Sequence record: NC_054931.1
Source of the DNA: Escherichia phage T2
Length of the DNA stretch: 64,000 nt
Strand: one strand, 5' to 3'
Part shown: in pieces, positions 1 through 64,000 of the stretch
Numbering within the stretch: position 1 is the stretch's first letter
How the letters are laid out: the number at the start of each line of letters is the position of its first letter
Translations under genes and position numbers: made by a program
The notes under the pieces: generated by a model
Seen by the model: the letters and a program-made list of their open reading frames with translations, nothing else
What the model was told of the DNA's origin: nothing
Databases searched by the model: none

Positions 1-11
1 AATTTTCCTTA

Positions 12-2189
12 TTAGGCCGCAAGGGCCTTCATAGTTTTAGCGATTTGAGAAACTTCATCATCACTTAAAGAGTTGCGATATCCGATGAAGTCGGAAACAA
101 TACGGAATTTCTTGGTAAACTCAGCAACCATTTTATCACTGTTTTTTGAAGCATTATTTGATAATACATCAAAAAGATTAGTTACTGTCCAGATGTCATG
201 ACCAATGGTATCTTTTCCACCATTAAAATATACACCCTGTAATGAACTAACCATATTAGCGAGTCGTGTATATTCTTCAGAAACTTCATCTACACTGAAG
301 TACTTCATCATAAAATCTAGCTCAGGATACTTGATAATTTTATCAATATATCGTTTAGCTGAACTTGAATAACCTACATACTTATCATAATCTACATCAT
401 CAAAAGCATCTACATATAAATCGCGTAGAGTTTCAAAAATACATTGGCACTGACCGAGTTCTTTTACCTTTTTCTGTAAAAGCGGACGAATAACATAAAA
501 TTCATTAATGCCAATAAGATTAGCCATACGAATCAAAATATTCATAGATGGATTACAAAGAGATGTAGTACCATCCATAGAGAAAATATCAGAACGATGC
601 ATATACGCTACATAACCAGTAATTTCATCTGCTTCTGACGTAAGTGTAAATAGTTCCTCTTTTTCCCAGCGCCCGTCTTTAATTTCAAACTTAAATGCTG
701 TAGCAGCTTTAGGACGAGGAGCTTTACTTTTAACTACCTTTGGAATATAGCTTTTAACTAAAGCTTCGATTTCTGACAAATAATGAATGTTAACTTCATC
801 ACTTTCAAACATTGCCATAATATCAGGAAGCAAATCAATCTGCGATTCTACTTCTGGGTTAATAAACAGAAGACGCTCATTGTGATGAATATTCAAAGTG
901 TTATTAAATTCACTATCATCTAACGCACGTGCTAATCCACGGACAATATTAACACGATTTTTAATATTATCAATAACAATATTAATTTTTGTTGTATTAA
1001 TACCAAACAGACGATAACTTGATGCAACGGCTGAAGTTTCATGACTTTGCTTAATGCGCTTCAGTCGAGGGTCAAGATTTACTTCATACACAACTCCTGC
1101 ATTGCATAACTTACTATCAGGTTCAAACATACTCTGCATCTTCTTATATGACAGATTTTTAGTCGTGAATTTGACTGAATTACTAATCATATAATCTCGA
1201 GCAGAATACCCCATCTTCATCAATTCACGATATGTGTGACGAGGAGATGTAGATTCTTTAAATCGTTTTACATCTTCATTAAATGCTTGCTCACTGAGTT
1301 CTTTAACTCGCTCAATAATATTTTTACGAGTACGATCATCAAGTGAAAGAGCCTCGCGAGATGGAGCAATATCAAGTGAACCCATTGGAAACTTAATGTA
1401 ATTCACTTCATTGCGAATGCTTAACCAGTTGCGGTCTCTAATAACACCATCAATAGGATAAACAATACCGCCATAGATAGCATATAATCCACCACGATCA
1501 GGCCAGTATCTTTCTGGATTTACGCCGTAATAATCATCAAAATCCGGAAAATAGTCAATTTCACGGTCAAGACTATTAATGATAGCCAAATCTTTGAACG
1601 GCCGCATGATATAAGAAACTTCATAAGCAAAGTTTCTAAAGTCTTTTTCTTCAACTGGAACTACGATTTCAATGCCAGTTTTATCATCTGGACCCATTTC
1701 TTTTACGAATGTAGGTTTAATCTGTGGGCCATCACCATCCATGTAAGCTACATAACCACGAATTTCACCTTTATGGTATGAAGTAATACTAAACGTATCA
1801 GTATAACTAAACGGAGATTTAGAACCTAAACCAAATCCACCAATGAAATCATTAGATTCAGCTTTAGATGAACTGAAGTATGAATTATACAGCCCAGGAG
1901 AATTATCATCACCCTGAATATCAAAATCACTCATACCCGGACCAAAATCTCGACAAACAAATCGCGGATCTAATCGTCCTGGAACTTGAATGATAAATTT
2001 TTCAGGATTTCCATTGAGAGCATGGGCATCAATCATGTTAGTAATCAATTCACGGACTACTGCGCGAATTTTGTTTGTATACAAATCAGATGACAGAATT
2101 TTAAATACTTTAGGAGATGCTGTGATGCTAAATGCTTTTGATTTAGAACCATTACCAAGAATTGTTTCTTTTTCAGTGGTGATAATCAT
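12..2189 (-). CDS. rIIA: rIIA protein (GHKL/HATPase-like N-terminal domain)
   Basis: 725-aa ORF; N-terminal ATPase-like motif [15 protein letters not shown]; length and position match T-even rIIA. Confidence 0.9.
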
Positions 2190-2199
2190 AATTTCCTCA

Positions 2200-2403
2200 T
2201 TAATTCATATTACGCTTAATAACTTCAGCAACTTCTAGTAATTCATCTTTAGTTGCGGTGTCGGATTGAATTTTATCTCTAATATCCTTAAAGCGGTTTT
2301 TAAATTCTTCGGCTTCTCCCATATCGAAAAAGCGTTGAATGATTCTATATTCTCGATGAACTGCTTTATCAAAAAGTTCTAAATTTACTCTATATGATTT
2401 CAT
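2200..2403 (-). CDS. hypothetical small protein between rIIA and topoisomerase gene
   Basis: 67-aa ORF, tightly packed upstream of rIIA, preceded by early promoter. Confidence 0.5.
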
Positions 2404-2428
2404 TTCAATATCCTCATTTGCCCAATTA

Positions 2429-2458
2429 ATTATACCACATCCTTGTGGTAAAGTAAAC
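2429..2458 (-). promoter_or_regulatory. T4-type early promoter (-35 GTTTAC, -10 TATAAT) for rIIA.1/rIIA
   Basis: plus strand shows attata (2429-2434), 18-bp spacer, gtaaac (2453-2458). Confidence 0.6.
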
Positions 2459-4278
2459 TACTGGCTCATCCATTCTTTACGAAGGTCAGCATTATCTCCC
2501 ATGAGCATTTCAAAAAGCTCTTTCCAGTTCTCAGGAAGTTTAACAACATCATATACTGGATTTTGAATCATTTCACGATATTCAGATTTTTCCAAAGAGC
2601 CAAGTCCTTTAATATAACGGATGCTATGTTTAGGTAGAGCATCTTTGGCACTCTCATATTCAGCGACTGTATAAAACCATTCTTGTTTTTTACCGACCTG
2701 AGCGATGATTACAGGAGTTTTGACAAAGCGAATTCGTCCTTGCTCAAACAATTCTGGCCAATTACTAAAAAATCCGAGCAGAGAAGGATAAATGCTTCCT
2801 AGACCATCATGGTCAGCATCAGTCATAATAGCAATATTATGATAATTCAAGTTTTCAGCTTTTTCACCAAGAACTAGACCAGTGATTGCGCAAATATCAA
2901 ATAGTTCTTTGTTTTTAAGCATATCGGCATATGACATACCCCAGCTATTAAGAACTTTACCACGCAATGGATAACCACCATGAAGTTCTTTATCACGAAC
3001 ATCAATAAGATATCCGATAGCAGAATCACCCTCAGTCAAGAAAAGAGTAGTATCAGCATCTTTACCACAAAGATTCGCTTTGATATGTTTATGAACCTTA
3101 GCTTTAGAAGCTTTTTTAGCTGCCTTTGTCTCTGCTGCTTTTTCCGCCGCCAATTTACGAGCTAATGCTGCTTCAATAATTGGCATTAAAATTGCTTCAT
3201 TATTTAGAATAGCGCGTGAAATCTTTTTAGCATCAAGTTGAATATGACTACGAATTTCACCAAAAGGAGAAGTAAGTCGTTCTTTAGTTTGAGAGTCAAA
3301 TCGCATGTTTTTCATATCGCGAACAAACATAACGATAGTCAAACATTCTTTAACACGTGCTTTAGTTACATCAATTTTGAATTTACGTTTGATTTGTGGA
3401 ATAAGGTCTTCACAAATATCATCCATAACACAGTCAATATGATGGCCACCATTCTTAGTATGAATGTTATTGACGTACGTCAACTGACGAAAACCATCCG
3501 GTGAACGACCAACCGCAATAGAACAATTTTCTTGTTCTTGAACAATAGCATGTTCATCATACTGTCGTGCATATTTCTTAAAATTGCCCTGAACCTTTTT
3601 ACCATTAAAGGTAAATTGAATATCAGGATAAACTACAGCAAGCGTCTGGAGACGATCAAGTGTAATGTCAAGATAAACTTGGGACAGCTCATTAGTTTCA
3701 AATGACATAAAATCAGGAATGAAAGTAACACGAGTTCCTTTCCATTTTCCAGGAATATCTTCCCATGATTTATTTTCCATGCCATTTGAACAACGAACTA
3801 CAATATTATTTTGACCATCGCCAGTTTCACCGACAAACATCACAGAAAAAATGTTTGTCAAACTAGAACCAACACCATTCATACCACCGGTGACGCGTTC
3901 TTTATCATCACCAAAGTTACCACCTGCTTTTGGAATAGTCCATGCAGCAACTGGACCAGGAATTTCTTCACCAGTAGGTGTTTTAACCATCGCTTGTGGA
4001 ATACCACGACCGTTATCTTCAACTGTTACTTGATTGTTTTTAATAGTAACATTAATTTTATTTGCTAATTTAAACTTAGTACGAATACCTTCATCTACTG
4101 AGTTATCGATAATTTCATCAATAAGCTTAACAAGACCAGGTACATACTGAACACTTTCCCATTTACCAAACAGAAAGCGCTCATGCATTTCATTAGCAGA
4201 AGAGCCAATATACATGCCACTACGCTTTTTGATGTGTTCAATATCGCTCAGAATTTTAATTTCATTCTTAATCATCAC
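2458..4278 (-). CDS. 39: DNA topoisomerase II large subunit (GyrB-like ATPase), gene 39 with gene-60-equivalent C-terminus in one continuous ORF
   Basis: 606-aa ORF; N-terminus KKRSGMYIGSS typical of GyrB family; no interruption. Confidence 0.9.
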   Translation of the reverse strand: MMIKNEIKILSDIEHIKKRSGMYIGSSANEMHERFLFGKWESVQYVPGLVKLIDEIIDNSVDEGIRTKFKLANKINVTIKNNQVTVEDNGRGIPQAMVKTPTGEEIPGPVAAWTIPKAGGNFGDDKERVTGGMNGVGSSLTNIFSVMFVGETGDGQNNIVVRCSNGMENKSWEDIPGKWKGTRVTFIPDFMSFETNELSQVYLDITLDRLQTLAVVYPDIQFTFNGKKVQGNFKKYARQYDEHAIVQEQENCSIAVGRSPDGFRQLTYVNNIHTKNGGHHIDCVMDDICEDLIPQIKRKFKIDVTKARVKECLTIVMFVRDMKNMRFDSQTKERLTSPFGEIRSHIQLDAKKISRAILNNEAILMPIIEAALARKLAAEKAAETKAAKKASKAKVHKHIKANLCGKDADTTLFLTEGDSAIGYLIDVRDKELHGGYPLRGKVLNSWGMSYADMLKNKELFDICAITGLVLGEKAENLNYHNIAIMTDADHDGLGSIYPSLLGFFSNWPELFEQGRIRFVKTPVIIAQVGKKQEWFYTVAEYESAKDALPKHSIRYIKGLGSLEKSEYREMIQNPVYDVVKLPENWKELFEMLMGDNADLRKEWMSQ

Positions 4279-4327
4279 TTATCCTCGTTTGGTTTCGGGA
4301 ATATTATACTCCAATAATCATAAAGCT

Positions 4328-4345
4328 AAAGGCCCGAAGGCCTTT
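4328..4345 (-). terminator. C(UUCG)G-type stable hairpin (terminator or RNA-stability element) upstream of gene 39
   Basis: aaaggcc-cgaa-ggccttt inverted repeat; loop reads UUCG on minus transcript. Confidence 0.45.
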
Positions 4346-4614
4346 TATTTAAAACGGATAGTCGAATCTTTGAAGAATAAACCAGAACATACTGTTCCTT
4401 CTACTTTCTGCCCGGTAGGTCCAATAGCACGAAATCCAGTATGCTGGAAATCATTTTCAGAGCAACCAAACCAATTATATCCAGTGATTTCAATATTAGT
4501 AAAACCACTTGAAGACAAAACTTTTGTTGCATTATCAGCATCAGTACATCCTACTAAAGACACTGCTAATACTAATGCTGCGATAGAACGATTAATATAT
4601 TTCATAATTTTCAC
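4345..4614 (-). CDS. putative lipoprotein
   Basis: 89-aa ORF with signal peptide and lipobox-like LVGC. Confidence 0.45.
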   Translation of the reverse strand: MKIMKYINRSIAALVLAVSLVGCTDADNATKVLSSSGFTNIEITGYNWFGCSENDFQHTGFRAIGPTGQKVEGTVCSGLFFKDSTIRFK

Positions 4615-4662
4615 TTAAATTTAATGGCTTGAAGAAGACTAATAATTCTCAAGCGACTTCTT

Positions 4663-4980
4663 TCATCTAACTGTAAAAGAAAGAGGGTCACCAGATTTCA
4701 TAGTAATAGTACATTCAAAATCAAAATCTTCGGAAACTTCTTTGAAGAAGTCAAATTCTTCATCATAAATTAGAACATTACTCTGACAACTATGAAGAAT
4801 TTTTCCATCATTTCCAGATGCTGTACTAATCATTGTAACATTATGACCTTTCATATCTTCAACGATAAATTCACTAGTCAATATTACAGCATTAATAGAA
4901 CTATTCCTATTACTAGCAGAAAGTAGATATTTCTGTTCTTCACCTTCACGAATGCAATATTTCTTACCGATTTTAAACAT
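4663..4980 (-). CDS. hypothetical protein
   Basis: 105-aa ORF in minus-strand gene train. Confidence 0.4.
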   Translation of the reverse strand: MFKIGKKYCIREGEEQKYLLSASNRNSSINAVILTSEFIVEDMKGHNVTMISTASGNDGKILHSCQSNVLIYDEEFDFFKEVSEDFDFECTITMKSGDPLSFTVR

Positions 4981-4982
4981 AA

Positions 4983-5159
4983 TTACCCTTTAAGTAAGTC
5001 GTAAAAACCACCATTCACATGCTTAGGAGCAGAAGGCCGACGAGTAGACAAACGATGACATTTAGGGCAAACATCATTTTCTCGTTCAGAAATCTTTTTA
5101 ATTTTTTCATATTCATGCCCGCAATCTTCGGATTGGCATTTATAATCATACATTGGCAT
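4983..5159 (-). CDS. small zinc-ribbon protein (58 aa, CxxC...CxxC), below ORF-track cutoff
   Basis: manual translation MPMYDYKCQSEDCGHEYEKIKKISERENDVCPKCHRL...; SD aagga before ATG at 5159. Confidence 0.45.
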   Translation of the reverse strand: MPMYDYKCQSEDCGHEYEKIKKISERENDVCPKCHRLSTRRPSAPKHVNGGFYDLLKG

Positions 5160-5161
5160 AA

Positions 5162-5587
5162 TTATTCCTTAAAGTGTGCTTTCAGCATTTGATACAAGGA
5201 CCATGCCTGTTCATTATTTTCAATAGTAACTTTCATTACTGGGAATTCTGTGAAATCTTCTATTTGTTCTTGCTCTTTCTCTTCCTGCTCTTGCTCTTCA
5301 ACTGCCTGATATGGATTTTCCACTTCATCAAAGAACCCAGCTTCGTTAGTAGAAAGCCAGATAAAGTTTTCGTCAAGGATATCACCGTGTGTTGCATATC
5401 CAACTGTGCCAGTAGATGTCACAATTTTAGTAGGACGCCAAAGATAATCAACATCTAAAATTTTAAAAGGATGCATACCTAAACGGCGTGCATAGATTCC
5501 GTTATCAGTATGGTCTTTAATAAAATTTTCTTGAGCTTGTTTATTTTTAAATTGATACCATTTATTAACTTCAAATTTAATAGCCAT
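5162..5587 (-). CDS. hypothetical acidic protein (141 aa; matches goF position and length in T4 order)
   Basis: ORF; Glu-rich segment [12 protein letters not shown]; assignment by position only. Confidence 0.35.
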
Positions 5588-5802
5588 TAATAAATTTCCT
5601 TCCAGTAAGTTGTGCCATCTTCAGTAATTTCACGAAATACACCGTAAATTGGTTGTTTATCACCGACTTTCTCATACACATAAACCGAAGTCAAGTGAGT
5701 AAACTTGATGGTGTGTTCCTTTTGAACTACTACCAAATCTGGATCGAATAATACATCTTCAAATTCATCATTAGTGCAGTTCTGAACAATTTTACGTTTC
5801 AT
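5587..5802 (-). CDS. hypothetical protein (71 aa; cef-like position)
   Basis: ORF with ATGA overlap to downstream gene. Confidence 0.35.
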
Positions 5803-5815
5803 TATAATTTCCTCA

Positions 5816-6085
5816 TTAATTGAACAGTGGAGCGATACGTTTCAGAAGAGTAGCAGCACCTTTAGCGAATTTTACATCATGAAAAACAGTTTCTTCTTCT
5901 GTAACAATTCGAACTTTAATATTTTCACAATCCCAATTTTTGCGAACAATCTTCAAAAGCTGCAGTAAATCTTTACATTCAGCAATATCGATAACACATC
6001 CACGAGAATCTTCCATTATCGCACGATAACCATAAGCCATACCATAATCGTTGAAAGATTGCTCGATGATAATTAAGTTTTCCAT
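5816..6085 (-). CDS. hypothetical protein
   Basis: ORF; likely ATG at 6085 with SD ggag inside a conserved leader shared with the gene at 51677. Confidence 0.4.
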   Translation of the reverse strand: MENLIIIEQSFNDYGMAYGYRAIMEDSRGCVIDIAECKDLLQLLKIVRKNWDCENIKVRIVTEEETVFHDVKFAKGAATLLKRIAPLFN

Positions 6086-6183
6086 TTTATTCTCCAAGTT
6101 GTTTTCTGTATCAGTAGTTGATATTGATATAGTACCATAATCAACTACTGATGTATATAGTTTTATGAAAAAATTTTTAAACT

Positions 6184-6675
6184 TTATGCATAGCGAGCTT
6201 TGCTATAGTGTTTAATCCAGCTTTCAGGAATGACTTTGTATGTTCCTAAAAATACCGCGTTATATAACTTAACGCCATCTTCTACCCATTGATCAGTAAT
6301 GTATGCACACATAGCGCGAGTACGGTTAACAACCCCTTCCTCACCTTCAGTAAATTCAAACTCATAAGGAGCAACGAACTTAATGGCCTGACCGAGTTTC
6401 CACTTAAAGTCTACACCTACATGCGAAGTATCAATCGTTTCAATTCCTTTAGCGGGAACAGCTTTCAAAAACGCAGGCTCAAGAAATTTCCATCGAACAT
6501 AACCAAACTGAGGTTTAGACATTCCATCTTTAGGAATGATACGCACTTTTACTTCAGAATCTTCATCTTTAACACCATGTTTAAGCTGAATGCTTACAAC
6601 TTCAACCAATTTTCCTGCTGCTTTAGAACGGGATTTATCAGATACACGAGCAATTTCACCGATATTAATATTCAT
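6184..6675 (-). CDS. motB: MotB-like protein (by length and position)
   Basis: 163-aa ORF immediately before dexA in transcription order. Confidence 0.4.
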   Translation of the reverse strand: MNINIGEIARVSDKSRSKAAGKLVEVVSIQLKHGVKDEDSEVKVRIIPKDGMSKPQFGYVRWKFLEPAFLKAVPAKGIETIDTSHVGVDFKWKLGQAIKFVAPYEFEFTEGEEGVVNRTRAMCAYITDQWVEDGVKLYNAVFLGTYKVIPESWIKHYSKARYA

Positions 6676-6821
6676 AATTATCTCTCACTTGTTAAAAAGA
6701 TTTTATACTCCGCGGGACCATTATACTCTGGTCCCAAGAGTTTGTAAACTTAATTTAATTCACTAAACGATGAATTCAACACGATAAATTTTCATTTTAT
6801 TATCCTCAGTAGCTATGGTGT

Positions 6822-6852
6822 TATAATACCACAACTAACCGAGGAAGTAAAC
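6822..6852 (-). promoter_or_regulatory. T4-type early promoter
   Basis: gtaaac at 6847-6852 with -10-like ttataata 18 bp away. Confidence 0.5.
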
Positions 6853-6858
6853 AACTTT

Positions 6859-7542
6859 TTATCGTTTTGTTGGAAGAGATAGAGGATCGCATTCTTCCTC
6901 TGATGGAGCATCTTCAAGACCCATAGCATATCGCAAAGCATACTTCATCATCAGGATGTCTTTCGCACAGTCATGAATAGAATCATGCGCAACGAATCCA
7001 TCTAAAGTTCCTTTTGGAAGAGGACACGTGGTCATATCACGAACAAGCAGAAGTGCTTCAATTCTGGTACGAATATCACGCTGATTCCAGAATTTACATG
7101 GTTCTAACTTAAATGTGTCAAGCTCATTCTCAGATACACCATTAAGGCGTTGAATATCACGAATGAGATCGACTAAAATTGGAAAATCAAATGACATTCC
7201 ACGACACCAGCCTTGAGATTTCCAAGGATCGATATTATGTGCATTGATGTAATCATTAAATTTTGCAATACCATCGATAGTGCTTACATCTTCATCTGAT
7301 GGTGCAATATTTTTTCGAGCTTCAGGAGATTGATTTTTCCACCATTCGATAGTGCTTTTAGTAAAAAGACGATGTCCTTTTTGGCTTTTTAAATCAAATT
7401 TGATTTTAATGCCACGTGAAACTAATTCATCGAATGTTTCAACGACTTCTGGATTAGGGTCAAAAGCAATTACAGCCAAATCAATAACAGCTGCTTTTTC
7501 ACCACTTCCCATTGTTTCAAAATCTATAATAAAATCAAACAT
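6859..7542 (-). CDS. dexA: exonuclease A (DEDDh 3'-5' exonuclease)
   Basis: 227-aa ORF; N-terminal FDFIIDFETMG exonuclease motif; length equals T4 DexA. Confidence 0.85.
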   Translation of the reverse strand: MFDFIIDFETMGSGEKAAVIDLAVIAFDPNPEVVETFDELVSRGIKIKFDLKSQKGHRLFTKSTIEWWKNQSPEARKNIAPSDEDVSTIDGIAKFNDYINAHNIDPWKSQGWCRGMSFDFPILVDLIRDIQRLNGVSENELDTFKLEPCKFWNQRDIRTRIEALLLVRDMTTCPLPKGTLDGFVAHDSIHDCAKDILMMKYALRYAMGLEDAPSEEECDPLSLPTKR

Positions 7543-7799
7543 TAAACTTTCCTCGCTAAATCGCGAATTTGACCTACAGTATAGTCTTGAATATAAACTT
7601 TATTAATAGGCTCATCAATAAATTTTGCCATAGATTCAATATCTTTTTGTATTTCTTCAAGACTGTATACTATCTTTAAAGCTTTTTCGCGAATAGTAAT
7701 ATTTTCAGGACCCTGATTTTCTTCAATGACAGCTTTAACATTTGTCATAAGAGATTTAAACTGGCACCAACTTAATTCAATCATTAATAATCGCCTCAT
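7542..7799 (-). CDS. hypothetical protein
   Basis: 85-aa ORF. Confidence 0.35.
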   Translation of the reverse strand: MRRLLMIELSWCQFKSLMTNVKAVIEENQGPENITIREKALKIVYSLEEIQKDIESMAKFIDEPINKVYIQDYTVGQIRDLARKV

Positions 7800-8037
7800 A
7801 AAGATAGCTAATTTCGCCTAAAACATAATCATTAATTGTAACAGTTTTCACTTCGCCACAAAAGAATTCTAACGCAATTAAATCTCGTTCAATTTCTTCT
7901 AATTGAAGCATCAACTTACTAGATTCAATTTTTACAGTTTCACGATTTTTACCATGAGCAATTTCATAAATTTCGCTTACTTTATCTTGAAGAAGATAAA
8001 ACTGATCTTTAGTTATTTCCACGAATAGCTTCCTCAA
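7777..8037 (-). CDS. hypothetical protein
   Basis: 86-aa ORF. Confidence 0.35.
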   Translation of the reverse strand: MRKLFVEITKDQFYLLQDKVSEIYEIAHGKNRETVKIESSKLMLQLEEIERDLIALEFFCGEVKTVTINDYVLGEISYLYEAIIND

Positions 8038-8043
8038 ATTTAA

Positions 8044-9363
8044 TCATACATAAAATACATCATAACGACCACGGGTAACACCAACATAAAGAAGTTGTTG
8101 AGCCAATTCAGCATCTGCATAATGAATACAAGGTGTATAAATGAAAGCACGGTCTACAGACATACCTTGCGCTTTATGGAATGTTGATGCAGGAAGTGCT
8201 TTCACTTTACTGAACTGTGATTTAGCATCCCAAAAATCACTCCATGGAGCTTTTCCACCTTTGTTCCAATTTTTATAAGTTTCTGCTGTTTTACCTAAAA
8301 ATAGGTTAAACTTATATAGTTCTTCATCAGATGAAATTATTTTAATCTTTTCACGATAATATTCATCATCGCCGTAAGTTTCTACTGTTAAATCCCAATG
8401 ACGAATTAAGTATTCTCCAGGAACACCACGAGCTTTAACAAACGTTGATGTATACTCTGCTTCTATAATACGAACTAATTGTCCGTTATTAAAAATAATT
8501 TCTGACACAGGCTTTCCATCAATTTTATATGTTTTAATTAATGGTTCCTGCATTACAATAATTTCACCAACAATAAAATCTTTATCAGTTTCAAAAATCT
8601 TTTTACGAATAATGCTATTTAACTTATCAACAGATTTATTCGTAAATGCCATTACGCGATTTTCAAACAAATCATCTAAAGATTTGACGATTGAAAAATA
8701 ATTTACCATAAAATCGCGTAAAGCGGTATCACCAGTAAATCCACGTACTCCATGCCCGTCAACAACTTTATCATAAATCCACTTACCGTTACGAACGTCA
8801 GTAGCTACATCAATAATAGGAGCATTACTGCGTTTAACTTCAGTGAGTTCACACTGATAAAAATCTTTGTGTGTAAAGAATGGACTGATATAAGCAGTAT
8901 TTTCTCCTGGGTCAACAGGTCTAATTTGCTTATTATCGCCTATTCCAATTATAGTACACCACGGCGGGATAGTTGAAAGCAGAATTTTAAATAGCTTTCT
9001 ATCATACATTGACACTTCATCGCAGATTAATACCCTGCATTTAGCTAAATCTGGTACTTCTTTTTGTTCAAAAAGAACGTTTTCTTCGTATGTTACTGGG
9101 TTAATTTTAAGAATACTATGAATAGTACTCGCTTCTTTCCATGATAGTTTTGAAAGAATCTTTTTAGCTGCATGAGTAGGAGCTGCTAAAATAATACCAG
9201 TTTCACCCGTAGATATTAAAGCTTCAATGATGAACTTAGTAAGAGTAGTCTTACCGGTACCAGCAGGTCCATTAATAGTTACATGATGTTTCTTTTCTTT
9301 AATAGCCTTCATAACAATGTTAAAGGCATTTTTTTGACCTTCGGTCAAATCATCAAATGTCAT
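8044..9363 (-). CDS. dda: Dda DNA helicase (SF1)
   Basis: 439-aa ORF; Walker A GPAGTGKTT; length equals T4 Dda. Confidence 0.9.
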   Translation of the reverse strand: MTFDDLTEGQKNAFNIVMKAIKEKKHHVTINGPAGTGKTTLTKFIIEALISTGETGIILAAPTHAAKKILSKLSWKEASTIHSILKINPVTYEENVLFEQKEVPDLAKCRVLICDEVSMYDRKLFKILLSTIPPWCTIIGIGDNKQIRPVDPGENTAYISPFFTHKDFYQCELTEVKRSNAPIIDVATDVRNGKWIYDKVVDGHGVRGFTGDTALRDFMVNYFSIVKSLDDLFENRVMAFTNKSVDKLNSIIRKKIFETDKDFIVGEIIVMQEPLIKTYKIDGKPVSEIIFNNGQLVRIIEAEYTSTFVKARGVPGEYLIRHWDLTVETYGDDEYYREKIKIISSDEELYKFNLFLGKTAETYKNWNKGGKAPWSDFWDAKSQFSKVKALPASTFHKAQGMSVDRAFIYTPCIHYADAELAQQLLYVGVTRGRYDVFYV

Positions 9364-9671
9364 CGTAAATTCCCTGCAATTGGTATACTAACAATACGCC
9401 CAGTATCTAAAATTCGCCGATATAATCTTTGTGTGTCTACATCAGGCTTAACATGTTTAACTTCTATTTTATTAAACCAAAACTTGCGTGGAGTCTCAAC
9501 TAATCTTGGAATTCCCTTACCTAAAGCTAGTTGATACTGCTCTTTAAGAGTGGTAAATACTTTATCAGCAATCTTCCATTCAAAAAATACAGCAGGACGA
9601 TGTTCATCAAGCGGAACTGGCGCCGTAAATCCGTCTTTGTCTCGGTAAACTATCGCATATACATAAACCAT
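9360..9671 (-). CDS. hypothetical protein
   Basis: 103-aa ORF overlapping dda start. Confidence 0.35.
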   Translation of the reverse strand: MVYVYAIVYRDKDGFTAPVPLDEHRPAVFFEWKIADKVFTTLKEQYQLALGKGIPRLVETPRKFWFNKIEVKHVKPDVDTQRLYRRILDTGRIVSIPIAGNLR

Positions 9672-9672
9672 A

Positions 9673-10428
9673 TTATCCTCGGATAAGTTTAAAAATTGAA
9701 CAATTTAGCGGATATCCTCTTTTCAGTTTAAGTTTATCAATAAAAGACAAGTTTTGATACCGCTCTACACCTTGAATAATTTTATCACACATATCATATT
9801 GCATTTCTGCTTCTGACAACTTTTTCACAGTTTTCCAATCCGAGCCTTTAAGAAGAACGTTCAATTTAACAACTTCAGCGCCTTCTGCTATACGAGAACC
9901 ATCAATACGAGCTTTAAGTGCTATAATTCTTAGCTTAATGTCAGAGGTCTGTTTTGATTTAGAAAGCTGAGAAATGTGTTCAATTCGGTTTTCACGTTTT
10001 TTCTGTATAGCTTTAATTTGATTATAAGTCTTTTTGATTTTAGCCCATTTCTTTTCATCTAAATTTAGTTTATGAACTTTTTTCGCAGATGAACGACCAA
10101 TTCGCAAAGCAAACAAATCACGTTTTTCAATTAACTCCTCTAAAGTATAATCAGAACGAAATGTATTATACTTTTTCTTTACTGCAATAACATTCCCTTT
10201 AATGTATCCAACGTTATTATCAAAACGTTCTAATGATAATTTCTCTCCTTCAATACGATTATCAAAAGGTTCTCCCGAGTAAGCGCAAACTTTTTGGTCT
10301 AAAATGTTCTTAATGTAATTGAAGTCTAAGTTAAAATCTTTAGAACGTCTTTTAGCAGATGCCTGAGTATGCTCTAAACGACGTTTAATTTTACGAATTT
10401 GATTATTAGACATATTATGCAGCTTCAT
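9673..10428 (-). CDS. Srd-like protein (candidate by position and size)
   Basis: 251-aa basic ORF between dda.1 and modA; partial HNH-like segment ERFDNNVGYIKGNV. Confidence 0.35.
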   Translation of the reverse strand: MKLHNMSNNQIRKIKRRLEHTQASAKRRSKDFNLDFNYIKNILDQKVCAYSGEPFDNRIEGEKLSLERFDNNVGYIKGNVIAVKKKYNTFRSDYTLEELIEKRDLFALRIGRSSAKKVHKLNLDEKKWAKIKKTYNQIKAIQKKRENRIEHISQLSKSKQTSDIKLRIIALKARIDGSRIAEGAEVVKLNVLLKGSDWKTVKKLSEAEMQYDMCDKIIQGVERYQNLSFIDKLKLKRGYPLNCSIFKLIRG

Positions 10429-10464
10429 ATTTTTCTCACATCTTACGGACGGTTAACTACTTAT

Positions 10465-10494
10465 ACTATAACATTTTTACTTTAACTTGTAAAC
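10465..10494 (-). promoter_or_regulatory. T4-type early promoter upstream of Srd-like gene
   Basis: gtaaac 10489-10494, 18-bp spacer, -10 TATAGT. Confidence 0.45.
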
Positions 10495-10506
10495 AACTTT
10501 ATGTAA

Positions 10507-10534
10507 AAATGCTTTAAAACTTTCGTGGTATAAT
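10507..10534 (+). promoter_or_regulatory. candidate MotA-dependent middle promoter on plus strand (antisense to modA)
   Basis: aaaTGCTTTA (10510-10516), 12-bp spacer, TATAAT (10529-10534) with TGg upstream. Confidence 0.3.
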
Positions 10535-10551
10535 GAATCTAAGTCCTTCCA

Positions 10552-11154
10552 TTATAGATTAAATCTTTCAAAATCAAGAGTATAGATAGTGTATGTTGAA
10601 CACTTTTTGTACTCATATCTATCTGCAATTCTAAATACACTTCCAGCTGGTATCATTACTTCTTGTTCATCTGAAACTAATTCCATATTACGATAACGAT
10701 GACTATCCGGAAACTTAAAGTTTGGATTGTATTCTTTACAGCGTAGAGCTTTTATAGCATACTCCTGGAAATTGAATACCATAGGAGCTTTGAATTCAAA
10801 AATAACTTGTGTGTTATACTCTAAACCGGAAGCAAAATGTAGAGCTATATTTTTATCATATGAAGCTGATACTACTTTATCAAATGTAATAATATCAATT
10901 CCTTGATTTAATAATTGTTTAGTCTCAACTGGAACACCTCTCCAAAGAGGTTTATCGTTTGGTTCCAAACGAGATTTGATTATTTCATTTAACCAAGTAT
11001 GGTCATCTGGTTTGTTGGTAATACAATGAATTAAAAGTTCAATTTCAGATAAATTAAACCCTTCAGAAAGTAATTCTTCACGAATAGAAGCACGCACCGA
11101 TGCATCCATTGATTTTATTTTAAAATCTTTTAGTTGCATTACTGAGTATTTCAT
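10552..11154 (-). CDS. modA: ModA-type mono-ADP-ribosyltransferase
   Basis: 200-aa ORF; R-S-E triad LWRG / SAS / EQE; length equals T4 ModA. Confidence 0.8.
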   Translation of the reverse strand: MKYSVMQLKDFKIKSMDASVRASIREELLSEGFNLSEIELLIHCITNKPDDHTWLNEIIKSRLEPNDKPLWRGVPVETKQLLNQGIDIITFDKVVSASYDKNIALHFASGLEYNTQVIFEFKAPMVFNFQEYAIKALRCKEYNPNFKFPDSHRYRNMELVSDEQEVMIPAGSVFRIADRYEYKKCSTYTIYTLDFERFNL

Positions 11155-11772
11155 TCAACTACCTCAATATCATAAACTTTAAGTGTTCCAAATGAATCGT
11201 GTAATTTTTCTTTTGAAATAGAAGTTATTCTATACTTTCCAATTGGAATCATCCATTCTTGTTCACGCACAATCATCATTAAGTTATCAGTACGCTCTGA
11301 ATCTAGCCCATCAGTATCTTCATACGTGTACTTAAACTCAGTATTAGGAGAAGAAAGTATAATATCGCATATGGTCAGAATAATTAAAAGCTTTATCAGT
11401 TTTTAAGCGAAATATTATTTCAGTGAAATACTCAACATAAGAAAAACCACATGCTGTGTGCAAACTGGTAGTAAATGAATCTACTCTGTTCGTTGAAAAC
11501 ACTTCTCCAACTTGTAAATCTTTAATAAGTTCTTTTGTTGATTTTGATATACCACGATATAACTGATAAGGTGATTTAGTTAAATGCTTTTTAATGATTT
11601 TATTCAATTGCCGATGAAGAGCTTCATTCTTTTTGGCTTCCATACATTGCCAAAGAACTGACTGTTCAAAGTCAGTAAATTTTTCACAAACCTTTTTATA
11701 CATATCATATTGAAAATCAACGCTTTCAGCTTTTATAGATAACTGTTCAACATCTGCAAGATTAATAATCAT
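11151..11772 (-). pseudogene. modB: ModB-like ADP-ribosyltransferase interrupted by a +1 frameshift
   Basis: N-terminal 142-aa ORF has LYRG and SFTTS; catalytic EQEWMIP lies in shifted frame ending in ATGA overlap with modA; span is 3n+1. Confidence 0.55.
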
Positions 11773-11798
11773 GATAGCCTCCGTATACTTCAGAAGCT

Positions 11799-11828
11799 AT
11801 CATATCATCGTTAGAAAGGAAAGTAAAC
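11799..11828 (-). promoter_or_regulatory. T4-type early promoter upstream of modB-like gene
   Basis: gtaaac 11823-11828 with -10 TATGAT-like 18 bp away; UP-like aaagttgtttac context. Confidence 0.5.
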
Positions 11829-11839
11829 AACTTTTTGAA

Positions 11840-12022
11840 TTATTTTGCCCAGGGAGCCCAGGGCGGAGGGTCAAGATGGTATGAAGCTAGTTCTTCTAGA
11901 AGAGCATCTGGGGCTTCAATTCCATAATTCTGTAATACTATACGGTACTCTTTCTTATAATCACTAGAATCATTCTGGATATTCGTAGAATGATTATCTT
12001 CTAACATCTCAAATAAATCCAT
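11840..12022 (-). CDS. hypothetical protein
   Basis: 60-aa ORF. Confidence 0.3.
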   Translation of the reverse strand: MDLFEMLEDNHSTNIQNDSSDYKKEYRIVLQNYGIEAPDALLEELASYHLDPPPWAPWAK

Positions 12023-12030
12023 ATTAATTC

Positions 12031-12501
12031 CTAGCGATAAAAACCAAAATGACGATTAGCTTCAGCAATCTTTCTTTCTTCTTCGGACATTCTCCAGCGT
12101 AGTCCAACATCAAAATGAGCCCAGACCATTTTAACAAATGCGTGTATGTCTTTAATATCTTCAATAATGAATGTTTTACTTTTCGAAGGTTGACTCACTA
12201 ATTTAACCTTATCATCTTCAAACAAGTCAAAAAGACCATATTCATGAGCTCTTTTATAGCCTTTAATAGTTAAAGCTTCAGAAGAAGAAAACGGTGAATC
12301 AGTATTTTGCAAAATATCTTCAGTATGCTTTATAATTAGAATAATATTTTCTGGATATTTTCTTTCTTTTATATCTTTAATTAAAAAATCCGGATTTTCT
12401 GCTAAAGGAATAATTAATGAGCATTTTTTATCAAGTGTATTTACTGATTTACCTTCTTTAGACATAAATTCTATTGAATAGTGTTTTGCTACTTCAATCA
12501 T
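12031..12501 (-). CDS. hypothetical protein
   Basis: 156-aa ORF. Confidence 0.4.
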
Positions 12502-12654
12502 GTGATTTCCTTTTGCCTACTAATGGACCGTCGGGAATTTTGTTTTCCTGGATATATTTCTCATTTTCTTCCATCATTTTACTGCCAATTTTAAGAAGCA
12601 AATCCAGTGCTTCATTTGCTTTTGCTTTAGCCTCTTCTAACGTCATATCTTTGT

Positions 12655-12855
12655 TCACGATTTATCCCCATAGATGTCTCTCATCAATTTAAGCGCTGAG
12701 CGTTCTAATTTCTTTTCTTTCTCAGCACTAATCATTGATTTCATCCATTCTTCCGATTCGTTCTGCATTTCTTTATTTGCTTGTTCAACCCAACCATCAA
12801 TGTACATTGAGTTTGGTCTATTGAACCATTCAAGTATTTTCTTCAGAACTTTCAT
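12655..12855 (-). CDS. hypothetical protein
   Basis: 66-aa ORF. Confidence 0.3.
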
Positions 12856-13327
12856 TTGTTTTGCCTAAAACAATAGTAGGATTATCATCAAATTCATGAA
12901 TTTTGAGTAAATTTGGATTTAAACTATTCCATACAGAAGAAATAAAGTATGATAAAGCATCTTCACTCACAATTATAAACTTATTTCCTTTATCTATTTT
13001 CCAACTATATACTGAATCATATGAATAGAAAGATAAAGGTTTATCATTATATTTTTCTGCGCTAACATTAATGTATTCTGATTTAATAAATGCTTCAATT
13101 GCTCTAAATGGAATATTTTGTACAGTTTCAATAATACCAATCTTTTTAAGTTTTATTTCAGCATCTTCTGGAACTGGCATTGAAACGAAATTTTTTACGA
13201 GATACATTGGGTCACAATAACCCTTATCAATCATTACAGCTACAGTAATTGGAACATCTTTAGCAAATGACATACTATTACTGCTAATATACATTTCAAA
13301 CAAAATCGCTTCCATAATTTTCCTCAA
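12830..13327 (-). CDS. hypothetical protein
   Basis: 165-aa ORF. Confidence 0.4.
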
Positions 13328-13656
13328 TCACAAGATGTAGATGAACAACTAGAATCACAAGAACTTCCACATGAATCACCTGCCCATACATGAACAGGAA
13401 CATTAGTATCATATGAATCAGAACTAGACTGTGTATTAGATGATGCAGTAGGTACTGACCAGCGCCAAGGATTTTTATAATATTCTTGGGCTTCTTCATA
13501 AGTCATAGTGACTGCTTCTACTGTTCCATCTCCCATATAAACATACTCAACTACAGTTAAAGGAAGGTAGTCATTTGAAATAGGAACTACACCTTCCCCA
13601 GGAGTCGTAGAGAAAAAATCCGTAAAGAAACTTTTAAACCAATTAAAGATAAACAT
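13324..13656 (-). CDS. hypothetical protein with Cys/Ser-rich C-terminal tail
   Basis: 110-aa ORF ending [19 protein letters not shown]. Confidence 0.4.
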
Positions 13657-13862
13657 TACAAAAAGCCTCTCTTGAATTCGACTTGCTTCTCGCCATAATC
13701 ATATCGAATTTCTGCATTAAATTCGACAGAACCATCTGCGTACATCATAAATGAATGCACAACAACTTCTGTAGACCATGGTTGTAGTTCATATTTCTTC
13801 ATTACATGCCGTGAAATGATAATATCTAAATCTTCATTTGGTTTAATCCAACGATTTAACAT
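13656..13862 (-). CDS. hypothetical protein
   Basis: 68-aa ORF. Confidence 0.3.
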   Translation of the reverse strand: MLNRWIKPNEDLDIIISRHVMKKYELQPWSTEVVVHSFMMYADGSVEFNAEIRYDYGEKQVEFKRGFL

Positions 13863-13959
13863 AGTGCTCTCCTCTATAAGATAATTCTATTATACTATAC
13901 TCATTTTGATATGTAAACTGCAAAAACGAAAAAATGAACCCCGAAGGATTCCTTAAATT

Positions 13960-14217
13960 TTAACCACCAATACCTGGAGTTGGCGTAACAGTCCAAAGAC
14001 CTTCATTTGCAGTAATCCAATCAGCACGCTGATTTTCTTCATATACTGTTGAATATGCTGCTTTTTCTGAATGAAATGTCTGATAATGAGCCCCAGAAAT
14101 TTTGTGAACATCAGAATAAAGAGGGAAAGCTACAGAAATTTCTTTACCCTGAATTGTACCACCGTCAACTGCTTGGTCAAATGTTTTAATATTAACATAA
14201 CCGCGAGTACTAGCCAT
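13960..14217 (-). CDS. soc: small outer capsid protein Soc
   Basis: 85-aa ORF starting MASTRGYVNIKTF with ISVAFPLYSDVHKISGAHYQTF as in Soc. Confidence 0.85.
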   Translation of the reverse strand: MASTRGYVNIKTFDQAVDGGTIQGKEISVAFPLYSDVHKISGAHYQTFHSEKAAYSTVYEENQRADWITANEGLWTVTPTPGIGG

Positions 14218-14233
14218 GTAATTCTCCTTTTAT

Positions 14234-14443
14234 TTAAATTACATGACTATTTATAATAAATTCTCGCGGAACGTTAAAATACCCAATTTTAGTTAATATA
14301 ACAACATCACCATTAATAATTACCGGAGAATAATCTTCTGGAGCATTAAATTTCCAATGGGCTCTAATATTATATCCATCAGAACCAAATGCTCGACTAG
14401 CCGGTCTCCCGGCTTTTTGCCATGCATAAAAATCAAATTTCAT
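14234..14443 (-). CDS. hypothetical small protein (soc.1-like position)
   Basis: 69-aa ORF. Confidence 0.35.
   Translation of the reverse strand: MKFDFYAWQKAGRPASRAFGSDGYNIRAHWKFNAPEDYSPVIINGDVVILTKIGYFNVPREFIINSHVI
14248..14255 (-). promoter_or_regulatory. late promoter TATAAATA upstream of soc
   Basis: plus strand tatttata about 30 nt upstream of soc ATG, followed by SD aaggag. Confidence 0.55.
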
Positions 14444-14634
14444 TTTGAATGCTCTATAATTAATTTTAAAGCTTCTTCACTGACAAAAATTTCGTCAGGA
14501 CCTTCTATAATTTCAACCATACGAAGTTGATTAGTTAAGAGCTCACACACGAGCTCTTTGTTATAATCTTTAAATAGCTGGTCAATACGTTTCTTATGGG
14601 CTTTCTTAAGCTGACGTTTATTTAAACGAGCCAT
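14440..14634 (-). CDS. hypothetical small protein (soc.2-like position)
   Basis: 64-aa ORF with ATGA overlaps. Confidence 0.35.
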   Translation of the reverse strand: MARLNKRQLKKAHKKRIDQLFKDYNKELVCELLTNQLRMVEIIEGPDEIFVSEEALKLIIEHSK

Positions 14635-15152
14635 TAATAGCCTCGGTCTTGACGAGCGAAGTTTTCGGCATTTTTCAGATAATAAAGTTTAAAGATTTCT
14701 TCAGCTGACATTCCAAGAGCAATGAATTTATTCATAAAAAAGTGAAACTGGTCAATCAGTTCAAATTTAATTTCAAGCTGATCTTCAGGAGATAAATCTT
14801 GAATTTTCTTGGATTGCATTTCAGAATAACGTTTCTTCCAAGGTTTCCATACAGCAGAAGCTTCTTTTTCACCATTACTCATACCACCAAGAGAAGTATA
14901 TAGCTCGCGAGTTTCGTCTGCGATATAATCGTCTTGGTTTCGCAGCCAAGCAAGAACTTCTCCTGCAGTTTCAAGTGAATCAGGATGACGATTTGTTTCT
15001 GGTTTATCATTAGCCAAACGAATCTGTAAATGCCGCTGCATATCAAGCATAACCTGCAGTGGGTCAATATTGTGCATAATATTCTCAGCATATGCACGAG
15101 TTGCTTTATCAACACCTTCGATCAAATGAGCGCATTCATTAAAGTGAGCCAT
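14634..15152 (-). CDS. 56: dCTP pyrophosphatase gp56 (MazG-like)
   Basis: ORF; start at MAHFNE gives 171 aa as in T4 gp56. Confidence 0.8.
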   Translation of the reverse strand: MAHFNECAHLIEGVDKATRAYAENIMHNIDPLQVMLDMQRHLQIRLANDKPETNRHPDSLETAGEVLAWLRNQDDYIADETRELYTSLGGMSNGEKEASAVWKPWKKRYSEMQSKKIQDLSPEDQLEIKFELIDQFHFFMNKFIALGMSAEEIFKLYYLKNAENFARQDRGY

Positions 15153-15212
15153 TATTTTTCCTTTCAATTCATTAATAAGTTAAATAATTATATCATTTGA
15201 ATATGTAAGCAA

Positions 15213-16001
<789 letters not shown>

Positions 16002-16005
16002 TCAT

Positions 16006-16551
16006 TTATTGCAGCAAAAATGAATTATACAATTCTTCATCATATGTATTTGATAATAATACTAACACGTTTTGTGATTTAGCATATTCATTAAACCTTG
16101 CTTGGATGGTTGGATTATCAGTAAATGATTCTCTTTTTGTCCATTTATTACGTGGATAATATCCGCATGGCAAAAAATCTAATATCATCAATGACACAGG
16201 GTTTTCAGTTTTTGTGTATTCTTTTAATTTCTCTTTATCTTCTAAATATATTCCAACCGAATCAATAGCTGTACCTCCACCAACTTGGTGTTTAATTTCA
16301 ATTATATGCTTTTTACCGTTGCGAGAAATAACAATATCAAATCTTCTAGTACGCTTTTTAGTTATAAAATTAGAGCAAAACAAATTATTTGATTTTTCAG
16401 TATCATCAATTAAAACCATTTTTTCTTGATAACTAACTGAACAATCAGTGAAATATTCTTTTACTTTATTAAGTATGAAATTTTCAACTACGGCAGATAT
16501 TTTATATGAATCTCCGTTTAAAGCCATTTCATGCACAATTTTATTAATCAT
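16006..16551 (-). CDS. hypothetical protein with PD-(D/E)xK nuclease-like motif, directly upstream of dam
   Basis: 181-aa ORF; RFDIVISRNGKKHIIEIKH (D83...E96-x-K98); SD gaggatga; 13-nt gap to dam. Confidence 0.4.
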   Translation of the reverse strand: MINKIVHEMALNGDSYKISAVVENFILNKVKEYFTDCSVSYQEKMVLIDDTEKSNNLFCSNFITKKRTRRFDIVISRNGKKHIIEIKHQVGGGTAIDSVGIYLEDKEKLKEYTKTENPVSLMILDFLPCGYYPRNKWTKRESFTDNPTIQARFNEYAKSQNVLVLLSNTYDEELYNSFLLQ

Positions 16552-16576
16552 TATATCATCCTCAGCAATTTATTTT

Positions 16577-16606
16577 ATAATACCACAACAAGCTGAGAAA
16601 GTAAAC
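16577..16606 (-). promoter_or_regulatory. T4-type early promoter for the 16006-16551 / dam / 56 transcription unit
   Basis: gtaaac 16601-16606, 18-bp spacer, -10 TATTAT. Confidence 0.5.
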
Positions 16607-16641
16607 AAATTTATGATAAATATTAATTTAAAGGAGGACAT

Positions 16642-16842
16642 ATGGTACAAAAATTAATGGCACTTGTTAATGCCATCAAAGGTAATAAAAAGCGTATAGC
16701 TTTTACTATTTCTGCTATGGTAGGAATTTTACTCTGGAACTTTATTTTATCACCTGTTGCAATTGCACATGGTATTAATATTCCAATAGTTACTCTTGAT
16801 ACATTCGTAGATTTAGCATTTGCTTTAGTTGGGTTAATTTAA
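16642..16842 (+). CDS. small hydrophobic membrane protein on the plus strand
   Basis: 66-aa ORF in an otherwise ORF-free gap; strong SD aggagg 5 nt before ATG; two predicted hydrophobic segments; convergent with gene 61. Confidence 0.45.
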   Translation: MVQKLMALVNAIKGNKKRIAFTISAMVGILLWNFILSPVAIAHGINIPIVTLDTFVDLAFALVGLI

Positions 16843-17867
16843 ATCTTAGCATATTTAGATAACCGCATTTTAGCCATCAACCCCTGGGCAATATTATTTT
16901 TCATATATTCCATAATTTGTTCATGGGATGCACCTTCCTTTCTAATCATATCATTAACATCTTTTGATTTCCAGGGAGATTTATCCCAAAACATAACCCT
17001 TTCTCCTGCATCAACTAATTTAGTCATTCGTTTGATAGTGTCAGGGTGACGAGGTTCATTATCTAAGACCCACACTCGTCTATCTTTAAATGGAACAATT
17101 TCTAGGTCTAATTGACCACCCGTAATAGCTATACCATTTTCAATAAAAAGTGAATCTATAGGTCCTTCTAGAACATATACATCACCATCTTTAACTCGTT
17201 CGACTCCATAGATTTTTGTTGCCTCAGGATAAGCTTTGATGGTGATATATTTTTGAGGAGCATCTTTCTTTAATGCACGTCCTTGAAAAGACTCAGCTTT
17301 TCCACTAGCATTATAAATTGGAATAACAAGACGAGGCTCAGGTATTTCCTTTTTATATGTTCCCGGTGCTATGCTATTAACCAATTTAGGCCATTCGGTT
17401 GTAAACCAAAGATATTTCCATTTATCCTTTGGAATACAACGAGCTTTTACATATTTTATAATTGGATTGTCTTCCGCCAGTTTATCTAATCTAACGCATG
17501 ACGGAAGAGATTTAATTATTTTCTTTTCAGGTTGTTTAGGAAGTTCTTTAGGTTTTTCTACTGGACGACTTTTACCTTTTTCTTTTCTTATTTCAAAGAT
17601 ATACTCACGATATAAATCAGGTTCAAACTCCTTTAAATATATTCCGATTGGTGCATGATAGTTACAGTTATAACAATGAATGTTTCCTTCATTATTATCA
17701 CCATAATACCATCCACGGGCTTTATTTTGGTCGGTTTTTGAATCTCCACACACTGGGCATCTAAACCGCAATTTAAAAGTTGAACTATTATTTACTTGTG
17801 TGAATTTAGGTAAATGAGCTAATGCACGATACGCAAACTCATTATCAATCCAAGGTATTGATGACAT
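16839..17867 (-). CDS. 61: DNA primase gp61
   Basis: 342-aa ORF; zinc ribbon CPVCGD...CYNC near N-terminus; length equals T4 gp61. Confidence 0.9.
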   Translation of the reverse strand: MSSIPWIDNEFAYRALAHLPKFTQVNNSSTFKLRFRCPVCGDSKTDQNKARGWYYGDNNEGNIHCYNCNYHAPIGIYLKEFEPDLYREYIFEIRKEKGKSRPVEKPKELPKQPEKKIIKSLPSCVRLDKLAEDNPIIKYVKARCIPKDKWKYLWFTTEWPKLVNSIAPGTYKKEIPEPRLVIPIYNASGKAESFQGRALKKDAPQKYITIKAYPEATKIYGVERVKDGDVYVLEGPIDSLFIENGIAITGGQLDLEIVPFKDRRVWVLDNEPRHPDTIKRMTKLVDAGERVMFWDKSPWKSKDVNDMIRKEGASHEQIMEYMKNNIAQGLMAKMRLSKYAKI

Positions 17868-18035
17868 TTTTACTCTTCTTTTTCTTTAGATTCCTCTTTT
17901 TTCTTTTTAGGAATCTGTTCAGGACCTTTATTTACTACAGCGCCTGACGTTGTTCCAGTAGAGATATTTTCAGGATTACCACCTGAATCTCCAGCGACCA
18001 TATCTTCTTTGATAAATTCTTTATATGTTTTCATA

Positions 18036-18392
18036 TTAACCTCTATTCATAAAAGCATTAAAAATTTGGTCATCAATAGATGGTGCAGTAATATTTTCTG
18101 TATCATTTAGCAAATCATTAATTTCATCAGATAGCATAACACATGTACCTTTATTTCCTGTAATTGTTACTGCACAATTACGAACGTTTTCTTTATTAAA
18201 TTTTAGGTTAATATTTTCGTAATGAAAATCCTTTAATGCTGAATATATTTTTAAAATAAAATTATCTTTTACTACAATAAACCCAACCTCACTATTAAAA
18301 CGTGGTTCATGGAAACTGTAATAAACCTTTTCATCTATAAAATCGTATGAAATTTTTTCCATTTTTAAATATGAAAATTCAGAACTATGCAT
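18036..18392 (-). CDS. hypothetical protein
   Basis: 118-aa ORF. Confidence 0.4.
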   Translation of the reverse strand: MHSSEFSYLKMEKISYDFIDEKVYYSFHEPRFNSEVGFIVVKDNFILKIYSALKDFHYENINLKFNKENVRNCAVTITGNKGTCVMLSDEINDLLNDTENITAPSIDDQIFNAFMNRG

Positions 18393-18420
18393 ACTAACCT
18401 CTAATTATTCACCTACCACT

Positions 18421-18699
18421 TCAGCGATGATTATTTTTATTATTAAAGTTTTTATCGCAATACAGAACATAATTATACTGCATTACACCACCAGACTTAA
18501 GCTGTTTTTGCACTTCAGCTTTCATTTCAGGACGATCACGCTCAACGATATTCATAATATCTGCTTCAATTTGGGTTTCAACTTCAGTCTGATCCGCAGT
18601 CATAGACCATTCACACAAATCTTTATCATAGCCTGCCATAGCAGGCTGAGCAGCACAAGAAGCTAAAGCAAAAATTGTAGCAAAGATAAATTTTTTCAT
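18421..18699 (-). CDS. sp: secreted protein, Spackle (Sp)-like by position
   Basis: start at MKKFIFATIFALA with SD gaggag; cleavable signal peptide; position between 61 and dmd. Confidence 0.45.
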   Translation of the reverse strand: MKKFIFATIFALASCAAQPAMAGYDKDLCEWSMTADQTEVETQIEADIMNIVERDRPEMKAEVQKQLKSGGVMQYNYVLYCDKNFNNKNNHR

Positions 18700-18728
18700 G
18701 ATTAATCTCCTCAGTAGTTTATGTTTAT

Positions 18729-18758
18729 ATAGTATCTCAATTTCCAATAAAAGTAAAC
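18729..18758 (-). promoter_or_regulatory. T4-type early promoter
   Basis: gtaaac 18753-18758 with -10 TACTAT-like 18 bp away. Confidence 0.4.
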
Positions 18759-18760
18759 AG

Positions 18761-19018
18761 TTATTTTAAAACTTTTGCGTAATCACATGTTACAAACTGT
18801 TTCTCTAGCTTAACGATCTTACGAAAGTATCTTTTGCATTGGCGAATCTGCCGCTTCGTAGGGCGAACAGCAAACTTAATAAATTCCACTCGACCAAATG
18901 GAGGACTTTCTTCTGCTGGAATATCTAACACCAATTCCCACGTATCTGCAATAAGTGCTTTGAATTGCGTATTTTTCCTGACGTTATACGGAGTAGGTTT
19001 AAATAAAACAATATGCAT
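18761..19018 (-). CDS. hypothetical protein
   Basis: ORF; likely start MHIVLFKP at 19018 with SD gaggat. Confidence 0.4.
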   Translation of the reverse strand: MHIVLFKPTPYNVRKNTQFKALIADTWELVLDIPAEESPPFGRVEFIKFAVRPTKRQIRQCKRYFRKIVKLEKQFVTCDYAKVLK

Positions 19019-19019
19019 A

Positions 19020-19202
19020 TTATCCTCGGCAATCCACTTCACACACTTTCTTATCATCAATGAAAGCTTTAACTAATGCTTTATTAACTTCAGCATATTG
19101 AGTAGTAGCCCATTGAACGTCATCTTTCATCATTGTGGTTTCTTTAGTAAACATGCTTTCATTCTTAAACCACCCCATAAAAACTACCTTTACCAATTCC
19201 AT
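19020..19202 (-). CDS. dmd: Dmd, antitoxin against host RnlA/LsoA RNases
   Basis: 60-aa ORF MELVKVVFMGWFKNESMF... matching recalled T4 Dmd length and sequence. Confidence 0.75.
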   Translation of the reverse strand: MELVKVVFMGWFKNESMFTKETTMMKDDVQWATTQYAEVNKALVKAFIDDKKVCEVDCRG

Positions 19203-19231
19203 AACAATCTCCTCATTTAACCAACAAGACT

Positions 19232-19261
19232 ACTATACCATAATCTTGTCAGCTTGTAAAC
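19232..19261 (-). promoter_or_regulatory. T4-type early promoter upstream of dmd
   Basis: gtaaac 19256-19261, 18-bp spacer, -10 TATAGT. Confidence 0.45.
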
Positions 19262-20688
19262 TAAAATTTTAATTCATTCGCCAAAGCATCTAACTGAGCT
19301 CGAGTGGATTCATTTCTTTGATAGCGATTCTGCTCAGCCTGAATCTGTTGTGAACCTGCTACTTCGTTCACTTCAGTTGGAGTAGAATCTTGTTCAATTT
19401 CTACCCATTTCTGATTTCCTTTTTGAACACCCATCAAAAACTTATTCCATTTGTTTTTATCACCATATCGTGATTTGATTTGCTTAATGAGTTGTTGTTC
19501 AGCAGCTGCTAGCTCCTCGGTTTCAATGACTGCAAGCATAAAATCGGCTGTTGCTGGAAGACCGGCAGATTCTGCAATATCGCTCATGTTAACATCGGAA
19601 GAGTCCCAAGCTTGTTTACCAACCTGTGCTGCAGTCCAAAGAACAGTTTCGGTTTCAACAGCCAGAGCACGCAATTCCTCTGCAATAGCTTTAACAGTTG
19701 TGTAACTATTTTCTGAATAAACTCTAATGCGGCAAGATTTACAAATACCTAGATAGTCGACAATAATGATTGTTGGAACAAAATTCTTTTTGAGCTTCAA
19801 TTCATTTAAAAGCGATCGAAATGTATTAGCATCTGCTCCACCGGTAGGATACTGTTTAACGATTAAACGACCGAGAGTAGATTTCTCACGCCATTTTTCC
19901 ATTTTTCCTTTATACTCAGCGTAAGAAATATGCCCATCATCAATGTCATCAAGAGAAACATCAAGCATATTAGCATCAATACGTTTAGCACAGACTTCTT
20001 CTGCCATTTCCATTGAAATGTAAAGAACATTATGTCCGAGCTGTAAATAATCTGCTGCCAATGAACACAATCCTAATGACTTACCGACGTTAACGCCAGC
20101 CATTAAAACGTTCAGTGTTCCAGTCTCAGCTCCGCCTTTAGTAATTTTGTTTAGAATTCTGAGTTTAAATGGAACCTTACGAGCTTTATTCATATAAGAT
20201 AGCCAACGTGCTTCGTAGTCATCCATCCAATCATGACCAACGTAGCTATCAAATGAAATTGATAATGCTTGGCGCATGATGTCAGGAATAGCACCAACAT
20301 CCGGCATTTTCTTATTTCGTTTTTCCGGAGGAAGCTCAGCATTAGTTTGAATTTCGATTATTTTAGACGTAGCATTAAACATCGCCCTTTGCTGAACATA
20401 TTTTTCTGTTTCTTTTACTAACCAGCTGTGGTCTTCCGGAGAATCAGCTAGTTTTGAAATAAGTGTTTTTACACCAGAATATTCTGTTTCAGTAAATGAA
20501 CTATTTTCTAATGCAACATTTAACGCATTAATAGATGGAACGCTATGGTACTCATTAACATGAGATTTAATTAATTTGAATGTATTTTTAGCTGGACCAC
20601 TTTCAAAATATTCTGAATCCATATATGGCCAAACTTTTGAAAAATAAGCTTGATCAAATATGAGATGAGAAAGAATAATTTCTACCAC
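19261..20688 (-). CDS. 41: replicative DNA helicase gp41 (DnaB-like)
   Basis: 475-aa ORF; Walker A GVNVGKS; length equals T4 gp41. Confidence 0.9.
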   Translation of the reverse strand: MVEIILSHLIFDQAYFSKVWPYMDSEYFESGPAKNTFKLIKSHVNEYHSVPSINALNVALENSSFTETEYSGVKTLISKLADSPEDHSWLVKETEKYVQQRAMFNATSKIIEIQTNAELPPEKRNKKMPDVGAIPDIMRQALSISFDSYVGHDWMDDYEARWLSYMNKARKVPFKLRILNKITKGGAETGTLNVLMAGVNVGKSLGLCSLAADYLQLGHNVLYISMEMAEEVCAKRIDANMLDVSLDDIDDGHISYAEYKGKMEKWREKSTLGRLIVKQYPTGGADANTFRSLLNELKLKKNFVPTIIIVDYLGICKSCRIRVYSENSYTTVKAIAEELRALAVETETVLWTAAQVGKQAWDSSDVNMSDIAESAGLPATADFMLAVIETEELAAAEQQLIKQIKSRYGDKNKWNKFLMGVQKGNQKWVEIEQDSTPTEVNEVAGSQQIQAEQNRYQRNESTRAQLDALANELKF

Positions 20689-20697
20689 ACTTACTCC

Positions 20698-21060
20698 TTA
20701 AAAGAATTTAAATTTTTTCTTTGACCTTTTATTAAATGCATCTTGTAATTGCATTGTAATACATTTTTCTACATGAGGAGCTAACTCAGCTTTTCTTTCT
20801 TGGTCAAGAACAGCAAAGTCCATTACAACCTTTCCATCAACCCAATCCAGTTTTGTTACATACACTATATGTGTAGAACCATCTTCTAGTTTAATGACAA
20901 TCTCCTGGATAACATTTTCCATAGCGGATTTAATTATCTTAAGAGACTCATTAAAAAGACGTTCTTTTCTTTCTTCTTCCCCCTCCGAAGAGGGGGATTC
21001 ATCGATAATTTCTAGATCTAAATCTAAATCATCTTTATTCATTAAATTCTTCCATATCAC
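20698..21060 (-). CDS. 40: gp40-like head-assembly protein (by position)
   Basis: 120-aa ORF between 41 and uvsX. Confidence 0.5.
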   Translation of the reverse strand: MIWKNLMNKDDLDLDLEIIDESPSSEGEEERKERLFNESLKIIKSAMENVIQEIVIKLEDGSTHIVYVTKLDWVDGKVVMDFAVLDQERKAELAPHVEKCITMQLQDAFNKRSKKKFKFF

Positions 21061-22216
21061 TTAACTGTTCGAGGTCAGTTTCTAAATCAGCTGCTGATTT
21101 ACTTTTACTTTCTGGAGATTTAAATTTTTCAACCTTTGAGTTAATCAATTCATCAACTTCAGCTTCAACAATTTCATTACTATCAATAGCACCTAACTGA
21201 TAAGCACGTTTAATAGCATCTCGGAATGGTTGATGCTTAAATAAAGGACCCCAGAATGTAGTGCAGTTAGTATCTTTTGCACGCCAAGATTTTTCTTCGC
21301 GAATCATCTCGCCGGTTTCTTCGTCAAGAAATTCACGAGCATACCAACCATTCTTAGGTTTTACCACGAATCCTAATTCTAGAGCCATATCTAACAATCC
21401 AGAATAAGGATCGATACCACCGTCAAATTTAACATCAATAAAAAATTTACTTTTTTCTTTAACGGTACGAGATTTTTCTACATTTAGAACAAATTGATAC
21501 CCCTGAAGATCAGAACCATCTTTAATCTGACGTTTACCGATAATGAATACAGTATCAGCCGAATACATTACGCCTGTACCACCTGTCATCACGGTTTTAC
21601 TAAACATTTCAATTGTTTCAATTGTATGGTTAACCGCAACACACGGAATATTTTTAATGCTAAAATAAGGAGTAACAATACGGAATAATGACTTCAGTGA
21701 TTTAGCACGAGTCATATCTGCCACAGATTTTTCATTCAAGGCATCTTCCGTTTCTTTCTTAGAAGCCATATTACCGATTGAGTCGATGAATACAATAACC
21801 TTTTCACCACGCTCAATAGCTTCAAGCTGGTTCACCATATCAATTTTCAGCTGTTCAACTGACTGAATTGGCGTATGAATTACTCGTTCCGGGTCAACTC
21901 CCATGGATCGCAAATAAGCTGGAGTAATACCAAATTCGCTATCATAGAATAGACAAACCGCGTCAGGATATTTGTTCAAATATGCCGCAACCATAGTCAA
22001 AGACATATTTGATTTAAAGTGTTTAGAAGGCCCTGCGAAAATAGTTAAACCAGACTGCATACCACCATCAATCGCACCAGAAATAGCAATATTAAGCATT
22101 GGGATTTTTGTACGGATTACATCCTTTTCATTAAAGAATTTAGATGTAGTCAGCTCAGCAGTCATTTTAGAAGTGGAAGCTTTAATCAAACGGGATTTTA
22201 AATCTGCAATAGACAT
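21035..22216 (-). CDS. uvsX: UvsX recombinase (RecA-like)
   Basis: 393-aa ORF; Walker A GPSKHFKS; extensive match to recalled UvsX sequence. Confidence 0.9.
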   Translation of the reverse strand: MSIADLKSRLIKASTSKMTAELTTSKFFNEKDVIRTKIPMLNIAISGAIDGGMQSGLTIFAGPSKHFKSNMSLTMVAAYLNKYPDAVCLFYDSEFGITPAYLRSMGVDPERVIHTPIQSVEQLKIDMVNQLEAIERGEKVIVFIDSIGNMASKKETEDALNEKSVADMTRAKSLKSLFRIVTPYFSIKNIPCVAVNHTIETIEMFSKTVMTGGTGVMYSADTVFIIGKRQIKDGSDLQGYQFVLNVEKSRTVKEKSKFFIDVKFDGGIDPYSGLLDMALELGFVVKPKNGWYAREFLDEETGEMIREEKSWRAKDTNCTTFWGPLFKHQPFRDAIKRAYQLGAIDSNEIVEAEVDELINSKVEKFKSPESKSKSAADLETDLEQLSDMEEFNE

Positions 22217-22293
22217 TCATTTTTTCCATAGGCATCATTATATTTTCCTCACTGGTTAAAGATAGAGTAATTATAACACAATAAATTTAGGCA

Positions 22294-23142
22294 TTAATCA
22301 ACTGCTATTGGATGAATAGCATTAAACTTATGAAATGCTTCTGATTTTTCTTTACGCGAAACACACATGCGAAGAACCTTTAATGACTCGTCTTCTTCAC
22401 CCAACGATTTTCGTTTTTCAATATTAGAAGTTTTCCAACGAGCTTGCTCTGGAAACTCTCTATTGATTTGCTCAAGCGCTCTATTATGTTTAGAATTACT
22501 GCGAATTGAACTGCACCCGCCAGGAGCTTGTGCTTTTCCAGATACAACTAGATATTTGAACAAGGCCAAATGCGGATAACCTTGATTAATTAAATTGAGA
22601 AATGCATACATATCTTCGCATAAATCAATTTTTCCATACCCAATTTGTTCTGTAGTAAGTTTTCCGAGGTCATACCATGTATTCGTGAATCCATATGAAT
22701 TTTCACGATAATTACCCCAAGATGAAGTAATTTTAAAAATAGGTAGACGAGCATGGCCATGATAATACCCACAATCCATGGCATCCTCAACATATTGAAT
22801 CAATTCATAGAACTGTTCACGAGTCAATTGATTGACTTTATCTACGCAACGACGATCATCTCTTTTTCGCATTGAACTCATACGAATAGTAGTATCATCG
22901 TCAATCATCCAGATTCGTTGACCTGCATACATATCAGTAATTGCTTTACGAGTACCGGCAATTCCGTTTACATCATCAGGAATAGTTATAATTTTAGCTC
23001 TAGACCCATAGGCGTCATAATAAGCTTTTTCTTCATGTTCACGTACTACGATATGAGGTTCATAATCAGTCGGAAACATATCAAGGGCAGAAACTGCCCC
23101 TACATGTTGATAGCTCGGAATTACGAATTGAATCATTTCCAC
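22294..23142 (-). CDS. GT-A-fold glycosyltransferase at the beta-glucosyltransferase locus
   Basis: 282-aa ORF; VIPSY N-terminus and DxD motif RIWMIDDDTTI; not the 351-aa T4 beta-gt. Confidence 0.5.
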   Translation of the reverse strand: MEMIQFVIPSYQHVGAVSALDMFPTDYEPHIVVREHEEKAYYDAYGSRAKIITIPDDVNGIAGTRKAITDMYAGQRIWMIDDDTTIRMSSMRKRDDRRCVDKVNQLTREQFYELIQYVEDAMDCGYYHGHARLPIFKITSSWGNYRENSYGFTNTWYDLGKLTTEQIGYGKIDLCEDMYAFLNLINQGYPHLALFKYLVVSGKAQAPGGCSSIRSNSKHNRALEQINREFPEQARWKTSNIEKRKSLGEEDESLKVLRMCVSRKEKSEAFHKFNAIHPIAVD

Positions 23143-23873
23143 TCACCGTTATAATCTTTTTTCACAATATGAGTTTCGCCAGTATTCCACCAATGATCAA
23201 CCAAGTAAAAATGACGAGAATATACATGAAGACTTCCAACATTCCATATAATAGAACCTGCTTTATACTGACGAGTTGAATCGCCTGCATTCAAATCAGA
23301 TACTAATTTATCTAGTACGTATTTTTGCCATGCATAATCATTACGGAATCCGAAGACCACGTCATTTGAGCGCATGCTTACTACTGCATTGACTTTCTTA
23401 TCACGAATCAGGTATTGTACTGTATTCGTGCACATGAAATCTGACATGCCGTCTTTGTTGTAGTCAAACTGCATAGATGGACGAGTATAAATCATGATAC
23501 CACGTCGAGAATCAGGATTTTGACCAAGTTCAGCTAAACACATGTCATATTGAGCATAGTTATCTTCTGACCAGATAGCCCAACCATAATTCGAGTTAAT
23601 TTCACCTTTAGAAGATGCTACTTGTTGCCAAATCTTCGGTGTTTCACCCGGAATATCTTTAACGAACAAGCTCTTAGATTTATACCATTCAAGTTCACGC
23701 TGAATGTATTCATCATTAAGAGCGCCAAAAATAAACGGTTCATCTGCTACAAATGATGCGCCAATAATTTCAATAGTTTTAACACCAGTTTTATCAACTA
23801 CGAAATCTTTTTCTTTTAATGCAAGCCCCAAATGAAGACGGATTTCTTCAACTGTCATAGAGTCACTAATCAT
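23133..23873 (-). CDS. 42: dCMP hydroxymethylase gp42
   Basis: 246-aa ORF; thymidylate-synthase-like fold signatures; length equals T4 gp42. Confidence 0.9.
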   Translation of the reverse strand: MISDSMTVEEIRLHLGLALKEKDFVVDKTGVKTIEIIGASFVADEPFIFGALNDEYIQRELEWYKSKSLFVKDIPGETPKIWQQVASSKGEINSNYGWAIWSEDNYAQYDMCLAELGQNPDSRRGIMIYTRPSMQFDYNKDGMSDFMCTNTVQYLIRDKKVNAVVSMRSNDVVFGFRNDYAWQKYVLDKLVSDLNAGDSTRQYKAGSIIWNVGSLHVYSRHFYLVDHWWNTGETHIVKKDYNGEWK

Positions 23874-23880
23874 TTAAACC

Positions 23881-24030
23881 TCAATTGATGCATTCATATT
23901 TAAATTGTAACAGTAATAAACCCCACCCTATGATAAGAGTTGGAATCATAGCAGGAACTGTTACGCTATAGTATATACTTATTATAACCATCAAGATTAA
24001 AAGCAACACTGCTATAATTTTGCTTTTCAT
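23881..24030 (-). CDS. small hydrophobic peptide translationally coupled to imm (49 aa, below cutoff)
   Basis: manual translation MKSKIIAVLLLILMVIISIYY...; ATGA overlap with imm stop. Confidence 0.3.
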   Translation of the reverse strand: MKSKIIAVLLLILMVIISIYYSVTVPAMIPTLIIGWGLLLLQFKYECIN

Positions 24031-24278
24031 TCTTTCTCTCTGATGATAATTACCTGATTTGGCTGCGCAGACTTTTTAGTTTCACCAGCAATTGACCAAA
24101 TAAATGTAATAAACCAACCAATAATTGACCAGTTAAACAGTAAAGATGTGAAAAAGATTCCTACTGTCGATTTTGACCCACGCATCAAGGCGATAAACCA
24201 TGGAAGCATGTATATAATAATAGCCAACACACCTGAAACTAAAACCATAAAAATTGAACCTGCTACTAAAGTTTCCAT
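24027..24278 (-). CDS. imm: Imm superinfection immunity membrane protein
   Basis: 83-aa ORF with two hydrophobic helices; length and position match T4 Imm. Confidence 0.8.
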   Translation of the reverse strand: METLVAGSIFMVLVSGVLAIIIYMLPWFIALMRGSKSTVGIFFTSLLFNWSIIGWFITFIWSIAGETKKSAQPNQVIIIREKE

Positions 24279-24285
24279 GTTTTCC

Positions 24286-24666
24286 TCACTTAGTCAAATT
24301 TTTTACACATGAATTATAAGAATTCACTACATACTCCATCGGAGCATTTTTACCGGTACGCCACTGGTAATTATTAGCCCAATTTGCCCAAAGCACGGCG
24401 CAGTAGTTTTCAATTTTTTCTTCGCGCGTAATTACATCCGAATTACGATATGCTTGAGCAGATTCATCTGGACGAATAGCCTCGTCAAAATTCGCCTGCA
24501 TTTGTTCTACTGTCTGTTTTGGAGCTTCTTTATAACACTTGACATTAGGATTATAAAATTTGCTTGAACAGTTTACAATTTTTCCTACATCAGACTGATT
24601 TACTACCTGTCCTTGAGCTACACAACCAGTAAGACCTAATGCAATAACCAAAATAGCGATTTTCAT
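24286..24666 (-). CDS. secreted protein (signal peptide)
   Basis: 126-aa ORF MKIAILVIALGLTGCVAQG, lipobox-like. Confidence 0.4.
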   Translation of the reverse strand: MKIAILVIALGLTGCVAQGQVVNQSDVGKIVNCSSKFYNPNVKCYKEAPKQTVEQMQANFDEAIRPDESAQAYRNSDVITREEKIENYCAVLWANWANNYQWRTGKNAPMEYVVNSYNSCVKNLTK

Positions 24667-24678
24667 AATAATTTCCTC

Positions 24679-24930
24679 TTAAAACTTAACAAATAACTTT
24701 AAAGCATCTTCAGTTTTAATTCCTTTTCTTACACCCATAACAGAAATTGGCTGTGACTGAAATTTTCCTTTACCATTATAAATTTCTAATCCAGTCACCA
24801 TTCCATTTTGTTCTATAATACCGTAAGTGTTACCTTCATTTTCAAATTCTTTAACTTTAAAAAGTTTATTCGCTTTTTCTGCGTTAACAACTTTTAAATT
24901 TTGAATAAAATTAGTTTGAATATTTTTCAT
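24679..24930 (-). CDS. hypothetical protein
   Basis: 83-aa ORF with strong SD ggaggaa. Confidence 0.4.
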   Translation of the reverse strand: MKNIQTNFIQNLKVVNAEKANKLFKVKEFENEGNTYGIIEQNGMVTGLEIYNGKGKFQSQPISVMGVRKGIKTEDALKLFVKF

Positions 24931-24958
24931 TTTGTGTTCCTCCGTAGTTGATAGTTGT

Positions 24959-24988
24959 ATAGTACCACAGAGGAACAGTCTTGTAAAC
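24959..24988 (-). promoter_or_regulatory. T4-type early promoter inside a repeated promoter/leader cassette
   Basis: gtaaac 24983-24988; about 45 bp shared with copy at 50262-50305. Confidence 0.55.
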
Positions 24989-25076
24989 AGTTTTGTGAAA
25001 AAATTTTTAATGAATTCAAAGGGTCCAGAATCATCTGTTTTTCATAAGTATAGATTTATATTACTTGTATGAAAAG

Positions 25077-25092
25077 GGGACCCGGAGGTCCC
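25077..25092 (-). terminator. GC hairpin after gene 43
   Basis: gggacc-cgga-ggtccc perfect inverted repeat flanked by A/T runs. Confidence 0.45.
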
Positions 25093-25105
25093 TAGATTTA
25101 TTCTA

Positions 25106-27802
25106 TCAGCCAAACAGGAAGTCTAACGAAGCTTTTTCCTCATAGTCCATACCTGCCGATTCACACATACCCGCAAGCGGTTTAACAAACGATTTTTGGA
25201 ACAAAGTTGAGTAGTCAATCCAAGATAGTACATCAGAACGAATTTCTTTTGGAAGTTCTGTACCCGATGGCCAAGCAATGCACTTATCACCAAACGGATT
25301 TCCTTCACGTAATGGAAGAACCATTACTTTATTTCCATCCAAAATTGGAGCTACACCCAGACCACTAACAGCTCGACGATAAGTTAGCACACCACGAATA
25401 TGGAACGGACATTTAAATCCTGGCCAACCTTTATCATCATATTTCGCTATATCGTTCGCAGTTTTTACTTCAGCAATAACTTTATAGTCAAGTTGACGAT
25501 ATTCTTTCTCGAAGTTCTTGTAATATTCTTGGACAGACTCTTCGCCTTCCTGAAGAATACGACGAATACTTTCTTCGAGTGCTTCTTGCACTGCTTTTGG
25601 TGTTGAACTCTGCTGAGTTTCCATACCCATGATTTTTAGATGCGGTTCAGCAAATCGCTTATCTTCCATATCATAAACGTTCAGAGCATAACGTTTTTTC
25701 GCTTTCCAAAATCCACCAACACCCTTTGAACCAAGCGGAGGGCAAGAAATAGCTTCACGGTCCATATGCATCAGATGCTCGCGGTTATTCATATAATCAC
25801 ATAACTCACGATATGCAACATCAATCATAGGTTCCATCTTTTTCTTACCAAACTGATTCATGAATTCAACCAAATCGTTCTGCTCTTTGAATCGGTCAAG
25901 ACCAACTTTTTCAATAACTTTATCTACACAAACATATACCGAATCAGTATCACCTGCTGCGATGAAATCTTCATCATTAGTTCCGCATACTTTATTCAGA
26001 TATTCATTAATTTTACGAGCAATCCACTGAATACCAACTTGACCAAAAATTGTGATAGCAGTAGCATTTCGTAAATCATAGTAACGGAAATGAATATTAC
26101 CAAGAGCACCATAAAGACTGTTAATAAGAATTTTACGGTTCAGCTGATTTGTATTAGCAAGTGTAGCTGCTTTTTCACATTCTTCAATCAGACTATTAAG
26201 AACAGATTCAGTATAATTCGATAGTTCATTTAAGAAATCATCAGTGAACTTAACATATCGTTCAACTTCTGGTTTAGTTGAACAAGACCCTGCGCCTTTC
26301 ATAATAATCTTTTTAATAGCTTCGGCATTCATTTCTTCAGCGAACATTTTCTTTTTCCAATCTTTACGCTGGAAAAATACTTTAGCGATTTCCTTTGGAA
26401 TGATACCTTCTTGATGCTTATCATACATCCATCCATTCGGAGAACAAGAATATTCATCACTTGGTTTAGGAGCTGTTCCTGCGATATATTCATGAATTGG
26501 ATGAACTTTAAACTGACCACGAATAGTTTCAGGACTAATGTTAACCTGGCGAATAATGCTCGGATACAGAGACGTCAAGTCAAAACTCATAATGTATCGA
26601 CGAGCAATTGGTTTAGGTTCAAATACAAATGCACCCGGAAAACTCTGTTTAACGTGCGAACCTTGTTGAGGAATAACCTTGTGTTCACCTTTCAATGAGT
26701 TAAAAATAATAGCATCCCAAGTTTTAATAGGACTCATTACACCAGAAAAAGGCATTTTAGCATAATAAGACATACTTAAAACTAGATCGATAAACCCACG
26801 AATTTTATCAATTGCTTGAACTGATTCTACGTCAATGATGTTATAACTAATGTATCGTTGATGATTAGTCTCACGAAGTTTATTAATAGGACCGTCGTAT
26901 GGTAATTTACCTTTTTTGGTTTCATGTTGAGCAACTGATTCCAAAGAGAATGACGGCAAATTAGTAAAAGCGAATTTCTTGTACAAATCTAAATAATCAA
27001 GAATAGATACGCCATCAATAGAATAAATTTCTTTGCTACCGTACATATTTTGAATTAGTTTAGATTTTACCCGACCGATTGGAGAGAAACGTTTCATACT
27101 GCGTTCACCCAGAATCATTTTAACGCGATTCATGATATACGGAACGTCAAACCCCTCAATATTCCAACCAGTAAAAATAGCAGGTCGTTTCTGTTCCCAG
27201 AGATTAATATATTCCATGAGCATATCACGCTCATTATCAAATGGCATATAAATTACTCGGTCAAGAATTTCTTGAGGAACTTCATCACCACCTTCACAGT
27301 CAAGCTTAGCAGCTAACTTTGCATCCCATTTTGATACTGAACCGTACATTGAATTCAAAAGGTCGAAAACATAAAAACGGTCGTCAATTGAATCATAATG
27401 AGTGATAGCATCAATTTCATATTCTGCTTTCATTGGGTCAGGAAATTTATCACCAGTAACCTCAATGTCACAGTTAGCTACACGAACAAATTTTCGGTCA
27501 TAAACAATTTCTGAACCATACGTATCACTGATATAAGCGAGTTTAAAATCGTTCATACCGAGAGCTTCGAGACCGATGTCTTCCATTCGCTTCATCCAAT
27601 CTCGAGCATCTTTCATTGATGGAAATTTTTGAGGAGCACAGTTTTTACCATAGATGTCTTTGTATTTTGACTCTTCCTTACAATGCCTAAACATAGTCGG
27701 AAGATATTCTACTTCACGAGTACGTTCCTTTCCGTTTTCATCAATATAACGTTCAATAATATTATTTCCGACTGTTTCGATAGAGATATAAAATTCTTTC
27801 AT
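25106..27802 (-). CDS. 43: DNA polymerase gp43 (family B, with 3'-5' exonuclease)
   Basis: 898-aa ORF; polymerase motifs including YGDTDS-type region (AGDTDSVY); length equals T4 gp43. Confidence 0.95.
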   Translation of the reverse strand: MKEFYISIETVGNNIIERYIDENGKERTREVEYLPTMFRHCKEESKYKDIYGKNCAPQKFPSMKDARDWMKRMEDIGLEALGMNDFKLAYISDTYGSEIVYDRKFVRVANCDIEVTGDKFPDPMKAEYEIDAITHYDSIDDRFYVFDLLNSMYGSVSKWDAKLAAKLDCEGGDEVPQEILDRVIYMPFDNERDMLMEYINLWEQKRPAIFTGWNIEGFDVPYIMNRVKMILGERSMKRFSPIGRVKSKLIQNMYGSKEIYSIDGVSILDYLDLYKKFAFTNLPSFSLESVAQHETKKGKLPYDGPINKLRETNHQRYISYNIIDVESVQAIDKIRGFIDLVLSMSYYAKMPFSGVMSPIKTWDAIIFNSLKGEHKVIPQQGSHVKQSFPGAFVFEPKPIARRYIMSFDLTSLYPSIIRQVNISPETIRGQFKVHPIHEYIAGTAPKPSDEYSCSPNGWMYDKHQEGIIPKEIAKVFFQRKDWKKKMFAEEMNAEAIKKIIMKGAGSCSTKPEVERYVKFTDDFLNELSNYTESVLNSLIEECEKAATLANTNQLNRKILINSLYGALGNIHFRYYDLRNATAITIFGQVGIQWIARKINEYLNKVCGTNDEDFIAAGDTDSVYVCVDKVIEKVGLDRFKEQNDLVEFMNQFGKKKMEPMIDVAYRELCDYMNNREHLMHMDREAISCPPLGSKGVGGFWKAKKRYALNVYDMEDKRFAEPHLKIMGMETQQSSTPKAVQEALEESIRRILQEGEESVQEYYKNFEKEYRQLDYKVIAEVKTANDIAKYDDKGWPGFKCPFHIRGVLTYRRAVSGLGVAPILDGNKVMVLPLREGNPFGDKCIAWPSGTELPKEIRSDVLSWIDYSTLFQKSFVKPLAGMCESAGMDYEEKASLDFLFG

Positions 27803-27845
27803 AGATATTCCTTAGTTTATAGCCCGAGTTATTAGGCTCTTGATA
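27803..27845 (-). promoter_or_regulatory. gene 43 translational operator (hairpin plus SD)
   Basis: minus-strand sequence GAGCCUAAUAACUCGGGCU...AAGGAAUAUCU-AUG upstream of gp43 start. Confidence 0.55.
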
Positions 27846-27860
27846 TATTATACTCCAAAT

Positions 27861-27878
27861 AAGGGGCCGAAGCCCCTT
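27861..27878 (-). terminator. C(UUCG)G hairpin between regA and gene 43
   Basis: aaggggc-cgaa-gcccctt inverted repeat. Confidence 0.45.
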
Positions 27879-27880
27879 GC

Positions 27881-28249
27881 TTAATTACCAATCGTATATT
27901 TAGGAACGAGTTTCCATTCATGTTTTTGTTTAAAAGAAATAACTCGGAAGTTATTAGTTAAATCTTTCATAAAAGTTCTTTGACCAGGAACGATTTCAAT
28001 TAGTCCCCAATCTTCTAATAGCCATGCAATCGAATCACGACGAACTTCATCTTCTTCTGTCATTTCAACTTGGCGACCATCCATACGAAGCATTTCTTTA
28101 AAATGAACGATATAGTATAGTCCTTTTTTCTGAAGAATATGACAGGACTGATACAGAACTTTATCTTTATTATTAGCAATTCCCATACGAGTCAAAGTTT
28201 CTTTTACTTTCAGAAAATCTTCAGGTTTTTTAAGAGTAATTTCAATCAT
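27881..28249 (-). CDS. regA: RegA translational repressor
   Basis: 122-aa ORF; length and position match T4 RegA. Confidence 0.85.
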   Translation of the reverse strand: MIEITLKKPEDFLKVKETLTRMGIANNKDKVLYQSCHILQKKGLYYIVHFKEMLRMDGRQVEMTEEDEVRRDSIAWLLEDWGLIEIVPGQRTFMKDLTNNFRVISFKQKHEWKLVPKYTIGN

Positions 28250-28250
28250 T

Positions 28251-28814
28251 TTACCATTCCAATGCTAGTTTTTTGAGTTGTTTCTGTTCTTTTACGTTCT
28301 TAGTCACTTCTTTCAAAAAATCATCCGTGACTAAACCTTTTAGTTCTTTTAATACTAAAGGAAGTTTTCCGTTTTTAGTAAGAATTGATTTATAGTTAAT
28401 TGCATCATTTGTATTAACTTGATACCGTTTAGCAAGTAACTTAATAATCAATACTTCGGTGGAATCTTCAACCAGTTTTGCCCATTTACCATATCTTTTA
28501 CCACGAGGAACTGCAGCCATCAGATAATTAAAATGGGCTTCATCACTTAAGCCTGATCCAATTAAATTCATAGCATATACAGCTGGCATGCACTCTGGAA
28601 ATTGTGATAATGCATTTTCGACCATGAATTTTGAATAATCTTTTTGAGCAATAGAGCATTTAGTTTTATTATTAATAGCTCCAATTATTTCAAAAAATTC
28701 ATTTTCGGCTTTTTCTTTAAAAGAATCAGCAGCGGATTGGACAGCTGTCCAATCTTTTGAATACCAAGCAACTTGATGCTCGTTTAATTGAATATCATCT
28801 TCAAATAAGCTCAT
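28251..28814 (-). CDS. 62: clamp loader small subunit gp62
   Basis: 187-aa ORF, position between regA and 44. Confidence 0.85.
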
Positions 28815-28815
28815 A

Positions 28816-29775
28816 TCACTTCCACTGCATTTCGCATGCTAATTGAATGAAAAGATAAGCTAAATGTAATTCAGTGTTAGCTGCAATACCATGATACTGA
28901 TTATTTTCACCAACAATTTCGTACATACGAATAATGCTCTGTGGAGTTACACGTGAATAGATTTCTTCGGCAAGTTTACCCACGAACCACGAATAATCAG
29001 CCGCGTATTTTGGTGCTAAAGCTCTGAGTTGTTTAACATCTTTATTTTTGAGAGACTCAAGAACATCATCAATAGCACCACGATCGTTAGTAACCAGTGA
29101 TAAAATACCAGCATCCAAAACACCTTTAGATGAATAACTATCGAGCTCGCCAATAGTTTTACGAAAATCAGGAAAATTCTTTTTAACCAAAGCTGCTACA
29201 ACTTTCATATCAGCTATAGCAATTCCTTCGTGCTTGCAGATTTCAGTCAATCGACGAATCATCTGCTTCATCATTTCAATTTTATCTTCATCAGTTGGTT
29301 GACCGAATGTAATAACTCGGCAGCGTGACTGAAGCGGTTTAATAATACCATCAATATTGTTAGCAGTAATAATAATACTACAGTTTGAACTATAAGCTTC
29401 CATAAAGGAACGAAGATGTCGCTGAGACTCTGCTAACCCTGAGCGGTCAAATTCATCAATAACGATTACTTTTTGACGACCATCAAATGAAGCGGCGCTG
29501 GCAAAATTAGTCAAAGGACCACGAACGAAATCAATTTTACAATCTGATCCATTCACAAACATCATATCAGCATTTACATCATGACACAATGCTTTTGCTA
29601 CAGTTGTTTTACCTGTTCCTGGAGAAGGAGAATGAAGAATAATATGTGGAATCTTACCTTTACTTGTAATAGATTTAAAGGTTTCTTTATCAAAGGCGGG
29701 AAGAATACATTCATCGATAGTAGATGGACGATATTTCTGTTCAAGAATGTGTTCTTTTTCATTTACGGTAATCAT
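28816..29775 (-). CDS. 44: clamp loader ATPase gp44 (AAA+)
   Basis: Walker [10 protein letters not shown], Walker B VIVIDEFD; start at MITVNEKEH gives 319 aa. Confidence 0.9.
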
Positions 29776-29809
29776 AATTTCCTCATTCAAATTTTAGTGT
29801 AAATTATAA

Positions 29810-29823
29810 AGGGCCGAAGCCCT
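29810..29823 (-). terminator. C(UUCG)G hairpin between genes 45 and 44
   Basis: agggc-cgaa-gccct inverted repeat. Confidence 0.4.
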
Positions 29824-29826
29824 CTA

Positions 29827-30513
29827 TTAAAAATCGTGGGTAGAATCAGCTTCAAGAGCTACTACATAATTCGCGTGTTCACCTTCAAATTTAGCAGCAC
29901 CTTGTTTACCTTTTGCCCAGAGCAGAAGTTTATAATTTCCTGGTTGCATTTTCATATTTGCCATATTGATAATGAAATTAAATGTATTTTCACCATCATA
30001 ATCACCAAGAGTCAAAGAATATTTAACACGGGTCAGAGCAGAATCTTCTACTTTATTAAAACCGTTAATTACGATTTTACCTTCTTTTACCGTGATAGCA
30101 ATTGTATCAATTTGCAGACCACGAGATACACGCAACAGTTGTTGAAGGTCTTCAGCTTTAATTTCAGTAACAACAGATGCTACCGGGAATGGAATTGGTT
30201 TATTAGGAGCAACTACTGTACTCGGATCGGCTGCTGGCCAAAAAATTGTTGAACGAGCATCAGCAATTTTAATATTTCCATCTTCTGACTGGGAAATTTC
30301 TGCATCATCATTAACTAGAGACAGAATACCGAGAAAACCGTTCAAATCGTAAATCGCTACATCAAAATCAATAACGTCAGAAATATTTGCTTCCGCATAA
30401 GTTGTACCATTAACTGCGCGAGTCATAATAAATTGACCGGATTTAAGCATAATACCAGAGTTAATAGTAGCGAAATTTTTAAGCAGAGCAGTAGTATCTT
30501 TAGACAGTTTCAT
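29827..30513 (-). CDS. 45: sliding clamp gp45
   Basis: 228-aa ORF; length and position match T4 gp45. Confidence 0.9.
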   Translation of the reverse strand: MKLSKDTTALLKNFATINSGIMLKSGQFIMTRAVNGTTYAEANISDVIDFDVAIYDLNGFLGILSLVNDDAEISQSEDGNIKIADARSTIFWPAADPSTVVAPNKPIPFPVASVVTEIKAEDLQQLLRVSRGLQIDTIAITVKEGKIVINGFNKVEDSALTRVKYSLTLGDYDGENTFNFIINMANMKMQPGNYKLLLWAKGKQGAAKFEGEHANYVVALEADSTHDF

Positions 30514-30568
30514 GTAATTTCCTTCAATTCAAATGAGATTTAATTTTATAACTAATTTAATAAAGCAA

Positions 30569-30958
30569 TTAACGATTAAAATCAGCCGCAATTGTTTCCG
30601 CAACAATTTGAGCAGCAACAATTAGACGTTCATCTGCATTACCGCAATAATCATCTTCAAGGCGTTCACCACATGAAGTCATAATAAATTTAGCACCGGC
30701 GTTTAGGGATTCTGTAGTATGTTTGCGCATTAGTTCAATCCATTTATTACTTACTTCACGATCGATAGCTTCATAATACGCATGACGAGCAGGTGCAGAT
30801 TTAATTTTGTTCTGAATAACTTCCATTGCGTTATCAGAAAGAGACAAAACCCATGCTCGACGAATTTTATTTTGGTTTTGTGGATTTGATTCAGAACGCA
30901 CGTGTTTTGGCTGAATATCTTTTACATCAACAGTATAATTCACAGTAATTTTAGTCAT
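30569..30958 (-). CDS. rpbA: RNA polymerase binding protein RpbA
   Basis: 129-aa ORF in rpbA position. Confidence 0.65.
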
Positions 30959-30967
30959 AATACACCT

Positions 30968-31156
30968 TTAGTCATAATAATCAGTAACAGTCCAAGCTTC
31001 ATTTCTATTGGACATTATTTTTGTATATTCTGCTTTAAATGCATTCCTAAGCATAGATTCAGTAACTATATGCTCTTCATTAGAAAAATTATTTCTCAGA
31101 ATATATCGTTTTATTTCAGGAATAGTTAATAGATGCTGTCCAGTTGAATATTCCAT
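30968..31156 (-). CDS. hypothetical protein
   Basis: 62-aa ORF. Confidence 0.35.
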   Translation of the reverse strand: MEYSTGQHLLTIPEIKRYILRNNFSNEEHIVTESMLRNAFKAEYTKIMSNRNEAWTVTDYYD

Positions 31157-31211
31157 GTTTTTCCTCCATAGAGATTATACTCTAATAAATTAAAGCATAA
31201 TCTCTTATAAA

Positions 31212-32894
31212 TTAAACCATTACAGTAAATCGACCAACTTTCTTCATTTGAAGATGCTGACCATATGCTTGCGGGTCATGGTCTCTATGCGAAATAACAA
31301 AAACATTAGTATTTTTTAAACTATCCAAAATAGTTGAAATAGCTTTTACACCTTCAACGTCGGTCGCTGAATCAAAAACTTCATCAAGAATTAGTGTGTT
31401 TATTTTAACACCTGAAACTTTTTCAGCAATATCACGCCAAGTAAATAAAAGAGCAATATCAATTCGTGCTTTTTCACCTTGACTGAATGAAGCATAACTA
31501 AAATCTTCGCGACCACGGGATTTAATTGTCTCATTAAATTCTTCATCTAATGTAAACACATAATCCGCTTCCATTATTTTAAGATAATGGTTAATCTGCT
31601 TATTAAATAATGGAATGTACTTTTTAATAATAGCACCTTTAATACCAGAATCTTTGAGCATATCAGTCAAAATTCCTCGGTGGTATTTTTCCATTACTAA
31701 ATTAGTTTTTGTCTTAACAATTTTATCAAGTTCTTCTTGAAGCAGTGCTATTTCATCAGCATGGTCAATAAACTCAGAAGATGCTTTTTCTATAGCCGCT
31801 TTAACTTTTTTAGCTTTATCTACTGCTGCGATCAAAGATTGCTTTTTATTGCGAATATCATTTGCCAACGACTGCTGGGTTTTAATATTATCTCGGTATT
31901 CATCAACAAGAACTTTTAAATTATCACGATGTGTTGAAAGCTGTTCAAAAGAATGCGTACATTCAGAAACTTTATCTTTAATTTTAGAAACAACTTTATC
32001 ACCGGAACTCAATTGTGACAAACAGGTTGGACATAATCCACCTTCGTGATACATATTAATGACTTTATTATACGAGTCAATTTTTGATTTAATTAAAACT
32101 GCTTCTTGACCGATTTTATTAAATGCATCAGTCGGGTCTTCGTCTAAAACAATATTAACTAATCTTTCATTAGCTTCTTCTATTTCCGATTTTAGCGTTC
32201 TAGCTTCTTTTGCCAAATCATCATACATATTTTGTAGACGAGTAAGGTTGTCACCAGTTAATTTTTTCTGGCGTTCAACGTTATCATTATATATTTTAAT
32301 TTGTTGGATAATACTATCTTTTTTAACATCAAGCACTTGGTTTTGTGAATTTAATTCACGTATTAGTGCTTTATTAAGCTTATCCATTTCAGCTAATGTT
32401 CCTACCTCAAGCAGGTCTTCCACAAGCTTTCTTCGTGCAGGGGTCGACAAACCCATGAAAGGGGTATACCCTGCTGTACCAAGGACAACAATCTGCTTGA
32501 AACTGGCATATGACATTCCGATAAGCTGTTCAAATTCTGCTTGGAAATCTTTACTGCTGGCAGATTCATTAAGACGTGTACCGTTAACGGTGATTTCGAA
32601 AACGTTTGGTTTTTGTCCTCTTTTGATATAGTACTTTTTCTCATCATATTCCATCCACAGTTCAACTAAAAGTTCTTTCTTATTTGTGCTGTTTATTAAT
32701 TGACCTTTCTTTACATCACGGAATGGCTTGCCAAAAAGCCCAAATGTGATGGCTTCTAACATAGTAGACTTACCACCGCCATTTCGTCCAGTAATAAGAG
32801 TTTTTTGAACCTTATCTAATTGAATGTCAACTCCATTTTGACCAACTGACATTATATTTTTATATTTTACTCTATTAAGTTTAAATGATTTCAT
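31212..32894 (-). CDS. 46: recombination nuclease subunit gp46 (Rad50/SbcC-like ATPase)
   Basis: 560-aa ORF; Walker A GRNGGGKST, coiled-coil centre, CPTC zinc hook, signature and Walker B LILDEVFD. Confidence 0.9.
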   Translation of the reverse strand: MKSFKLNRVKYKNIMSVGQNGVDIQLDKVQKTLITGRNGGGKSTMLEAITFGLFGKPFRDVKKGQLINSTNKKELLVELWMEYDEKKYYIKRGQKPNVFEITVNGTRLNESASSKDFQAEFEQLIGMSYASFKQIVVLGTAGYTPFMGLSTPARRKLVEDLLEVGTLAEMDKLNKALIRELNSQNQVLDVKKDSIIQQIKIYNDNVERQKKLTGDNLTRLQNMYDDLAKEARTLKSEIEEANERLVNIVLDEDPTDAFNKIGQEAVLIKSKIDSYNKVINMYHEGGLCPTCLSQLSSGDKVVSKIKDKVSECTHSFEQLSTHRDNLKVLVDEYRDNIKTQQSLANDIRNKKQSLIAAVDKAKKVKAAIEKASSEFIDHADEIALLQEELDKIVKTKTNLVMEKYHRGILTDMLKDSGIKGAIIKKYIPLFNKQINHYLKIMEADYVFTLDEEFNETIKSRGREDFSYASFSQGEKARIDIALLFTWRDIAEKVSGVKINTLILDEVFDSATDVEGVKAISTILDSLKNTNVFVISHRDHDPQAYGQHLQMKKVGRFTVMV

Positions 32895-32909
32895 TTTGTA
32901 TCCAATTGT

Positions 32910-33762
32910 TCACAATGAAGAAAATTCTTTAACTAAAGCCTGTAATGAAGCCTCTATTGGATATCCATTCTTAACTAACATTTTCCTAAACATCACATGT
33001 TTAGGACGATTATATGATATCCACAATTCATACAATTTATCTTTATTATCCCAATGATAGCCTTTTCGTCTAGATGCTATATGAGCTTTTCTAATCTCCG
33101 GATTTTTCCAACTAGCAGCTACTGAATTTGATATAGCTATTTTATATTCAGGTTGATAAAGCAGCACGAACAGCCTTTTGGTGTTTAATTTTATTTTCTT
33201 CGTTATTAAACCATTCCATTGAAGCCATTGAAATTTTTTGTTTTGTTTTAAAATTATTTAATCTTTCTTTGTTATCTTTCCTATTTTTTGCTACTGAAAA
33301 ATATTTTAATGCCCTTTCTCTAGCAGCATTTCTATTTTGTGGATTTGAATAATACTGTTGAAGCCTTTTTGATATTATGTCACTTACATCCTGTCTTATA
33401 AAACTATATTCAGCAGCTATTAAATCAACTTCGGCTAAAGATAAATTTTTATATGTTTTTCCTGACATCATTCTATTTAAAGCATTTAGCATTTTTCCAT
33501 TTTTACCTTTTGCTAATAAGAAATGTGCTTTGAAATGATTAAAATGACTTAAATTAACTAAATTCCATGTAGATTTTAAATATTCAGGAAATATTGATTT
33601 AGGAAGCACGTGGTGTGCTTCCGTTTTACCTGGAGTTTTAACAGTTGAATTCATAGAAATAAAATTAATGTAAGACTTGGCGTCTTCTTCACTCAACGCT
33701 AATTTTTCAACTAATTCCTTTATTAAAAATTCATCATTAATATCAAGTTTAAAATTCTTCAC
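32910..33762 (-). pseudogene. free-standing HNH homing endonuclease gene split by +1 frameshift
   Basis: 204-aa ORF with HH...N...H motif (EAHHVLPKS...WNLVNLSHFNHFKAH) plus overlapping 85-aa ORF carrying a repeat of the C-terminal motif; span is 3n+1. Confidence 0.5.
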
Positions 33763-34022
33763 AAAAGATTCCTTTTAATGTATCTTTTAGACCATTCTAT
33801 CATATCATCATAATCTAAAAAGTATTCATCAAATTCAGCCATGCAAACAACGCCTTGTGCTGTTTTTGATGTAATATAAATTATTCCAACATATCTAGAA
33901 TCTTCTTCGGTATAATCAATGTTTGCTATGAATTCATCATTAATGTCAAATGTCGAAAACTTCACAGTATGCATCCTTAATACAAGATACAGCCATATCT
34001 CGCAATGATTTAGGTGTGTCAT
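33759..34022 (-). CDS. hypothetical protein
   Basis: 87-aa ORF. Confidence 0.35.
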   Translation of the reverse strand: MTHLNHCEIWLYLVLRMHTVKFSTFDINDEFIANIDYTEEDSRYVGIIYITSKTAQGVVCMAEFDEYFLDYDDMIEWSKRYIKRNLL

Positions 34023-34209
34023 TATCTAAAATGTTGAAGTTAAAGGATACAGCCCAGTCAGTGCAGACCGTAACCTTTTTAATACAATTATCTTCAACCT
34101 CTAGCGGTTCAAACCAATATTCAATAATTTCTTTATGCCCAATATCATCTTTTACTTCACATTCAAAGTGCTGACTCATCATAACATTTTTAAATTCATC
34201 AAAAGTCAT
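33946..34209 (-). CDS. hypothetical protein
   Basis: 87-aa ORF. Confidence 0.35.
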   Translation of the reverse strand: MTFDEFKNVMMSQHFECEVKDDIGHKEIIEYWFEPLEVEDNCIKKVTVCTDWAVSFNFNILDNDTPKSLRDMAVSCIKDAYCEVFDI

Positions 34210-35225
34210 TGTGTTGCCTCTACATATAGCTGATTTGCATATTGAATAAGTGCTTCACGGTCAGAATCAGTGATGTCTGGAATTGCATTAATGTATTCTT
34301 CCATCAATGTCTGAAGCGATTGAACTTCAACTTCTTCACTGTCATCTGACTCGACAGAGTTATCAATCTTTGACACAACTCGTAATGAATGCACAACTTT
34401 CTCTAGTTCAGATTCGAACTTCGTCAGATTTTTGTCTACTTCAGTTACTATAACACGTACTGATAGATTTGTAAAATCTTTATAGTCAATTTTTCCTTTA
34501 AATGGATAATGAATTCTACGATGCCAGGTAGTATTGTTTGGAATAAATTCCATTCGTTCTGTTTCTGTATCAAACATCCAGAACCCACGAGGGTCATTCT
34601 CGTCACCTGCAGTTAGTGTCCATGGTGTCCCAATATATCTGACGTTTGCAGCCTCAGAAATAGTATGGAAGTGACCAGACCACACTTCTTTATAAGTCTT
34701 AAGGAAATCAGGTTCAAGACCATGAGATTTCATTCCTTTATAAAAATAAAATCCATTCAGTTCCCAGTGACCGACGCAAAAAGAAGCAGATGAAGTTTTG
34801 ATGTGTTCAAGAATTTCACCAGTATTTTCTTCGCACATCCAAGGAATCAAATCAATCAAACATCCGTCAAAATCTACTGTAGTAGGCTTATCATATACTT
34901 TAACATTAGGATATTTAGCCAAAAGCTCAGTAGAGGCATTTGGATGCATTACATTTTTATAGTGGAGATCGTGATTTCCTACAATAGTATGTAATGTAAT
35001 TCCAGCATCATCAAGCGTTTGAACTATTTCACGGGCGAACTCCATAGTTTTGTGTGTGATTGCTTTTCGCACATCAAAAATATCACCGTATTGAATCCAT
35101 GTAGTAATTCCATTTTTCTTAGAATATTCTATTGCTTGTTTAATTCCATCAATTTGAATACCGCGAATCCACTCATCATCAGCTTTAACGCCTAAATGCC
35201 AATCACCTAAATTTAAAATTTTCAT
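34206..35225 (-). CDS. 47: recombination nuclease subunit gp47 (Mre11/SbcD-like phosphoesterase)
   Basis: 339-aa ORF; metallophosphatase motifs DWHLG, GDIFD, GNHD. Confidence 0.9.
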   Translation of the reverse strand: MKILNLGDWHLGVKADDEWIRGIQIDGIKQAIEYSKKNGITTWIQYGDIFDVRKAITHKTMEFAREIVQTLDDAGITLHTIVGNHDLHYKNVMHPNASTELLAKYPNVKVYDKPTTVDFDGCLIDLIPWMCEENTGEILEHIKTSSASFCVGHWELNGFYFYKGMKSHGLEPDFLKTYKEVWSGHFHTISEAANVRYIGTPWTLTAGDENDPRGFWMFDTETERMEFIPNNTTWHRRIHYPFKGKIDYKDFTNLSVRVIVTEVDKNLTKFESELEKVVHSLRVVSKIDNSVESDDSEEVEVQSLQTLMEEYINAIPDITDSDREALIQYANQLYVEATQ

Positions 35226-35385
35226 ATATCAAGAACCGTCATTGAAATGCAAAATAAAATTATTGAAATAAATCCATCTGGAGTACTAAAGAACCCAATC
35301 CAACATGCTCTAGTGAATAGATAAAATGCAAGAAAAAGTATCACATATCCAAGAAATATCATTATATCAAACTCCGTATAAAGCT

Positions 35386-35403
35386 AAAGGGCCGAAGCCC
35401 TTT
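35386..35403 (-). terminator. C(UUCG)G hairpin after alpha-gt
   Basis: aaagggc-cgaa-gcccttt inverted repeat. Confidence 0.45.
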
Positions 35404-36604
35404 ATTTTGTAATAATGTCAAACTGTTCTTTAAAGCAGAAGCTTGAATCTTGATGCTGATACAAAAATTCATATGCTTTTTCACGTTCGCGGTCATAAAG
35501 AGTTCGGTCAGATGACAGTTCTTTAATACGCTCGAATGTTGATTCCATGTCATTTTCATCAAACCAAATGATACCGCTATCATGCGAGGTCAAAGGAGTA
35601 TTATCAACACGGAATTTTAAATTATCACCCGTTGATTTCCAGAAAACAGGAATTGTTCCACATGCACCAAGCTCGAGATGAGTATATTCTAAAGAACGTT
35701 GTAGATATTTTTTGTCCAACTTACTCAACTGATAACCAAATCCGGATTTACTCATGCGTTCAAGCATTTCGCTATTTACATAACGGTCAAGAATTTGCGT
35801 TGGTAAATTAGGAGCAATTTTAATTTGGTCTACTTGATGAAGACGATAATACTCGTATGGAATTCCTTTTTCTTTAATAGGAATGAACGCTGGAGAACGT
35901 TCCAGACCTTCCATAATAGTACTTAGTCCTGCAGGTTTAAGATGTTTTTCGTGAAAATCAAACATCTGATAAAAACCTTTCCATGTAGTCGTACGACCAA
36001 TCCAACGGTTGATATTCATGTTAATTTCAGAAACATCTTTCCAGTAGGTTGACCGAACCTTCGCAATATCCATAGGAGGCTGAAAGTTATATACTGTCGG
36101 CGCTTCTTCAATATCATCAAACAGAGAAACAGTTTCTGGATACCATTCTTTCATCAGAACTTTATTAAAATCACCATTATCAGAATGGCTAAAAATAACA
36201 TCAGCTCGACGAACAGTTTCTTCTAATCCCAAATTTCGACGCAAAGAAAGAGAAGAATGGTCATGTTGATAAACTACAACACGAACCGAAGGTTTAATGT
36301 TATCAATAATTTTTTTATAGTTATTAATAGTGTCTTCTTCAACTGAAGTAGCAGGAACTGAATTGATAATTAGAATATCACAATCATTTACCAGCTTAAG
36401 TGTTTTATCGTATTCTTTTGCCAATAAAACCGGAATTGAAAATGATTTATAATCATGCGCACAGTTACGAGTAAATGATTTATCTTTAGCATAAACCAAA
36501 GTTACTTCATGACCATTTTTAATAAACCAATCACGTTGCTCAAGAGAAAATTTAGTTACACCGCAACCTTCAAGACCTCGAGCCATAAAAATACATACTT
36601 TCAT
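35402..36604 (-). CDS. agt: DNA alpha-glucosyltransferase
   Basis: 400-aa ORF; length and position equal T4 alpha-gt. Confidence 0.8.
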   Translation of the reverse strand: MKVCIFMARGLEGCGVTKFSLEQRDWFIKNGHEVTLVYAKDKSFTRNCAHDYKSFSIPVLLAKEYDKTLKLVNDCDILIINSVPATSVEEDTINNYKKIIDNIKPSVRVVVYQHDHSSLSLRRNLGLEETVRRADVIFSHSDNGDFNKVLMKEWYPETVSLFDDIEEAPTVYNFQPPMDIAKVRSTYWKDVSEINMNINRWIGRTTTWKGFYQMFDFHEKHLKPAGLSTIMEGLERSPAFIPIKEKGIPYEYYRLHQVDQIKIAPNLPTQILDRYVNSEMLERMSKSGFGYQLSKLDKKYLQRSLEYTHLELGACGTIPVFWKSTGDNLKFRVDNTPLTSHDSGIIWFDENDMESTFERIKELSSDRTLYDREREKAYEFLYQHQDSSFCFKEQFDIITK

Positions 36605-36655
36605 TTAATATCCTCATTGTTTTGGTTTATTTTACCAAAAATTTATAAAGCAATA

Positions 36656-36673
36656 TAGGAGCCGAAGCTCCTA
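36656..36673 (-). terminator. C(UUCG)G hairpin upstream of alpha-gt
   Basis: taggagc-cgaa-gctccta inverted repeat. Confidence 0.4.
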
Positions 36674-36847
36674 TCCGCATAATACGCCATACAAAGGCTC
36701 ATTAGAGCTTCTAAATTTTATGCGCTTATATGTTATAGTTCCTTCTGCTTTAGCTTTATCATGAGACTCTTTAAAGCGTCTCATCATTTCCTCTTTAGAG
36801 GAACGAATTTTATTATAATCTATTTCAGAAGTCTGGATGTTCATCTT

Positions 36848-37054
36848 TCATAACTGCCACCATTTTTTAACTTGATAAGAATCAACCCACACTTTCATAT
36901 TAGGGTCTGCTCTTACAATAGGAGGATTAACTTCTTTAATTGAACTATCACGGTATTCTTTTTCAGAAATTTTCACACAAAGATGACCATTCAAAGATTC
37001 AGTAAATCCTGCATTAATTTTAAGACGCTTGAATTTTACGCGTGTAAGCATCAA
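36848..37054 (-). CDS. hypothetical protein
   Basis: 68-aa ORF. Confidence 0.3.
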   Translation of the reverse strand: MMLTRVKFKRLKINAGFTESLNGHLCVKISEKEYRDSSIKEVNPPIVRADPNMKVWVDSYQVKKWWQL

Positions 37055-37337
37055 TCATATCCTCAATCTGCGATCTAGTAGTCTTCCAAAGAATACTAAT
37101 GAGTTCATCTTTATATGGCTGTTTTAGAATATCCCGACTTTTCTTGATAGCATATTCGTATTGAGCAAAATTATTATTTTCAGCTGCAATCTGAGCGTGC
37201 TTATAAAGACGATTCAGTTCGCGTTTGTTTTTAGACAATAACTTATTTGCTTTTCTTTCTGCTTCAAGACGGTTCTTTTCTTCAATAGAAGAAATAAGCT
37301 TTTCCACTTCATCATTAATTTCGGGTTTATCAGTCAT
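37020..37337 (-). CDS. hypothetical protein
   Basis: 105-aa ORF. Confidence 0.35.
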   Translation of the reverse strand: MTDKPEINDEVEKLISSIEEKNRLEAERKANKLLSKNKRELNRLYKHAQIAAENNNFAQYEYAIKKSRDILKQPYKDELISILWKTTRSQIEDMIDAYTRKIQAS

Positions 37338-37338
37338 A

Positions 37339-37557
37339 TTATTTCTCTAATATAAAATAAAAATCATCATCTGTTAAATGATACCGATAGTTTAATTCTA
37401 CACCATTAGATTTAAAAGCGGTATCATACGGATTTTCTGGATCAATATCAATGTCAAGAGATAAAACTTCCCTGAGATACATTTTAAGTAAATAGGGAAT
37501 AGCTTCAACTTCAGGTATTTCTTCCAAGAATCCGGAGAGGTTAATCGTTAGCCTCAT
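37339..37557 (-). CDS. hypothetical protein
   Basis: 72-aa ORF. Confidence 0.35.
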
Positions 37558-38098
37558 ATAAAAAATCCAAACTAGGAGAATCGTCTACAACACTTTTCTT
37601 TTCAGCCCCCGGTGTTCTATAGGTTGATTCTTCGTAATGCGTCATTTTATCATAGATGTCTTGAATAAAAGTTTCATCTACTAACGCAACCATATCGTCG
37701 TCACGACTGTCATAGACATTGTGAACGAAGTAACTATATTTCTTTGCAACTTCCTTACGTTCTTTTTTAATACGTTGGACGAATGCATTAAAACAAGCTT
37801 GAGTTATATACGCATGTGGGTTTTTATATTTCGTTTCATCAAAATTGTGAAGCCCCTTAATAGAAGCTTCTATACCATCTGCAATCATTTCTTGTTTCCA
37901 AGACTGGGTGTATCCTGAAAAGTTGAAACGTTTAGATAAGCCTTCTGCAATAAGCATAATGGCTAATCCGATAGTATCATTTTGACGAACTACTTTATTT
38001 GGGTCTTTATTATTTGCTAATTCTGTTTTCCAATCAATAATAGCTTGTAAAAGCTCTTTATTGTTTACGTAATTATATTTAGGCTTAGTTTCTGACAT
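37541..38098 (-). CDS. 55: late-transcription sigma factor gp55
   Basis: ATG at 38098 with SD gaggtga gives 185 aa as in T4 gp55. Confidence 0.85.
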
Positions 38099-38180
38099 TT
38101 TCACCTCTTAGCTCAATTCATAGATCTATTATATCATAATATTTGAAGATCTATCTTAAAGCATAGAGGATGAATCAATT

Positions 38181-38396
38181 TCAAGAATTCATCAGCTTAG
38201 CCGCTCCAAGAGCTGCATCTAGTGAATCAAATTGGTCAACATATTCAATTAATTCACCGTAATTAGCGTATAACCACCATTGGCTAAATTCATACTCAAG
38301 GATGAATCCGTTTCCTTCAATTTGAATTAAACCAATGCCATTTGTATTTACTTCATATCCAGCAAGACGCAAATCGTTAATAAGAGCTTCGTTCAT
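38181..38396 (-). CDS. hypothetical protein
   Basis: 71-aa ORF. Confidence 0.35.
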   Translation of the reverse strand: MNEALINDLRLAGYEVNTNGIGLIQIEGNGFILEYEFSQWWLYANYGELIEYVDQFDSLDAALGAAKLMNS

Positions 38397-38398
38397 AA

Positions 38399-38725
38399 TT
38401 ATACCTTAGTAATTTTCAGGTCTGCAAATTTTTTCTTGCGTTGATTTTTCATGCGACGAATAGTTTTATCGGAAATTTCATGCTTTTGATAAGCTTTAGA
38501 TTCTACACCAAAAGCTTTAACATCAAATTCTGACAAGATATATTGAACCAACAATTCACGGACAGTATTGCGTCCAATCTTCTGATCATTCTGTTTCATC
38601 GTCTGATGAAGCTCTTTTTCCCATTTATCCAAAATTTGAGGAGTTACAATATCGCCTTTTTCTAACAAAGAAACTACTTTATCATATGCGTAAGAATTGA
38701 TGGCGTTTTTAATTTGAATAGTCAT
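38399..38725 (-). CDS. hypothetical protein
   Basis: 108-aa ORF. Confidence 0.35.
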   Translation of the reverse strand: MTIQIKNAINSYAYDKVVSLLEKGDIVTPQILDKWEKELHQTMKQNDQKIGRNTVRELLVQYILSEFDVKAFGVESKAYQKHEISDKTIRRMKNQRKKKFADLKITKV

Positions 38726-38763
38726 ACATTATCCTCAATTACGTTAAAATTTTATTATCCAAA

Positions 38764-38779
38764 AAGGGCCGAAGCCCTT
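38764..38779 (-). terminator. C(UUCG)G hairpin
   Basis: aagggc-cgaa-gccctt inverted repeat. Confidence 0.4.
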
Positions 38780-38978
38780 AGCTAAACTTTTTGGCACCCT
38801 TCCAGCCTTCATACATCATTGCGGCTGATATTAATATTGCTCCTGAGCAACTTGAATATTTGTGATTCCAAAACCAGTTTAGAAAAACTTCGTCATCAAT
38901 ACCTTGGGCTATCATATTTTCAAAGAACTGACGACGAGCTTCGGCAATTCGCTGCGATAATTTAGATTCAGGATTCAT
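38778..38978 (-). CDS. hypothetical protein
   Basis: 66-aa ORF. Confidence 0.3.
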   Translation of the reverse strand: MNPESKLSQRIAEARRQFFENMIAQGIDDEVFLNWFWNHKYSSCSGAILISAAMMYEGWKGAKKFS

Positions 38979-39194
38979 TTAAATTTCCCAATTTCCATTT
39001 TCATCAATAAATTTAATCCAGTCATTTACTGACCACTTGGTCGTATCACCCTTTGGAGTAACATTTAAAGTGTATAGCCCTTGCTTAAAAAGCATGCGTT
39101 TGATATTCATATTTTCCTCAGCTGTAACGATAACACTCGTTTGATTTACGTTTAGCAACTCGTTGAGAAGTATTATAATCAAAATCATCGTCAA
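38979..39194 (-). CDS. hypothetical protein
   Basis: 71-aa ORF. Confidence 0.3.
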   Translation of the reverse strand: MTMILIIILLNELLNVNQTSVIVTAEENMNIKRMLFKQGLYTLNVTPKGDTTKWSVNDWIKFIDENGNWEI

Positions 39195-39456
39195 TGTAAA
39201 CTGATTTTTTCAACTTTCTTACTTCACCGCGTAATTGACGATTTAGCTCATCTTTAACTTCTGAATCAATACCTTTCATTCTACGCCATTTATCTGAGCG
39301 AAAAATGTTTTCAACCATATCTTTATGACTTACACCATCAGGAGCTTTACGCTTTCCAAAATAGTCATAATCACGCACTTTTAAGTCTTTACGACGATAC
39401 GTTTTACCCATGGAGTTTAATTTCCTTAGCAACTGAACTAAATACAGCACGATCAC
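39118..39456 (-). CDS. hypothetical basic protein
   Basis: 112-aa ORF. Confidence 0.3.
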   Translation of the reverse strand: MIVLYLVQLLRKLNSMGKTYRRKDLKVRDYDYFGKRKAPDGVSHKDMVENIFRSDKWRRMKGIDSEVKDELNRQLRGEVRKLKKSVYIDDDFDYNTSQRVAKRKSNECYRYS

Positions 39457-39610
39457 AAATCATACGTTTGTTCCATTTAATCACAGTATAATGAACATCT
39501 AAATCATCGACTGCTGTAACGATAACGATATGTCCGTTAACACGATAATACTGGTCAATTTTAATCTCTTTATCAACCATATCAATTCCTCAAAGGTAAT
39601 TCATATGTTA

Positions 39611-39640
39611 ATAATACCATAGTTTGAACTTGTTGTAAAC
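39611..39640 (-). promoter_or_regulatory. T4-type early promoter
   Basis: gtaaac 39635-39640, -10 TATTAT, UP-like aaaatatttttcacaaagttgtttac context. Confidence 0.5.
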
Positions 39641-39738
39641 AACTTTGTGAAAAATATTTTAGGGAATGATAAGAAAGGAACGATAGCTTAGAATGGTAAT
39701 ATACAGAATGTGAGAAAGAAAGGCCCAGAGGGCCCGTC

Positions 39739-40047
39739 TTAATCTTCTATGATATCTCTATCATATCCAAGTGAAATGAGAGTTTCTTTGAAGTGTTTAA
39801 TGTTCTTTTGTCTAGAATCATTAATGAAAATGACTGGATAACGAATGTTAAGAGATGTGAATCCAGCGCGTTTAGCAAGAGATACAATCAGTGGACGATC
39901 ATACTCAATCTTACCATTATTTGTAAGAACTTTATAGAAAGTAAAAGGAGCATTGAGCTCCTTTAGAAGTTTTGTAACTGATTGACATCCAGGACAACGA
40001 CCTACTTCATCTGGAATTCCATAGACTTCAATCTTATTTTGTTTCAC
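39739..40047 (-). CDS. nrdH: NrdH-like glutaredoxin
   Basis: 102-aa ORF with CPGC redox motif. Confidence 0.7.
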   Translation of the reverse strand: MKQNKIEVYGIPDEVGRCPGCQSVTKLLKELNAPFTFYKVLTNNGKIEYDRPLIVSLAKRAGFTSLNIRYPVIFINDSRQKNIKHFKETLISLGYDRDIIED

Positions 40048-40049
40048 AA

Positions 40050-40262
40050 CTATTCCTTACTAAGAGCAGCATTCAGCTTGTTAGTAATTTTATCCAGGCG
40101 CTCATTGAACTCACTGGAAGATAAGCCCTTTTCTGGAGAAATTAAACTAATCACGAAAAATATAGCAATAAAAGGAATAAGGAAAATAGCTCCAACTGCC
40201 ATAAACAGAAAGAATGTTACAGTTGTAAGAAAATCAGCTAAACCTTTACGAAATTTATACAT
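40050..40262 (-). CDS. small membrane protein
   Basis: 70-aa ORF with a long hydrophobic segment. Confidence 0.35.
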   Translation of the reverse strand: MYKFRKGLADFLTTVTFFLFMAVGAIFLIPFIAIFFVISLISPEKGLSSSEFNERLDKITNKLNAALSKE

Positions 40263-40377
40263 ATTTTACCCTTAATTAATTAACCAAGCATTGATAAGCA
40301 CTAAACTATATTGGGAATAAAATTCTGGACCAAAATGAAAAATCATATCATTTATAGTATCCATAATGTAATTCAAT

Positions 40378-40848
40378 TTAATCATGTTTCCACACCCCAT
40401 CGGTATTTGACCAAAGTCGCTGATTATCTGATCCTCGCCACAGCTTTTTAGTCGGAAGATTTTTCTCATACTTCCCATCAATAATAACATCAACATATTT
40501 AAGCATTTCTAGTTGTTTAATATCTTCAAACTTATATCCTGTCCACAACCAAATGCTTTTATTGGGATAAAGATTTTTTACTGTTTGAACAATGCAATGA
40601 ATGACATCTCGATTATCCGGATAGAGAGGGTCTCCTCCAGTTATAGTCAATCCTTCTATATAATCATTATTCAAACATTCAATTAATTGTTCTAGTGTTT
40701 CACCAGTGAATGGAATACCATTTCTAGCATTCCATGTTGATTTATTATAACACCCTTCACATTTATGCAAACAACCTGTAACGAAAAGAACGACCCTGCA
40801 ACCAGGGCCATTCACAAAATCGCAAGGATAAAATCTATCATAATTCAT
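40378..40848 (-). CDS. nrdG: anaerobic ribonucleotide reductase activating protein NrdG (radical SAM)
   Basis: 156-aa ORF; CxxxCxxC cluster motif CLHKCEGC. Confidence 0.85.
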   Translation of the reverse strand: MNYDRFYPCDFVNGPGCRVVLFVTGCLHKCEGCYNKSTWNARNGIPFTGETLEQLIECLNNDYIEGLTITGGDPLYPDNRDVIHCIVQTVKNLYPNKSIWLWTGYKFEDIKQLEMLKYVDVIIDGKYEKNLPTKKLWRGSDNQRLWSNTDGVWKHD

Positions 40849-42662
40849 TGATGCTTAACCCTATGCATGATTTCTTTATTTTTGCCGAGATTAAATCCAC
40901 GTTCGTTCGGATTTCCCAAATAACCACACGTTCTTCTTATTGTGTTCATCTTTTTAGGATCAGTTTCTCCACAAATAGAACAAACAAATCCGTTTTCAGT
41001 AGGAGTCATTTCATGGGTACTTCCACATGTAAAACATTTATCTACCGGCATGTTAACACCAAAATAATCTAAATGTTGTGCAGCATAATCCCATACGGCC
41101 TCAAGACCCTTTAAGTTATTTTTCATATCAGGAAGTTCAACATAAGAAATGTGACCACCTGTCGCAATGAAATGATATGGCGCTTCACGAGAAATCTTTT
41201 CAAACGGAGTAATATTTTCTTCTACTGAAACATGGAAACTGTTAGTGTACCAGCCTTTATCGGTAACATCTTTTACGCTTCCATATTTTTCTGTATCGAG
41301 TTTACAGAAGCGATAACAAAGGTTTTCAGCAGGAGTAGAATATAAACTAAAAGCAAATCCGGTTCTTTCAGTCCACTGTTTAAGATGAGCATTCATTTTA
41401 GTTAAAATTTCTCGTCCAATATCACGACCGACAAGAATATTCAATTCGTGAATACCAATGTATCCTAAAGACACTGAACTTCTACCGTTTTTAAATAACT
41501 CAATTATGTCGTCATCAGGTTTAAGACGAACCCCGAATGCACCTTCTTGGTAAAGAATAGGAGCAACAGTAGCTTTAACTCCTTTTAAGGAACTAATTCT
41601 ACACATCAAAGCTTCAAAACATAAATCCATTCGTTCATTGAACAATTCAACAAATTTCTGTTCATTGAACTGTGTTCCAATATAAGAATCTAACGCGATG
41701 CGAGGAAGATTCAGTGTTACAACACCAAGATTATTACGTCCATCAAGAATTTCATTGCCAGTCGAATCTTTCCATACGCCCAAGAAACTACGGCAACCCA
41801 TTGGAGAAACAGGAACAGATGAACCAGTGATAGCTTTATTGTTCTTAGCTGAAATAATATCAGGATACATCCTTTTGCTTGCACACTCTAAAGCAAGCTG
41901 CTTAATATCATAGTTCGGATCGTCTTTATAAAGATTAACACCTTCTTCAACGAACATAACAAGCTTAGGGAAAATAGGAGTTATCCCATCACGGCCAAGA
42001 CCTTTAATGCGATTTTTCAGAATTGCTTTCTGAATCATTCGTTCAGTCCAGTCAGTTCCCGTACCAAATGTAATTGTTACAAAAGGCGTTTGTCCGTTTG
42101 AACTAAAGAGAGTATTTACTTCATATTCATAAGCTTGGAATGCATCGTATACGTCTTTTTCTGTTTTAGATTGAGCATAATTCAACGCATCAGCGATTTG
42201 CCATTTTTCTGCATCCTCAATATGTTTTGCATATGTGCGTTTAACATAAGGAGAAAGTACTTTATCTACATTGGCAAAAGTCGTTCCGCCGTATTGGTGA
42301 GAAGCAACCTGTGCAGTAATTTGTGCCATAATTGCAGTAGCAACGCCAATTGATTTAGGAGTTTCAATCTGTGCATTACCAAGCTTAAATCCGTTTTCAA
42401 GCATTCCTTTTAAATCTACTAAACAGCAATTAGTAAATGGAAGAGCAGGGGAATAATCAATATCATGGAAATGAATAATTCCGCTTTCATGCGCTTTCAT
42501 AATAAAAGACGGGACCATATTTTTGGCAATGTGTTTAGACACAATACCAGCCATAAGGTCCCGTTGAGTTGGAAAAACACGAGAATCTTTATTAGCATTC
42601 TCGTTTAAAAGGTCTTTATTAGTTTTATGAATCAATCCTTCAATTTCTTTTTCAATTGTCAT
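40845..42662 (-). CDS. nrdD: anaerobic ribonucleotide reductase NrdD, intronless
   Basis: 605-aa continuous ORF; C-terminal glycyl-radical motif RTCGYLG and zinc site CFTCGS...CSICG. Confidence 0.9.
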   Translation of the reverse strand: MTIEKEIEGLIHKTNKDLLNENANKDSRVFPTQRDLMAGIVSKHIAKNMVPSFIMKAHESGIIHFHDIDYSPALPFTNCCLVDLKGMLENGFKLGNAQIETPKSIGVATAIMAQITAQVASHQYGGTTFANVDKVLSPYVKRTYAKHIEDAEKWQIADALNYAQSKTEKDVYDAFQAYEYEVNTLFSSNGQTPFVTITFGTGTDWTERMIQKAILKNRIKGLGRDGITPIFPKLVMFVEEGVNLYKDDPNYDIKQLALECASKRMYPDIISAKNNKAITGSSVPVSPMGCRSFLGVWKDSTGNEILDGRNNLGVVTLNLPRIALDSYIGTQFNEQKFVELFNERMDLCFEALMCRISSLKGVKATVAPILYQEGAFGVRLKPDDDIIELFKNGRSSVSLGYIGIHELNILVGRDIGREILTKMNAHLKQWTERTGFAFSLYSTPAENLCYRFCKLDTEKYGSVKDVTDKGWYTNSFHVSVEENITPFEKISREAPYHFIATGGHISYVELPDMKNNLKGLEAVWDYAAQHLDYFGVNMPVDKCFTCGSTHEMTPTENGFVCSICGETDPKKMNTIRRTCGYLGNPNERGFNLGKNKEIMHRVKHQ

Positions 42663-43132
42663 TTTAAACTCTTTCTAAGCTGCTTCTTGAATGAAGCTAT
42701 TAACTGTGTTTTGGTGTCAGATTCATTATATTCAAATCCTCTTTGAAGCATCTCGGCCATCATTTCCTCTTTTCCTAAACGAGAAAATTCCTTTGATTTA
42801 TCTCCAACAAAGTTAGGGTGAATATTATTTTGGGTGTAATCGGATTTTAAGTAAGTAAGTAAATTTTCTAACCATTCAAGATAATCAACCCCTTGTCCCT
42901 TTAAGCCAGAACGATTAAATTTGTGCTTCATTTGACCTTCTGCGGCATTGCAGAGATTACAAAGCAATCCACGCACCTTTCCTGCTTTTGGTCCATTTAA
43001 TTCATGGTCATGGTCGAGGTGATTAGCTTGAACATCAGGATTTAGTTCTCGTTGGCAAATTAAGCATTTACCGTTTTGTGCATTATAAAATTTTTGTTTT
43101 TCTTCTTTGTATAATTTGCCAGTCAATAACAT
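42659..43132 (-). CDS. 49: endonuclease VII (Holliday junction resolvase) gp49
   Basis: 157-aa ORF matching recalled endo VII sequence (MLLTGKLYKEEKQKFY...HLDHDHELNGPKAGKVRGLLCNLCN). Confidence 0.95.
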   Translation of the reverse strand: MLLTGKLYKEEKQKFYNAQNGKCLICQRELNPDVQANHLDHDHELNGPKAGKVRGLLCNLCNAAEGQMKHKFNRSGLKGQGVDYLEWLENLLTYLKSDYTQNNIHPNFVGDKSKEFSRLGKEEMMAEMLQRGFEYNESDTKTQLIASFKKQLRKSLK

Positions 43133-43173
43133 AATAAACCCTTACCTTAAATAGATAAGGGTATTTATTATTT

Positions 43174-43659
43174 TCAAGTATTGTAAAACATTTGATGCAA
43201 TCGCTTATATTGCTGAATCATTCGGTCAGAAAAAGAAATTTGAGTTTCAAGCCATTCAATGTACTCTGCGGCAGCTTGCATTAAATTTCCTTCATAGCCA
43301 TCGTTATTTTCTTGTGCAGCTAATTTAGCTAATGCGTATGAAATACGTTCACCTTGAAAATCGGCTTTAGGCTTCTGAACAACTTGATTAGTTCGCTCTA
43401 CAACTTCTTCAATTTCGCCATTTTCGACTGATTCAGTATTCCACAAACACCAGTATGTAATTGGCTTATCGTAGATGTTAATAATCTTTCCATCAGAAAG
43501 TTCAATTTCAATAATTCCAGTATCAGGTTCTATATCATCTTCACATTCTTTTGCAAGTTCACGAACTTTAAAGACAGTACCTGCACTAAGTTCCGGCCAG
43601 TAATTACATAGCCCTGTATCAGCACGATTAATTCTAAACCACTTATCTACTGTAATCAT
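43174..43659 (-). CDS. pin: Pin-like protein (protease inhibitor) by position and length
   Basis: ATG at 43659 gives 161 aa, matching T4 Pin length. Confidence 0.45.
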   Translation of the reverse strand: MITVDKWFRINRADTGLCNYWPELSAGTVFKVRELAKECEDDIEPDTGIIEIELSDGKIINIYDKPITYWCLWNTESVENGEIEEVVERTNQVVQKPKADFQGERISYALAKLAAQENNDGYEGNLMQAAAEYIEWLETQISFSDRMIQQYKRLHQMFYNT

Positions 43660-43782
43660 GTCCCATCTCCATATCAATTAAGTCATTTATCGTTGGTTCA
43701 TTATATACTGTTTCTTCATCAGTGTAAACCGGTTCTTCCGGCTCTGGCTCTACAGTTTCCCATCTAGCCGCCCACCAAGGTT

Positions 43783-43965
43783 TTATAGCGTAATCCATTC
43801 TCGTACTGTCTGAGTTACTACACGTTCTCGAAGCTCAACCAGTTCAACGGTAGGAACTGCATAATACCAGTCAGAATGGTAAGAACCTGAGCGAGATTCA
43901 TTTACAGCCATGTACATTATGTTTTGGACTAAAATAAACACACTGACGATATTGGCATTTACCAT
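43783..43965 (-). CDS. hypothetical protein
   Basis: 60-aa ORF. Confidence 0.3.
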   Translation of the reverse strand: MVNANIVSVFILVQNIMYMAVNESRSGSYHSDWYYAVPTVELVELRERVVTQTVREWITL

Positions 43966-44101
43966 CTTGCACCCAGTCTTCTATTTCGATAGGTTTAAGA
44001 TAGTCGGAAAAATCGAAATCATAGTTTTCCGAAAATGCATCATGGTCTTCGATGATTTCGCTCAGAACTGCATCAACATCTAATTTATTTTCAATAGTCA
44101 T
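43898..44101 (-). CDS. hypothetical protein
   Basis: 67-aa ORF. Confidence 0.3.
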   Translation of the reverse strand: MTIENKLDVDAVLSEIIEDHDAFSENYDFDFSDYLKPIEIEDWVQDGKCQYRQCVYFSPKHNVHGCK

Positions 44102-44112
44102 TTTTTCACCAA

Positions 44113-44322
44113 TTAATTTCGCAATTTATTAAGTTCTTCATAATCAATCCAGGATTCTAATCCTGATGGCAAATCAGATTCAATTTCCCAAAGAAGTTCT
44201 TCAATTTTATGAAGACGATCTAATTCTTCAGCTGGAATAGTAACCATTGATGGAGTTCTTGATACACTAATATCGTAAATCATATTTACCCCAGTTTGAC
44301 CATACAATCGCCGTATTTCCAC
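44113..44322 (-). CDS. hypothetical protein
   Basis: 69-aa ORF. Confidence 0.3.
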   Translation of the reverse strand: MEIRRLYGQTGVNMIYDISVSRTPSMVTIPAEELDRLHKIEELLWEIESDLPSGLESWIDYEELNKLRN

Positions 44323-44501
44323 TTAGAAATAGACTTTTCACCGTTAGAATAATAAACTTCGAGTTTAGCACGATTATTTTTAATTTGAATAACCTTGGCT
44401 GTCATCAAAGTTCCATACCCATAGTAAACTGCAACTTCATCACCTACATATACCGCGCTTCCGCGGTAATCATGGATATAATCAGTTCCTTCGAGAATCA
44501 T
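44286..44501 (-). CDS. hypothetical protein
   Basis: 71-aa ORF. Confidence 0.3.
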   Translation of the reverse strand: MILEGTDYIHDYRGSAVYVGDEVAVYYGYGTLMTAKVIQIKNNRAKLEVYYSNGEKSISKWKYGDCMVKLG

Positions 44502-44761
44502 TTAAAGTATTCCCGCAATTGGTCAAATCCACCAATATGACTTCCATCAGGAGCAAATACCTGAGGCATTGTTAAGCCGATTTGAGTATCACGACCTAGT
44601 TTAGTCAGAAGCTCAGCAATTTTCTCATCGTCAAAAACACCTTTTTCCGGCATAATGTTGATAAATTCAAACGGCTGTTTCTTCACAGCCAAAAGACGTT
44701 TTGCATTATCGCAATACACACATTTATGGATGTTGCTATCATAACCATATACTTTAAACAT
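44498..44761 (-). CDS. nrdC: NrdC thioredoxin/glutaredoxin
   Basis: 87-aa ORF with CVYC redox motif; matches recalled T4 NrdC. Confidence 0.9.
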   Translation of the reverse strand: MFKVYGYDSNIHKCVYCDNAKRLLAVKKQPFEFINIMPEKGVFDDEKIAELLTKLGRDTQIGLTMPQVFAPDGSHIGGFDQLREYFK

Positions 44762-44762
44762 A

Positions 44763-45146
44763 TTATTCCTTAATTCCTAGTACTTGTTTAAAAGTCTCAT
44801 CGTAATCAAGACTTTGGCCCGTTTGTTCTTTATGTTTGTATATAATATCACTTACTTCTGATAGCATATTTTTATATGAACGAGTTAAAGCTGATTTAAG
44901 CACGCTGTATCTATCAGGAAATTTACCATGTTCATTATAATAAGCTATTGCTAATTCACGGACTGCCTTTTCAGCAGTCTCCATATATTCTTTACGCTTT
45001 GTCATTTTCTTCTCGGTCAAATCGGTGTTTACAATGGCGACATTTATAACGAAGATTACTAGTCTGCCAATGGACCAATTGCACCTGTTCAGTTCCACAT
45101 TCAGGGCAATTAGGAACGTTTTTAGAAGCCCTTTCGCGGCGTTCAA
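44763..45146 (-). CDS. hypothetical protein
   Basis: 127-aa ORF. Confidence 0.35.
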
Positions 45147-45296
45147 CCATGACCATTACAGAATCCCAATTAACAGGAGGGCTAATCATCGCAACCATGA
45201 ATCTTTCCACGCACTTTCAGATCGTCTTCTTCACCAGCCATAATAATTTTAATTACTGGAATTACTAGAAGCTGCAATATCTTCTAATAGACGCTT

Positions 45297-46223
45297 TCAT
45301 TTCAACACCTCAATAGCATTACGTAAACCATTTGCTTTGGCGGTTAAAGCCTTAAGAACTTTAGTATGCTCTTCAATTTGTTTTTCAACTTCAATCAAAC
45401 GAGCATTGAGATATTCACGTTCTTCTTTCATAGTATCATTCCCATGATTGGGTTTTGGTGCAGATTTAAATTCACTAGGGTCCTTTAACTTAATAACAAA
45501 TTTAGTTTCAAACAGTGAAAGACCATAATTCGTATTATCATCAAAGGATTTGACTACATCCATATCAGATAATAACACGCGCAAATTATAAGCCAAAGAA
45601 CTAATAGTTTCATTATGTTTATTAGCTTCGCGTGGTTTCATATACGGAAGATTTTTATATATCTCGTGCGGAGCACAAACAATAATTGACAATTCAAATT
45701 GTCCATTCTGGGACGATGGAGTGAATTTAGCCGTAACCCAGTCTTTTACATTCACATTAATAGTACGGTTATCACCATGACAAAACAGTCTACGAGAATG
45801 CTTAAAAAGCATATTCACGTTATTATTGAATTCGTGTGAAAATTCACTAGCAAATTTTTCTTTACTATCTTTAGAAAACCATTCTTCTAAATAAGTTCTT
45901 TTCACGTCGTTAATAATATTAAATGTAACAACACTAGCATTTGATACATTAGTCTCAATGTAGCTTGGATACATAAATTTTTTAACATTATTAACAGCTA
46001 TCACAGAAGATAGTAATCGGGAACGTTTGAACCACTCGAGCAAAGAACCAAGAGAATGTGAATACGCATTTTGTGTATCTTTACAAATATGGTTTTCCCA
46101 TCCAATATAATCTAAAAAATCACGAAGAATATTATTGATTACTGCTCTGTGTCCAATCTGATAATTACGGTGTTTAGTAATAAGACTGCCAAAATAATCA
46201 ATATAATGTTTACGAGTTTTCAT
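45297..46223 (-). CDS. hypothetical protein, MKTR-family paralog with coiled-coil C-terminus
   Basis: 308-aa ORF; shares N-terminal MKTR and C-terminal coiled-coil tail with ORF 47334-48356. Confidence 0.4.
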   Translation of the reverse strand: MKTRKHYIDYFGSLITKHRNYQIGHRAVINNILRDFLDYIGWENHICKDTQNAYSHSLGSLLEWFKRSRLLSSVIAVNNVKKFMYPSYIETNVSNASVVTFNIINDVKRTYLEEWFSKDSKEKFASEFSHEFNNNVNMLFKHSRRLFCHGDNRTINVNVKDWVTAKFTPSSQNGQFELSIIVCAPHEIYKNLPYMKPREANKHNETISSLAYNLRVLLSDMDVVKSFDDNTNYGLSLFETKFVIKLKDPSEFKSAPKPNHGNDTMKEEREYLNARLIEVEKQIEEHTKVLKALTAKANGLRNAIEVLK

Positions 46224-46277
46224 GTTCTTCTCACTTGGTTAATGATTTATACTCCGAGCCATCCTTGGCTTTAAATT

Positions 46278-46790
46278 TTACTTAATTAACTGTAAAGCTT
46301 GTTCAAGACGATCCAGGCGATTAACAGATTCTTCCCAAATCCTTTTAGCCTGCTCATATTCTTTCTGCGCTTTATTAGAAATTTCTAGAACTTCTTTATA
46401 AGCTTTTTCTAGTGCAATAACTTCTGGACGAATTTCTACCGGTTCAGGTGAATCGTCAAGACATTCCATTAGTTCCTCAAGGGTAGTTTCTTCTTTAGGA
46501 GTATTCACAATTTCATCACATTTTTGTTGGTAAATTTCTTTATCAGTCGGTGAGTACGCACACTTTACTTCACGAAGACTAACTACAATTTTATATCCTT
46601 CCCAACCGCATATATTCTTAAAAGGATATGTATGAATATTTTCTACTGTTTCCATACAAAGTAATGCGGTCTCTAATTGACGAGTTATAGTGCTAGCAAT
46701 TGAGAAAAATTTATTAATATTCTTTTGGTTAGTTTCTGGTGTAAAAAATTCATAATTCACAAAAAGCTGCTTTATTTTTATCAAGTTCAT
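46278..46790 (-). CDS. hypothetical protein
   Basis: 170-aa ORF. Confidence 0.35.
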   Translation of the reverse strand: MNLIKIKQLFVNYEFFTPETNQKNINKFFSIASTITRQLETALLCMETVENIHTYPFKNICGWEGYKIVVSLREVKCAYSPTDKEIYQQKCDEIVNTPKEETTLEELMECLDDSPEPVEIRPEVIALEKAYKEVLEISNKAQKEYEQAKRIWEESVNRLDRLEQALQLIK

Positions 46791-47217
46791 ATTCTTTTAT
46801 GATAATCATATCAGAAGCCAAAGGATGAATTTGACGATAATCACCATAACATAATTTAGAAGCTGATTTTAGAATTTGCTTCTTAAAAAGTCTGAAATTA
46901 CTAATCCAACGACGAGTAAAAATATTCTCAGGGTCTTCTTTGACATTAAGATGATAAGAATTAACATCACCGAACCAATTATATCCTACTACATCTTTGG
47001 TTCGTTTAATTTCTTTCCCAAAATTACCAAGAATATCCCGATTAACCAAATATGAAAGAAGACGAGACTCTTTAAAGGTTTTCTTGATAACATCTTTATC
47101 TACACGGCTAGAAATTTTACGAATTTCATGAATAAATTTAGCAGAAGAAACAATACCTGCATCAACACTATTGAGCCATTGATTGATAATAGAAAGAACA
47201 CTATTTTGGCCAAACAT
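46750..47217 (-). CDS. hypothetical protein
   Basis: 155-aa ORF; weak SD; overlapped upstream by a short hydrophobic ORF with strong SD. Confidence 0.35.
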   Translation of the reverse strand: MFGQNSVLSIINQWLNSVDAGIVSSAKFIHEIRKISSRVDKDVIKKTFKESRLLSYLVNRDILGNFGKEIKRTKDVVGYNWFGDVNSYHLNVKEDPENIFTRRWISNFRLFKKQILKSASKLCYGDYRQIHPLASDMIIIKEYELDKNKAAFCEL

Positions 47218-47304
47218 CGGTATAGCTTTATCATCAATACACTATTGAATGATTTGATATATTCGTTACGAGTCATAATAATCTCCTCAGTAGAAAGTAA
47301 GAAC

Positions 47305-47334
47305 ATTATACCACATCCTTGTGGCAAAGTAAAC
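47305..47334 (-). promoter_or_regulatory. T4-type early promoter (near-identical to the rIIA promoter copy)
   Basis: attataccacatccttgtggcaaagtaaac versus attataccacatccttgtggtaaagtaaac at 2429-2458. Confidence 0.55.
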
Positions 47335-48356
47335 TAGTTCAGTGCATTTAGTGCATTGTTCAGTTTAGAACGTTGCTTCGTGAGATTTTTGACTTTTTCT
47401 TGTGCTTTTTCTAGCATCTTTTCAGCTTCTAACACTTCATTAGTTGCTTTAACGAGTTCATCATCTACTGCCTTGATAGACTTCTCAATCGCATCCGCGT
47501 GCCATTTTTCAACAGGTTTAAGACTCGGATTTTCAATAGGAAGAAAATTCACTTTATTGAATTTCCATGCATCTTTATTACCTGAACTATACATCCAAAA
47601 TTTAGGATCGTTTGATAAGTAATTAGATAAATTTAAGTTATCTTGCACTTCCTGCTTTTTCTCTTGTACAACTTCGTCCTTTCTCAAAAAATCGTATTTA
47701 AATAAAACGACCATATCAAGTTCATACGTTGTTGTGCCTAATTTAAATCGTTCGAAATGCTGTGAAATCTTAGACTGAACACTAGCAACAACATCCATAT
47801 ACTTAAATGCTTCTATCAACTGTGATTTAAGGCATTCACAAATTGAAAGAGAATTTTTTGTATTAGGTTTAAAGCTAATTCGTGCAGTTCTATTATTTTC
47901 TTTTAATGGTCTTACTTCCATCTGAAGAGTATAACCATCAAATTTCAGATTCTTTAAGTTAATATCAGAACCTTTTAATCGACTAGCAGTCGACAAAATT
48001 TGCTTTAATTGTTTACGGAATAGAGCAATAAATCTCCATTCAAGACGATAATGATTTGGATTAAAAAATCCTGTTGATAAATCAACCTTACTCTGACCAA
48101 CGCCTTGAACAAATAGAGGATTTTTATAATCAATAGTTTTACAGAAATCAACGAGCTGCTCACGAGCAGTCATTTGTGTAATATACCCTGCTTCATTAAA
48201 ATTACGCACCCATTCACTGCTGTTCAGATGTTTAAAGGCGTGAATGGAACAATTAACTTTATTAAGGTCTAAATTATTTTCACACAAAAATGTCATAGCA
48301 TCACGAGTATAGCTGGCATTACGAACCATATCTTCAATTTGAGAACGAGTTTTCAT
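47334..48356 (-). CDS. hypothetical protein, MKTR-family paralog
   Basis: 340-aa ORF. Confidence 0.4.
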   Translation of the reverse strand: MKTRSQIEDMVRNASYTRDAMTFLCENNLDLNKVNCSIHAFKHLNSSEWVRNFNEAGYITQMTAREQLVDFCKTIDYKNPLFVQGVGQSKVDLSTGFFNPNHYRLEWRFIALFRKQLKQILSTASRLKGSDINLKNLKFDGYTLQMEVRPLKENNRTARISFKPNTKNSLSICECLKSQLIEAFKYMDVVASVQSKISQHFERFKLGTTTYELDMVVLFKYDFLRKDEVVQEKKQEVQDNLNLSNYLSNDPKFWMYSSGNKDAWKFNKVNFLPIENPSLKPVEKWHADAIEKSIKAVDDELVKATNEVLEAEKMLEKAQEKVKNLTKQRSKLNNALNALN

Positions 48357-48364
48357 GGTGTTCC

Positions 48365-48562
48365 TTAAGATTTAAGTAAATCAACAATTTTAATTAATTT
48401 TTCACGTTCAGATTTAGCTTTACTACTCAATCCAGATAGTCTAAAGATTTCATCGTCATATTGTTGAATAGAAATATTCAGCTCTTCAATCTGTTTATTA
48501 AAATAATCAATTTGTTCAGAATGTTTTTCGTTACTACGAACTGGTACAGGTTTTGTAGGCAA
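48365..48562 (-). CDS. hypothetical protein
   Basis: 65-aa ORF. Confidence 0.3.
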   Translation of the reverse strand: MPTKPVPVRSNEKHSEQIDYFNKQIEELNISIQQYDDEIFRLSGLSSKAKSEREKLIKIVDLLKS

Positions 48563-48649
48563 TTTAGTTGAACTGGATTCATTCGGGCGATAAATTAAAA
48601 TGCAATTTGAACCAATCGGGCATTTAGCACCAGATGAATATTCTAACGT

Positions 48650-49198
48650 TCAAGCTTCTTTTAAAACTTCAAAAGCTAAACAGAGATGATGCCCCATATT
48701 GACATAATCTGTAGAGCGAGCTCTGACGTAATAATCATCTCCACGAGTACTAAATTTAAAGCATTTAAGGTCTTCTGTATTATTAGTTTTAAAAATCATT
48801 TGTTTATCTAGACCTTTAGCTAATCGAGCGCCTAATGCTAATAATCGTCGTTGATTTTCCCACAAATCCGCAATCATTTGATCGAATGATAATTTCGGCA
48901 TTAGTCGGCCATAAAGGTCATATCCTTTATTATAATTACGAAGGATTTCACTCGCGTTAATACGAGACAATGCTCCAATTTTATTAAGGGCTTTCATGAT
49001 GCGATTAGATAAACTCATTCCAGACCCGTTTGTTCGCTGTAAATGTTTTTCTAATCCAAATCCAATATCAACTTTAAATTTATCTAAAATTTCAGCATGA
49101 ACATCTCTGTCAATAACATTCAAATCCAAAGTTGGGTTAAATCTATGAAAAAATTTATCTGGCTCTCCACGACGAAGTACAGTCCATTCATTCATCAT
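48650..49198 (-). CDS. hypothetical protein
   Basis: 182-aa ORF. Confidence 0.35.
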   Translation of the reverse strand: MMNEWTVLRRGEPDKFFHRFNPTLDLNVIDRDVHAEILDKFKVDIGFGLEKHLQRTNGSGMSLSNRIMKALNKIGALSRINASEILRNYNKGYDLYGRLMPKLSFDQMIADLWENQRRLLALGARLAKGLDKQMIFKTNNTEDLKCFKFSTRGDDYYVRARSTDYVNMGHHLCLAFEVLKEA

Positions 49199-49361
49199 TT
49201 TTTATTAACTAAAGATTTAATTACTGCATTGACATTATTAATTACTACTGACATATTTTCCTCACTCAATTTTACTAATTACGCGGAATAAGATTGAACA
49301 GACTATATAAGTACCACATATAGATTGAACTAATACCATTCCAAAGAACCAAACAATATTA

Positions 49362-49661
49362 TCAAACAATGTCTGTTTTACGTCGAAAGGACGTAAACTT
49401 ACAGTAATTATCGCCTTTTTCTATTGATGAATACATCTCTGGCGAAATATATTCGCTAAATCTATAACCGTCTTTGAGTTCATATACGGCAATAAACGAT
49501 AAACTAGACCCCTTTCCTTGAGTTCCTGTAAGGGTATTAACTACAGTAACATCATAATCTTTATAATGCATATAATCATTAATTGCGTAATAACCATATG
49601 CAATTACTATACATAAACAACATATCAATAAATTCAATCTTTTAATTATCAACTGTTTCAT
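49362..49661 (-). CDS. hypothetical membrane-anchored protein
   Basis: 99-aa ORF with N-terminal hydrophobic segment. Confidence 0.35.
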   Translation of the reverse strand: MKQLIIKRLNLLICCLCIVIAYGYYAINDYMHYKDYDVTVVNTLTGTQGKGSSLSFIAVYELKDGYRFSEYISPEMYSSIEKGDNYCKFTSFRRKTDIV

Positions 49662-49716
49662 AATAATCTCAATTAAAAGGGCTTAGAACCATTATACCAT
49701 CCTTGGTATAAAGCGG

Positions 49717-50244
49717 TTATGCGAGTACCGTCTTTAACCGTTCTTCAAACTTCCGAAGAGTATTTTGGCGTTCAGCTCTTTGCTTTTTGTAAGTTTCAAT
49801 ACGCTCTGAAATGAGAGTGTATCGTTCATTTACTGATTCTTTCATAAAATCAGGAATTTCACGAGAAGCTTTAATCTCGTCAAATTTATCAATAACAGCT
49901 TGCTCTTCAGCAATTAAGTTATCATACATCAAAATATCTTTCTTGATGAACTCAATATCTTCTTGAGTTACACGAGATAACTTAGATGCTTTATCCTTTT
50001 TGTACTGTTCGTTAGTATCACGAGACCAGTGTAATGTACGATTTTTATTCGTATTTTTGTAAATTTCTACAATACCAATCTCATCGATAATAACGATCCA
50101 ATTCCAACGGGATTTGTAAATTTGTCCTCCATCAACTGTGATTTCACCTCCGATTGAGATGTCATTAAAGAACTTGCTTTGTGCTTCAGATTTAAATTTA
50201 CCATCGTTGTAATTTACCAGGTTGAAAATATCTTTAGCGTTCAT
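49717..50244 (-). CDS. hypothetical protein
   Basis: ORF; track start lies inside promoter cassette, so ATG at 50244 (MNAKDIF) preferred. Confidence 0.4.
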   Translation of the reverse strand: MNAKDIFNLVNYNDGKFKSEAQSKFFNDISIGGEITVDGGQIYKSRWNWIVIIDEIGIVEIYKNTNKNRTLHWSRDTNEQYKKDKASKLSRVTQEDIEFIKKDILMYDNLIAEEQAVIDKFDEIKASREIPDFMKESVNERYTLISERIETYKKQRAERQNTLRKFEERLKTVLA

Positions 50245-50272
50245 TTTCTGTTCATCCGTAGTTGATAGTTGT

Positions 50273-50302
50273 ATAGTACCACAGAGGAACGGTCTTGTAA
50301 AC
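50273..50302 (-). promoter_or_regulatory. T4-type early promoter in repeated cassette
   Basis: gtaaac 50297-50302; cassette shared with 24943-24990. Confidence 0.55.
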
Positions 50303-50304
50303 AA

Positions 50305-50619
50305 CTAAAAGAAACTTCTTTCACAATTTTTTCCACTGAACCACGCGCTCACTGCTTTCTTAGTCTCAGGAGCAGTGTTATCCATAAACCATTCAAAGGC
50401 AGCCTTTTTATGATTCTGGAGGGCTTCTCGGGCTTTAATCTGCTCACGGTCTATTAACACTAACATATGAGCCTTTCTTGTCACCAGGGGCTTCTTATGA
50501 TTTTTTGAATATTCCCAATCATTTGTCCATCGCATCGTTGTTGCGAATTGAAATACAGCTTCTTTAATCTTAGTTTCGTAAATTTCACGAGCCTTTGAGT
50601 ATAACATCATTACCTCCAT
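50305..50619 (-). CDS. hypothetical protein
   Basis: 104-aa ORF. Confidence 0.35.
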   Translation of the reverse strand: MEVMMLYSKAREIYETKIKEAVFQFATTMRWTNDWEYSKNHKKPLVTRKAHMLVLIDREQIKAREALQNHKKAAFEWFMDNTAPETKKAVSAWFSGKNCERSFF

Positions 50620-50708
50620 TTACCAGTTTAATTCTAGTCATCTTTTTGATGGCAGTCCATATAATCTATTTCTGAACTGCCTTTTTGTCATAGAAGGCCT
50701 CTTATGAA

Positions 50709-51677
50709 TTATTTCAGAAGAGTAACCTCAGCGATTTCTTCCCAACCGTTTTTGTCGGTCATAATAAAGTCAGCAAGATAAAGAGCAGTACGCAGTGAAA
50801 CATTGCGTAAACGGTTAACATTGACTTTCATCCATGATAATGCTTTATAAGTTTCTTCATCAGAAAGACCGCGCTTTTGCATCATGTCAGTTGAAAGAAT
50901 AACATCTTCAACCCTGACCATAATTTCTTCATTAGTGTGAACACCCAAATCCAAATAAACTGAGCGGGACACTAATGCTTGTAAATGTGGAGCAAGTTTA
51001 GTACCACGGTCTAATTCGCGGTCAATGTCAACGTTTGTGATAAAAACAATCGTTCCTTTAAATTCAAACTCACGCTCAATGCCTTTTTCTTCTAAGTAAG
51101 AAGATGCAGTGCTCCAGCAGACTTTACGGGTCTCTCCAGTGTCCAGAGCAGCTTTCAGAAGATTAAGAATATCCATATCAGAGAAAACATCCACATCATC
51201 AATCAAAAGGACAGAATTCTCTTCACGATTATTCCAGAGCTGTTCATAAAGACCGATACCAGAGATTTTACCGTTAATGCTTTTATATTCAATGTATCCA
51301 ATATCATTTGCTTTATTTAAAGCTTTATCTAAAGAATACGTTTTACCAATACCTGCTGCTCCCGAGATAATTAATGAACGAATGTTTCCGTTAATAATAC
51401 CATTCGTCATCATTCCCATAACATTAAATCTTTTATTAATGCGGGTTTTCATATCTTCATATGATTCTTTAACTTCTTCAACTTTTACACCATCATATGA
51501 AATGTCTGATTTGTAAACCCAAACACCGCGACGTTTACCGTCAATTTCAACAAAAACTTTACCATCTCCTTGTGCATCTACCGGAGCATTATCTGGGAAC
51601 CATTCACCTAAGAGCTCAAAAGTTCCAGAGATTTCTTTACCGAAGTAGATACCCTTATTGATAGTTACAGTTTTCAT
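50709..51677 (-). CDS. AAA+-type ATPase with about 95-aa N-terminal extension
   Basis: Walker A ISGAAGIGKT, Walker B VLLIDDVD, sensor-1-like FITN; ATG at 51677 with SD ggag. Confidence 0.5.
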   Translation of the reverse strand: MKTVTINKGIYFGKEISGTFELLGEWFPDNAPVDAQGDGKVFVEIDGKRRGVWVYKSDISYDGVKVEEVKESYEDMKTRINKRFNVMGMMTNGIINGNIRSLIISGAAGIGKTYSLDKALNKANDIGYIEYKSINGKISGIGLYEQLWNNREENSVLLIDDVDVFSDMDILNLLKAALDTGETRKVCWSTASSYLEEKGIEREFEFKGTIVFITNVDIDRELDRGTKLAPHLQALVSRSVYLDLGVHTNEEIMVRVEDVILSTDMMQKRGLSDEETYKALSWMKVNVNRLRNVSLRTALYLADFIMTDKNGWEEIAEVTLLK

Positions 51678-51711
51678 TTTATTCTCCAAATCCGTATCAG
51701 TTGATAGTTGT

Positions 51712-51741
51712 ATAGTACCATAAAGCTTTATGCTTGTAAAC
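51712..51741 (-). promoter_or_regulatory. T4-type early promoter in repeated cassette
   Basis: gtaaac 51736-51741 with UP-like element; conserved leader ggagaataaaatg. Confidence 0.55.
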
Positions 51742-51770
51742 CATTTTGTGAAAAATTTTTGAAATAAAAA

Positions 51771-51791
51771 AGGGGACCTCTAGGGCCCCCT
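51771..51791 (-). terminator. GC hairpin flanked by A and T runs (bidirectional terminator-like)
   Basis: aggggacc-tctag-ggccccct followed by ttt on plus and preceded by aaaaaa. Confidence 0.45.
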
Positions 51792-51799
51792 TTATGCTT

Positions 51800-52285
51800 T
51801 TATTCCATTTCTATTATATGCATGCTCTTTTTGCTATCAAAATATATGTTTTTAACTGTTAACTCCGAATTAATTGGCAATAAAAACTCTCTTTCATAAT
51901 CCACCATACAAAGATTATCATAAAGCTTATTAAGCTTATTATCATCAGTCTGGCTAGATTCTTCAATTGCGATTAAATTTTCTAAAATTTCAATCATAGC
52001 AGTTGAATAGTCAAAAACGTTTGCATTTTTTAACACTATTAAAACATTAGTCATATAGCGTTCTGCTGCAAATGTTTCAGCTATATGAGATTCACTACTA
52101 AAGGAAGTTATTCTTTTAAATTTGATTCTCCTATTAACTTCAAACTTATAAGATAGTACTTCCTCTATTGTAAGTCCTCTAAAAAGTACGTCTTTAATCT
52201 CAAGTTTGTCTTTAATGTAATCATTAACACGCTTATGATTAAAATCATTAATTTTGTTGCCAAGGCATTTCATTAAAATATGCAT
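51800..52285 (-). CDS. ModA/ModB-family mono-ADP-ribosyltransferase-like protein (third copy)
   Basis: R41 (VLFRG), SFSS at 66-68, E-R-E at 136-138; spacing R-to-S 25 residues as in ModA; aligns with ModA and ModB-like ORFs. Confidence 0.6.
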   Translation of the reverse strand: MHILMKCLGNKINDFNHKRVNDYIKDKLEIKDVLFRGLTIEEVLSYKFEVNRRIKFKRITSFSSESHIAETFAAERYMTNVLIVLKNANVFDYSTAMIEILENLIAIEESSQTDDNKLNKLYDNLCMVDYEREFLLPINSELTVKNIYFDSKKSMHIIEME

Positions 52286-52332
52286 TGTGTTTCTCTTCAA
52301 TTTTTAAAGAACAATTAATTAACTACAAATAT

Positions 52333-52362
52333 ATTATAATATGCTTTATGATAGAAGTAAAC
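52333..52362 (-). promoter_or_regulatory. T4-type early promoter for the ADP-ribosyltransferase-like gene
   Basis: attata 52333-52338, 18-bp spacer, gtaaac 52357-52362, UP-like aaaaatttttcacaaagttgtttac. Confidence 0.55.
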
Positions 52363-52392
52363 AACTTTGTGAAAAAATTTTTGAAATAAAAG

Positions 52393-52410
52393 GGGAGCCC
52401 GAAGGCTCCC
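52393..52410 (-). terminator. C(UUCG)G hairpin terminator
   Basis: gggagcc-cgaa-ggctccc perfect repeat; minus transcript has U-run after stem. Confidence 0.5.
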
Positions 52411-52412
52411 TA

Positions 52413-53426
52413 TCATTTATAATAACTTCGGTGGTTTTCAAGATAAACCTTCTCAAGGAAGTCATCCCAGAAACCCATGTCTACTTTTTGCTGCATACCG
52501 TTCTTAGAAGCTTCAGTAGATGCTGCTTCTACTTGATCGACCACATCTTCCAAAAACTCTTGAACCGTTTTAAATGGATGTTTACCCAACTTCACGTCGA
52601 GAATAAATGGAGCGTCTTGAAGTGGATAAACCAAGTCACCAGTTTTGTAAATTTCCAATAGTTGAAGTCCACCACGACAAGCATGGCTCAGAGCTTTCCA
52701 GTCAATGCCTTCGTTGGCTTCGGCCTTACGGGCACGTTCACCATATTCAGCATCTAATTTGTTCAGTGACTGCTTAAGCTCAATAAGAGAAAGCGTTGTC
52801 TGATATTTACGACCCAATACAGTGTAGAACGTTTGTGGGCCTGTTTTCTCATGATTATGGAACACCCATTCACAGAATTCGTTTTCTGGAAGACGATGCT
52901 TAATATCTTCAACTTTAGTACGACGCTGCTTAATAGAACCATCTTCTTGGTAATCAACCCATTGCTCGGGGATTTGATTAACTACTTTCAATACATCACG
53001 TAATGCAGCCAAACGAGAACCCTTGACACCGTATTTAGAAGCTTGCTTACGGACATATCCTAAATATGATTTCATGTTAGTCGTATAAAAACGAGAACGG
53101 TTGTCTTGAATAAACTTCCACACATCAGGCAAATCAGATTTAACCACTAGTTCAGGTTGAGTGTGAAGCATATCTAACGCTACAGTTTCACCATCTGCTG
53201 CTAATTTAAAGAAATATTTAAGACTGTATAGTTCATGGTCAATATCATCTTTAGTGTTTTTAGATGATGTGTTGTTAGTGTTTTTGCTCATGTGCTCTTT
53301 GACATTTCCGATAAGAATATCGCGAGCAGGAGGAACAAAAATTTCTTTAAAATCTACATCAGATTCTGGGGTAGAAGTTCCATAAAGATGACTACCAAAA
53401 TAGCTTTTCATTACTGTTTTCATCAT
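52413..53426 (-). CDS. Pol-beta superfamily nucleotidyltransferase
   Basis: 337-aa ORF; N-terminal GS-x9-SDVD motif (YFGSHLYGTSTPESDVDF) and downstream acidic DDIDHE. Confidence 0.55.
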   Translation of the reverse strand: MMKTVMKSYFGSHLYGTSTPESDVDFKEIFVPPARDILIGNVKEHMSKNTNNTSSKNTKDDIDHELYSLKYFFKLAADGETVALDMLHTQPELVVKSDLPDVWKFIQDNRSRFYTTNMKSYLGYVRKQASKYGVKGSRLAALRDVLKVVNQIPEQWVDYQEDGSIKQRRTKVEDIKHRLPENEFCEWVFHNHEKTGPQTFYTVLGRKYQTTLSLIELKQSLNKLDAEYGERARKAEANEGIDWKALSHACRGGLQLLEIYKTGDLVYPLQDAPFILDVKLGKHPFKTVQEFLEDVVDQVEAASTEASKNGMQQKVDMGFWDDFLEKVYLENHRSYYK

Positions 53427-53872
53427 TCAGCCTTATATTCAATAACAGGACATACTTTAGCTTTACGAACTTTTAAAAATTCAACGATAATCGATTTCTT
53501 AGGTTGAATAGGAGGTAAACCTTTATACGCCCTATCAATATTTTCTACGTGTAAAGCATAATCCTTTTTCCATTTATAATCTTTATATTTTTCACGCAAA
53601 TGTGCAGGAATAACAAATGAACCGATAATAAGTAAAACAACCAAAAGCGCAAGTATAAATGCCGATGGAAGAAGAGTCCATAAACTACCGAAAATAAGCC
53701 AACGTTGTAGGCTTTCTGCACAAATAATTGTTAGCCCTACGAGTATAGCACACCCAAAAATAGAAACGAAAAATGTAGGAGGCAATAGACCAAAAATATG
53801 CGCATAGTGTCTTAGGTCGTTGCCATTCATCGTTAAACAGTTTGAATAATTTATAGTGCCAAGAGTTTTCAT
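53423..53872 (-). CDS. membrane protein (2 predicted TM helices) translationally coupled to the nucleotidyltransferase
   Basis: 149-aa ORF; hydrophobic stretches IFGLLPPTFFVSIFGCAILVGLTIICA and LIFGSLWTLLPSAFILALLVVLLIIGSFVI; 4-nt overlap with NTase start. Confidence 0.5.
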   Translation of the reverse strand: MKTLGTINYSNCLTMNGNDLRHYAHIFGLLPPTFFVSIFGCAILVGLTIICAESLQRWLIFGSLWTLLPSAFILALLVVLLIIGSFVIPAHLREKYKDYKWKKDYALHVENIDRAYKGLPPIQPKKSIIVEFLKVRKAKVCPVIEYKAE

Positions 53873-53884
53873 TAATAATCATAA

Positions 53885-54403
53885 TTATCCTTTCATTGAA
53901 GGCGTAACGGTTGTTAAATACTTAATCATAGCTTCAGCTTCTGATTTTGATAATGAAATTTCTCCATTGTTTTGACGAATAGAAATAAAATCCGGATGAC
54001 GGTCACCACCAGCTTTTAAAACACATATAAGTATCAACTTCGCCTTCAATATTTGAAATGATTGAAGCAGTTCCACATGAATGCGGTTTTTGATAAATCA
54101 ATACAGCTTTTCTTCCACCGTTTGACTGTTCATAGGCTTTTAATACATCAAGCAAATCAGTTCTTTTATCAATAGCTAAAATGTTATTTTCATCTTCAAT
54201 GTTAAATCCTTCGGATACTTCATAAAGCGTTACCCATAAATCACCAATGTCAAAACAGCATTTACTTTTCCACGGCTTTCAAGAGTATGACAAATTTTCT
54301 TGATTTCGTCATAACTCATTTTAATAATATCATCTCCTTGACTAAGGAAGATGTCATTTTTAAATTCAACACGAATTAAACCACTTCCACTTGAAATAAA
54401 CAT
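53885..54403 (-). pseudogene. fragmented ORF (three frame segments), probable decayed gene
   Basis: good SD and ATG at 54403, then two frame switches before terminal 63-aa ORF; no intact ORF of 60 aa or more in 54077-54558. Confidence 0.35.
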
Positions 54404-54558
54404 ATTTCCTCACTTTGAAATCATAGTTGGAATAACAGAATCAAGATAAGTCTTTAGTGCAATAGCTTCGTCTTTGTTTAATGTAATGATATGCGATCGA
54501 AAATCGTCAATTTGACGAATAGATACTACATCTCCCTCTTCATAGCATTTTGAAACAT

Positions 54559-54852
54559 TTAAAATAGTTTCATCATTCTGATTACAGGAGTTAGTAATAA
54601 TAGCATTACATTTTTAAACCATTTTAAATTATGTTTTCTTTTAGTAGAATCATAAAAATATTTAATGTTAGTTATAAAATTATCCCAATTATTAATTGAT
54701 AAGCACATTGACTCGCTTTTAATATTAAATCCTGGGCATGAAGAATAAAAATGAATTTTATGCTCATCATTAATGCTTACAATTTTATCAGTGTAAGCAT
54801 ATTCAATTTGGGTTAAACGAACAATTTCACTAGGCGTAATATAACATATCAT
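54559..54852 (-). CDS. hypothetical protein, possibly 3' part of a frameshifted gene starting near 54960
   Basis: 97-aa ORF; upstream in-frame-shifted segment MSESKRINMKRL... Confidence 0.3.
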   Translation of the reverse strand: MICYITPSEIVRLTQIEYAYTDKIVSINDEHKIHFYSSCPGFNIKSESMCLSINNWDNFITNIKYFYDSTKRKHNLKWFKNVMLLLLTPVIRMMKLF

Positions 54853-55294
54853 CTTCTTGCGTCAAACGATACATGTTATTTACTTTTTCGATCGCTAATT
54901 CACCAAAAAGCACACTATCTTCTAATACTAATCGTTTCATATTGATTCTCTTCGACTCACTCATAATTACATACTCCTCTGAATCATATCAATAATGTTA
55001 TTCACCAAATTATAAGTAAACATTGGGTAATTATATTGAATCATCACATACACAACAAACAAAACTTTCATTCTCTTCTCCTTGGCAGTTGACAAGATTA
55101 CTATACCATAACCTTGCCAACTTGTAAACCATTAAATGACGTTTTCGATAAAATTCTGAAGCTTTGTATGAGCATCAACCATGATTTTCATTTCTTCTTT
55201 GGCGAAAGCTATACCTCTTTCACGAGAAGAACATTCATAGTCAGAAACTGCATTAGCATATTCTTCAATTAGCTTCATTAAAAACATCTGTTTT

Positions 55295-55489
55295 TCAGTT
55301 TTCATTATTCCACCTAATCATTTCAAGATATTGAACTAACTTAGCTTTAGATTTATCCAAATCCCTTTTAGCTGCTTCTATACCGTCGTATGAATATCCT
55401 TCACAATGCTCAACTGCTAATTGATATGAATCTATTTCAATATCACGTGCTAATTTAATGATTTTTTCAAACTGTTCACGTGTTAGCAT
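55295..55489 (-). CDS. hypothetical protein
   Basis: 64-aa ORF. Confidence 0.3.
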   Translation of the reverse strand: MLTREQFEKIIKLARDIEIDSYQLAVEHCEGYSYDGIEAAKRDLDKSKAKLVQYLEMIRWNNEN

Positions 55490-55491
55490 AA

Positions 55492-55710
55492 TTAAACTCT
55501 CGTATTATGATCGATAATTTCATCAAGAAACATATCTAACGCTTCTAAAGCATTATCAACTTTAGCTTCAAGTTCTTCAATACCTGATAAGGCAAAGTTA
55601 ATGCGTTCCTCATCTGCTTTACGAATTAAAGCTACCAATTCCTTAATTTTATCCGCTTGTTCGATACTAATCATTATTCCACCACATATGAAAGAGAGAA
55701 TATTGCACAC
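55492..55710 (-). CDS. hypothetical protein
   Basis: 72-aa ORF. Confidence 0.3.
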
Positions 55711-55862
55711 GCCATGTGAGTTGCAACTTCATCACACATATTATAACGTTTCTTGAGAAGTTCTACAAGTTCTTCACTAGTAACTTCATCCATGTCGACG
55801 AAAAAATCACCATTAATGATGACGTAGATATTTCCTTCTTGATTAAGTGCTTCAATTTTCAT
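55674..55862 (-). CDS. hypothetical protein
   Basis: ATG at 55862 with SD gaggag (MKIEALN...); track start lies in promoter. Confidence 0.35.
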
Positions 55863-55890
55863 GATGTTCTCCTCTTTATCCGATAGTTGT

Positions 55891-55920
55891 ATAGTACCAC
55901 AGCTCAAACGGAAAGTAAAC
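55891..55920 (-). promoter_or_regulatory. T4-type early promoter in repeated cassette
   Basis: gtaaac 55915-55920; shares gatagttgtatagtaccaca with other cassettes. Confidence 0.5.
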
Positions 55921-55936
55921 CGGTAAAATGAAAAAA

Positions 55937-55952
55937 GTCTCCCGAAGGAGAC
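55937..55952 (-). terminator. C(UUCG)G hairpin
   Basis: gtctcc-cgaa-ggagac perfect inverted repeat preceded by A-run. Confidence 0.45.
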
Positions 55953-55957
55953 TAATG

Positions 55958-56344
55958 TTATTCGAGGGAAAGAAGATACTTACTCTGGTAAAACATTCCA
56001 GTAATATCATCTATCGTGCTTTGGATGGCTGGAGGCATTTCTTTATAAATGCTGTTAGATTGGTCTAGTATGCGATCAATCATTTTAATTGTGTCGGTAG
56101 GAAGTTTACTGGCATCTGGAATTGAAGGTGTGTATTTTCTACCAGAATACCCCAAATATTGCTCACAAAATTTATCAATCAAATCTGGCAACTCGGAAAA
56201 AATAAAATCGTATGCTTTGTGTCTAGCATAACTTTTAGTTTCAAAATGTGCAGAATGAAAATAAGCTTGTGCAGCCATTAATAAACCTAAGTATTCATCT
56301 GCCTTTGAAGGTTTTCCACTTTGTGAAAAGTCGCTGAATTTCAT
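55958..56344 (-). CDS. hypothetical protein (rI.-1 position)
   Basis: 128-aa ORF overlapping rI stop. Confidence 0.4.
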
Positions 56345-56634
56345 TCAGTCTCCAATTTAATTTTCATAATTCTAGCGTATGATTGTGCCATCTCCGCGCC
56401 TCGCTCTATACATTCAAAATCAGAAGAGCACGGGTCATTTTTATAGGTCGTTCTCATAAAACTATAGAATTGTTCAGACGATTCTACGCTTTTATTTTCA
56501 AAAAGTGTATAAACGTGCCTAATACCAGATTCCATAAATTTATCAAAATGAGGATCGACATTCGCTTCAATTGATGGAGATAAAACAAATGACAATCCTA
56601 GCATGGCAAATAGTACCGTTGCTTTTAAGGCCAT
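56341..56634 (-). CDS. rI: rI lysis-inhibition regulator (periplasmic, signal anchor)
   Basis: 97-aa ORF MALKATVLFAMLGLSFVLSPS... matching recalled T4 RI. Confidence 0.9.
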   Translation of the reverse strand: MALKATVLFAMLGLSFVLSPSIEANVDPHFDKFMESGIRHVYTLFENKSVESSEQFYSFMRTTYKNDPCSSDFECIERGAEMAQSYARIMKIKLETE

Positions 56635-56646
56635 AAAGGCCTCCTA

Positions 56647-56859
56647 TCATTTTTGTCCTGTATTTACTTTATGCCGATGCACGGCCTTAACTTTATCAAG
56701 GTATTTTTCAAAATTTCGCAATCTAGTATAGTCTGCCGGAGATTGGTTAAGTGATACTTCTCGACGCAAAGCTGAAATGATATTTCCAACTTCCCTACGA
56801 ATTTCATCTAATTGAAGCACAGTAAGATTGCGAAGTTGCTTTTCAGTTAATTGTAGCAT
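56647..56859 (-). CDS. hypothetical protein (rI.1 position)
   Basis: 70-aa ORF. Confidence 0.35.
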
Positions 56860-56901
56860 ATATACCCCTTTAGTTAGATAAACCTATTTATAACTTTTGC
56901 A

Positions 56902-57483
56902 CTAACCGAGCTTTTTAGTTAATTCATTCCAATGTTTTCTACACAAAGAAACATAAATTTCATCACCAATACAGATTTGATTACCTTCTTTAACTGGTGT
57001 TCCATCTTCCATTAATCGAGCTGTCATAATCGCTTTTTTACCGCAATGACAAACTGCCTTTAGTTCAATAAGTTTATCTGCAATCGCTAAAAGTTCTTTA
57101 GAACCTTCAAACAATTTTCCAGCGAAATCAGTCCTTAATCCATAAGCCATAACAGGAACATTATATGTATCAACAATTCGGCTCAATTGATGCACCTGTT
57201 CAGTTTTTAAAAACTGAGCTTCATCTACAAATACGCAATGAATATCTTTTTGTGCTTCAGCCCATTTATAGAACTCGAAAATATCCATATCATCTGTAAT
57301 AATATTCGCTTCCTGCTTAATTCCAATGCGAGAAACGACTTCACAGACAGAATCGCGAGTATCAATAGCAGGCTTAAGAACTAATACACTCATTCCACGT
57401 TCTTTATAATTATGTGCAGCAGTCAAAAGAGAAGCAGATTTTCCAGCATTCATTGCTGCATAAGTAAAAATTAAACTCGCCAT
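56902..57483 (-). CDS. tk: thymidine kinase
   Basis: 193-aa ORF; P-loop AAMNAGKS and C-terminal zinc motif CHCG...C; length equals T4 Tk. Confidence 0.9.
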   Translation of the reverse strand: MASLIFTYAAMNAGKSASLLTAAHNYKERGMSVLVLKPAIDTRDSVCEVVSRIGIKQEANIITDDMDIFEFYKWAEAQKDIHCVFVDEAQFLKTEQVHQLSRIVDTYNVPVMAYGLRTDFAGKLFEGSKELLAIADKLIELKAVCHCGKKAIMTARLMEDGTPVKEGNQICIGDEIYVSLCRKHWNELTKKLG

Positions 57484-57484
57484 T

Positions 57485-57673
57485 TTAGTCCTTAGTTAAA
57501 TTTTCTAAATATGTTTCTAAATCATTTTCAGCTTTATCGATAGATTTTACTAATTCGTAATATGTTTCGGCATCTCCATAATCAGAAGATAATTCAAAAG
57601 ACAAATCCTTTTCTAAACTAATAATTTCACCAACTAAAAATAATATTTCGTTCTTTTGTTCGCGAGTAATCAT
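57485..57673 (-). CDS. hypothetical protein
   Basis: 62-aa ORF. Confidence 0.3.
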   Translation of the reverse strand: MITREQKNEILFLVGEIISLEKDLSFELSSDYGDAETYYELVKSIDKAENDLETYLENLTKD

Positions 57674-57855
57674 AAGGAATTTATATAATTAATAAGTTCT
57701 TGTTCTTTATTATCGAATTCTTTAGAAAGTTCTTCGTACTCGTTTGCGCTAAAAGGACCGCATTCATTACAAACTTTTTCCAATTCACTATTTTTATCCA
57801 TAACTTCGTGGATAAGAGAAAAGAGTTTGTCTTTTTGTTCTTTGCTTAAACTCAT
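57670..57855 (-). CDS. hypothetical protein
   Basis: 61-aa ORF. Confidence 0.3.
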   Translation of the reverse strand: MSLSKEQKDKLFSLIHEVMDKNSELEKVCNECGPFSANEYEELSKEFDNKEQELINYINSL

Positions 57856-58021
57856 ATATTAATTTCCAGAAGTTTTAAAATAATTCGCTTTTGCTTAAAT
57901 ATTTCCACAGTTAAATGATCAGTATCTTTTTGACCAATTCCAATGGCAAAACCTTTATTAACAGCGAGTTCAATTAAATTATCAAGTTCACGTAACACTT
58001 CATATTGTAACTCAGAACTAT

Positions 58022-58234
58022 TCATTTCGGTTTACCTTCTTTAACGAAATCTGGATAAGGATAAAATCCCGAATAAAATCCTTCACCTTTATGATTGATG
58101 CATCCTTTATTAGAACAATAGCACCAATAATCGAAATCACAAACCATTTCATCGTTGCATAAAGCAAAAACAACCGGCCATTTACACTTTTCGCAGTGGG
58201 CATTTTTAAGAATACTAGTTTGGCTCATAACCAT
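58022..58234 (-). CDS. small cysteine-rich protein (putative zinc binding)
   Basis: 70-aa ORF with CEKCKW...CNDEMVCDFDYWCYCSNKGC. Confidence 0.35.
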   Translation of the reverse strand: MVMSQTSILKNAHCEKCKWPVVFALCNDEMVCDFDYWCYCSNKGCINHKGEGFYSGFYPYPDFVKEGKPK

Positions 58235-58452
58235 GTCACCTTTAAGCAGTATTCTTCTACATGCTGTTTACGACCTTTCTTATCAATAAAGGTATATTCA
58301 ACGAATGTTCCAATGTAGTCTTTATCTACATCATGTGGACTATTAATTGGGCATTTAGTACGACAAATGCGTTCCCATTGACGAATAATTACTGCCTTAT
58401 TATTTGGGTCATATGGATGTGGATAATGTATATTCATAATAATGGTTCCCAA
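58225..58452 (-). CDS. hypothetical protein
   Basis: 75-aa ORF. Confidence 0.3.
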   Translation of the reverse strand: MGTIIMNIHYPHPYDPNNKAVIIRQWERICRTKCPINSPHDVDKDYIGTFVEYTFIDKKGRKQHVEEYCLKVTWL

Positions 58453-58901
58453 TCAACAATCACAATTTCTAATTTAGAGGAATATGTATCTAAAATCCCC
58501 TCAATAATATCCCAGTTCCCTTTACCTATGCCTGCGCCAATCCTAGGCATATAGATTGTAGGTTTAATCAGTTTATTTTCACCAAACTCATTTAATTCTA
58601 ACATACAATTCATTAAAGCGGAATACTCAAAATTTGGCCCTGGTTGAAATTGAGTATAAAGATTAAAGCAGTAAGCTTTATGAGTCCTAAAGTATTTTTC
58701 ATAGACTGAGTAAGAACCGAGTTTAGTTACATCACCCCATTCAGTCTGTAATTTATCAGCTTCCAAAATTTTAGGGAAAGCTTTGGTTAATTGACCCGCT
58801 ACGCCTGAACCCATAGTATGAAAACAATTACATCCATGCGCAATATTTTTACCTTCAGCGAAAAGGGCGACAATATCGCCCTTGATATATTTTACAATCA
58901 T
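58434..58901 (-). CDS. macro-domain protein (ADP-ribose binding/hydrolase fold)
   Basis: 155-aa ORF; N-terminal GDIVALFAEGKNIAHGCNCFHTMGSGVAGQL and later glycine-rich IGAGIGKG typical of macro domains. Confidence 0.55.
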   Translation of the reverse strand: MIVKYIKGDIVALFAEGKNIAHGCNCFHTMGSGVAGQLTKAFPKILEADKLQTEWGDVTKLGSYSVYEKYFRTHKAYCFNLYTQFQPGPNFEYSALMNCMLELNEFGENKLIKPTIYMPRIGAGIGKGNWDIIEGILDTYSSKLEIVIVDWEPLL

Positions 58902-59245
58902 CTAGTACTCAATCCTCGATTATAAGAATCTACCAAACGGTCAACCATTGAATGACAAGCGGCTTTATCTTTCTCCTCCGCAACTGAACATTCTAAGGTA
59001 TTCCACTTTTTAGCATATCGTTTTAATAATGTATCGTTTTTGTATCTGCTTGATTTATCTCTTTCTCCGTCTTTATATGCATATATTAATTTCTGAGCAA
59101 ATTCCGCCTGGCATGCTTTATTTTTCCCACAATAATCTGCCGCAGTGCGGTTTACATATTCTCTAATTTCAGTATATGATGTATCTGCTGACGCAGAAGC
59201 AGAAAATGAAATTAATCCTATACATAAAACCAAAATTTTAGTCAT
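58898..59245 (-). CDS. secreted protein (signal peptide)
   Basis: 115-aa ORF MTKILVLCIGLISFSASASA. Confidence 0.4.
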   Translation of the reverse strand: MTKILVLCIGLISFSASASADTSYTEIREYVNRTAADYCGKNKACQAEFAQKLIYAYKDGERDKSSRYKNDTLLKRYAKKWNTLECSVAEEKDKAACHSMVDRLVDSYNRGLSTR

Positions 59246-59783
59246 TTACTATTTCCAAAAGTTTATTATTTTTAAGGTAATTAGCCTTTTCTAGGACTTC
59301 AGAAGCATATTTAGAACCTGCTTTAACATTCCATCCCGAATTATAAGAGGATATTGCTTTTCTTATATCGCCCTTATGTATATTTAACCAATAAGAAAGT
59401 TCAATGTACGCCCAGGAAGCTGAATTGGATCGTTTATTCAACATTCTTTTTATTTCAGCATCGGTCATATTATAACCAAGTTCCTTAACTCTTGCTCGCA
59501 TAGTAGGCAAATAATTTTGGAACATTCCGTAGGCGTGATGATTTGGTTTAGATTTTAAATTAACTCCGCCAGAGCTTTCTTGCCATAAAATGGCTGCCAT
59601 TATATGACCTAATCCGCTCTTGTGGATGTTTTTGTGTGTTTTATATTTTCCATCCTTAGAAAATTGTTCCCCGAATTGATACGCGTAACGCATGTTATCG
59701 AGTTGGACATTACTGAAAGTATGCTCGGAGCTATGTGCCATCATTGAAATGGCCAATAGACCAGCGAGTAGTGCTTTTCTCAT
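59238..59783 (-). CDS. periplasmic lytic transglycosylase-like protein
   Basis: 181-aa ORF; signal peptide; catalytic-glutamate motif AAILWQESSGG and GMFQ. Confidence 0.5.
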   Translation of the reverse strand: MRKALLAGLLAISMMAHSSEHTFSNVQLDNMRYAYQFGEQFSKDGKYKTHKNIHKSGLGHIMAAILWQESSGGVNLKSKPNHHAYGMFQNYLPTMRARVKELGYNMTDAEIKRMLNKRSNSASWAYIELSYWLNIHKGDIRKAISSYNSGWNVKAGSKYASEVLEKANYLKNNKLLEIVND

Positions 59784-59790
59784 GCTTACC

Positions 59791-60252
59791 TCATTGAGTT
59801 TTAATTACTGCTTTAGAAGCCTTTCCTGGTAAACGACGACTGTTAATAATTGCCATTCTACATTGAAGTGACGGGTCTTTGAACTTCGCATTAGGTTTAC
59901 AAACTGTAAATCCAAGCCAAAGATTTCCATCTGTGATTTCTAAACGTCCAGGACGATATTCAATTCCATCAATAAAATCCTCGTCAATGTCAGGACGCGG
60001 AGGCATACTCAGGAATTCATTAACTTCTAAAACATGGTCTTTTATTTTATGGAATAATTCAAAAACGTATGTCTCATCAATCTCCCGTTGAATTGCGCGA
60101 TCAAGAAGATGTTGAGAATATTTTAGATGAAACGATGAGACCCCTGCTGCTTTTGATGCCTCACGAATCTCATTGTTAATTTGACGAAACTCCGACTCAA
60201 AGTGACGACGAAGCTTATTTCGACGGATAAAAACTTCTGTATTGATAGTCAT
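59791..60252 (-). CDS. regB: RegB site-specific endoribonuclease
   Basis: 153-aa ORF; length and position equal T4 RegB; SD before ATG. Confidence 0.85.
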   Translation of the reverse strand: MTINTEVFIRRNKLRRHFESEFRQINNEIREASKAAGVSSFHLKYSQHLLDRAIQREIDETYVFELFHKIKDHVLEVNEFLSMPPRPDIDEDFIDGIEYRPGRLEITDGNLWLGFTVCKPNAKFKDPSLQCRMAIINSRRLPGKASKAVIKTQ

Positions 60253-60279
60253 GTTGTTCTCCTCTTAACTGATAGAAAA

Positions 60280-60309
60280 ATTATACCACAGTCAAGAGGA
60301 AAAGTAAAC
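60280..60309 (-). promoter_or_regulatory. T4-type early promoter upstream of regB
   Basis: attata 60280-60285, 18-bp spacer, gtaaac 60304-60309. Confidence 0.5.
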
Positions 60310-60311
60310 AG

Positions 60312-60632
60312 TTATTCTTTAAATCTAATCAATTTATTCATAGACTTTGAAACTTCTGCACGAACCTCATGTAGATTTTTGAGCTGTTCAAGACGCTGCG
60401 TATAGTAAGCAATTTCATCTTCTTCGAGACAGTCCTGCGAATCTTCTTTAAGATACCGTGCATAGTCCTGGAAAGCGTTACGGACTACTTCCTGGAAGTC
60501 ATCAAGACTTTGAATTTTCTTAGGAGCAACAGATACACGACGAGGTGCAGTATAATACTCATAACCAAACCCTGCGCTTAATTGATCCATTAGTATTTTT
60601 CCTCTGGTTGGAACACTGCACGACAAGCCCAC
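60312..60632 (-). CDS. hypothetical protein
   Basis: 106-aa ORF. Confidence 0.35.
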
Positions 60633-60850
60633 ATACTGGCTTCTTTGAGTTTCGTTTTAGCAATAGTTAACTGATCGAGGCTTTCAGCATAATTCTTCGC
60701 GAATTCACAGTCTTCACAATTATCTAGTGCTTCCCAGAATTCATCATATAAAGCATCAAAGATAAGTCCTAAACGAACTTCAGCGTCTTTGATAGCATTC
60801 ACTTTACCGATTTTCTCTTCAGTATGTGGTTTATCCCTTAATATCTTCAA
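60590..60850 (-). CDS. hypothetical protein
   Basis: 86-aa ORF. Confidence 0.3.
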
Positions 60851-61068
60851 TCATATTTGACTTCCTCACCAGTACATAAATCATATTCAACTAAACGAAT
60901 AGGTTCATGAATGCCATATCCCTGAACAGAAACTTCTGTCGTAGGATAAATTCCATCAATATCACCCATATTCCAGGCTTCATTAAATTGCTGTTCGCCT
61001 GAATTACTAAACCACTCGGCGAAAGCATTTATCACATCTTTAGAACCTTCAATAATTATCTTTGCCAT
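60847..61068 (-). CDS. hypothetical protein
   Basis: 73-aa ORF. Confidence 0.3.
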   Translation of the reverse strand: MAKIIIEGSKDVINAFAEWFSNSGEQQFNEAWNMGDIDGIYPTTEVSVQGYGIHEPIRLVEYDLCTGEEVKYD

Positions 61069-61430
61069 TACAAACTCTCGGTAAAGGTACGAGCGATAAC
61101 GTCGCGCTGCTGTTCCGGAGTCAGAGAGTTAAAGCGAACTGCATAACCGGATACACGGATGGTCAGCTGCGGATATTTTTCCGGATGCTTAACTGCATCT
61201 TCCAGAGTTTCACGACGCAGAACGTTAACGTTCAGGTGTTGACCACCTTCAATTTTAACTGTAGGTTGTGGCTCAATTTCAATTTCACGGGCATGCAAAC
61301 CATAGAAAATTTCTGGGTCTACAAAAGAGTCCTCTTTAAAGGTTTTAGAGACAATAATTCGTGCTTGAATACCATCTTCAAAATAAATAGTACCTTTATG
61401 TGTGCCTTCAAGAATTTGATATGCTTTCAT
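61068..61430 (-). CDS. autonomous glycyl-radical cofactor (GrcA/YfiD-like)
   Basis: 120-aa ORF; C-terminus [59 protein letters not shown] equals PFL/GrcA glycyl-radical domain. Confidence 0.85.
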
Positions 61431-61437
61431 ATAAACC

Positions 61438-61818
61438 TCAATTAGAAAATAAATTTATCCAAGATTGTTCTTTAATTAAAAATGGCTCAGAATCATATGC
61501 CATTAAACTGTGGGTAATTAATCCTTTAAAAGGTCCATCAATAAATTCCATGGTAAAATATGGAATTTTATTCATTAGCCGTGCATTAGGAGCAGTACAC
61601 AAAACTCTGCATCCTTTGAATACGCCTTTTTGTAATTTGTATTGCTTAGGATAAAATTCGCTTAAAATGTTATTTTTTGCCAAAATTTCAAAATGATTCA
61701 CCAATTTATTTTTAATAGTTTTTGGCGAAAAATAAAGATATTCGAAAAGCTGAGTGTCTGTCATCATTGCATTCCGATTACGAAAAACTGTGGACGAGTA
61801 ATACCACCAATACAACAT
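61438..61818 (-). CDS. hypothetical protein
   Basis: 126-aa ORF. Confidence 0.35.
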
Positions 61819-62299
61819 TTAATATTACAGCAGCAGTGTACAGTGTCAATATGGACACTATAAATCTTATCCATATCAGGAGATTTGACAGGCTCATCAA
61901 TTATATACAAAATTCGCGAAAGCGATAAACCTCTGAACTTGCTTCCTTTATTACCAATAACTGCGCACAGAATCAGTAAATAAACGAAAACGTATATCAT
62001 CATTAGAATAACGCGAAAATTCCTTTTTGATGTTATTTGCAGAAATTTTAGCGTAAGCTGAAGTATTAGAAAGAACAATAACTGTTCCGCCATCATACAA
62101 CCAATTAGCAGCAAAGTTAGTCACAGCAATTGATTTACCAGATTGACGTCCACCATCTAGTCGAAGTGTGCAATACTGTTTAAGTAAGTCTTCAAATGGC
62201 GGGATATTCGTTTTTACAAATTTCTTCTACTCTAGCATCAGAATGGTGTGTAAAAGCATTCATCAGGGATAGATAAGGACCAGTTAAAAATGTTCTCAT
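61764..62299 (-). pseudogene. P-loop NTPase-like gene disrupted by two frameshifts
   Basis: three frame segments: MRTFLTGPYL..., ...LDGGRQSGKS... (Walker A), ...ILYIIDEP... (Walker B); span 3n+2; first break near a T5/A5 homopolymer. Confidence 0.4.
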
Positions 62300-62439
62300 T
62301 TCTTCTCTCTAAATTTGGGCCATTCCATGGCGCATGAATTGTCCATTTCTGTATTTACCCATTACCGCGCTTGGGCTCGACATTATTACAGGTTGGCGGG
62401 AATCCCTCACAGAATCATGAGGTCCAGGTTGTTCCCATG

Positions 62440-62913
62440 TTATTTGAACGATTTAACGTACTGAATAGAACCTTTACTATTCACAAAGGCAATTTTACCA
62501 TTTTTGTTATACATGGTAGCAGTACGTTGATAGCCATAAGTTTGTTTACCAGATTGATAACCAACTAATGCGAAATTATCTTCACCCATTTTATTCTGTT
62601 TAGCGCGAATGCGTTCATGACCATGTGCCATAAGAACCTTAGCATCACCAGTTGCAATGGATCGACGAGTTTTTTCATCTTCAACTGTATTAACAAAGTC
62701 GTCAAATGAATCAAATTTAGCATGAGATTTATTATACAGTTTTCCATCTACTGCATAATTATATCCCTGTACATCCATCTCAACTTCTGTACCATCATCC
62801 AATACAGCAGTGATTTTCTGACCTTTTTTAAATTTCAAAAGATCAGTAAAAGATTCAGCAATAATTTGAGAATTAATAGCTGCTTCAGTAATAAATTCTT
62901 GATAGGTTTTCAT
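62440..62913 (-). CDS. head internal protein (IP) with capsid-targeting sequence
   Basis: 157-aa ORF starting MKTYQEFITE followed by second I-A-E site; matches IP capsid-targeting-sequence consensus. Confidence 0.65.
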   Translation of the reverse strand: MKTYQEFITEAAINSQIIAESFTDLLKFKKGQKITAVLDDGTEVEMDVQGYNYAVDGKLYNKSHAKFDSFDDFVNTVEDEKTRRSIATGDAKVLMAHGHERIRAKQNKMGEDNFALVGYQSGKQTYGYQRTATMYNKNGKIAFVNSKGSIQYVKSFK

Positions 62914-62966
62914 GTGTTTCCTTTAAATATTTTAATTAGTAATTGTCTATTCAAGTAACTGTGAAT

Positions 62967-62996
62967 ATACTATCACAATTCCAAGAGAAAGTAGAC
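62967..62996 (-). promoter_or_regulatory. early-promoter-like element upstream of IP gene (variant -35 GTCTAC)
   Basis: gtagac 62991-62996 with -10-like tagtat 18 bp away. Confidence 0.35.
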
Positions 62997-63000
62997 AATT

Positions 63001-63987
<987 letters not shown>

Positions 63988-64000
63988 TCACTCACAAACT

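Follow-up and report, generated by a model that had tools for sequence, protein, structure and literature searches.

The systems that come closest to the element reported here are the free-standing homing endonucleases of phage T4 and its relatives. MobE is the Mob enzyme that has been studied experimentally (Wilson & Edgell 2009, PMC2790892). Like the gene-46 element, MobC and MobE are HNH proteins whose genes adjoin essential genes of DNA metabolism. MobC is found at nrdD/nrdG and MobE at nrdA/nrdB in T4, and MobD, which is likewise free-standing and overlaps its neighbours, in the nrdC/tk region, whereas the element described here is located at gene 46. SegF (gene 56), SegG (gene 32) and SegB (tRNA region) of T4, which home without an intron, resemble it in being free-standing, in adjoining an essential gene and in being linked to a particular allele of the flanking sequence. 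However, they are GIY-YIG rather than HNH enzymes, and their cleavage sites and marker exclusion have been measured, whereas for the gene-46 element both must be deduced. Homing endonuclease genes (HEGs) of the HNH type that are split by a frameshift are a common signature, as exemplified by gp115-gp116 of ICP1 (Barth et al. 2023, PMC10448857). In this pair and in the truncated I-TevIII of T4, as at the locus presented here, the nuclease and DNA-binding parts lie in adjacent ORFs as a result of frameshift or truncation, and close relatives differ in the presence of the gene and have unstable alleles. Nevertheless, both belong to other HNH subfamilies and use other DNA-binding modules (AP2 in ICP1), and I-TevIII is intron-encoded.

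Petrov et al. 2010 (PMC2993671, Table 5) counted exactly one HEG for T2, in the class 'other HNH', to which T6 and RB51 also contribute one gene apiece, in a table without coordinates. These counts match the distribution of the gene-46 HEG and are the sole trace of it that we found. Our literature search yielded no paper on the gene-46 locus, its frameshift, its captured start or its flank patch, and no cleavage, homing or expression data on the element.

In the 64,000-nt stretch of the phage T2 genome that we analysed (NC_054931.1, hereafter the window), the interval 32910-33762 on the minus strand most likely holds a pseudogenised, free-standing, MobD-like HNH HEG inserted at the 5' end of gene 46, a reading to which we assign a probability of roughly 85% (Table 1). 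The HEG does not lie between genes 46 and 47, as stated in the earlier note, but between 46.1 and 46, with 46.1 and 46.2 separating it from gene 47. Gene 46 is presumably its target gene. The 1.6 kb around the HEG are 100% identical to six GenBank records of T2 or its synonym SV76, and show 98.3-98.8% identity to T6, PP01, ECML-134, RB51/RB68 and many other Tequatrovirus genomes.

Table 1. Features of the gene 46-47 region of phage T2 (positions in the window)
Feature	Position	Strand	Remarks
Gene 46	31212-32894	(-)	560 aa, Rad50/SbcC-like recombination nuclease subunit; downstream neighbour of the HEG
Gene 46 nt 18-63 patch	32832-32877	(-)	Abuts the insertion point; T2 has the HEG-linked (T4-type) version
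Gene 46 replacement start	32877-32894	(-)	ATGAAATCATTTAAACTT (MKSFKL); new ATG, supplied by the element
9-nt direct repeat	32877-32885 and 33745-33753	(-)	TTTAAACTT; junctions of the insertion
Spacer	32895-32909	(-)	ACAATTGGATACAAA, 15 nt, between HEG stop and gene 46 replacement start; absent from T4
C-terminal HEG remnant	32910-33152	(-)	Codons 205-284 and stop, +1 frame
85-aa ORF	32910-33167	(-)	Remnant plus five fortuitous out-of-frame codons from the GTG at 33165-33167
N-terminal HEG fragment (204-aa ORF)	33148-33762	(-)	Codons 1-202 of 284, then two out-of-frame codons and TGA; holds the HNH domain and the first helical repeats; PHROG 655 at 5.6e-36
2-nt deletion site	33153-33154	(-)	A2 remaining (plus-strand TT) where intact alleles have A4
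HNH (beta-beta-alpha-Me) core	33511-33624	(-)	Residues 47-84: TEAHHVLPKSIFPEYLKSTWNLVNLSHFNHFKAHFLLA
HEG start	33745-33762	(-)	GTGAAGAATTTTAAACTT; gene 46 of HEG-less T4 opens with the same 18 nt (MKNFKL)
Gene 46.1 (DUF5487)	33759-34022	(-)	Upstream neighbour; stop codon overlaps the HEG start
Gene 46.2	33946-34209	(-)	Pfam T4_Y03C, 2.6e-43
Gene 47	34206-35225	(-)	Flanking ORF
Alpha-glucosyltransferase		(-)	Flanking ORF of the HEG region

As for the neighbouring genes, 46.2 is called 'hemolysin XhlA' in the T6 RefSeq record (L002:1749-2012). Its T2 orthologue is a T4_Y03C protein with no XhlA match in Pfam, so that this name looks like an annotation carry-over. For 46.1, the mechanically called ORF of 87 aa is longer than the 68-71 aa (207-216 nt) given in the records, and DUF5487 matches from residue 20 onwards. 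Translation of 46.1 probably begins at an internal start that overlaps the 46.2 end. Over the whole 64-kb window, the T4 late-promoter core TATAAATA occurs four times, against 11.5 expected from shuffles, and never near the HEG. Scans for sigma-70 promoters and terminators returned background levels only.

We file the HEG product as a putative MobD-like HNH endonuclease on the basis of its motif, its predicted topology and its homology to known families through intermediates. A profile search gathered 131 relatives, and conservation was assessed on an alignment of 119 sequences, in which H50, H51, P54, H76 and H80 are invariant and N67 is near-invariant (at least 90% conserved). The His-Me finger motif comprises a His acting as general base at the end of the first strand, a structural Asn and a metal-binding His in the helix, and the conserved HH...N...H...H columns show the pattern of these nucleases. 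In AF2 models, two strands (residues 47-51 and 68-72) and a helix (73-84) follow each other in beta-beta-alpha order with pLDDT values >90; pLDDT is 79.8 for the full-length model and 90.5 for the model of the N-terminal 110 residues. The HNH signature that had been seen in the 204-aa ORF is thus borne out by (near-)invariant residues (H50, H51, N67, H76 and H80), and a beta-beta-alpha core is predicted.

Among HNH-type profiles, only PHROG models match the HEG protein directly; for the intact protein, the values are 3e-45 with PHROG 655 'homing endonuclease' and 1e-15 with PHROG 12434, an HNH family. Searches of Pfam and NCBIfam with the T2 fragments and the intact T6 protein detected no HNH or other relevant domain, with no HNH match even at E<=10, and PDB sequence searches, with the single protein or with the 119-sequence profile, returned nothing relevant. 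Homologues provide the missing links: 18 of the 119 match Pfam HNH (PF01844) and 59 match NUMOD3. The homologue P0060, for instance, scores 30.4 bits against PF01844 (cut-off 21.4) at its residues 21-45, which align by BLASTP to HEG residues 45-71. No match to the GIY-YIG family was found in Pfam, PHROG or NCBIfam, all homologues being of the HNH/Mob type. The comparison with the T4 Mob and Seg endonucleases that the earlier note had called for revealed similarity to MobC, MobD and MobE (36, 30 and 26% identity, respectively, in tblastn searches against phage genomes, with an E value of 4e-22 for MobC) and none to Seg proteins. Together, the PHROG matches, the Mob similarity, the motif and the predicted core uphold the identification of a free-standing HNH homing endonuclease.

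The copy of MobD in RB3 aligns with residues 47-281 in pairwise BLASTP (30% identity, E=2e-18), i.e. over 83% of the HEG protein length. The match takes in the 'HW..LY.LWI..NRPK...GYP' region, which lies beyond the frameshift in T2. Both proteins have the same order of parts, with an HNH core, helical repeats of the W-x-N-P-E type and a C-terminal 'G-x-HW...LY-x-LWI...NRPK...GYP' region. Nevertheless, the HEG protein has an extra N-terminal two-helix segment of ~45 residues, its HNH loop reads PKSIFPEY..WN rather than the usual P..GG.D..N, and it has no Pfam HNH match, whereas MobD obtains a sub-threshold one. By identity, the closest T4-type paralogue is MobC (Yersinia phage PST copy), the 36% extending over HEG residues 30-236, and the MobC-related cluster P0003 has the exact EAHHVLPKSIFPEY in common with the HEG. 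MobC ends in a NUMOD1/I-HmuI-like helix-turn-helix, unlike the HEG protein. The intact protein comprises an N-terminal HNH core (residues ~47-84), putative NUMOD3-like helical repeats (~125-235) and a C-terminal region as in MobD.

The repeat motif S-x5-6-[WY]-x-N-P-E-x-[RK]-x-x-H is visible three to four times in the HEG protein, at residues ~130-150, 150-170 (a degenerate copy), 177-200 and 209-232, and it is clearer in the homologues of Mosigvirus pEK20 and Gelderlandvirus Melville. Of the claim that these are tandem DNA-binding repeats, the recurrence of the motif holds, but the statistics are marginal and Pfam NUMOD3 (PF07460) is not called in the HEG protein. The score of one repeat against another is reached by 4-7% of pairwise shuffles, that of the N-terminal against the C-terminal fragment by 15% of shuffles, and a small profile-profile comparison of the repeats with hhalign gave P=0.038. 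In sequence, the repeats are compatible with tandem modules of a NUMOD3-like type. It is the intact orthologues, not the repeat motif, that prove the two ORFs to be a single gene.

A 9-bp G+C-rich inverted repeat, GGAAGCAC-GTG-GTGCTTCC, is present at 33602-33622 (+) and was scored as terminator-like on the plus strand. It coincides with the codons for E-A-H-H-V-L-P, i.e. the catalytic His-His motif. The Melville homologue reads QAHHILP at this motif, which implies that its DNA must differ there; the inverted repeat is probably fortuitous.

The two ORFs of T2 are located where the earlier note had placed them and overlap by 20 nt, the 85-aa ORF being in the +1 frame relative to the 204-aa ORF; IAISNSVAASWK is an example of a peptide encoded in the +1 frame of the T2 HEG. 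Over their whole length, both halves align with one 855-nt ORF of T6, B1.1 and others, at 98.7-98.8% nucleotide identity, which excludes chance. The intact ORF of 855 nt and 284 aa is found in T6, PP01, ECML-134 and about 55 other Tequatrovirus records, and the same interval is annotated as a single 855-nt CDS in T6 and vB_Eco-B1.1. Among 60 listed carriers, the length is 855 nt in 53, 853 nt in the six of T2 type and 854 nt in one. The translation of the C-terminal remnant, PEYKIAISNSVAASWKNPEIR...KEFSSL*, is identical to T6 residues 205-284. In a four-way DNA alignment, T6 has TCAAAACC on the coding strand where T2 has TCAACC; the lesion lies at codons 203-204. It had been proposed that a single gene was broken by a 1-nt indel at 33140-33170. 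Both the single gene and the place are correct, but the lesion is a 2-nt deletion, whose effect on the frame is the same as that of a 1-nt insertion. Restoring AA in silico yields a 284-codon ORF; apart from the start codon, five residues of its product are not those of P0001, the commonest intact protein. The T2-specific changes in the HEG amount to four synonymous and three non-synonymous ones, too few to give an independent sign of relaxed selection.

The T2 allele is not the only broken one. RB68 (L003:711-1564) has lost one base at codon 175 (A6->A5), and MLP2 (L018:301-1154) one base at codon 243 (A3->A2). The RB51 region is 1602 nt long, the same length as that of RB68, and RB51 therefore probably carries the RB68 lesion. 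The HEG has thus been broken independently in other phages, at other A runs; the three frameshift alleles (codons 175, 203-204 and 243) each lack one or two bases of an A run, in every case downstream of the part that encodes the HNH core. As for the T2 copy, an intact orthologue, a disrupted frame and six identical records of the T2 type mark it as a pseudogene.

The loss of two A's from the A4 run shifts the frame such that translation stops after 204 residues, stranding the last 80 codons in the +1 frame. The T2 protein would then consist of 202 residues followed by two wrong ones, without the last repeat and the MobD-like C-terminal region. As site-specific DNA binding most likely depends on what is missing, the T2 allele would no longer home. 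We infer a loss of all activity, the N-terminal fragment nevertheless keeping the whole catalytic core.

Of the alternatives, the one that survives best, although we regard it as unlikely, is that the T2 allele is still functional, with reduced or altered activity. The 204-aa HNH fragment might act alone as a nickase, less specific than the intact enzyme, and the completeness of its HNH core, with two to three helical repeats, would agree with this, as would the location of all three independent frameshifts downstream of the HNH domain. However, the three breaks occurred at different positions and left different fragments, as predicted by random decay of A runs, and three events are too few to show a C-terminal bias. 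Alternatively, the two ORFs might be translated separately and reassemble. The GTG of the 85-aa ORF is preceded by AAAGG, 6 nt upstream, but it precedes the deletion, where intact alleles do not code in that frame, and is therefore fortuitous. Finally, an occasional +1 slippage near UCA-ACC-UGA might yield a near full-length protein minus one residue, since LSKPEYK would become LS-PEYK if the ribosome moved by +1 at the stop. Yet the P-site codon is not slippery, as ACC cannot re-pair on CCU, and inspection of the sequence upstream of the stop revealed no stimulatory Shine-Dalgarno. Programmed +1 frameshifting was rejected since both the slippery codon and the upstream stimulator are absent.

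It is far less probable still that the frameshift arose as an error of sequencing or assembly and that the real T2 gene is intact. The lesion does lie in a homopolymer run, a classic error site, but two nucleotides are gone from a run of four, which is not a typical miscall, and the deletion is the same in all six T2/SV76 records, which differ in entry, host and record length and are 100% identical across the region. Their exact agreement indicates a fixed mutation of the T2 lineage rather than a sequencing error. We give practically no credence to the two ORFs being separate, independently evolved genes that merely abut, as their annotation as two CDSs in several T2 records might suggest, since they are not separately conserved: most carriers have one uninterrupted 284-codon ORF, RB68 and MLP2 are broken at other sites, and MobD and the Melville and pEK20 homologues span both parts in one protein.

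The junctions of the pseudogenised HEG reveal how the element is accommodated at gene 46. In T4, which does not have the HEG, gene 46 starts with a GTG that overlaps the 46.1 TGA; in T2, this TGA overlaps the GTG of the HEG instead. The identity of the first 18 nt of the HEG to the T4 gene 46 start implies that the Tequatrovirus HEG has been fused in frame to the resident translation start of gene 46, with its ribosome-binding site, its GTG and six codons. Gene 46 itself now starts on a second copy that came with the element. The homologues of Melville and pEK20 each begin with an N-terminus of their own. A deletion from one copy of TTTAAACTT to the other would recreate the T4 junction exactly.

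The distribution of the HEG among relatives agrees with the description of a mobile element given in the earlier note. Among about 516 Tequatrovirus records with the same flanks, 69 carry the HEG, in every case between 46.1 and 46. A scan of viral contigs for gp46.2 yielded six loci, all without HEG, and it is there that a variant of the adjacent gene 46 sequence came to light. Nucleotides 18-63 of gene 46, located at about 3467-3512 in loci L007-L011, exist in two versions with 13 differences between them, against a background of ~1 difference per 40 nt. All 69 HEG-carrying records have the T4-type patch, and the combination of HEG and variant patch occurs in no record. HEG-less records, about 447 in number, comprise 74 with the T4-type patch, T4 included, and about 360-373 with the variant patch, i.e. 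about 72% of related genomes. Over records counted regardless of their relatedness, the linkage between HEG and patch has a Fisher p of about 1e-45. Together with the divergence of nt 18-63, it is as expected if the target site is located there and is co-converted with the HEG. By sequence, this segment is thus a candidate target site or co-conversion tract, the linkage being silent on which of the empty alleles is sensitive.

Homologues with 44% identity are found directly upstream of gene 46 in Mosigvirus pEK20 (L017:2444-3304) and Gelderlandvirus Melville (L016:2489-3331), each overlapping the gene 46 start by 14 nt (loci L016, L017, L019 and L020). Their presence at gene 46 in three genera ties this HEG lineage to the 5' end of that gene. 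In Gelderlandvirus, the HEG occupies the interval between genes 47 and 46 in 5 of 16 records; S16 has a small ORF resembling 46.1 there, and STML-198 has nothing. Comparing Melville with S16 and STML-198 reveals 24-26 substitutions in nt 1-63 of gene 46, versus 9-16 in the next ~440 nt. The HEG-linked patches of gene 46 are alike across genera, for instance in CTT AAT AGA GTA AAA TAT and in Gln19, and the HEG-less versions have Gln12, Gly19 and Pro21 in common.

The behaviour of T4 MobE, SegB, SegF and SegG (PMC2790892, PMC2330249, PMC2988022) suggests how the intact gene-46 enzyme might operate. In mixed infections, it would nick or cut genomes without the HEG, within or close to the initial ~60 nt of gene 46. 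The genome that carries the HEG would then serve as template for recombinational repair, by which the HEG is copied together with the neighbouring 5' part of gene 46. As the flank is unchanged in T2, this phage has probably kept its immunity to the intact enzyme, and its own copy would represent the decay stage of such a homing cycle. It is tempting to speculate, at somewhat less than even odds, that the mobile unit is a cassette made up of the HEG and a replacement 5' end of gene 46 (~60 nt), and that the four classes of genomes are stages of the homing cycle. This type of cassette, with a similar 5' patch of gene 46, is found in Tequatrovirus, Mosigvirus and Gelderlandvirus. Genomes with the variant patch and no HEG (about 72%) would be those not yet invaded, and those with an intact HEG would be invaded. 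T2, RB51/RB68 and MLP2 would harbour decaying copies, and genomes with the T4-type patch but no HEG would have lost it by deletion between the TTTAAACTT repeats, the co-converted patch being left behind as a footprint.

The gene-46 HEG is an uncharacterised new member of a well-known class, and it is a pseudogene in T2. Several records already label the ORF 'homing endonuclease', and broken HEGs are what the homing cycle can be expected to leave behind. T2 is the losing partner in the classical marker-exclusion crosses with T4. If the gene-46 HEG is the 'other HNH' catalogued for T2, then the only catalogued HEG of this phage is dead, which would fit that outcome. The captured start codon of the target gene neatly illustrates how an essential gene can be entered by a selfish one harmlessly. 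As the HEG is broken in T2, intact in T6, absent with the linked flank in T4 and absent with the variant flank in RB14, four states are available in standard phages, which makes the whole homing cycle easily testable at one locus. The gene-46 locus thus shows the life cycle of a HEG unusually clearly, and it represents a convenient system for studying the homing cycle.

Follow-up and report, generated by a model that had tools for sequence, protein, structure and literature searches.

What enzyme is encoded by a small Mod-like open reading frame that lies far from the mod locus of a T-even phage, how did it come to its site, and what might it modify? T4 is the textbook case of a phage that chemically reprograms its host, and its ADP-ribosyltransferases are Alt, ModA and ModB. 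ModB has attracted recent attention for attaching RNA chains to proteins. We consider it likely that the gene described here, called modX, represents a third Mod lineage with the R-S-ExE motif, carried on a module of about 620 bp of the PeSL (promoter-early stem-loop) type between nrdC.11 and nrdC.10, and that it would work by the route set out below.

The window, the whole 64,000-nucleotide stretch analysed (NC_054931.1), had been framed in terms of T4 in a preliminary description. This framing does not hold. A 1-kb stretch around the reading frame matches six GenBank records of the T2 lineage (five named T2, and SV76) with 100% identity, so the window is T2 and not T4, and T4 has no gene at the nrdC.11-nrdC.10 site. 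The genes of the locus are as follows.

51800-52285, minus strand: modX coding sequence, for a 161-residue protein assigned to the Mod family of ADP-ribosyltransferases (ATG at 52285, stop codon at 51802-51800)
52413-53426, minus strand: nrdC.11 (SV76 annotation), RlaP-type nucleotidyltransferase
50709-51677, minus strand: nrdC.10 (SV76 annotation), AAA-type ATPase

The frame at 51800-52285 is open, as first described, and lies on the minus strand; the same frame is called in GenBank records. Positioned between nrdC.11 and nrdC.10, it is about 40 kb from modA and modB (10552-11772), in agreement with the earlier remark that this Mod paralog is distant from the mod locus. Its names vary, from 'RNA polymerase ADP-ribosylase' (PV958097, NC_019399) to 'ModA' (SV76) and 'modB_2' (UFV-AREG1); UniProt K4FJU3 also names it an ADP-ribosylase, and other GenBank records leave it hypothetical. 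A tblastn search of the window with modX found nothing but modX itself above noise. A weak 17-residue match at 11288-11238 (E 0.24) corresponds to the out-of-frame ExE segment of modB.

Two alternative gene models at the locus were rejected. A TTG start codon at 52300, giving 166 residues, is disfavoured because orthologs start at the ATG, because the homolog P0003 starts at the aligned position, and because a Shine-Dalgarno-like GAAGAG lies 5' of the ATG. The 33-residue frame at 52315-52416, a 'hypothetical protein' in PV958097, is most likely no gene, as it overlaps the terminator and promoter described below.

Comparison with the T-even enzymes places modX in the Mod family. In BLASTP searches it matches T4 ModB with 27% identity over 146 aligned positions (E 4e-13), T2 ModA with 28% identity over 162 (E 2e-11), and T4 ModA with an E value of 2e-10, all far beyond chance. 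PHROG 832, 'RNA polymerase ADP-ribosylase', matches modX at E 1.8e-23. An exhaustive profile search, with modX and three close homologs as the query and 1.84 billion representative proteins as the target, returned 31 matches at E ≤ 1e-3. Nearly all are Mod-like proteins of about 150-260 residues, and a single repeat protein and some short fragments stand at the weak end. Among the proteins retrieved are a ModB representative (P0011, 1.1e-11) and a ModA-like one (P0024, 2.1e-6). Scans of modX against Pfam and NCBIfam gave no match; the Pfam set scanned did not contain PF26816 (Mod_ADP_RT), and its empty result is uninformative, since ModA and ModB also score nothing in the same set. Precomputed PF26816 assignments cover the homologs P0001 (94% identical to modX), P0002 (61%) and P0003 (54%), as well as P0005.

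The residues shared across the family are those expected of the catalytic motif. The sole invariant columns in the 31-sequence alignment are R36, G37, S61, E131 and E133 of modX, which correspond to R73, G74, S99, E171 and E173 of ModB and to R72, G73, S96, E163 and E165 of ModA. The catalytic arginine stands in an aromatic-R-G strand motif (VLFRG, R36). The S-x-S/T motif for NAD binding reads TSFSS (S61/S63), with serine or threonine at position 63 in 30 of the 31 sequences, and the E-x-E motif, comprising the catalytic and the arginine-specifying glutamate, reads YEREF (E131/E133). Spacing is also preserved, with 25 residues from R to S in modX against 24 in ModA and 26 in ModB, and 72 from S to E against 69 and 74. 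The R-S-E triad, the ModA-like spacing and the alignment with ModA that the preliminary description had proposed are thus all borne out. In ModB, the R73A mutation abolishes transferase activity, and ExE is the form of the motif characteristic of arginine-specific transferases (PMC10468400).

The predicted structure points in the same direction. An AlphaFold2 model of modX, built on the family alignment, has a pLDDT of 93.8 and a pTM of 0.86. Foldseek returned 90 PDB matches at E ≤ 1e-3, and the first 50 listed are all R-S-E toxins or their close relatives, each with a probability of 1.00; those named include C3, HopU1, Tre1, XopAI, iota Ia, ExoS, Certhrax, VIP2 and Vis. Among predicted viral structures (BFVD), the best matches after the modX ortholog are Mod proteins, with TM scores of 0.77-0.88. 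A sequence search of PDB chains, a set that holds no Mod structure, gave a chance match only (METTL21A, E 0.58). On this model modX is predicted to have the ART fold that had been proposed for it. Sequence, profile, the invariant R-S-ExE residues and the predicted fold support the assignment of modX as a Mod-family R-S-ExE ADP-ribosyltransferase. Neither outcome named in the preliminary description as speaking against it, a lack of ART-fold matches or variable R/S/E positions among homologs, was observed.

Selection on the gene bears on whether it still functions. Comparison of modX with its HY01 and Manna orthologs gives dN/dS values of 0.14-0.19, and all five family-invariant residues are retained in homologs down to 54% identity. 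These observations, together with a predicted model that is confident and compact, argue against the view that modX is a remnant, in decay or without catalytic activity, or else a binding protein with no enzymatic role, that hitch-hikes on a mobile PeSL module. We regard this view as highly improbable, even though modX is short, is absent from most relatives and has a BW-1 copy that is split by a 1-nt frameshift. The frameshifted copy indicates that modX is dispensable. The protein also lacks an N-terminal segment of about 37 residues that ModA and ModB share, and this absence could matter for folding or target binding. A further point for decay is the nonsynonymous excess between T2 and ACG-C40, where 7.5 nonsynonymous and 0.5 synonymous differences, both small numbers, would fit relaxed or diversifying selection in these lineages. 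In deeper comparisons dN/dS is about 0.15, and modX is under purifying selection.

If modX is an active member of the family, its relationship to ModA and ModB needs to be defined. In a neighbour-joining tree, modX and P0001-P0003 form a clade of their own, apart from the ModB and ModA clades. The sister clade consists of P0005-P0009, proteins of 175-189 residues; the gene for P0005 occupies the canonical mod locus, from soc to dda, in a more distantly related T4-like phage. ModA and ModB share 25% identity (PMC10468400), and modX, at 27-28% from either, is about equally far from both. The gene is also not at the soc-mrh-modB-modA-srd-dda locus. Because modX occupies a different locus and groups with neither ModA nor ModB in the tree, the GenBank labels 'ModA' and 'ModB' are best read as family-level names and not as statements of orthology. 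As judged by sequence, modX is a third lineage of the phage Mod family and not an ortholog of modA or modB.

The target of ModA is R265 of the RNA polymerase alpha subunit, and those of ModB are S1, EF-Tu and trigger factor. A redundant copy would act on the same targets as one of these enzymes, adding dosage or backing up a damaged paralog such as T2 modB. Family and catalytic motif are shared, modX would be expressed early, as reported for modA and modB (PMC10468400), and modB carries a 2-nt frameshift upstream of its ExE motif in the window and in five of six T2-lineage records. Redundancy is nevertheless doubtful in our assessment. The 27-28% identity of modX to either paralog is close to that between ModA and ModB, which differ in their targets. 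ACG-C40, moreover, has the cassette alongside a full-length 624-bp modB region like that of T4, so presence of the cassette does not depend on modB being lost. A role as a general replacement for lost modB was rejected for this reason.

The state of modB in T2 is an observation in its own right. The 'ModB-like ORF' with which modX had originally been aligned (11344-11772, minus strand, 142 residues) is modB lacking 2 nt that are present in T4, a deletion that leaves the ExE motif out of frame. The deletion occurs in five of the six T2-lineage records, and the remaining one, MH751506, is 2 nt longer. The T4-length 624-bp modB region is present in MH751506 and in every non-T2 match among those listed, including ACG-C40. 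Inactivation of ModB in T4 reportedly lowers burst size 4- to 12-fold (PMC10468400), and T2 stocks in which modB is broken and an additional Mod paralog is present therefore merit direct attention. Should modX have a host target of its own, Alt and ModA may have no other functional partner in most sequenced T2 stocks, in which modB is frameshifted.

The DNA around modX contains predicted early expression signals, arranged as follows.

52393-52410, minus strand: upstream GC-rich stem-loop GGGAGCCTTCGGGCTCCC, then a T run; 7 pairs, -16.3 kcal/mol, z -3.0 against shuffles
52357-52392, minus strand: A/T-rich UP-like core (TTTTATTTCAAAAATTTTTTCACAAAGTT) and GTTTAC, the upstream one of the two direct-repeat copies on either side of the cassette
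52333-52361, minus strand: predicted early sigma-70-type promoter, TTTACT-N17-TATAAT, with 10 of 12 consensus matches
52293-52298, minus strand: Shine-Dalgarno-like GAAGAG, 7 nt 5' of the ATG, in a leader of about 40 nt
51769-51793, minus strand: downstream GC-rich stem-loop AAAGGGGGCCCTAGAGGTCCCCTTT, then a T run; 10 pairs, -16.4 kcal/mol, z -2.0
51736-51768, minus strand: downstream copy of the A/T-rich core and GTTTAC, the putative recombination joint into the resident PeSL
51712-51740, minus strand: resident early promoter, TTTACA-N17-TACTAT, predicted to drive nrdC.10 and located outside the inserted DNA

Read along the minus strand, the upstream hairpin (52410-52393) is followed by the A/T-rich core TTTTATTTCAAAAATTTTTTCACAAA, the promoter (52361-52333), the leader and the reading frame. 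After the reading frame come the second hairpin with its T run (51793-51769), the repeated A/T-rich core, the resident promoter (51740-51712) and nrdC.10. The upstream hairpin is identical to the single hairpin of the T4 nrdC.11-nrdC.10 spacer; it is the predicted intrinsic terminator at which nrdC.11 transcripts would end, and it forms the stem-loop part of the upstream PeSL. The downstream hairpin is the predicted terminator of the cassette itself. An Rfam scan of 51400-52700 found nothing near gathering scores, and both hairpins appear to be plain terminators of no known RNA family.

Transcription of the cassette would start near 52326. Its promoter has GTTTAC at -36 to -31 and an A-rich stretch upstream (-40 to -44), the signature of T4 early promoters (PMC1524935), and both T2 promoters, that of the cassette and that of nrdC.10, fit the T4/PST PeSL consensus TTTACW-N17-TAYWAT (PMC4122927). 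The nrdC.10 promoter is identical to the T4 promoter at the same site. Promoter-like sites in the region are not clearly more frequent than in shuffled sequence (21 found, 12.7 ± 3.0 expected), and it is conservation of the site in orthologous and divergent cassettes, not the scan, that supports the cassette promoter; it is conserved, for example, in Manna, L007 and L009. The SV76 record annotates a ribosome-binding site just 5' of the modX start codon. Both the pair of flanking GC hairpins and the dedicated early promoter with its UP-like element, each noted in the preliminary description, are therefore recovered here.

Comparison of T2 with T4 suggests how the gene came to this position. The T4 spacer between nrdC.11 and nrdC.10 measures 114 bp and holds one terminator-promoter module and no gene. 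At the same site, T2 has an extra segment of 621 bp, with a direct repeat of the terminator/UP/-35 motif at its ends (family D1; 52357-52410 and 51736-51789, 621 bp apart). The T4 spacer matches a fusion of the left half of the upstream T2 module with the right half of the downstream one, and the switch lies inside the shared core. The two-module layout is also found in ACG-C40, Manna, HY01 and BW-1, and in ACG-C40 a second module, with a small open reading frame and a DUF4031 gene, is stacked at the same site.

Divergent homologs occupy other positions. The P0002 gene lies between regA and the DNA polymerase gene 43, and the P0003 gene lies downstream of an nrdC.11 homolog and two small open reading frames. 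Both loci have GTGTAC-N18-TACTAT, a leader of conserved sequence (CTCTTTAA.AA) and, directly after the stop codon, a GC hairpin. Since these homologs, found elsewhere, keep the promoter, leader and terminator, the promoter-leader-gene-terminator array appears to move as a unit. The description of modX as a self-contained cassette is upheld both by the two core copies around the gene in T2 and by the regulatory parts kept in homologs of 54-61% identity.

These features correspond to those of PeSLs. According to the original PeSL report (PMC2839356), recombination between such motifs causes modules to be inserted, deleted and replaced in hyperplastic regions of T4-type phages. At both flanks of the cassette, a sigma-70-like early promoter comes directly after a stem-loop terminator. 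The modX site also varies between close relatives, some with and some without the gene, and the breakpoints fall within the repeated motif. By this organization, the module of roughly 620 bp is a PeSL-type cassette. The junctions alone do not settle whether T2 gained or T4 lost the segment, and gain is favoured because of its low frequency and the homologs at other sites.

The low frequency is evident from a survey of 50,697 phage records, 42 of which (Tequatrovirus) have orthologs at least 90% identical to modX. The next best matches, at most 31% identical, are resident ModA and ModB genes. The flanking genes were matched in 531 records, and more than 90% of related phages are without modX. 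The gene is accessory, present in roughly 8% of relatives.

Such a distribution brings to mind an anti-defence gene. By analogy, modX might ADP-ribosylate and thereby disable a strain-restricted host immunity or toxin protein, which would account for its patchy occurrence. Its accessory status and its location on a mobile module in a hyperplastic region fit this idea, and T4 Alt has been reported to act against MazF and Mokosh type I, with a ModA ortholog flagged in the same screen (bioRxiv 10.1101/2025.11.20.689424). The carriers, however, come from many hosts, namely E. coli K-12, B and O157, Salmonella, Citrobacter and E. fergusonii, with no obvious pattern, and we rate a dedicated anti-defence function as unlikely.

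Taken together, the parts of the locus suggest the following sequence of events for the third-lineage module. Transcripts of nrdC.11 would end at the upstream hairpin, and host sigma-70 RNA polymerase would fire the T4-early-type promoter of the cassette right after infection. The resulting enzyme would bind NAD+ via R36 and S61-x-S63, and E131-x-E133 would transfer ADP-ribose to one or more arginines of one or more host proteins. The cassette hairpin would then end modX transcription, and the resident promoter would restart expression at nrdC.10. modX would act as an accessory fitness factor that phages acquire and lose when PeSL cores recombine. Arginine mono-ADP-ribosylation of host proteins is expected from knowledge of the family. 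We likewise infer enzymatic activity, arginine specificity, early timing and a target unlike those of ModA and ModB.

Which molecules modX would act on is a separate matter. Like ModB, it might prefer NAD-capped RNA and join RNA chains to host proteins. ModB is the sole T4 transferase with efficient RNAylation (PMC10468400), and the profile score of modX is slightly better to the ModB representative (1.1e-11) than to the ModA-like one (2.1e-6). Since the determinants of RNAylation are not known (PMC10468400), the sequence cannot decide. With modX outside the ModB clade, a net charge of -4 and no obvious RNA-binding surface, we find RNAylation very unlikely. For the preferred reading, an ADP-ribosyltransferase of a third Mod lineage, the distinct target suggested in the preliminary description is plausible, given that modX is equally divergent from ModA and ModB. 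A more specific proposal is that modX has its own host target, for example a defence or toxin protein found in certain strains or a part of the transcription or translation machinery that Alt, ModA and ModB leave untouched, and that it spreads between T4-type phages as a plug-in 'host-modification module' through PeSL recombination. We offer this proposal tentatively, as a possibility.

The novelty of the locus was overstated in the preliminary description, as names based on homology had already been given to modX, Pfam includes a model for the family and cassettes of this type have been published. A literature search found no paper and no biochemical or expression data on the modX paralog. 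The module and its cargo were likewise not found in the PeSL papers, one of which (PMC4122927) contains neither 'nrdC' nor 'ribosyl', or in the available portion of the other (PMC2839356). The gain is modest, since family, chemistry and cassette type are known and existing records label the gene by homology.

The locus nonetheless has practical value. A third Mod lineage, as divergent as the other two and present in a classic laboratory phage, would offer a comparison for target choice and RNAylation ability. ModA and ModB are reportedly toxic on expression. modX is easy to delete, and natural relatives with an empty site exist, among them T4. The module also appears to be a clean example of an enzyme gene with its own promoter and terminator that travels between sites and between phages.

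Among known systems, the closest in kind are the T-even Mod enzymes. T4 ModB (207 residues) is, like modX, a small single-domain phage enzyme of the same family, and it is expressed early. modX differs from it in the helical insert before ExE and in the absence of a 'P..EF' motif, has an N terminus shorter by about 37 residues, and belongs to another locus and a separate clade. ModA (200 residues) shares the R-S-ExE layout and spacing, and its BFVD model matches that of modX with a TM score of 0.77. It has VSAS where modX has TSFSS, carries an extra N-terminal segment and is near-universal at the mod locus, whereas modX is accessory. The soc-to-dda Mod proteins P0005-P0009 form the nearest clade outside that of modX (profile E 1e-17 to 1e-23, 26-31% identity). 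Their size is similarly compact, and they are located at the canonical mod locus, not on a PeSL module in the nrdC region.

The module resembles published PeSLs (Arbiol 2010, PMC2839356; Comeau 2014, PMC4122927) in combining a predicted terminator with a predicted early promoter, in lying in a hyperplastic region and in flanking a gene that is present or absent among close relatives. More remote are C3, HopU1, Tre1 and the iota/VIP2-type toxins, which have the R-S-E ART fold seen in the modX model (E about 1e-5, TM 0.45-0.59). Their identity to modX is 8-16%, and they are larger, with delivery or adaptor domains. C3 uses QxE, the asparagine-directed form of the motif, whereas modX has ExE.

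The spacer between nrdC.10 and nrdC.11, which in T2 carries the Mod cassette, is a reusable insertion hot spot. This conclusion follows from phage ACG-C40 (L004, NC_019399), where the Mod cassette is followed by another module, stacked before nrdC.10 and preceded by a copy of the cassette's PeSL (promoter-early stem-loop) core:

1648-2057 of L004, second module, comprising a 49-aa ORF and a DUF4031-domain gene

Elsewhere in the window, a further early promoter resembles that of nrdC.10:

24992-25015 and about 50 nt downstream, minus strand, early promoter

The two share a near-identical A/T-rich core with GTTTAC, and the -10 and leader (GGTACTATACAACTATCAAC) also match. This promoter is a dispersed copy of the nrdC.10-type regulatory module. 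Another small feature, labelled 'hypothetical protein' in PV958097, lies at the cassette itself:

52315-52416, minus strand, 33-aa ORF

This ORF falls wholly on top of the terminator hairpin and promoter of the Mod cassette, both of which it spans, and is most likely an annotation artefact.

The extra Mod gene, encoding a Mod-family ADP-ribosyltransferase, is not intact in every relative. In phage BW-1 (L010, OR125554; 1403-1887), a 1-nt frameshift following residue 86 breaks the ortholog into two annotated CDSs, both termed 'RNA polymerase ADP-ribosylase'. P0004, a cluster of 65-aa proteins among the homologs, is probably a fragment of the same kind. Comparison of the T2 gene (51800-52285) with that of ACG-C40 (L004 2182-2667) gives approximately 7.5 nonsynonymous and just 0.5 synonymous differences, a nominal dN/dS of 3.4 that is based on small numbers. 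Deeper pairs give values of 0.14-0.19. Selection that is relaxed or diversifying in particular lineages may account for the nonsynonymous excess between T2 and ACG-C40.

The paralog modB, at the mod locus, is itself disrupted in T2. With T4 as reference, 2 nt are deleted between 11369 and 11368 (ATATCAGCGAT to ATAT--GCGAT), leaving a truncated frame:

11344-11772, minus strand, modB ORF of 142 aa, then stop

The ExE catalytic segment (REQEW) is out of frame with this ORF. The deletion is common to five of the six T2-lineage records; the modB region is intact (624 bp) in MH751506, from T2 propagated on E. coli B, and all non-T2 relatives among the matches listed retain the full 624 bp. The deletion is either a genuine polymorphism between laboratory T2 stocks or a sequencing error common to the records.

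Directly upstream of nrdC.11, T2 carries an ORF that was compared with a relative's locus (L005 2530-3309):

53423-53872, minus strand, 149-aa ORF

Its counterparts in BW-1 and HY01 are annotated as signal-peptide or membrane proteins. In T4 this site is occupied by mobD, a gene for an HNH homing endonuclease, which represents a further T2/T4 replacement within the hyperplastic region that also holds the Mod cassette.

Follow-up and report, generated by a model that had tools for sequence, protein, structure and literature searches.

The 337-aa reading frame on the minus strand at 52413..53426 of the window (the whole 64,000-nt stretch of Escherichia phage T2, NC_054931.1, analysed here) is the T2 ortholog of T4 nrdC.11 and belongs to the Pfam family PF10127, known as RlaP (RNA-ligase-associated Pol-beta). 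We consider it probable that its product is an RNA 3'-end nucleotidyltransferase, and that the 149-aa reading frame overlapping it from upstream is a frameshifted, unrelated neighbour and not a partner. The first-pass annotation of this DNA had proposed a membrane partner and a nucleotidyltransferase acting as one module, with RNA repair listed among several possible activities; the module does not stand, and RNA repair is the option that we favour by analogy with bacterial RlaPs. The locus itself is already catalogued: its nucleotidyltransferase domain has been on record since 2006, when a match to COG3541 was reported, RefSeq annotates T4 NP_049709 as nrdC.11 nucleotidyltransferase, and a 2025 preprint assigned T4 NrdC.11 to cluster 5 of the RlaP RNA-repair family (PMC12776372). 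The suggestion that equivalent genes might lie unannotated in T4-like genomes can thus be dropped. The value of the present analysis is corrective, in that the operon appearance is accidental and the membrane half is damaged by a frameshift in T2.

Family, active site and predicted fold of NrdC.11

The protein matches the Pfam RlaP family PF10127 with E=2.9e-10 and 40.7 bits (curated cut-off 23), a match that covers residues 7-135 only, and phrog_388 with E=5.9e-136. It is 98% identical to T4 NrdC.11, and PF10127 is precomputed on nearly all of its homologs. The catalytic motif GS-x9-SDVD, noticed at the N-terminus on first reading, is present as G11 S12 HLYGTSTPE S22 D23 V24 D25, and the profile searches bear out the assignment to the Pol-beta nucleotidyltransferase superfamily that was based on it. 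Among 119 homologs, the most distant of them 24% identical, G11, D23 and D63 never vary, and S12 and D25 are conserved at 90% or more. The acidic residues of the motif are thus retained, and D63 provides the third catalytic acidic residue that the annotation had proposed looking for. From this conservation we predict G11-S12, D23, D25 and D63 as the catalytic residues of phage NrdC.11; in the C-terminal helical domain, K244, H248 and R251 are invariant as well.

The subfamily, which had been thought unresolvable by eye, is resolved as RlaP. None of the PADLOC defence models matches NrdC.11, CCA-adding and poly(A) polymerase families were not found in Pfam, and the only other nucleotidyltransferase match is PF01909 with E=0.095. 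CD-NTase/CBASS, AbiEii and other defence nucleotidyltransferases were rejected, the PADLOC result being empty and NCBIfam MntA staying far below cut-off (13.3 bits, cut-off 60); for the MNT/AbiEii type, where a HEPN or AbiEi partner gene would be expected next door, the neighbours also do not fit, being a membrane-gene remnant and an ADP-ribosyltransferase cassette.

The AF2 model of NrdC.11 (pLDDT 92.2) consists of an N-terminal alpha/beta nucleotidyltransferase domain and a helical C-domain. It places G11-S12 at the junction of strand 1 and helix 1, D23 and D25 at the start of strand 24-31, and D63 in strand 62-68. Searches by sequence returned no solved-structure relatives for NrdC.11 or its 119-sequence profile. 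By fold, the nearest solved structures among the matches listed are HalB at the top, 3c18, a HEPN-associated nucleotidyltransferase, KNT and LinB; cGAS, OAS and CD-NTase folds do not occur among them, and NrdC.11 shows neither a match to the CBASS cyclase models nor a fold with the cyclase-specific helical lobe. As modelled, NrdC.11 resembles small Pol-beta nucleotidyltransferases rather than cGAS/CD-NTases.

The frameshifted membrane gene upstream

Both reading frames and their ATGA overlap are present as first described. The 149-aa frame (53423..53872, minus strand) ends in a TGA that shares ATGA with the nrdC.11 start codon, giving a 4-nt overlap (GAATGATGAAA). A second in-frame ATG (53423..53421), 3 nt downstream of the first, yields the 336-aa form annotated by most databases and overlaps the 149-aa stop codon by 1 nt. 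An AAGG motif resembling a Shine-Dalgarno sequence (53431..53434, minus strand) lies 4 nt ahead of the first ATG and 7 nt ahead of the second; as read from the sequence, it would let nrdC.11 initiate independently of the upstream frame. Two bases past the nrdC.11 stop codon begins an intrinsic-terminator-like hairpin (52393..52410, minus strand; GGGAGCC-TTCG-GGCTCCC, then CTTTTATTT), a putative end of the transcription unit; 7 such sites came out of the terminator scan, where shuffled sequence would give 1.8. No T4 late promoter motif (TATAAATA) occurs in 52300-56100, and the sole match to a strict MotA-box middle promoter lies about 1.7 kb upstream of the pair at 55554, with a poor candidate at 53558. 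The window holds no second copy of nrdC.11 or of the membrane gene, and six T2/SV76 records are 100% identical over the 2.5-kb query (51700-54200).

The upstream product had been described as a 149-aa protein with two predicted transmembrane helices. The reading frame is there, and Kyte-Doolittle analysis (threshold 1.6, averaged over 19 residues) shows one hydrophobic stretch at about residues 25-56 and another at about 58-94, beyond which the C-terminal tail has a net charge of +7; what does not hold is that it is an intact gene. Residues ~1-31 are alternative-frame sequence, and only residues ~32-149 correspond to the two transmembrane helices and C-terminal tail of the phrog_944 / RB32ORF096c family. 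Indeed, phrog_944 matches T2 residues 32-148 only (6e-26), whereas RB14 is matched over its full length, residues 1-152 (2.4e-49). MAFFT alignments of the T2, RB14 and UFV-AREG1 DNA locate the cause in a 2-nt deletion at 53780..53781 (minus strand), where T2 has lost AT from the TTGCC[AT]TCC of RB14-type phages, after nucleotide 102 of the ancestral frame. The family HMM is split over two T2 frames, with positions 1-45 in 53688-53921 and positions 37-156 in 53426-53878. The ancestral frame survives as a 65-aa ORF (53685..53882, minus strand; aligned with P0124, P0125 and P0132), whose first 34 residues (MIINENSWHYKLFKLFNDEWQRPKTLCAYFWSIA) are the conserved N-terminus of the membrane family; after them come 31 out-of-frame residues, and then a stop codon. 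We conclude that the T2 149-aa ORF is a disrupted copy and not an intact family member; judging from its sequence, it is probably non-functional.

Could the 149-aa frame nonetheless encode a genuine, expressed membrane protein with a new N-terminus, started at ATG 53872 and coupled into nrdC.11? The frame is uninterrupted, starts with ATG, keeps both transmembrane helices as well as the C-terminal KKSIIVEFLK-RKAKVCPVIEYKAE, which is highly conserved, and is listed as a CDS in several T2 records. UFV-AREG1 carries an independent frameshift allele (+1 T in a T-run) in which the frame from the same ATG is also open, and both alleles leave the transmembrane and C-terminal part readable. However, the intact RB14 gene, too, has 45 open codons in the alternative frame, so that any -2/+1 shift in this part would give such an ORF by chance. 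A Shine-Dalgarno-like AAAGGA (53888..53893, minus strand), a putative ribosome-binding site, is spaced 5 nt from the ATG of the ancestral frame (53882) but 15 nt from that of the 149-aa ORF. The strand and helix at the N-terminus of the family's AF2 model are missing from the 149-aa ORF, as are 6 of 11 invariant or near-invariant positions (S7, W8, H9, L26, C27 and Y29), which lie in the other frame. Many other truncated alleles of the membrane gene exist (P0126-P0131), and the adjoining y05I/mobD.1-like gene is likewise fragmented in T2, which fits local decay. No canonical slippery heptamer was seen by eye at the deletion site. Taken together, we regard a new functional membrane protein as unlikely. 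In the preferred reading of a damaged gene, initiation at the well-placed ancestral ATG would produce a truncated 65-aa product, and the 149-aa frame would owe its intact look to nothing more than a chance lack of stop codons in the alternative frame.

Outside T2, the family is widespread. Its intact 153-aa form counts 543 member sequences, whereas T2-type forms have 2-3, and the intact family falls into 749 clusters at 50% identity with conserved Cys and His positions. Its hallmarks are an N-terminal SWHY...LCxYFW motif, which the T2 copy lacks, and a C-terminal K-x-C-P motif; a full-length phrog_944 member would be expected to carry S-W-H ... L-C-x-Y as well as K-x-C-P, and the T2 match begins only at residue 32. 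Pfam, NCBIfam and PADLOC searches with intact members gave sub-threshold noise only, and a BFVD fold search with the family returned uncharacterised phage proteins only.

Gene order around nrdC.11

Is the pairing of the membrane gene with nrdC.11 conserved? We approached this question from the nucleotidyltransferase side, using 78 IMG/VR loci, and by tblastn with distant members of the membrane family. A membrane-family gene lies upstream of nrdC.11 on the same strand at 45 of the 78 loci, so that a weak functional linkage between the two may exist. Direct adjacency is confined to close relatives: where NrdC.11 is at least 75% identical, the two genes abut at 12 of 15 loci, while at 60-74% identity they abut at none of 24, the membrane gene lying 0.4-1.8 kb off in all. 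In the two identity bands below 60%, a family member is present at just 5 of 14 and 2 of 25 loci, and it is absent from the distant nucleotidyltransferase contexts L091-L107. In Aeromonas phage CC2, over 75 kb of DNA separates the two genes. The comparison with the T4 region, which had been recommended on first reading, shows mobD, an HNH homing endonuclease gene, in the slot of the T2 membrane gene, and T4 is without any member of the membrane family; RB14's own annotation of its membrane gene reads 'replaces mobD'. The juxtaposition of membrane ORF and nucleotidyltransferase is an accident of gene order and not a conserved two-gene system. It would stem from how genes are locally arranged in a hyperplastic part of the T-even genome, where T4 put mobD in the same slot.

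A functional module of the two proteins (signalling, exclusion or anti-defence), resembling Hailong or CBASS, is largely refuted by this distribution, and we hold it to be very improbable. It is also conceivable, by analogy with HalB, that in Tequatrovirus and Mosigvirus the intact membrane protein was an ancestral, functionally linked partner of NrdC.11, for instance as a membrane-anchored regulator or sensor of a nucleotide-signal nucleotidyltransferase; the frameshift in T2 and the replacement by mobD in T4 would then be natural knockouts of that regulator. We give this idea hardly any credence. Viable T4 mutants without a large fragment spanning nrdC.11 to mobD.3 have been recovered (PMC9825161).

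RNA-repair genes occur beside the nucleotidyltransferase gene in distant clade members that are 31-46% identical to T2 NrdC.11. One locus (L071) combines an Rnl1-type ligase, a metallophosphoesterase and an AAA_33 kinase overlapping the nucleotidyltransferase start; in four (L091-94) an RNA ligase gene (PF09414) lies 0.6 kb upstream; in two (L101, L102) an HD phosphohydrolase overlaps the start by 4 nt; and in two more (L106, L107) a Thg1 gene lies less than 4 kb away. These neighbours lend modest support to a role in RNA-end repair. T2, T4 and 77 of the 78 IMG/VR loci are without adjacent RNA-repair genes (1 of 78 has them), and T4 pseT and rnlA lie about 80 kb from nrdC.11. Searches of the fetched loci with T4 Pnkp and Rnl1 (tblastn) and with the kinase, phosphoesterase and ligase of L071 (jackhmmer) returned L071 alone, plus one cut metallophosphoesterase (L089).

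Candidate substrate and comparison with known systems

Bacterial RlaPs add one or two NMPs to an RNA 3'-OH, prefer Mn2+ and are inactive on DNA or protein; those characterised belong to sequence-similarity cluster 1a, other than the cluster 5 of NrdC.11 (PMC12776372). By analogy with these enzymes, D23, D25 and D63 would bind two divalent metals, and NrdC.11 would transfer one or two NMPs, from NTPs, to the 3'-OH of damaged RNA. We speculate that a substrate could be, for example, a tRNA half that has lost the wobble nucleotide after cleavage by an RloC-type anticodon nuclease; once the trimmed end was rebuilt, the phage healing and sealing enzymes Pnkp and Rnl1 could religate a functional tRNA.

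NrdC.11 might instead be an active nucleotidyltransferase working on something other than damaged tRNA, such as another RNA, the NAD or nucleotide pool in a counter-defence, or oligonucleotide synthesis. T-even nrdC.11 does not lie beside RNA-repair genes. In distant T4-like phages, the most recurrent neighbours are NAD-salvage genes rather than RNA-repair genes, with NMN-adenylyltransferase/NUDIX on one side of nrdC.11 at 11 of 39 loci and NAMPT on the other at 9 of 39, and in T2 a cassette for a ModB-like NAD-dependent ADP-ribosyltransferase (ART) follows directly downstream. The Pfam match covers the catalytic core only, the phage clade clusters apart from the characterised enzymes, and HalB, the closest solved fold, makes oligo-dA. 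However, the NAD genes are 1.2-4 kb off, with genes between, in only a few syntenic lineages, and the ART gene of T2 comes with a promoter-like site and a terminator of its own. The tight, overlapping partners within the clade are instead RNA-end-healing enzymes (AAA_33 kinase, HD phosphohydrolases), RNA ligases and Thg1 are among the nearby genes of clade members, and the substrate range of the characterised RlaPs also speaks against this alternative. On balance, we think a different substrate possible but not probable, and retain RNA 3'-end repair as the preferred function.

Among known systems, Hailong was considered because HalB (PDB 9dbh/9dbj) is the top fold match of the NrdC.11 model. 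HalB shares 16% identity with NrdC.11 without a sequence-level match, and with ~217 aa it lacks the C-terminal domain of NrdC.11. In Hailong, oligo-dA made by HalB gates the membrane channel HalA, whereas the phage membrane family has no similarity to HalA; a HalB-like nucleotidyltransferase and a HalA-like channel in a conserved operon are not what we find here. We therefore rejected the analogy on the grounds of missing sequence similarity, missing likeness to HalA and non-conserved pairing. For the membrane ORF, the nearest known counterparts are phrog_944, RB32ORF096c and RB69ORF104c of T4-like phages, which T2 resembles over residues 32-148 in a frameshifted copy. The database names "thioredoxin" and "prohead core protein" for the genes of this locus are propagation errors.

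The RlaPs of bacterial RtcB operons (Pseudomonas fluorescens and P. aeruginosa; PMC12776372) belong to the same Pfam family as NrdC.11 and have the three conserved aspartates. In the PfRlaP crystal structure, the nucleotidyltransferase domain and the helical C-domain form a conserved basic cleft; compared by description, the NrdC.11 model appears to have a similar layout of N-terminal nucleotidyltransferase and C-terminal helical domain, with an additional segment rich in beta structure near residues 155-209. Some phage-clade members are, like bacterial RlaP, linked to RNA ligases and end-healing enzymes. Unlike bacterial RlaP, phage NrdC.11 falls in cluster 5 and not 1a, aligns to Pfam over part of its length and has no RtcB/RtcA operon. 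T4 NrdC.11 (NP_049709; PF10127/COG3541/phrog_388) occupies the same region as in T2, between the tk/rI block and nrdC.10. The upstream gene differs, being a frameshifted membrane gene in T2 and mobD in T4, and T2, unlike T4, carries the extra ART cassette between nrdC.11 and nrdC.10. If NrdC.11 rebuilds RloC-trimmed tRNA ends, as others proposed earlier, it would complete the classic Pnkp/Rnl1 tRNA-repair counter-defence of T4.

Identity of the nucleotidyltransferase gene

The 337-aa ORF (52413..53426, minus strand) is nrdC.11, an already known gene of the RlaP family (PF10127). It matches Pfam RlaP at 40.7 bits (gathering score 23) and phrog_388, "nucleotidyltransferase", at 5.9e-136, and it shares 98% identity with T4 NrdC.11, which RefSeq labels a nucleotidyltransferase. 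By tblastn, nrdC.11 is present in 1,516 phage records. Based on these matches, the first-pass annotation was right in calling a Pol-beta nucleotidyltransferase (NTase), a call that can be refined to RlaP and to a described gene. Indeed, a COG3541 NTase match was published for nrdC.11 orthologs in 2006 (PMC1524935), the family name is credited to Burroughs and Aravind in PMC7824862 and PMC12776372, and "T4NrdC.11" falls within cluster 5 of the PF10127 similarity network in a preprint from December 2025 (PMC12776372). According to that preprint, two Pseudomonas RlaPs extend RNA 3'-OH ends by one or two NMPs, with a preference for Mn2+, and are inactive on DNA and protein; they pair an NTase domain with a helical domain, and three of their aspartates are strictly conserved (PMC12776372). 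Many GenBank and UniRef entries among the records matching 52413..53872 name NrdC.11 'thioredoxin', and one public record names it 'putative HNH homing endonuclease'; both are name-propagation errors, as is 'prohead core protein' for the T2 149-aa ORF in AP018813/UniProt.

The N-terminus of the protein reads G11-S12-x9-S22-D23-V24-D25. G11, S12, D23, D25 and D63 are invariant in 9 phage orthologs (down to 29% identity). In a wider set of 119 homologs reaching 24% identity, G11, S22, D23, D63, K244, H248 and R251 never vary, and conservation of S12 and D25 is 90% or more. The profile matches are those of an NTase, its acidic residues are conserved, and the third acidic residue that had been sought is D63. 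In an AlphaFold2 model built from the 119-homolog alignment (pLDDT 92.2), the motif residues lie at the junction of strand 3-10 and helix 12-15, at the start of strand 24-31 and on strand 62-68, all canonical NTase elements. No PADLOC defence model matched NrdC.11, and the MntA model scored far below threshold.

The ORF layout described earlier is present in the window, which is Escherichia phage T2: the 149-aa ORF (53423..53872, minus) shares an ATGA between its stop and the start of the 337-aa ORF with its GS-x9-SDVD motif, and it carries two hydrophobic spans (residues ~25-56 and ~58-94) and a C-terminal tail of charge +7. Six T2/SV76 records match the 2.5-kb stretch around the pair at 100%. 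A second nrdC.11 ATG, 3 nt downstream of the first, gives the 336-aa form used by most databases; an AAGG motif ends 7 nt before it, a spacing from which we infer that nrdC.11 can probably initiate without the aid of the upstream ORF. An intrinsic-terminator-like hairpin (52393-52410, minus) lies directly 3' of the nrdC.11 stop codon.

A frameshifted membrane gene and its surroundings

The 149-aa ORF is a frameshifted copy of a phage membrane-protein gene (phrog_944), unrelated to the NTase. Its phrog_944 match starts only at residue 32 (6e-26); the 153-aa RB14 ortholog matches over its full length (2.4e-49). DNA alignment with RB14 revealed that two nucleotides are missing in T2 (TTGCC[AT]TCC; the gap falls between 53781 and 53780 of the window), and therefore the conserved N-terminus, MIINENSWHYKLFKLFNDEWQRPKTLCAYFW, falls in a different frame from the 149-aa ORF, within a 65-aa ORF (53685..53882) that ends in out-of-frame residues. 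An HMM built from 56 diverse members of the family splits accordingly on T2, one frame matching its positions 1-45 and a second frame its positions 37-156, and an AAAGGA Shine-Dalgarno-like motif lies 5 nt from the ancestral ATG and 15 nt from that of the 149-aa ORF. The T2 ORF lacks six of the eleven invariant or near-invariant positions, and the frameshift removes the N-terminal strand and helix. Even the intact RB14 gene has 45 open codons in the alternative frame, counted from the ATG of the 149-aa ORF, so any -2/+1 shift there yields an intact-looking ORF; UFV-AREG1 acquired one independently via an extra T in a T-run. The intact 153-aa cluster holds 543 member sequences versus 2-3 for T2-type forms, and several further truncated alleles exist. 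The proposed coupled membrane partner is hence, in T2, a broken and unrelated neighbour.

With 749 clusters at 50% identity, the intact family is a large one; M1, C27, Y29, K143, C145 and P146 are invariant in it, and S7, W8, H9, L26 and A139 nearly so. The AF2 model of the intact protein (pLDDT 93) combines a strand and a helix at the N-terminus with two long TM helices, a pair of cytoplasmic helices and a strand at the C-terminus. Neither Pfam, NCBIfam, PADLOC nor PDB gave a match that assigns a function, and all structural relatives in BFVD are uncharacterised phage proteins. In the family alignment (A5, e.g. member P0124; RB14 L003:2491-2952), C27, C145 and near-invariant H9 flank both predicted TM helices, and together they might constitute a small metal-binding site.

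The T2 stretch beside nrdC.11, itself intact, appears to be decaying, because next to the frameshifted membrane gene a y05I/mobD.1-like gene (PF24449 + PF24448, phrog_1502) is broken into three ORFs, whereas RB14 has it whole at 173 aa. A second, N-truncated y05I/mobD.1-like copy lies just upstream of the split one; the stretches concerned are 53888..54403 and 54562..54852 (minus). On the other side, a ModB-like ADP-ribosyltransferase gene (51800..52300, minus; 166 aa, phrog_832 E=1e-23, no Pfam match) separates nrdC.11 from nrdC.10. Since it has a promoter-like site (52361..52333) and a terminator (51793..51769) of its own on either side, and T4 has nothing between the two genes, its appearance is that of a self-contained moron cassette. 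nrdC.10 (50709..51689, minus; 326 aa) matches phrog_1250, of unknown function, over its full length and shows sub-threshold AAA/STAND-NTPase matches (AAA_14 E=6e-5, nSTAND3 E=5e-4).

Conservation of the gene pair

Is the pair a functional module, as had been suggested? We find that it is not. In T4 the slot of the membrane gene is occupied by mobD, which encodes an HNH homing endonuclease, no family member was found in the T4 44-58 kb region, and RB14 annotates its own membrane ORF as "replaces mobD"; in a Mosigvirus the endonuclease gene separates the membrane gene from nrdC.11. Scored over 78 IMG/VR loci binned by NrdC.11 identity to T2, adjacency falls as identity falls. At identities of at least 75%, 12/15 loci abut the membrane gene with a 4-nt overlap; at 60-74% a member is present in 24/24 loci, but 0.4-1.8 kb off with other genes between; it is present in 5/14 loci at 50-59% and in 2/25 below 50%. 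The genes lie >75 kb apart in Aeromonas phage CC2 (locus L076 taken as CC2), and none of 11 further distinct NTase contexts sampled, with members 31-38% identical to T2 NrdC.11, has a membrane-family gene nearby.

Gene contexts and comparison with known systems

The most recurrent neighbours of nrdC.11 in distant T4-like phages are NMNAT-NUDIX (11/39 loci) and NAMPT (9/39), each 1-4 kb from nrdC.11. This proximity is probably regional synteny, and a functional linkage to NAD+ salvage is a rival lead. Such salvage genes flank nrdC.11 at ~1.2-4 kb in several lineages (L049-L069, L073, L078), and an SPFH/Band-7 gene recurs in 8 loci.

RNA-repair genes do not adjoin nrdC.11 in T2 or T4, and T4 pseT and rnlA lie ~80 kb away. 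A ligase near the homolog occurs in just 1/78 IMG/VR loci, the metagenomic viral contig L071, whose NTase is 46% identical to T2 NrdC.11 (RlaP E=9e-16). There, an Rnl1-type ligase gene (991-2169), 3 kb upstream of the NTase gene (5319-6311), is followed by a gene of the membrane family (2304-2744), ThyX, a gene for a metallophosphoesterase (4082-4630) and an AAA_33 kinase gene (4913-5332) overlapping the NTase start, and a dNMP kinase gene comes after the NTase gene; L071:991-6311 is a compact RNA-repair-like gene set. Among the more distant contexts, a PF09414 RNA ligase gene lies 0.6 kb upstream of the NTase (L091-94), an AAA_33 kinase gene 4 kb upstream (L104) and Thg1 within 4 kb on two contigs (L106, L107). 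Two independent contigs carry a gene for an HD-domain phosphohydrolase (PF13328/PF01966) in a 4-nt overlap with the start of the NTase gene (L101:3378-4984; L102:3471-4993), and bacterial CCA-adding enzymes likewise combine NTase and HD. RlaP paralogs of 327 aa and 259 aa stand in tandem beside YjbR and zf-CHCC genes (L098:5001-6760; also L099, L100), a setting that resembles a bacterial chromosome. These ligase, kinase, HD, Thg1 and tandem-RlaP contexts lend modest support to a role of the NrdC.11 clade in RNA-end healing and extension.

T-even Pnkp leaves 3'-OH ends, and Rnl1 joins 3'-OH to 5'-P. The chemistry of RlaP products suits RNA ligases of the 5'-phosphate type, as preprint PMC12776372 notes. 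T4 genome reduction yielded viable mutants without a large fragment from nrdC.11 to mobD.3 (PMC9825161). Others have already raised the idea that NrdC.11 may act against RloC-type nucleases. Hailong also comprises a TM protein and an NTase, but its analogy to the T2 pair does not hold: sequence, membrane partner and conservation of the pairing all speak against it.

Follow-up and report, generated by a model that had tools for sequence, protein, structure and literature searches.

Between the vs and tk genes of Escherichia phage T2 lies a small reading frame whose product resembles a macrodomain, and its presence raises the question of which ADP-ribose mark such a protein would recognise or remove during infection: one made by the ADP-ribosyltransferases of the phage itself, or one deposited by a host defence. 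The initial annotation of the 64,000-nucleotide stretch of T2 DNA analysed here (NC_054931.1; hereafter the window) had entertained both answers, proposing a macro-domain eraser or reader that pairs with phage-encoded writers or that counters host ADP-ribosylating defences.

DarT2, the toxin of the DarTG2 system, transfers ADP-ribose onto thymidine of single-stranded phage DNA and thereby blocks replication. Phages T2 and T4 devoid of adfN still resist DarTG2, from which a further anti-DarTG2 factor had been predicted earlier (PMC11825919). A November 2025 preprint screened T4 transposon mutants by HIDEN-SEQ on a host expressing DarTG2 and obtained tk.4 as the single significant hit, with a depletion reported as specific to the presence of DarTG2; T4 with a clean knockout of the gene became susceptible to DarTG2, and the authors gave tk.4 the new name adfM (anti-DarT factor, Macrodomain) (10.1101/2025.11.20.689424). 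The same authors describe T4 Tk.4 as structurally similar to M. tuberculosis DarG, and go no further than 'seems likely' on the enzymatic removal of ADP-ribose from DNA (10.1101/2025.11.20.689424). In cells infected with T2, a 2026 preprint found Tk.4 protein and also captured tk.4 mRNA with the host sRNA ArcZ, under the erroneous label 'putative thymidine kinase' (10.64898/2026.06.19.733364). Our searches of the available literature turned up neither a biochemical test of Tk.4 from either phage nor a knockout of tk.4 in T2, and the CmdTAC paper (PMC11618068) mentions no role for a T4 macrodomain.

Identity and genomic context of tk.4

The open reading frame under study begins with ATG, encodes 155 aa and, with its stop codon counted in, exactly fills the interval given for tk.4 in Table 1. 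The initial annotation had advised a comparison with the tk-vs interval of T4; in tblastn, the T2 product matches T4 Tk.4 (X04567, ORF 60.5) along its whole length of 155 aa with 100% identity. Residue 36 is polymorphic among T4 stocks, being either Ser or Gly (PMC8573959), and is Gly in T2. The 2.1-kb stretch surrounding the gene shows 100% DNA identity with several Escherichia phage T2 genomes, and T2 records name the genes of the minus-strand run in which it sits as regB, vs.1, vs, tk.4, tk.3, two small ORFs, tk.2, tk.1 and tk. The position between vs and tk.3 is that seen in annotated T2 and T4-like records, both phages belonging to the genus Tequatrovirus. In sequence and in genomic position alike, this reading frame is the T2 orthologue of T4 tk.4/adfM.

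Both ends of tk.4 overlap the adjacent gene by an ATGA tetranucleotide (Table 1), an arrangement that suggests co-transcription and translational coupling of regB-vs.1-vs-tk.4-tk.3. Pfam searches on the neighbouring genes returned RegB, an SLT-type transglycosylase (vs.1), DUF7202 (tk.3) and a phage zinc-binding protein, and identified no ADP-ribosyltransferase among vs, vs.1, regB, tk.3 and the zinc-binding protein. A scan for promoter consensus sequences yielded three sites matching at 10 of 12 positions, one of which precedes regB and is a weak candidate that could perhaps control the regB-vs.1-vs-tk.4 run. Promoter-like sites are about as numerous around the gene (23) as expected from shuffled sequence (21.1), so the scan provides no real evidence on transcription. 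A G+C-rich 9-bp hairpin spanning tk.4 codons 7-13 resembles a terminator when read on the opposite strand; it was rejected as a real structure, the z-score of the mRNA fold (-1.2) being not significant.

Table 1. Coordinates of tk.4, its overlaps with adjacent genes, a candidate promoter and the predicted active-site elements in the window.
Feature	Position	Strand	Description and basis
tk.4 (= adfM) CDS	58434..58901	minus	155 aa, single predicted macro domain; ORF, Pfam and AlphaFold2
ATGA overlap, tk.4 start/vs stop	58898..58901	minus	Sequence, ORF ends and annotated CDS ends
ATGA overlap, tk.4 stop/tk.3 start	58434..58437	minus	Sequence, ORF ends and annotated CDS ends
Candidate early promoter before regB	60280..60308	minus	TTTACT-17-TATAAT with TG upstream; 10/12 consensus match
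H-G-C-N-C, codons 22-26	58824..58838	minus	Asn25 is the conserved macrodomain Asn; Gly23 at the position of SCO6735 Val25
MGSGVAG, codons 30-36	58794..58814	minus	First Gly-rich, substrate-binding loop of the macro fold
N-L-Y-T-Q, codons 80-84	58650..58664	minus	Gln84 at the catalytic-Lys position (DarG K80, TARG1 K84); read from DNA
PRIGAGIGKG, codons 119-128	58518..58547	minus	Second Gly-rich, phosphate-binding loop; read directly from DNA

Macrodomain assignment and predicted fold

The macro-domain call made by the initial annotation for this reading frame was borne out by profile, sequence and structure comparisons. Tk.4 scores 27.7 bits against the Pfam Macro family PF01661 (gathering cut-off 22; E = 2.9e-6), with residues 22-132 covering positions 2-113 of the 118 in the profile. 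It also matches PHROG 335 (E = 1.3e-65) and, when used as a sequence query, PDB macrodomains (best E = 1.3e-9), so that a chance resemblance can be dismissed. The hallmarks that had been noticed in the N-terminal region and in a later glycine-rich loop are both present, the former as IKGD (residues 6-9), HGCNC (residues 22-26) and MGSGVAGQ (residues 30-37), and the latter as PRIGAGIGKG. An AlphaFold2 model, computed from an alignment with 54 relatives, reached a mean pLDDT of 93.8 and a pTM of 0.90, and has the three-layer alpha/beta architecture of macrodomains, in which two glycine-rich loops line the cleft for ADP-ribose. Judged by its profile match and predicted structure, Tk.4 is a member of the macrodomain superfamily (PF01661).

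Foldseek searches of the PDB with this model ranked TARG1, Poa1p, BT1257 and DarG first (E = 7.5e-10 to 3e-7), with TARG1 at the top, followed after a gap by coronavirus macrodomains (13.6) and MacroD-type enzymes (10-12.5). These nearest structural neighbours place the predicted fold in the ALC1-like class (TARG1/DarG/Poa1p/SCO6735), rather than with MacroD, macroH2A or PARG, and MacroD/YmdB, the comparator originally put forward, is consequently not the appropriate one. Existing database labels for the gene and its homologues vary: one T2 GenBank record describes tk.4 as 'Tk.4; contains A1pp phosphatase motif', and homologues appear in other records as 'macro domain protein', 'Poa1p-like family protein' or 'phosphatase'.

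A glutamine in place of the catalytic lysine

Profile alignments with hhalign place Thr83-Gln84 of Tk.4 on the Thr-Lys pair of DarG (K80) and TARG1 (K84). In a joint MAFFT alignment, the Gln84 column contains K in TARG1, DarG and PhiKZ gp104, and Q in BT1257. Asn25 aligns with the corresponding Asn of DarG, with Asn23 of PhiKZ gp104 and with Asn27 of BT1257/SCO6735, while the MGSGVAG stretch aligns with MGAGIA in TARG1 and MGKGVA in DarG. Both hhalign and MAFFT set Gly126 of Tk.4 on the catalytic Asp125 of TARG1, and this position is occupied by A or G across all relatives of Tk.4.

Conservation of this predicted site is nearly complete. Gln84 is kept in 118/118 database relatives and in 140/140 further cluster representatives (258/258 overall), Asn25 in 117/118 and 140/140 (257/258), and Gly23 in 117/118 and 139/140. 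In the first glycine-rich loop Gly33 and Ala35 are invariant in relatives, as are P119, I121, G122 and G124 in the second. The conserved binding residues expected of a macrodomain by the initial annotation are hence in place, and Asn25, Gln84 and both glycine-rich loops persist in 257-258 of 258 relatives, down to ~35% identity. Such near-perfect conservation of the active-site signature points to an enzyme, that is, an eraser, as more likely than a mere reader. The family has in addition its own invariant residues, Gly23, Cys26, Asp49 and Tyr82; in the alignments, we found no counterparts of Asp49, Cys26 and Tyr82 in DarG, SCO6735 or BT1257.

The substitution of the lysine by glutamine has a characterised precedent in SCO6735, which is devoid of the catalytic residues of DarG and TARG1, cleaves ADP-ribose from thymidine, though not from guanosine, in DNA, does so faster than DarG, and rescues E. 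coli from DarT (PMC9411070). Changing its Gln85 to Ala or Glu abolished activity completely, and the N27S change did so almost completely; the model advanced by the authors is water-initiated and lysine-independent, in which the Gln places the distal ribose while the water is held by the main-chain carbonyl of Val25 (PMC9411070). In the PDB sequence of SCO6735, this Gln lies in the motif ANMIGQ (chain residue 105, corresponding to native Gln85) and the Asn is chain residue 47 (native Asn27). As the lysine is replaced in Tk.4 by an invariant Gln84, at a position where Gln is essential in SCO6735, lysine-independent hydrolysis appears the most likely chemistry. The lysine that DarG and TARG1 need is missing from Tk.4, an observation that taken by itself speaks against Tk.4 protecting the phage by hydrolysis.

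Proposed function and alternative explanations

Taking the genetics of T4 together with the conserved site, we consider it probable that T2 Tk.4 is AdfM and guards the phage from DarTG2, most likely through SCO6735-like hydrolysis of thymidine-linked ADP-ribose. The DarTG2 phenotype of adfM was measured in T4 only and the T2 copy is identical in sequence, so that the T2 protein would be expected to do the same job; the DarTG2 resistance kept by T2 devoid of adfN is consistent with this (PMC11825919). Under this model, Tk.4 would be produced during infection as a free-standing 155-aa macrodomain and would hold, between its two glycine-rich loops, the ADP-ribose that DarT2 attaches to thymidine N3 of single-stranded DNA. 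It would then hydrolyse the bond between thymine N3 and the ribose, releasing free ADP-ribose, restoring the base and leaving the DNA replicable, by a lysine-independent route assisted by a Gln84 held by Asn25 in the arrangement of SCO6735/BT1257. The suggestion that a macro domain might counter host ADP-ribosylating defences agrees with the genetics reported for T4 tk.4/adfM and DarTG2 (10.1101/2025.11.20.689424).

The other original suggestion, that the marks erased by Tk.4 are those which the phage itself sets, through Alt, ModA and ModB, on RNA polymerase and translation factors of the host or on RNA, we regard as highly improbable. Where the initial annotation counted at least two or three ADP-ribosyltransferase genes in the window, two are annotated in its 64 kb (modA and modB), and not three, because alt falls outside. 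With an E-value limit of 0.01, neither ModA nor the truncated ModB gave a Pfam match, and GenBank annotation is the basis for identifying them. The two genes lie ~47 kb from tk.4, with no linkage to it, and modB carries in this T2 sequence a 2-bp deletion (near 11360) that cuts its product to 142 aa. A second indel affects the nudE stop (near 63530), and both may be either strain variants or sequencing errors. Alt, ModA and ModB modify arginine, and we know of no cleavage of arginine-linked ADP-ribose by the TARG1/DarG/SCO6735 class. The linkages on record for this class, the nearest to Tk.4, are instead those to the thymidine or uridine base and the Glu/Asp ester (PMC9411070, PMC13036486). 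Arginine-specific macrodomains do exist, Legionella MavL being cited as such in PMC13036486, and SCO6735 and TARG1 also take off Glu/Asp-linked ADP-ribose from proteins (PMC9411070); against a role in erasing the phage's own marks, however, T4 tk.4 was reportedly depleted specifically in the presence of DarTG2 (10.1101/2025.11.20.689424). With modA and modB so distant, modB frameshifted and alt absent from the window, we found no link between tk.4 and the phage ADP-ribosyltransferases, and the pairing of a phage writer with a phage eraser is unsupported.

Two further explanations concern the activity of the protein rather than the origin of the mark. Tk.4 could be an ADP-ribose-1''-phosphate phosphatase or another small-molecule hydrolase, acting on Appr1p, O-acetyl-ADP-ribose or cyclic ADP-ribose immune signals, in line with the general argument of Iyer et al., for whom small ADP-ribose derivatives are the targets of most phage macrodomains (PMC9503650). 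Names of this kind surround the family ('phosphatase' for PHROG 335, 'A1pp phosphatase motif' in GenBank, 'O-acetyl-ADP-ribose deacetylase' for JGI homologues), and Tk.4 has the H-x-C-N-C motif of Poa1p, with His22 on the Poa1p His23 that is mutated in PDB 6lfs. These labels are nonetheless inherited names and not assays, and we discarded 'phosphatase' as a description of Tk.4 after tracing it to PHROG 335 and to the old A1pp/Poa1p nomenclature, with no assay behind it. Poa1p, moreover, has Ser and not Gln at position 84, and the sole phenotype known for tk.4 is DarTG2 sensitivity. The repair of tRNA in T4, carried out by Pnkp and Rnl1, is not known to yield Appr>p. We therefore judge a primary role as small-molecule hydrolase quite unlikely, although such an activity could coexist with de-ADP-ribosylation of DNA. 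Non-catalytic protection, in which Tk.4 would act as a reader or decoy, binding to DarT2 to block the toxin or to the modified DNA to shield the lesion, is conceivable, since DarT is still inhibited in vitro by the inactive variants SCO6735 Q85A, DarG K80A and TARG1 K84A, with SCO6735 the strongest of the three (PMC9411070). The absence of the canonical Lys from Tk.4 would suit such a role, but the retention of Asn25, Gln84 and both glycine-rich loops in virtually every relative is the pattern of an active enzyme, and the C-terminal DarT-binding domain of DarG has no counterpart in the 155 aa of Tk.4, making this explanation highly unlikely in our view.

A more far-reaching possibility, and a quite improbable one, is that the Tk.4 family represents a third type of catalysis in the TARG1/DarG class, built on Gln84 together with the family-specific invariant Asp49, Cys26 and Tyr82 and a short loop, and that its members would be broad erasers of N3-linked pyrimidine marks (thymidine in DNA, uridine in RNA) that, in T-even phages, could additionally trim those of Alt, ModA and ModB. 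If true, this would amount to a genuine viral writer/eraser circuit extending beyond counter-defence.

Distribution and significance

Homologues of Tk.4 were enumerated at two scales. In tblastn searches, the Tk.4 family was found in 2,749 of 50,697 phage records, among them those of Straboviridae, FelixO1-like and Ackermannviridae-like phages and of myoviruses of Pseudomonas and Vibrio. When 1.84 billion cluster representatives (clustered at 50% identity) were searched with a profile, 17,696 of them matched at E <= 1e-3, and 1,231 did so at E <= 1e-30. This wide spread fits the published figure of ~41% for the share of myoviruses with a macro domain (PMC9503650).

The gene itself is already known: annotations have listed its macro (A1pp) domain for a long time and a role has been published for the identical T4 protein, and for this reason the T2 finding brings no new biology of its own. 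It illustrates how T-even phages accumulate enzymes that counter defences based on the ADP-ribosylation of DNA, with AdfA and AdfN directed at DarTG1 and Tk.4/AdfM at DarTG2. The fresh point is that the predicted site of T-even AdfM appears to be of a Gln type, like that of SCO6735, and distinct from the Lys-type sites of DarG and PhiKZ AdfM. The split between Gln-type and Lys-type sites matters for the design of catalytic mutants and inhibitors, and for the annotation rules applied to phage macrodomains.

Comparison with known macrodomains

DarG is the only match to Tk.4 in the NCBIfam and PADLOC defence libraries, and this match is confined to its N-terminal macro part, Tk.4 spanning positions 2-146 of 338 in the NCBIfam profile and 2-145 of 329 in that of PADLOC. 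By sequence, the similarity is weak (E = 5e-4 to 6e-3). DarG of T. aquaticus and M. tuberculosis (PDB 5M31/5M3E/5M3I) has an FPTK motif with the catalytic K80, whereas Tk.4 has LYTQ, and neither a C-terminal DarT-binding domain in Tk.4 nor an adjacent darT gene was found by profile searches and inspection of the neighbouring genes. We accordingly rejected the identification of Tk.4 as DarG, for which the NCBIfam NF048014 equivalog score is 30.3 bits against a cut-off of 250, and for which the Lys, the C-terminal domain and the darT neighbour are all lacking.

Gp104 of phage PhiKZ, independently named AdfM, has been shown biochemically to strip DarT2-made ADP-ribose from a DNA oligonucleotide, and loses this activity in the N23A mutant (PMC13309987). 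The gp104 protein, obtained by translating the sequence printed in that paper, matches M. tuberculosis DarG with E = 9.4e-25 and carries the FPTK motif, making it a true DarG-type macrodomain. BLASTP aligns just 23 residues between Tk.4 and this DarG-type protein, and the equation of the two at the subfamily level was dismissed. The one name AdfM therefore covers two macrodomain subgroups, the Gln-type Tk.4 of T4 and T2 and the Lys-type gp104 of PhiKZ.

Human TARG1/OARD1 (PDB 4J5R) is similar in size to Tk.4 and has the same short loop, with nine residues from the Gln of Tk.4 to a conserved Tyr. TARG1 removes thymidine- and uridine-linked ADP-ribose (PMC13036486), and its Lys84/Asp125 dyad is replaced by Gln84/Gly126 in Tk.4, where Asn25 in turn takes the place of a Ser. 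Yeast Poa1p, an ADP-ribose-1''-phosphate phosphatase (PDB 6LFQ-6LFU), shares the H-x-C-N-C motif and differs in having a Ser at the Gln84 position and, unlike Tk.4, a long insertion ahead of the second glycine-rich loop. The His22 match to Poa1p His23 is accompanied by a conservative change of Ser30 to Thr29 in Tk.4, His23 and Ser30 being the residues mutated in PDB 6lfs/6lft.

The closest parallels in working are SCO6735 of Streptomyces coelicolor and BT1257 of Bacteroides (PDB 5E3B, 2FG1/2AFC), both Gln-type proteins of the ALC1-like class. All three have a Gln at the catalytic-Lys position and a supporting Asn, and the TARG1-type Asp is absent from Tk.4 as it is from SCO6735 and BT1257. Identity between Tk.4 and these two proteins is, however, only ~26-29%, and Tk.4 is phage-borne where they are cellular. 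The stretch following the Gln reads QFQPGPNFEY in Tk.4 against QHGMKTGSKGAPVRYE in SCO6735, whose mobile loop is five residues longer and contains Lys89 and Lys94; BT1257 likewise requires a 6-residue insertion after the Gln in its profile alignment to Tk.4. The authors of the SCO6735 study linked this lysine-bearing loop to DNA processivity (PMC9411070), and since the longer loop is missing in Tk.4, the analogy with SCO6735 is a partial one. The invariance of Gly23, Cys26, Asp49 and Tyr82 is also a trait of the Tk.4 family that SCO6735 and BT1257 do not share. With the Gln/Asn pair in common, and the loop and the invariant residues differing, Tk.4 is best filed as probably SCO6735-like in its working, within what appears to be a separate and mostly phage-borne subfamily.

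Genes and a stem-loop around tk.4

Features located in the window around tk.4 and in genes linked to ADP-ribose
Feature	Position	Strand	Remarks
Zinc-binding ORF, 70 aa, Cys-rich	58022..58234	-	Downstream of tk.4; 'Phage zinc binding domain', PF23895, E = 2.4e-29
tk.3, 70 aa	58225..58437	-	Downstream of tk.4; DUF7202, E = 6.9e-38
Tk.4 Tyr82	58656..58658		Codon
Tk.4 Asp49	58755..58757		Codon
Tk.4 Cys26	58824..58826		Codon
Tk.4 Gly23	58833..58835		Codon
G+C-rich 9-bp stem-loop	58863..58883		AAGGGCGAC...GTCGCCCTT; tk.4 codons 7-13
vs, valyl-tRNA synthetase modifier	58898..59245	-	Upstream of tk.4; start/stop overlap
modB, ADP-ribosyltransferase gene	11344..11772	-	2-bp deletion near 11360
61.2, 118-aa ORF	~18038..18394	-	T2 record annotation
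nudE + lysozyme e joint ORF	63001..63987	-	Deletion near 63530

The gene encoding the macro-domain protein Tk.4 is tightly packed among its neighbors, with the start and stop codons of tk.3 and of the zinc-binding ORF overlapping those of the adjoining genes, and its adjacency to vs is kept in most of the T4-like records seen. A Pfam search with the vs product returned no match; in a transposon screen of T4, vs is reported as the gene with the strongest depletion in minimal medium (HIDEN-SEQ preprint, 10.1101/2025.11.20.689424). Shortly 3' of the tk.4 start codon, the stem-loop stands out from A+T-rich surroundings and, on the opposite strand, scores as terminator-like. Folding of an 81-nt mRNA stretch at this stem-loop yielded no significant result (z = -1.2). 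The host sRNA ArcZ is reported to be captured together with tk.4 mRNA on Hfq (2026 preprint, 10.64898/2026.06.19.733364).

Altered reading frames in the source record

Comparison with T2 record MH751506.1 revealed that 2 bp are missing from modB in the window (CCATACATGCG in the reference, CCATATGCG here), leaving a frame of 142 aa versus 207 that stops short of the protein's C-terminal part. Stock variation or an error in sequencing the source record accounts for the missing bases. A 1-nt deletion within a T-run (CTCTTTTAA to CTCTTTAA) abolishes the stop codon of nudE and generates a single 328-aa ORF that joins NudE to lysozyme e and carries both Pfam domains; the deletion is likely to be a variant or an error at the homopolymer. 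According to its annotation, the Nudix protein NudE acts on ADP-ribose, and any free ADP-ribose that Tk.4 releases could in principle serve as its substrate.

We take 61.2 to be the T4 gene encoding the anti-DarTG1 factor AdfA. Because T2 is stated to naturally lack an adfA homologue (PMC11825919), the ORF annotated as 61.2 in T2 may be a truncated remnant.

Family-specific residues of Tk.4

Four Tk.4 residues, Gly23, Cys26, Asp49 and Tyr82, are invariant or near-invariant among 258 Tk.4-family proteins. None of them is present in DarG, TARG1 and BT1257, and SCO6735 matches BT1257 (Val, Asp, Ile) at three of these four positions, those that were read from the SCO6735 sequence.

Follow-up and report, generated by a model that had tools for sequence, protein, structure and literature searches.

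The vs.8 gene of phage T4 lies in the same gene block as vs.3 (TadIV-1), an anti-Thoeris sponge (PMC13243611). In the study that described it, which also used the vs.8 promoter, each of T4 Vs.3 to Vs.8 was assayed for inhibition of type IV Thoeris, and Vs.3 alone inhibited it, which places vs.8 in an accessory, partly anti-defence block (PMC13243611). T2 carries a vs.3 gene, yet the phage is reported as sensitive to type IV Thoeris, and short Vs.3 homologues as inactive (PMC13243611). This was the only relevant paper mentioning vs.8 found in our literature search, and a search by T2 accession numbers found no paper on T2 genome annotation. Here we examine the T2 allele of vs.8 in a stretch of 64,000 nucleotides of T2 DNA (NC_054931.1), referred to below as the window, in which vs.3 occupies positions 60312-60590 on the minus strand.

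The vs.8 locus of phage T2

The T2 allele of vs.8 (61764-62299, minus strand) is flanked by ip4 and vs.7, and all genes around it are on the minus strand. Positions 61000-63000 of the window are 100% identical to five GenBank T2 records and to phage SV76. In the GenBank record MH751506, the minus-strand gene order is nudE, e (lysozyme), ip4, vs.8-A, vs.8-B, vs.7, vs.6, vs.5, vs.4, vs.3 and regB. The break in vs.8 is already marked there, as a "Vs.8 N-terminal fragment" (vs.8-A) and a "Vs.8 C-terminal fragment" (vs.8-B), and nothing new is therefore established here about the gene structure of T2 vs.8. The same record annotates a T4 accessory ORF in the same style, as N- and C-terminal pieces nrdC.2-A and nrdC.2-B, which differ from the vs.8 fragments in belonging to another gene; the "NrdC.2 N-terminal fragment" and "NrdC.2 C-terminal fragment" lie at about 44996-45281 of the window (MH751506 44985-45270). 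Two features define the locus and its upstream border:

61764-62299, minus strand: the whole vs.8 pseudogene, starting at ATG (62299-62297, first codon of MRTFLTG) and ending at its native TGA (61766-61764)
62300-62436, minus strand: conserved leader upstream of vs.8, common to T2, RB14 and T4

In the annotations of T2, RB14 and T4T alike, vs.8 heads the vs.8-vs.3 block and lies immediately upstream of vs.7, the family's conserved position. T4 vs.8 occupies the same locus as the T2 allele, with the same ATGA overlap between the native vs.8 TGA and the vs.7 start, while its upstream neighbour differs, being denV (endonuclease V) in T4 and ip4 in T2 and RB14. A tblastn search with T4 DenV, confined to the 64-kb window, found no homologue in it. 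The lack of T4 v gene function in T2 is a classical observation and fits the absence of denV upstream of T2 vs.8. Within the leader, a 33-codon ORF (62309-62410, minus strand) ends in T2 at a TAG codon, 62309-62311. RB14 and Lutter share this TAG, but T4 has TAT there and its ORF stays open, so that the annotated T4 Vs.8 is 216 amino acids long (1102-1752 of the T4 locus, L004). The PHROG 1488 profile begins at MRTF and not upstream, which suggests that the N-terminal extension of the 216-residue T4 protein is probably either an artefact of annotation or peculiar to T4.

Two 2-bp deletions and three frame segments

An earlier note, made from the letters of the window, had described a P-loop NTPase gene broken by two frameshifts. 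Minus-strand three-frame translation of 61764-62299 bears this out, yielding three pieces of Vs.8. Each lies one base further on than the previous one, so that both shifts are +1, as the note had read them. The segments and the lesions between them are as follows:

62192-62299, minus strand: segment 1, a 35-codon ORF with native Vs.8 residues 1-32 (MRTF...KNEY), then out-of-frame PAI and a TGA (62194-62192)
62204-62207, minus strand: lesion 1, a dinucleotide repeat cut from (AT)3 in intact alleles (ATATAT) to (AT)2 in T2 (ATAT) by loss of 2 bp
61961-62203, minus strand: segment 2, native frame PPFEDLL...DSVRS, with Walker A DGGRQSGKS at 62131-62157
61959-61960, minus strand: lesion 2, a T-run cut from TTTT in intact alleles to TT in T2 by loss of 2 bp
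61764-61958, minus strand: segment 3, native frame IGNKGSKF...VIGMQ and stop, with Walker B ILYIIDEP at 61890-61913 and a Cys-rich C-terminus

Segment 1 in frame 0 reads MRTFLTGPYLSLMNAFTHHSDARVEEICKNEY, followed by PAI and the stop at 62192-62194. In the next frame, segment 2 reads PPFEDLLKQYCTLRLDGGRQSGKS...FTDSVRS; after lesion 2 this frame continues with YW and then meets the tandem stops TAA TAA (61948-61953). Segment 3, in the third frame, reads IGNKGSKFRGLSLSRILYIIDEP...FFVIGMQ and ends at the stop at 61764-61766. With lesion 1, Ile33 is lost and the reading frame moves by +1. The note placed the first break near a T5/A5 homopolymer, and an A5 run does lie 3 bases upstream of lesion 1; the run itself is unaltered, and the lesion is in the ATAT(AT) repeat, not in the A5. 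The +1 direction of the shifts was also given correctly, but the lesions are 2-bp deletions rather than single-base changes. Both fall inside or at the edge of the ranges that had been proposed for inspection, 62190-62215 and 61935-61960.

The note also proposed a search for intact homologues in related phages. T2 vs.8 aligns with the intact genes of RB14 and T4 at ~98% nucleotide identity, and intact vs.8 matches are found in 1008 phage records, all from T4-like phages of enterobacteria. All three segments belong to one family, T4 Vs.8 (PHROG 1488). In alignments with RB14, T4 (T4T) and Lutter, the only indels within the vs.8 coding sequence are exactly the two 2-bp gaps, and restoring the four bases gives a 540-base ORF with a 179-residue product. 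This repaired T2 Vs.8 contains both Walker A DGGRQSGKS and Walker B ILYIIDEP and is identical to T4 Vs.8 at 176/179 residues, with all three differences also found in other intact alleles. The ~98% DNA identity to intact vs.8 and the restoration of the ORF by repair of two gaps show that the frame pieces are not a product of chance. As it stands, the T2 gene lacks the uninterrupted ORF of ~179 codons, owing to the two 2-bp deletions and the stops that follow them, and judged by its sequence it is a pseudogene member of the Vs.8 family.

We conclude with high confidence that T2 vs.8 is an accessory gene, non-essential and recently inactivated, which has suffered two independent 2-bp slipped-strand deletions and gives no functional ATPase, in line with the "decay of an accessory ATPase" that the note had offered as one reading. 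The position of both deletions in short repeats points to replication slippage as the mutation mechanism. Slippage of 2 bp would have shortened (AT)3 to (AT)2, and a second, independent event would have shortened a run of four T to two. Besides the deletions, T2 has one unique base in the vs.8 coding sequence among the four sequences compared, a synonymous one at 61812, and the inactivation for this reason looks recent. As a counterpoint, two lesions in 536 bases with almost no other change are somewhat more than simple neutral decay would lead one to expect.

Lineage spread, possible products and consequences

The deletions are restricted to T2 and SV76. In a junction test, 76-base queries centred on each lesion were searched against phage records. 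For lesion 1, 623 phage records gave a match, of which the six from T2 and SV76 alone were exact; for lesion 2, 396 records matched, and the exact ones were again those six. The next-best matches span 78 bases for the 76-base query, that is, they carry 2 extra bases and the intact repeat. Neither deletion occurs in any non-T2 record among the several hundred T-even genomes compared. The T2-type chimeric product is also present in the RefSeq T2 record of 163,825 bp (YP_010073774.1), and a 79-residue T2-type product with the site-2 junction signature occurs in four contigs that Logan assembled from public runs. Scans of IMG/VR for the two T2-type junctions came back empty; the test is a weak one, since control scans with the intact junctions returned only one contig each.

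These records bear on a sequencing or assembly artefact, in which the true T2 vs.8 would be intact and the frameshifts repeat-length miscalls. Such an artefact would fit the position of both lesions in short repeats, at least one private homopolymer difference elsewhere in the window (63535-63538), and the distance between the window and MH751506, which amounts to 3 mismatches and 6 indel events (9 gap positions) in 50 kb (window 1-50004 against MH751506 1-50000). It is hard to reconcile with two deletions that recur unchanged in six records, deposited by several submitters in different years, with the recurrence of the T2-type product in the RefSeq record and the four Logan run assemblies, and with lesions of 2 bp each, one of them in a dinucleotide repeat outside any homopolymer, unlike the usual single-base homopolymer miscall. 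The window starts 11 bases earlier than MH751506 and is identical to no single T2 record checked; its private differences are not common to other records, whereas the vs.8 deletions are common to all T2/SV76 records, which makes an assembly error very unlikely. The homopolymer-length error that the note had named as its second reading is thus contradicted, and we regard an artefact of any such kind as extremely improbable. Several of the T2 records may stem from closely related laboratory stocks, in which case the T2 lineage could amount to the common laboratory T2.

A separate difference affects the neighbouring ORF at 63001-63987 (minus strand). At 63533-63540, a run that is AAAA in MH751506 and in each of 505 matching phage records, those of T2 among them, is AAA in the window. 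The loss of 1 base at 63535-63538 removes the nudE stop on the minus strand (CTC TTT TAA becomes CTC TTT AAT...), and without it nudE reads in frame into the lysozyme gene e as one 328-codon ORF in this window. The loss probably reflects either a miscalled homopolymer or a mutation private to this assembly of T2.

A further rival reading is that T2 recovers a Vs.8 product during translation. From the preceding stop to Walker A, segment 2 contains neither ATG nor GTG nor TTG, so that ribosomes could reach the Walker A segment only by slipping +1. At site 1 the sequence is TAT CCC GCC, with CCC-G just after lesion 1. Low-level +1 slippage is possible in a CCC-G context, and trace read-through at this site is conceivable. 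Site 2 (AGT TAT TGG TAA TAA) has no slippery motif and no codon for +1 tRNA re-pairing, and is followed by two stops. Full-length Vs.8 made through two programmed +1 ribosomal frameshifts would agree with the shared direction of the shifts and with the slip-prone CCC-G at site 1, but the lack of a re-pairing codon at site 2 does not resemble a prfB-type site, and an Rfam scan of 61000-63200 found only a chance-level snoRNA match and no frameshift-stimulating element or structure. The arrangement is also unconserved: in a spread sample of 60 drawn from the 1008 matching records, 59 have vs.8 as a single contiguous match, and the T2 breaks occur in no other T-even genome of those compared, which means that they are not a conserved recoding device. 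We give programmed recoding almost no credence.

It has also to be considered that vs.8 is now a split gene, whose Walker B/C-terminal piece or 32-residue N-terminal helix is expressed separately and keeps some function. GenBank annotators called two fragment coding sequences, gene callers predict products of 79-110 residues ending in the native C-terminus, and the sequence is otherwise undecayed, although a recent origin of the lesions explains this last point equally well. The called fragments start at GTG or ATG codons that are out of frame or internal, with no ribosome-binding site shown, and the P-loop is untranslatable, with no in-frame start before it. The predicted fold, moreover, is a single alpha/beta domain with strands from all three segments, and the pieces are unlikely to fold alone. 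Separate function of the fragments is accordingly very improbable.

The favoured reading remains inactivation of vs.8 by the two deletions. Translation from the normal vs.8 start would end after 35 codons, the Walker A segment could not be initiated for want of an in-frame start codon, and the Walker B segment would appear only within a nonsense-fused peptide. A working Vs.8 ATPase would then be lacking in T2. Downstream, vs.7-vs.3 are undamaged, and their expression presumably relies on the transcript that also covers vs.8, on a promoter-like site within vs.8, or on both; as the native vs.8 stop overlaps the vs.7 start, any translational coupling would be lost in T2. The candidate internal site is the following:

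61822-61849, minus strand: promoter-like site TTGACA-16 nt-TAATAT, 10 of 12 consensus positions, within the vs.8 3' end, ahead of vs.7

As a consensus match, this site could drive vs.7-vs.3 independently of vs.8, and phage Lutter carries a "promoter" annotation at the corresponding place; promoter-like sites are no more frequent in the region than chance would give, and no terminators were found there. Among these downstream genes, vs.6 (61068-61430, minus strand) encodes a GrcA/YfiD-type autonomous glycyl-radical cofactor and is so annotated in RefSeq relatives. Its C-terminal half appears to be nearly the same in sequence as E. coli GrcA; if so, the gene may have come from the host recently.

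Damaged vs.8 alleles have also arisen independently outside T2. Phage Lutter (MT682714; ~1020-1035 of its locus, L005) has lost 1 base in the same T-run as T2 lesion 2. Phages EP32a and F25 encode Vs.8 products of 56 residues ending at the Walker A lysine. In two deletion fusions all or part of vs.8 is gone (P0082, P0083), and metagenomes hold frameshifted or internally deleted alleles (P0018, P0013); one frameshift lies near an A5 run. Some of these damaged alleles of other phages and assemblies may be assembly errors. From the loss in T2 together with the other broken or deleted alleles, we infer that vs.8 is dispensable under laboratory conditions.

The vs.8 break is real but ordinary, and matters little overall. 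The T2 allele offers a natural null for work on the Vs.8 ATPase, the product of a gene that is widely conserved yet dispensable in the laboratory, and the absence of a working Vs.8 from T2 is useful to know in T2/T4/T6 comparisons that map anti-defence or host-range determinants; one anti-defence gene of the vs.3-vs.8 block has already been found through such a comparison (PMC13243611). It is also possible, though unlikely, that the loss was selected rather than neutral, for example if Vs.8 were costly or sensed by a host defence in propagation strains. T2 would then be a natural vs.8 knockout, and T2 with and without T4 vs.8 on panels of defence systems could reveal the function of this conserved phage ATPase.

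The intact Vs.8 family and its possible P-loop relatives

The intact gene is conserved among T4-like phages, with identity of Vs.8 down to ~35% in Klebsiella phages. RB14 Vs.8 matches phrog_1488, a family without assigned function, over its full length (E = 4.7e-79, profile positions 2-177 of 177). Family members are mostly ~160-185 residues long, and when 1.84 billion representative proteins were searched exhaustively with a profile, only 50 relatives emerged, all of 66-259 residues and none of them a terminase. Across 19 homologues (down to 39% identity), DGGRQSGK, two arginines and a C-terminal FxxG-Q are invariant, and the Walker B LxxxLxIIDEP is mostly so, with its Glu invariant and its Asp present in at least 90%. 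These invariant motif columns indicate that intact vs.8 is under purifying selection.

The motifs are those of a P-loop (ASCE) NTPase, with Walker A GxxxxGK[ST] as GGRQSGKS and Walker B hhhhD[DE] as ILYIIDE. An AlphaFold2 model of an intact homologue (P0002; mean pLDDT 81.8) shows alternating strands and helices in one alpha/beta domain. The best PDB matches in Foldseek are P-loop helicase and terminase domains, all weak (TM 0.4-0.5, E ~4e-4 or weaker), and comprise the first RecA-like domain of helicases (DSH9, SLFN11, RecD) and the ATPase domains of the P74-26 terminase and phi29 gp16. From its motifs and the model, intact Vs.8 thus appears to resemble a minimal stand-alone ASCE P-loop NTPase. 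Sequence searches of Pfam, NCBIfam, PADLOC and the PDB returned nothing above threshold. A decayed terminase gene was considered as the source of the T2 segments and rejected, since every intact member of the family is small and has a single domain.

The known systems closest to Vs.8 in motif and predicted fold are the ATPase domain of phage large terminases (T4 gp17-type, Terminase_6N) and domain 1 of SF1/SF2 helicases. With these Vs.8 shares the Arg-Gln before GK[ST], the Walker B hhhhDE and a predicted alpha/beta P-loop domain. The likeness of its Walker A to terminases, which the earlier note had pointed out, is present but weak: the profile match to the large terminase family phrog_2 is partial (E = 6.9e-6), and the match to Pfam PF03237 Terminase_6N reaches 12.8 bits, below the gathering cut-off of 22. 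Terminases are ~400-600 residues long, and the C-terminal RNase H-like nuclease domain is absent from the Vs.8 model, which contains nothing beyond the single domain. Being below the cut-off, lacking a nuclease domain and having a third of the size, Vs.8 is not a member of the terminase family; at only 179 residues, with neither a nuclease nor a second RecA-like domain, it differs from terminases and helicases alike.
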